Shown here one piece after another: positions 1 through 6,730 of a stretch of 6,730 bases of DNA. A program made the translations under genes and the position numbers. Below the pieces are notes generated by a model. It saw nothing but the letters and a program-made list of their open reading frames with translations. It was not told where the DNA came from and ran no database searches. The stretch's first letter is position 1, and the number at the start of each line of letters is the position of its first letter. Source of the stretch: a virus; the IMG/VR virus record IMGVR_UViG_3300020029_000091, positions 1-6,730 of that record. One strand, 5' to 3'.

Positions 1-121
1 GCTGATTTTCTTGCGATTACTGCTCATTGTCGCAATCGTAACCCTATGTATAGTACTTATACGTATCGTGGTGCCAAGCATAAGTTGAGAATTCGTGGCC
101 TTGCATCACCTAAGGTAGAGA
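1..121. repeat. Left copy of the exact 121-nt terminal redundancy (identical to 6610-6730). It marks a circular genome of 6609 nt cut inside the Rep gene.
   Basis: Base-by-base comparison shows gctgattttcttgcgattactgctc...cctaaggtagaga at both ends. Reading frame 1 is continuous across the junction. Confidence 0.97.
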
Positions 122-951
122 CGTTTTCCTTTTCAGTAAACCGTGATTATTGGACTTCTTATGTACAGAAAGCTGATCTTTCGTTTCATGGAAAATACCC
201 CGGCCTCTCAGGTCGTATTCCTTATCTTTTACATGATGATGTAGCCCTCTATATGAAGCGCGTGAGAAAATATATATCTAAATTAGGAATAAATGAATCA
301 ATACACACATACATTGTGGGAGAGTACGGACCCAACTCTTTCCGCCCACATTTCCATCTCTTACTATTCTTTAACTCCGATGAACTCGCCCAGAATATTG
401 TCAGAATTGCAAATTCGTGTTGGCGATTTGGACGTGTCGATTGCTCTGCCTCGCGAGGCAGTGCTGAAGACTACGTTAGCGCGTATCTTAATAGCTTTAG
501 TTCTATCCCCTTACATATTCAGGAAATTCGTGCTATTCGGCCTTTCGCGAGATTTTCAAATAAGTTCGGATACTCTTTTTTCGAGTCTTCGATTAAGAAA
601 GCTCAATCGGGTGACTTCGATGAAATCCTTAATGGAAAGAGCTTGCCGTATAATGGCTTTAATACCACTATATTCCCATGGCGCACGATTATCGATACCT
701 GCTTTTATAGACCCGCTTTACGTAGACATAGCGATATTCATGAACTTACAGAGATATTACGATATGCTAGAAACTTTAAACAAAGACCCGCACTCCAGAA
801 GGCAACTTTGTTCCAGGCCCCCGGAATAATGTATGCATACTTACAGGACTTAGGCCCCTCTGCTGCGGCTAAGTTTATAGAATCTGACTATCCTTTGCAC
901 CGTATTCTCTCTTTCCTTAAGCTCGATTATACTAAAATAATGCAGGGATAA
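1..951 (+). CDS. VP4: Replication initiator protein (VP4-like), continuation of 6358..6609. It is 5'-partial only because of the linearisation point.
   Basis: The HUH motif RPHFHLLLF has its His codons at 349-357. Motif III, YVSAYL, carries two Tyr spaced Y-x3-Y (codons 472-474 and 484-486), as in phiX174 protein A (YVAKY). The frame is open from base 1, and the TAA stop is at 949-951. Confidence 0.93.
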   Translation, partial: ADFLAITAHCRNRNPMYSTYTYRGAKHKLRIRGLASPKVETFSFSVNRDYWTSYVQKADLSFHGKYPGLSGRIPYLLHDDVALYMKRVRKYISKLGINESIHTYIVGEYGPNSFRPHFHLLLFFNSDELAQNIVRIANSCWRFGRVDCSASRGSAEDYVSAYLNSFSSIPLHIQEIRAIRPFARFSNKFGYSFFESSIKKAQSGDFDEILNGKSLPYNGFNTTIFPWRTIIDTCFYRPALRRHSDIHELTEILRYARNFKQRPALQKATLFQAPGIMYAYLQDLGPSAAAKFIESDYPLHRILSFLKLDYTKIMQG

Positions 952-960
952 CCTTCTGAG

Positions 961-1347
961 GTGCGAAGCTTTCATTCTCGGTTGTATATGTTTCTTCGGC
1001 AATCTGAGCTATTTCTTAATGGAATTGGTTACACTCTGCTGTCAACACGAGTAGAATATTCGTTGATTAAGAAATCACTTGAAAACTCAATTAAATTTTA
1101 CAATGAAAGAGAAAGAAAAAGTCTCCAAGATCTATTCCATGATTCTGAAGCTTTTGAGAGCGATTGGTCGGATATTTTTTGGGATCGAAGGCAAGAAAAA
1201 GTCAGACGATTCGTAGATTCGGATTATGGAAATCTTTGCCGTGACAAACTTCACAGCGAGATTCGAAAGCGTATAAAACATAGAGAAATTAATGATGCTG
1301 TAGGTATATTCACTAAACAATCTTATAGAAATCATGGCGAAATATAA
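961..1347 (+). CDS. Hypothetical protein of 128 aa (119 aa if it starts at the first ATG, 988). It lies in the same frame as Rep, only 3 codons after the Rep TAA, so it may be a Rep C-terminal extension.
   Basis: A 131-codon open frame (952-1344) follows the TAA at 949-951 directly, and its codon usage resembles that of Rep. The ORF track starts it at GTG 961, and the first ATG is at 988. I recognise no motif in it. Confidence 0.6.
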   Translation: MRSFHSRLYMFLRQSELFLNGIGYTLLSTRVEYSLIKKSLENSIKFYNERERKSLQDLFHDSEAFESDWSDIFWDRRQEKVRRFVDSDYGNLCRDKLHSEIRKRIKHREINDAVGIFTKQSYRNHGEI

Positions 1348-1588
1348 AGTATATATTTATCAACACAATGCCGATACCTTTATCGAGGATCAGTATTTTT
1401 TAGTAGCTACGACTTTTGTTAACGCGCGTGATGTGGTCGATCTGACTAAAAAAATGAATATATTAAACAAAGTTTTTGATTATGCTTTTGATCCTTTGTA
1501 TTATACTGATTGTTATCTCGGAGACATCTTCCGAATGAATAGTTTACCATGCAGTGACAAACCAAAACAAACTAAAATTCCATTCTGA
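1334..1588 (+). CDS. Hypothetical small protein (84 aa).
   Basis: Its ATG overlaps the end of the preceding ORF (ATGGCGAAATATAA, 1334-1347). Its TGA overlaps the VP1 start (TGATG, 1586-1590), an arrangement typical of translational coupling. Third codon positions are T-rich, as in the structural genes. Confidence 0.6.
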   Translation: MAKYKVYIYQHNADTFIEDQYFLVATTFVNARDVVDLTKKMNILNKVFDYAFDPLYYTDCYLGDIFRMNSLPCSDKPKQTKIPF

Positions 1589-3438
1589 TGAGCTTATTCA
1601 ACATGTCAGCCGTGAAAAATCATCCCAGACGTTCCGGTTTTGACCTATCTAATAGAGTATGCTTCACTAGTAAGGCTGGTGAGCTGCTTCCTGTATTCTG
1701 GGATATCGTTTACCCCGGAGATTCTTTTAAAATTAAAACCCAGCTTTTCACCCGTACTCAGCCGCTAAATACAGCCGCCTATACCCGTATTCGTGAATAT
1801 CTGGACTTCTATTTTGTGCCTCTCCGTCTGATTAATAAGAATTTACCTACTGCCTTGATGCAGATGCAGGATAATCCTGTTCAGGCTACCGGATTATCTT
1901 CAAATAAGATTGTGACTACAGATATTCCTTGGATTCCCATTAGTGGTTCCGGTTATTCAAGTTTGAATGGTATTAATGCCCTTTATCACGGTAGTTCTGG
2001 GAATTTTTTTAATTTGCTTGGATTTAACTCATTGACTCAGTCAGCAAAGTTATTAATGTACCTTCGATATGGTAATTTTCTTCCGTCTGATGCTAATATA
2101 GCGAAATCAGCTAGTGTAGGTCTTTCAGCTTCTCTTGATCTTCGTAGTTCTGAAAATTCTTCTACCGGTTATACCTCGATGCACATTCTTCCTCTCGCTG
2201 CTTATCAAAAGGTTTATGCTGACTTTTTCCGTTTTACCCAGTGGGAAAAAAATCAGCCTTACACTTACAATTTTGATTGGTATTCTGGAGGAAATATTCT
2301 CAGTTCCCTGTCCTCTGCTGATCTTGCTAAAAAATATTACTCTGACGATAACCTTTTCACCCTTCGCTACGCCAATTGGCCAAAGGATATGTTCATGGGT
2401 ATAATGCCTGATTCTCAACTTGGTGAGGTGTCTATTGTTGATGCTTCCGGATCTGAAGGAACTTTTCCTGTTGGATTACTTGATGTGGATGATGGTACAA
2501 TCCGTGCTGGACTACTTGCTCGTAGTGGTTCTAGTCCTTCTGAATACTCTGCTTTGCAGATGCAGACTTCAAGCGTTCTTTCTGCTAATACTACATATGG
2601 CGTTTATGCACAGCGTGCTGCTGGATTGGCTTCCTCCTTTACTATTCTACAACTCCGTATGGCAGAAGCTGTACAAAAATATCGTGAAGTATCTCAGTTT
2701 GCTGATCAGGATGCTCGTGGTCAGATTATGGCGCATTTTGGTGTATCTTTAAGCCCTGTTCTTTCAGATAAGTGTGTTTATCTTGGAGGATCTAGTTCTA
2801 ATATCGATCTTTCGGAGGTAGTTAATACTAATATTACCGGTGACAATGTTGCTGAAATCGCTGGTAAAGGTGTTGGTACCGGTCAAGGAAGTTTTTCTGG
2901 TCAATTCGATGAGTATGGTATTATTATTGGTATTTATCATAATGTACCTCTCTTGGATTATGTGGTTACTGGACAACCTCAGAATCTTCTTTACACAAAT
3001 ACTGCTGATCTTCCTTTCCCGGAATTCGATAGCATCGGTATGCAAACCATCCAGTTTGGTCGTTTTGTAAATAGTAAAAGTGTTTCATGGACTTCTGGTG
3101 TAGATTATCGTATCCAAACTATGGGATATCTTCCCCGTTTCTTTGATGTGAAAACCCGTTACGATGAAGTTCTCGGTGCCTTTCGCTCGACTCTTAAGAA
3201 TTGGGTCGCTCCACTGGATCCTTCCTATGTTTCTAAATGGTTGCAATCTTCTGTAACTTCTTCTGGAGCGTTGGCTCTGAATCTTAACTATGGTTTCTTT
3301 AAGGTAAATCCCCGTGTTCTGGATAGTATCTTTAATGTTAAGTGTGATGATACAATCGATACCGATCAGTTTTTAACCGCCTTGTATATGGATATTAAAG
3401 CTGTCCGCAACTTCGATTATGATGGAATGCCTTATTAA
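1588..3438 (+). CDS. VP1: Major capsid protein VP1 (phiX174 F-protein family), 616 aa.
   Basis: The N-terminus reads MSLFNMSAVKNHPRRSGFDLSNRVCFTSKAGELLPVFWDIVYPGDSFKIKTQLFTRTQPLNTAAYTRIREYLDFYFVPLRL. That is the conserved microvirus capsid signature (GELLP...PGD...TRTQP...AAYTRIREY.DFYFVP). It is the longest ORF, with a strong bias to T at third codon positions. Confidence 0.95.
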   Translation: MSLFNMSAVKNHPRRSGFDLSNRVCFTSKAGELLPVFWDIVYPGDSFKIKTQLFTRTQPLNTAAYTRIREYLDFYFVPLRLINKNLPTALMQMQDNPVQATGLSSNKIVTTDIPWIPISGSGYSSLNGINALYHGSSGNFFNLLGFNSLTQSAKLLMYLRYGNFLPSDANIAKSASVGLSASLDLRSSENSSTGYTSMHILPLAAYQKVYADFFRFTQWEKNQPYTYNFDWYSGGNILSSLSSADLAKKYYSDDNLFTLRYANWPKDMFMGIMPDSQLGEVSIVDASGSEGTFPVGLLDVDDGTIRAGLLARSGSSPSEYSALQMQTSSVLSANTTYGVYAQRAAGLASSFTILQLRMAEAVQKYREVSQFADQDARGQIMAHFGVSLSPVLSDKCVYLGGSSSNIDLSEVVNTNITGDNVAEIAGKGVGTGQGSFSGQFDEYGIIIGIYHNVPLLDYVVTGQPQNLLYTNTADLPFPEFDSIGMQTIQFGRFVNSKSVSWTSGVDYRIQTMGYLPRFFDVKTRYDEVLGAFRSTLKNWVAPLDPSYVSKWLQSSVTSSGALALNLNYGFFKVNPRVLDSIFNVKCDDTIDTDQFLTALYMDIKAVRNFDYDGMPY

Positions 3439-3449
3439 TTTTTGTTATT

Positions 3450-3902
3450 ATGGAAAAAGAAAAAGAAAAAGATAAGATAATTGAAACTCCTGCGTTAGAT
3501 TCTGCTAGAGTTTTAAAGTCTGCGATTTATTGTCAGGTTGGTCCGGTTGAAATGCTTCGCTATGTAAAAGATGATGATGGAGTAATTCATTACGTTTCAG
3601 ATGTTAATCTCCTTATGAATGCTGAACGTCTTCGCAACCAGATTGGTGAAGAGTCGTACCTGAATCTTATTCGTGGAATACAGCCTAAAAAATCTCCGTA
3701 TGATAATAAATATACAGACGAACAATTGTTTACAGCAATTAAGTCCCGGTTTATACAAACTCCTTCCGAAGTCCTTGCTTGGATTGAATCCCTTGGATCA
3801 GCAGGAGACTCTATCCGCTCTGAGCTTGATGCACTCACGGAATCAGTACAACCCAATCAGCAGTCTGAGGCGACTGGTGATTCTGGAAAAGCTGCTGAAT
3901 AA
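3450..3902 (+). CDS. Small acidic protein of 150 aa, possibly an internal scaffolding (VP3-like) protein. The function is tentative.
   Basis: It sits between VP1 and VP2. Its size, acidic C-terminus and the segment DEQLFTAIKSRFIQTPSEVLAW resemble microvirus scaffold proteins. Its stop overlaps the VP2 start (TAATG, 3900-3904). Confidence 0.7.
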   Translation: MEKEKEKDKIIETPALDSARVLKSAIYCQVGPVEMLRYVKDDDGVIHYVSDVNLLMNAERLRNQIGEESYLNLIRGIQPKKSPYDNKYTDEQLFTAIKSRFIQTPSEVLAWIESLGSAGDSIRSELDALTESVQPNQQSEATGDSGKAAE

Positions 3903-5158
3903 TGCCAATTGATCCCGGAACGGCCACCCTTGCTACCGGTGGTCTTTCTCTTGTATCTGGTTTATTCGGTTCCGGAATGTCCAATAAGTCTGTAAAGCGT
4001 TCCATTAAAGCCGCTAAAGAGATCAATCAGATTAATAACGAATTCAACGCTTCGGAAGCATTGAAAAATCGTGATTTTCAAACCTCTGAACGCGAAGCCT
4101 CGCAACAATGGAATTTGGATCAATGGAATCGAGAAAACGCATATAACGATCCGTCTGCACAACGTGCCCGTATGGAAGCTGCCGGCTTTAATCCCTATAA
4201 CATGAATATAGATGCTGGATCTGCTTCTACTTCCGGTGCACAGTCGTCTCCCGGTTCTGGTTCTCAGGCCTCTGCTTCTCAGGTGCCTAGTCTTCCGGCT
4301 TATACCGGATATACTGCTGATTTTCAGAATATAGCCTCTGGTATAGCACAGATAGGTAGTGCTATTTCTAGTGGTATTGACGCCAGGCTAACGAGTGCTT
4401 ATGGAGATGATTTAATGAAGGCTGATATTATGTCGAAGATTGGAGGTAATTCTGAATGGCTTACCGATGTGTATAAACTAGGTCGACAGAACGAAGCACC
4501 TAACTTACTTGGAATCGATTTGCGTAAAAAGCGTCTGGAAAACCTCTCTGCTGAGACGGATATTAAAGTAGCCCTTGCTCAAGGTGCTCTTCTTGGACTC
4601 CAAGCTGAAGGTCAGAGAATAGTCAATAAATTTATGCCCGCTCAACAGCAGGCTGAATTTTTCTTGAAAACAGCCAATACCTTTGCTCAATATAAGGCCG
4701 GTAAGCTTTCAGAGGCTCAGGTAAAGACCCAGATCAAACAGCAGGCTCTTCTTGAAGCTCAGGCTGTTGGTCAGAAGCTTAGTAATAAGATGGCCGATAG
4801 ATTGGCTAATTATCAGTTTAGAGCTTTGGCTGCTGAGTATCGTGCTAATGCTGCTTATTACAATGGCTTCTACAATGACGCTTGGCAGGCTGGTATGTCT
4901 AAAGCTACTCAGGCTCGGTATGAATCTAATGCCGCTCGTATTGCTGCACAAATGTCCGAAGTCTTTAAAGATCGTGAAAAATCGTCTTGGAAGAACAATC
5001 CTACGTATTACAACATAATGGAACTTCTTAAAGACATTCTTGGACCCGTAGGTAATGCTGTTGGTACATTTTATTTAGGTGGTAAATTAGGAGCAGCCAA
5101 AAAAGCCAGCAAAGCTGCTTCTGGTTGGAGTTTATCCACTCCTAATCCCTATTATTAA
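3902..5158 (+). CDS. VP2: Minor capsid / DNA pilot protein VP2 (functional analogue of phiX174 H), 418 aa.
   Basis: It has a Gly-rich hydrophobic N-terminus (ATLATGGLSLVSGLFGSG) and the motif SAQRARMEAAGFNPY that is common in VP2 proteins. It also has a Ser/Gly linker, a long Ala/Gln-rich helical region resembling a coiled coil (AQQQAEFFLK...RALAAEYRANAAYY), and tandem stops TAATAA at 5156-5161. Confidence 0.85.
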   Translation: MPIDPGTATLATGGLSLVSGLFGSGMSNKSVKRSIKAAKEINQINNEFNASEALKNRDFQTSEREASQQWNLDQWNRENAYNDPSAQRARMEAAGFNPYNMNIDAGSASTSGAQSSPGSGSQASASQVPSLPAYTGYTADFQNIASGIAQIGSAISSGIDARLTSAYGDDLMKADIMSKIGGNSEWLTDVYKLGRQNEAPNLLGIDLRKKRLENLSAETDIKVALAQGALLGLQAEGQRIVNKFMPAQQQAEFFLKTANTFAQYKAGKLSEAQVKTQIKQQALLEAQAVGQKLSNKMADRLANYQFRALAAEYRANAAYYNGFYNDAWQAGMSKATQARYESNAARIAAQMSEVFKDREKSSWKNNPTYYNIMELLKDILGPVGNAVGTFYLGGKLGAAKKASKAASGWSLSTPNPYY

Positions 5159-5169
5159 TAATCTCCAAC

Positions 5170-5194
5170 CCCTTCCGGCTTATAGCTGGAAGGG
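5170..5194 (+). terminator. Stem-loop directly after VP2, a candidate transcription terminator.
   Basis: CCCTTCCGGC (5170-5179) pairs with GCTGGAAGGG (5185-5194). This gives 10 pairs including one G.T/U wobble, with loop TTATA. No strong T-tract follows, so terminator function is uncertain. Confidence 0.5.
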
Positions 5195-5197
5195 ATT

Positions 5198-5253
5198 CCT
5201 GACTCGATTAACATTTTAAAATGTTACTTACCCCTGACTCGATTAACATTTTA
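5198..5253. repeat. Two exact 21-bp direct repeats, CCTGACTCGATTAACATTTTA, at 5198-5218 and 5233-5253 (period 35 nt).
   Basis: Read directly from the sequence. A third partial copy of the core (TTTAACATTA) lies at 5262-5271. Confidence 0.95.
5209..5226. promoter_or_regulatory. 18-bp perfect palindrome TAACATTTTAAAATGTTA, overlapping the first 21-bp repeat. It is a candidate operator or protein-binding site.
   Basis: The sequence equals its own reverse complement. It lies in the intergenic region upstream of the promoter for 5331..5606. Confidence 0.6.
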
Positions 5254-5276
5254 TAATGCTATTTAACATTATATTC

Positions 5277-5307
5277 TTTGGAATTTCATAATAAAGTGCT
5301 ATCTTTG
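5277..5307 (+). promoter_or_regulatory. Bacteroidetes-type promoter with -33 TTTG and -7 TAnnTTTG.
   Basis: TTTG is at 5277-5280 and TATCTTTG at 5300-5307, with a 19-nt spacer. The ATG at 5331 lies 23 nt downstream. Both elements match the consensus known for Bacteroides sigma-A(Bfr) promoters. Confidence 0.6.
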
Positions 5308-5330
5308 TAATGTAATCAAAAACAAAGGAT

Positions 5331-5606
5331 ATGAAAACAAACAAATTATTTCGGGTTAATGTTGAGAAAGCTAATGCTATTTATTCAGTGTTTAAAACTT
5401 GTAATGTTTTTACATTATTGTTGGATGGCACTTTGCTTCCTGTCTATGATTTTAGTGGTAATAACGTTCGTTCGTCTTTGAATAGTCTTCGCAAGTATTA
5501 TCCTGATTCTGTAGTTAGGTATCATTTTAAGTCTTCTTTTTATGATCAGAATACTTTACCTACTCCTTTTCATTTAACTTATTCTGATTGTATTCTGTTC
5601 TTTTAG
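5331..5606 (+). CDS. Hypothetical protein (91 aa).
   Basis: It has its own promoter-like element upstream and a hairpin directly overlapping its TAG stop. Its codon usage is T3-rich, like the phage structural genes. I recognise no motif. Confidence 0.65.
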   Translation: MKTNKLFRVNVEKANAIYSVFKTCNVFTLLLDGTLLPVYDFSGNNVRSSLNSLRKYYPDSVVRYHFKSSFYDQNTLPTPFHLTYSDCILFF

Positions 5607-5623
5607 GGCTGTTTTTACAGCCC
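5606..5623 (+). terminator. Stem-loop resembling a Rho-independent terminator.
   Basis: GGGCTGT (5606-5612) pairs with ACAGCCC (5617-5623) around loop TTTT, followed by TTTAA. It starts at the last base of the TAG stop of 5331..5606. Confidence 0.6.
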
Positions 5624-5631
5624 TTTAACAC

Positions 5632-5644
5632 TGTCCGTAGGACA
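5632..5644 (+). other. Mini-hairpin TGTCC-GTA-GGACA (C-GNA-G type).
   Basis: 5-bp perfect stem with a GTA triloop closed by a C:G pair. Confidence 0.8.
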
Positions 5645-5665
5645 CCATTAACGCAGTGAGAGCGC

Positions 5666-5678
5666 CGGACGAAGTCCG
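5666..5678 (+). other. Mini-hairpin CGGAC-GAA-GTCCG (C-GAA-G type).
   Basis: 5-bp perfect stem with a GAA triloop closed by a C:G pair. Confidence 0.8.
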
Positions 5679-5691
5679 TGTCGCGGAATCG

Positions 5692-5801
5692 CGTAAACAT
5701 CCTAGCGCCCTTGAGTAATGCGCTTACTCTTGCGGCACTCTTGCTTTACATTATGTTAACTACGATCCACGCCGTCAACGAAGTTGACCCGTAAACATCC
5801 T
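5692..5801 (+). repeat. 12-nt exact direct repeat CGTAAACATCCT at 5692-5703 and 5790-5801. Each copy abuts the 3' side of a hairpin.
   Basis: The first copy overlaps the end of CGCG-GAAT-CGCG (5682-5693). The second follows GTCAAC-GAA-GTTGAC (5774-5788). The extended match is 14 of 16 (CGTAAACATCCTaGCG versus CGTAAACATCCTtACG). Confidence 0.85.
5774..5788 (+). other. Mini-hairpin GTCAAC-GAA-GTTGAC (C-GAA-G type).
   Basis: 6-bp perfect stem with a GAA triloop closed by a C:G pair. CGTAAACATCCT follows immediately. Confidence 0.8.
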
Positions 5802-5928
5802 TACGTCGTGTTCAGTCAAATTATGAAATCCACACTTTTGCCCGAATGGGAATCAGGTTTCTCCATTCCCTGATTCAACCTCTTAATCCTAAATATGCAA
5901 AAGTGACACTGAAATACCGTATTTTTAA

Positions 5929-5945
5929 TGGATTCGAAGAATCCA
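5929..5945 (+). other. Mini-hairpin TGGATTC-GAA-GAATCCA (C-GAA-G type).
   Basis: 7-bp perfect stem with a GAA triloop closed by a C:G pair. Confidence 0.8.
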
Positions 5946-6001
5946 ATGCGCGCTGGAGTGCTCGAGCTAGGCGAGCAAATAAAACAAAAGTTTTCCCGGG
6001 A

Positions 6002-6016
6002 GGACACGAAGTGTCC
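6002..6016 (+). other. Mini-hairpin GGACAC-GAA-GTGTCC (C-GAA-G type).
   Basis: 6-bp perfect stem with a GAA triloop closed by a C:G pair. It shares the GGAC/GTCC stem core with the hairpins at 5632 and 5666. Confidence 0.8.
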
Positions 6017-6052
6017 GACTCGCGAGCCGGTATCGCGAGAGCACAGCGAAGG

Positions 6053-6067
6053 AAAAAAAAAAAAAAA
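6053..6067. repeat. Homopolymer A15.
   Basis: Fifteen consecutive A residues counted at 6053-6067, at the 3' edge of the GC-rich structured segment. Confidence 0.95.
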
Positions 6068-6091
6068 TTGTGAAGAAAAATATGAAAAGAT

Positions 6092-6123
6092 TTTGATGTT
6101 TCAGAAAAATTTTTGAATATTTG
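6092..6123 (+). promoter_or_regulatory. Possible Bacteroidetes-type promoter for 6151..6345 and the Rep gene.
   Basis: TTTG is at 6092-6095 and AATATTTG at 6116-6123, which matches TAnnTTTG at 7 of 8 positions. The spacer is 20 nt, and the ATG at 6151 is 27 nt downstream. Confidence 0.35.
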
Positions 6124-6150
6124 CGTATCACAATTTTAAAATAAACAGAT

Positions 6151-6345
6151 ATGTTATTCAAAGTACTTAAGCATTCGAAGACACAGGATCCTCAACGACC
6201 GATGGAACCTGAAATTTATGTAGTAGAGGAAGCAGAACTGTTACACTTCCTGCATGAAAATGCAAAACCCGGCAGTAATTCTGTTTTGGTTTTTGACGTT
6301 TTCCCGGGAGAAAATCTCTATTTATTAAGTAACGATAAGGATTAA
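6151..6345 (+). CDS. Hypothetical small acidic protein (64 aa), 12 nt upstream of the Rep start.
   Basis: The ORF has an ATG start and a TAA stop, and it is co-oriented and tightly spaced with Rep. I recognise no motif. Its codon usage is less T3-biased than that of the structural genes. Confidence 0.5.
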   Translation: MLFKVLKHSKTQDPQRPMEPEIYVVEEAELLHFLHENAKPGSNSVLVFDVFPGENLYLLSNDKD

Positions 6346-6357
6346 ATTTTACAGGAC

Positions 6358-6730
6358 ATGAACCAACAGGAATTCATACAAAAAGTCTTTTCGATGTGTC
6401 AGCATCAGATACAGACTAAAAATCCATATACTGGTGAGTTGATCATGGTTCCTTGCGGAACATGTCCTGCTTGTCGTTTTAATAAGTCAATTCTTTCTCA
6501 AAATAAAGTTCATGCGCAATCTTTGGTTTCTCGTCATGTATATTTTATCACTCTTACTTATGCCCAGAGATACATTCCGTATTATGAATACGAAATCGAA
6601 GCTTTGGATGCTGATTTTCTTGCGATTACTGCTCATTGTCGCAATCGTAACCCTATGTATAGTACTTATACGTATCGTGGTGCCAAGCATAAGTTGAGAA
6701 TTCGTGGCCTTGCATCACCTAAGGTAGAGA
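6358..6730 (+). CDS. VP4: Replication initiator protein (HUH rolling-circle endonuclease, Microviridae VP4 / gene A-like), N-terminal part. It runs off the window end and continues at base 1. On the circular genome the gene is 6358..6609 + 1..951, giving 400 aa.
   Basis: The ATG is at 6358. The translation is MNQQEFIQKVFSMCQHQIQTKNPYTGELIMVPCGTCPACRFNKS...VYFITLTYAQRY. It has a Cys cluster CGTCPAC and rolling-circle motif I, FITLTY (6544-6561). It is in frame with 1..951: 6610 maps to base 1, and both are in frame 1. Confidence 0.93.
   Translation, partial: MNQQEFIQKVFSMCQHQIQTKNPYTGELIMVPCGTCPACRFNKSILSQNKVHAQSLVSRHVYFITLTYAQRYIPYYEYEIEALDADFLAITAHCRNRNPMYSTYTYRGAKHKLRIRGLASPKVE
6610..6730. 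repeat. Right copy of the 121-nt terminal redundancy (circular-assembly overlap).
   Basis: Identical to 1-121. Confidence 0.97.

Follow-up and report, generated by a model that had tools for sequence, protein, structure and literature searches.

INTRODUCTION

Within the Microviridae, replication origins have been defined experimentally only for the coliphage branch (phiX174 and G4). The phiX174-type viral-strand origin consists of the key sequence CAACTTG|A, an AT-rich spacer of 11 nt, and the recognition sequence ACTATAGACCAC (phiX174/G4, CAACTTG|ATATTAATAACACTATAGACCAC); it lies inside gene A and needs no hairpins. pC194-type nick sites read CTTG|ATA. The complementary-strand origins of G4, St-1, and alpha3 (DnaG-dependent oric, hairpins I-III) and ssiA of RSF1010 are instead non-coding, strand-specific hairpin clusters in single-stranded DNA (ssDNA); in the G4 type, primase starts a primer at a defined trinucleotide 3' of a hairpin on SSB-coated DNA. 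The single-strand origins (ssoA, ssoU, ssoT, and ssoW) of rolling-circle plasmids are long, imperfectly palindromic, orientation-specific cassettes placed just upstream of the nick site and rep.

Mini-hairpins sit at the G4, St-1, and alpha3 primer start sites, in RSF1010 ssiA, and in the N4 virion RNA polymerase promoter (PMC13037366). The DNA mini-hairpin d(GCGNAGC)/d(GCGNNAGC), described by Hirao and co-workers, has a C:G closing pair, a sheared G.A pair, and unusual thermal and nuclease stability as DNA but not as RNA. Among the 64 triloops only GNA forms it, in addition to GNNA-type tetraloops and the weaker GAAB; stability runs N = A > G > C > T, r(GCGAAAGC) melts at 39 C against 76.5 C for the DNA, and mini-hairpin DNA binds SSB poorly (PMC13037366).

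We found no description of either origin in Rfam or in the papers searched for the Bacteroidales-infecting microviruses, which are among the commonest ssDNA phages of the mammalian gut, and no primer, nick site, or binding protein has been described for any Alpavirinae-like virus. Here, we examined a non-coding segment in the window, i.e., the whole 6730-nt stretch of viral DNA analyzed (IMG/VR record IMGVR_UViG_3300020029_000091). A preliminary description had reported a cluster of C-GNA-G hairpins in this segment and proposed that they act at the ssDNA level, possibly in complementary-strand priming or, alternatively, as an acquired transposon-like element.

RESULTS

A hairpin cluster in a non-coding segment

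The hairpin cluster was confirmed. A script located five perfect C-GNA-G hairpins at 5632-5644, 5666-5678, 5774-5788, 5929-5945, and 6002-6016, and no other C-GNA-G hairpin with a stem of 5 bp or more exists in the window. In 5000 dinucleotide-preserving shuffles of 5620-6060, a control that had been named beforehand, 4968 had none, 32 had one, and none had two or more. A sixth hairpin of the same kind, CCC-GAAT-GGG at 5841-5850, had been missed.

The segment is richer in GC and CpG than the rest of the genome (GC, 0.464 against 0.391; CpG observed/expected, 1.51 against 0.94), with the C-G step at each loop accounting for part of the CpG excess. However, contrary to the preliminary description, the GC content is not foreign, because the pilot gene reaches 0.434. 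We found no convincing ORF: all six frames are interrupted and substitutions show no 3-nt periodicity, so coding was rejected. The segment matches no Rfam family even at E = 1, the only hit being a chance-level one elsewhere in the window (sR5, E = 0.55), and a tRNA/tmRNA scan found nothing relevant. It is the part of the genome best conserved at the nucleotide level with Dulem virus 265 (82.7% over 488 nt), while megablast aligns only 13% of the genome. A BLAST search of the segment against phage genomes returned only four microvirus records of the window's own group, Dulem viruses 265/266 and bajarodmic viruses 273/502.

The segment is modular. Modules A (5628-5815) and C (5925-6045) carry the five hairpins and occur only in some lineages, whereas module B (5827-5912) lies between them and is more widely conserved. 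The features of the region, all on the (+) strand, are as follows.

5606-5623 (+), hairpin GGGCTGT-TTTT-ACAGCCC, which starts at the last base of the stop codon of ORF 5331-5606 and is followed by TTT. It looks like a terminator and marks the 5' edge of the non-coding region, although it did not pass a simple terminator scan because the T run is short. The stem is replaced by CCTGGT/ACCAGG in the bajarodmic viruses.
5632-5644 (+), H1 of module A, TGTCC-GTA-GGACA. Stem variants are TGTCC/GGACA, TGCC/GGCA, and GTGC/GCAC; loops are GAA, GTA, GCA, and GGA, with one ACA among 68 copies.
5648-5697 (+), long-range helix of module A, TTAACGC (5648-5654) paired with GCGTAAA (5691-5697) with one A.A mismatch, enclosing AGTGAGAG, helix 5662-5664/5682-5684, and H2. 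Both helices are 100% paired in 46 sequences; GC/GC changes to CG/CG in 17 sequences and C:G changes to A:T in 14.
5666-5678 (+), H2 of module A, CGGAC-GAA-GTCCG. Variants are CGAAC-GGA-GTTCG, CGAGC-GTA-GCGAG, and CGAAC-GAA-GTGAG (tandem G.A); H2 is absent from bajarodmic viruses 273 and 502.
5693-5702 (+), GTAAACATCC, copy 1, a conserved motif directly 3' of a helix, nearly invariant across relatives; a candidate priming or protein-binding site.
5707-5736 (+), H4 of module A, GAGTAA-TGCGC-TTACTC (5713-5729) extended by GCC/GGC. Its two helices are 80-96% paired, with three pairs changed on both sides; the loop is variable.
5774-5788 (+), H3 of module A, GTCAAC-GAA-GTTGAC. A:T changes to G:C (GTCAGC/GCTGAC) in 12 of 46 sequences; the loop is GGA in 2.
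5791-5800 (+), GTAAACATCC, copy 2, directly 3' of H3.
5827-5912 (+), module B, a conserved three-way junction predicted from covariation: P1, CACTTTTG (5833-5840) paired with CAAAAGTG (5898-5905); P2, CCC-GAAT-GGG (5841-5850); P3, AATCAGG (5851-5857) paired with CCTGATT (5869-5875); a single-stranded joiner, CAACCTCTTAATCCTAAATATG (5876-5897); then ACAC (5906-5909).
5929-5945 (+), C1 of module C, TGGATTC-GAA-GAATCCA. The compensatory variant is TGAATTC/GAATTCA; C1 decays to G:T-containing forms in lineages that lack the rest of module C.
5981-5994 (+), hairpin AAAAC-AAAA-GTTTT of module C. Variants are GGAC-AAAA-GTC(T) and AGAC-GAAA-GT(T)T, some with G:T.
6002-6016 (+), C3 of module C, GGACAC-GAA-GTGTCC. 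Variants are GGACAC-GTA-GTGTCC, GGACCC-GTA-GGGTCC, and GGACGC-GTA-GCGTCC (compensatory).
6019-6039 (+), C4 of module C, CTCGCGA-GCCGGTA-TCGCGAG. Of 32 copies, 6 read CTCGTGA in the 5' arm (a G:T pair) and 2 read GTCGGTA in the loop.
6053-6067 (+), A15 homopolymer at the 3' edge of the structured region. Its length varies among close relatives from about 7 to 16 A, and a shorter A run follows module B in most other lineages.
6092-6123 (+), Bacteroidetes-type promoter-like motifs, TTTG (6092-6095), 20 nt, then AATATTTG (6116-6123), upstream of ORF 6151-6345 and of Rep, which starts at 6358. This is a motif match only, to the consensus TAnnTTTG/TTTG; equivalent TAnnTTTG boxes follow module B in other lineages.

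A sigma-70 promoter and terminator scan was uninformative for a Bacteroidetes host.

The other stems of the preliminary description fared differently in relatives. GAATCAGG/CCTGATTC is helix P3 of the conserved junction and covaries, whereas its alternative GGGAAT/ATTCCC is not the conserved fold. GAGTAA/TTACTC is largely kept and CTCGCGA-GCCGGTA-TCGCGAG is conserved. CGCG-GAAT-CGCG is present but breaks in 17 of 46 sequences, while two mutually exclusive helices, 5648-5654/5691-5697 and 5662-5664/5682-5684, stay 100% paired with compensatory changes. The palindrome GCTCGAGC is not conserved (GACCGAGC in Dulem virus 265). A long-range helix predicted by single-sequence folding (TTAACGCAGTGAGAG with CTCTTGC...TGTTAA) is not kept in relatives either, because its 3' partner varies without compensation.

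Module B covaries and carries DNA-type loops

To follow module B across relatives, we built a covariance model (R1), which scores 98.3 bits in the window. MAFFT misaligned loops of 3 and 4 nt, and the model was therefore built on the better alignment (A3), leaving out alignments A2 and A4. R1 found module B on the coding strand in 44 of 54 distant Alpavirinae-like genomes whose capsid proteins are only 35-47% identical, whereas it was absent from more distant microviruses, gokushoviruses, G4, and unrelated phages. Of the aligned cells, 98.6% were paired, against 73.7% in shuffles and 26-49% in slid controls, although the alignment used for this count (A6) was fitted to the model. Compensatory changes were found in 15 of 18 pairs (320 compensatory cells), and only 3 of 1437 cells were G:T. 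We considered whether P1 mimics a Bacteroidetes promoter (TTTG), but TTTG is not kept when P1 covaries.

The P2 closing pair is C:G in 81 of 81 copies, and 80 of 81 loops are GNA (55), GNAB (11), or GNNA (14), matching the mini-hairpin-forming classes. In the origin regions of 61 genomes, loops read cGNAg on the viral strand 86 times and cTNCg 4 times. All four N occur in H1 among relatives, and the usage order GAA > GGA > GTA roughly follows measured stability, although the stems here are 3-7 bp of varied sequence rather than GC/GC and the mini-hairpin fold is inferred from sequence. The helices of module A also covary; this was counted on a MAFFT alignment rather than on covariance models for modules A and C, with seven rows of H1 one column out of register, which lowers its paired percentage. 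A few G:T pairs do occur in modules A and C.

These patterns favor folding in ssDNA over RNA, and to this extent the proposal that the structures are selected in the viral strand rather than in a transcript is supported. The position of the segment, between a stop-codon hairpin and a Bacteroidetes-type promoter, also supports it. However, nearest-neighbor DNA folding gave nearly the same z-score on both strands (-4.27 and -4.41), so strand specificity rests on the loops alone, and such energies could not separate the strands or DNA from RNA convincingly.

A structured RNA acting as a 3' UTR of the upstream operon or a leader of the Rep operon, for example as a protein sponge, a regulator of Rep translation, or a stabilizer, would share several of these properties. 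The viral strand has mRNA polarity, so that every covarying helix would also form in a sense transcript; RNA folding is somewhat better than shuffles (z = -2.67); 10 of 81 P2 loops are GNRA; and the upstream hairpin is a weak terminator at best, so that transcription through the segment is not excluded. On the other hand, natural RNA families tolerate G:U, whereas G:U is almost absent here although many pairs switch between C:G and U:A or between G:C and A:U. Moreover, 66 of 81 P2 loops are GNA or GNAB, which are stable as DNA, no Rfam family matches, and the element ends just before a promoter rather than after one. We consider an RNA role unlikely.

Resemblance of the joiner strand to the phiX174-type origin

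The 3' half of module B resembles the phiX174-type viral-strand origin, with CTTG or CTCG in a single-stranded tract, an 11-nt spacer, and a conserved block ending GTGACAC. CTTG or CTCG occurs in 66 of 81 module B copies, 11 nt before P1 in 61 of 77, and is followed by ACAC in 65. However, this resemblance rests on short motifs and our own alignment, without a statistical test; the window itself has CTTAATCC, and the spacer is not AT-rich in all copies. In addition, the base after G is T, not A, and in the window's own sublineage the base before the proposed nick varies (CTTA-A, CTTT-A, TTTG-A), which is unusual for an HUH nick site. The motif here lies on the joiner strand of a covarying three-way junction.

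Module B lies directly upstream of a Rep with the HUH domain PF23343 and the motifs HFH and YVSAY (YxxxY). In the window, Rep spans 6358-6609 joined to 122-951, and a relative has a 532-aa form. Distant microviruses carry canonical CTTGATA at the same position upstream of a Rep of the same Pfam family, preceded by two hairpins and followed by GTGACAC, and no positionally conserved CTTGATA exists elsewhere in genomes that have module B.

Alternatively, module B itself may be the primase or RNA polymerase entry site, with the Rep nick site elsewhere, for example inside a gene as in phiX174. P2 is a CCGAAGG-type mini-hairpin like that of RSF1010 ssiA, a conserved single-stranded CTTG tract lies a few nucleotides 3' of P3, much as the CTG primer start lies 3' of hairpin I in G4, and Watson-Crick-only pairing fits a structure that must survive SSB. 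We regard this as possible but unlikely, since no alternative conserved nick motif was found, positional and motif correspondence links module B to the CTTGATA origins of other microviruses, and its wide occurrence fits an element tied to Rep better than one that depends on the host.

Distribution of the region and rival explanations

Pattern scans of viral contigs, metagenomes, and 185,579 species genomes found the sequence only in microvirus genomes or proviruses, at the same position; chance hits of the first scans in large phages and in a giant-virus contig (tandem repeats) were recognized by eye and discarded, and a 15-mer scan was too unspecific. A plasmid BLAST found nothing, and no TnpA or TnpB gene is present in the window. 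The GC of 0.46 is within the range of the phage genes. The proposed IS200/IS605-type or PATE-like element is therefore not supported and appears very unlikely. It is true that modules A and C show presence/absence and partial deletions with sharp edges among close relatives, that a variable insert of 50-210 nt lies between A and B in some genomes, and that the hairpin-rich, strand-specific architecture resembles the ends of such transposons.

We also considered an integration site, in which the folded strand would form a dif-like substrate for host XerC/XerD, as in CTXphi attP(+), letting the microvirus lysogenize Bacteroidales. Microvirus proviruses in Bacteroidetes are flanked by dif-like sites, and a CTXphi-like route has been suggested (PMC3091885). 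In a Muribaculaceae MAG, the provirus ends within about 180 nt after module B, followed by host genes, and TTATGTTAA at 5751-5759 matches the XerD arm of E. coli dif. However, the 20-nt core consensus of the 28-bp dif site has no match within 3 mismatches in the window or in the provirus locus, and TTATGTTAA is not conserved in relatives (TGTGCTAAC, TGTATTGAC, GGCGTCAC). The provirus junction lies downstream of module B and its promoter box, not inside the hairpin modules, and most carriers are free circular genomes. This explanation is therefore improbable.

DISCUSSION

Our analysis indicates that window 5607-6150 is, more likely than not, the replication-origin region of an Alpavirinae-like microvirus that infects Bacteroidales, acting in cis as DNA folded in the single-stranded viral (+) strand. 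What the data establish directly is the reality of the hairpins and their conservation, covariation, strand specificity, DNA-type loop repertoire, position, and distribution; every functional assignment, including cleavage by Rep, priming by primase or RNA polymerase, and stability of the mini-hairpins as DNA, is inferred.

In this view, module B is the core, whose 3' joiner strand displays a pyrimidine tract and a CTYG motif (CTTA-A in this genome) at a fixed 11 nt from P1 and ACAC. It would be the viral-strand origin, where the HUH Rep nicks and later religates the displaced strand, by our own alignment corresponding to the phiX174 layout of key sequence, spacer, and recognition sequence; we hold this assignment about as likely as not. 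Modules A and C, lineage-specific cassettes of C-GNA-G mini-hairpins plus two copies of GTAAACATCC, may be single-strand initiation signals, an assignment we make more tentatively still. Since these very stable hairpins bind SSB poorly, they would stay folded on SSB-coated phage DNA and mark where a host primase or RNA polymerase starts the complementary strand. G4, RSF1010 ssiA, and the single-strand origins of rolling-circle plasmids work this way, and in those plasmids the order is also single-strand origin, nick site, and rep. The earlier interpretation is thus partly supported: complementary-strand priming by the hairpins is plausible but unproven, although modules A and C are dispensable and absent from many lineages, so they cannot be the only complementary-strand signal, and module B looks more like the Rep origin.

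As in G4 and ssiA, C-GNA-G or C-GNNA-G mini-hairpins lie next to a short conserved single-stranded tract (G4, GCGAAAGC with the CTG start; ssiA, CCGAAGG) in an intergenic region of an ssDNA replicon. However, there is no sequence or model similarity to G4, in which R1 finds nothing, and the present region is larger (about 440 nt), with six or more mini-hairpins and a three-way junction, in a Bacteroidales host. Like the plasmid single-strand origins, modules A and C appear exchangeable and dispensable and lie just upstream of the putative nick site and rep. The ssoA motifs RS_B and CS-6 (TAGCGT/A) were not identified, although TAGCGC occurs at 5703-5708, in the absence of a systematic comparison with sso sequences.

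The region provides an 86-nt junction present across the clade with a predicted nick site, which in this genome would be CTCTTA|ATCC, two hairpin cassettes with predicted priming function, and a rare comparative-genomic signature for telling a DNA fold from an RNA fold, namely compensatory changes without G:T intermediates together with loops restricted to DNA-stable classes. These elements may be of use in building replicons, in resurrecting these uncultured phages, as was done for a gokushovirus (PMC7062461), and in annotating microvirus genomes. They may also explain why assemblies break here, since three related contigs end at this region and mini-hairpins disturb sequencing and pause polymerases.

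A further possibility, which we put forward tentatively and hold less likely than not, is that Alpavirinae-like microviruses use a rolling-circle origin of a previously undescribed architecture: a DNA three-way junction that forms only in the single-stranded viral strand, is capped by a C-GNA-G mini-hairpin, presents the Rep nick site on its joiner strand, and is flanked by exchangeable arrays of mini-hairpins that recruit the Bacteroidales priming machinery. To our knowledge, this would be the first natural family of DNA structures in which mini-hairpin loops and Watson-Crick-only covariation show selection on a DNA fold, and it would define both replication origins for the most abundant ssDNA phages of the human gut.

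Genome context of the noncoding region

The window is a complete circular microvirus genome. Its first and last 121 nt (1-121 and 6610-6730) are identical, representing an assembly overlap, so the unit length is 6609 nt. All genes are encoded on the + strand, as follows.

6358 across the junction to 951 (+), Rep, with HUH domain PF23343 and motifs HFH and YVSAY
1588-3438 (+), major capsid protein (Phage_F)
3450-3902 (+), a 150-aa ORF, and 3902-5158 (+), a 418-aa ORF; neither has a Pfam match, but they sit where relatives annotate the scaffolding and DNA pilot proteins
5331-5606 (+) and 6151-6345 (+), small ORFs

Rep reads as 400 aa ending at 951 and is followed by a 128-aa ORF (961-1347), whereas three close relatives, the IMG/VR contigs L204, L205, and L209, have one Rep of 532 aa. 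Rep may thus be split here by a stop or a frameshift, although a sequencing error is also possible. The region of interest lies in the only long noncoding stretch, 5607-6150. Related proviruses are located in Muribaculaceae and Prevotella assemblies and Bacteroidetes-type promoter boxes are present, which together point to a Bacteroidales host, that is, an Alpavirinae-like virus.

The hairpin cluster exceeds chance expectation

The preliminary description had reported five C-GNA-G hairpins clustered in a GC- and CpG-rich segment without a convincing ORF, and this observation was confirmed. All five hairpins were found at the stated coordinates, and no other C-GNA-G hairpin with a stem of 5 bp or more exists in the window. 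In 5000 dinucleotide shuffles of 5620-6060, 32 gave one such hairpin and none gave two. The segment has a GC content of 0.464 and a CpG observed/expected ratio of 1.51, compared with 0.391 and 0.94 for the rest of the genome. All six frames are interrupted, and variation among relatives shows no codon periodicity. A search against Rfam gave nothing even at E = 1, and a tRNA scan found no tRNA.

The segment is conserved and modular

A BLAST search against phage genomes found the segment in Dulem viruses 265/266 (82.7% over 488 nt) and bajarodmic viruses 273/502 (about 70%), whereas megablast aligned only 13% of the genome to Dulem virus 265. Pattern scans of viral contigs, metagenomes, and species genomes gave about 70 further copies, all in contigs of microvirus size or in proviruses, at the same position between the pilot-side genes and Rep. 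The alignments sorted the segment into three modules.

About 5628-5815 (+), module A, with hairpins H1, H2, and H3, helix H4, two nested long-range helices, and two copies of GTAAACATCC
5827-5912 (+), module B
About 5925-6045 (+), module C, with hairpins C1, C3, and C4

Module C is missing from the bajarodmic viruses and from the related sequence L103, and it is missing or largely deleted in the related sequences L184, L174, L030, L032, and L036. Some genomes carry an extra 50 to 210 nt between modules A and B. In L011, L013-L016, L027, and L035, and at about 4090-4230 in L003, this is a variable insert of about 140 to 210 nt with its own GC-rich hairpins, for example, GGGCGCGATGCTGCGCCC and CCCTCCCCCGTTCGGGGGAT. 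Another clade (L138-L140 and many gut contigs) has module B behind an unrelated GC-rich upstream part. In L138-L140, L226, and relatives, a different conserved module 150 to 300 nt upstream of module B contains GGCTCGTGATGAGTCGG and several G/C-rich hairpins and takes the place of module A.

The preliminary description had also offered an acquired, PATE-like mobile element as an alternative. This reading is not supported, as no dispersed copies were found in the scans, there is no transposase in the window, and a plasmid search gave no match.

The three linear contigs L204, L205, and L209 (5.6 to 5.9 kb) end right after the pilot gene and start 180 to 280 nt before Rep, so the assemblies break exactly at the structured region. 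Mini-hairpins are reported to disturb sequencing and to pause polymerases.

Module B is the most widely shared part

To trace module B in more distant viruses, we built a covariance model (R1) from 13 copies with a hand-set structure. It has three helices, of which P1 closes the junction, P2 is a 3-bp hairpin, and P3 is a 7-bp hairpin, with a joiner of about 22 nt running from P3 back to P1. We then collected 54 more distant genomes by capsid-protein alignment (35 to 47% capsid identity), and R1 found one copy on the coding strand in 44 of them. It also found one in a porcine genome at 33.5% identity, but none in five microviruses at 31% identity or below, two gokushoviruses, G4, 17 small microviruses, or 66 unrelated viral contigs.

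In the resulting 81-sequence alignment, 98.6% of cells formed standard pairs, compared with 73.7% after shuffling and 26 to 49% with partners slid. Changes on both sides were seen in 15 of 18 pairs, and 320 cells were compensatory. Although the alignment was fitted to the model, the slid controls and the number of distinct pair types leave little doubt that the fold is selected.

In a provirus in a Muribaculaceae MAG (L143, 4900-5190), four GCGAAGC-type motifs (CGCGAAGCC, AGCGAAGCG, GAGCGAAGCGAGC, and TGCGAAGCC) lie within about 150 nt upstream of module B. They match the textbook mini-hairpin sequence, although the region has no sequence similarity to module A. In a Prevotella MAG contig (L145, 300-660), module B is preceded by TTGCGAAGCC and a long inverted repeat, with no microvirus gene in the 580 nt upstream. 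The segment still matches rodent fecal microviruses and may be a provirus remnant.

We also considered a Xer/dif attachment site, because Bacteroidetes microvirus proviruses are flanked by dif-like sites (PMC3091885) and the Muribaculaceae provirus ends within about 180 nt after module B, before host HlyD-family genes. However, there is no dif-core match in the window or in the provirus locus, and the junction lies beyond module B and its promoter box.

Pairing and loop statistics favor a fold in DNA over RNA

Four observations point the same way. First, only three of 1437 cells are G:T(U), although many pairs alternate between C:G and T:A or between G:C and A:T. Natural RNA families tolerate G:U intermediates, whereas G:T destabilizes DNA helices.

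Second, P2 is closed by C:G in 81 of 81 copies, and its loops are largely confined to a few classes. A review of mini-hairpins by Hirao reports that of all 64 triloops only GNA forms the mini-hairpin, with stability N = A > G > C > T, that GNNA-type tetraloops also form it, and that GAAB loops form a weaker version. It further reports that r(GCGAAAGC) melts at 39 C against 76.5 C for the DNA, and that mini-hairpin DNA binds SSB poorly (PMC13037366). Eighty of the 81 loops fall in these classes, and only ten are GNRA.

P2 loops in the 81 copies of module B (loop, copies)
GAA, 43
GGA, 9
GTA, 3
GAAT, 9
GGAT, 1
GTAT, 1
GAAA, 6
GCAA, 2
GTAA, 1
GGAA, 1
GGTA, 3
GATA, 1
ATTTT, 1

Third, the hairpins of modules A and C behave in the same way. 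H1 uses GAA, GTA, GCA, and GGA on three different stems, and H2, H3, and C3 show compensatory stem changes with GNA loops kept. Fourth, orientation is specific. In the origin regions of 61 genomes, 86 hairpins read C-GNA-G on the coding strand and 4 read C-TNC-G, a bias not expected of a double-stranded protein-binding palindrome.

In microviruses the packaged strand has mRNA polarity, as established for phiX174. Polarity therefore cannot separate ssDNA from RNA, and the first three observations carry that argument. The energy model did not help, with z-scores of -4.27 for + strand DNA, -2.67 for + strand RNA, -4.41 for - strand DNA, and -2.30 for - strand RNA. An RNA role is disfavored by the pairing and loop statistics, but transcription is not excluded. 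Overall, the interpretation in the preliminary description was partly supported, in that the evidence favors its reading of structures acting in single-stranded DNA but not its mobile-element alternative.

The element lies between predicted transcription units

ORF 5331-5606 has a perfect TAnnTTTG box with TTTG 19 nt upstream, and it ends in a 7-bp hairpin that starts at its stop codon. The structured region then runs to an A15 tract and is followed by a second promoter-like element upstream of ORF 6151 and Rep. The two boxes, which precede the two small ORFs flanking the noncoding region, and the A tract are as follows.

5300-5307 (+), Bacteroidetes-type promoter box TATCTTTG, with TTTG 19 nt upstream
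6053-6067 (+), A15 homopolymer closing the structured region
6116-6123 (+), Bacteroidetes-type promoter box AATATTTG, with TTTG 20 nt upstream

The length of the A tract varies from about 7 to 16 among near-identical relatives. An A run also follows module B in most other lineages. In other lineages module B is followed within 10 to 40 nt by an A run and a TAnnTTTG box. On these motif matches alone, the element sits between transcription units, at the 5′ side of the Rep promoter.

Module B as a possible viral-strand origin

The joiner strand of module B is pyrimidine-rich and carries CTTG (49) or CTCG (17) in 66 of 81 copies. The motif ends 11 nt before the P1 3′ arm in 61 of 77, and ACAC follows P1 in 65. 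Two distant microviruses without module B carry CTTGATA at the same position, upstream of a Rep of the same Pfam family. Dulem virus 249 has two hairpins, the first with a C-GTAA-G loop, followed by ACCATACTATACTTGATACTATATGTAGGAGTGACACAC, and bajarodmic virus 413 has a hairpin followed by TATAACTTGATATTATATGGTGAACTGACAG.

A scan of 2.9 million viral contigs for CTTGATAYTATATG(2-12)TGACA gave 17 hits (IMG/VR contigs L280-L296), all in contigs of microvirus size (4.0 to 4.9 kb). In most of them, the CTTGATA motif sits in the loop of a stereotyped, origin-like hairpin (GGGCATATA...TATATGCCC) followed by a TTGACAC...GTGTCAA hairpin. In most, the next ORF is about 300 aa, i.e., Rep-sized, and starts about 180 to 340 nt downstream, and the two such ORFs scanned are Rep (PF23343).

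CTTG/ATA is the nick sequence of phiX174, G4 (copy at about 503 in L279), and pC194-type plasmids, and in phiX174 CTTG is followed by an 11-nt spacer and then ACTATAGACCAC. No positionally conserved CTTGATA exists elsewhere in genomes that have module B. We therefore read the 3′ half of module B as the counterpart of this origin, with the putative nick site on the joiner strand, although the window's own sublineage has CTTA-A, CTTT-A, or TTTG-A there and the correspondence rests on short motifs.

Modules A and C as candidate single-strand initiation signals

Modules A and C are dispensable, lineage-specific, and strand-specific. They consist of hairpins that should resist SSB, and they lie just upstream and downstream of the putative nick site. 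Single-strand origins of rolling-circle plasmids behave in this way. The arrangement also matches the natural contexts of mini-hairpins, namely, the primer start sites of G4, St-1, and alpha3, ssiA of RSF1010, and the N4 virion RNA polymerase promoter. The repeated GTAAACATCC, each copy of which lies directly 3′ of a helix, is a candidate start or binding site. Whereas the hairpins, their conservation, the covariation, and the orientation bias were observed directly in the sequences, the roles proposed here for modules A and C and for the repeat, including any priming or protein binding, are inferences, and nicking at module B is likewise inferred.

We found no description of this element, nor of either origin for these viruses, in Rfam or in the papers searched. 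The nearest precedent is a report of conserved intergenic hairpins in two clades of very small microviruses, which suggested them as complementary-strand signals but did not demonstrate it (PMC9865509). The kind of element, a cis-acting origin structure of an ssDNA replicon, is known, whereas the architecture, the family, and the comparative evidence for a DNA-level fold are new as far as we can tell.
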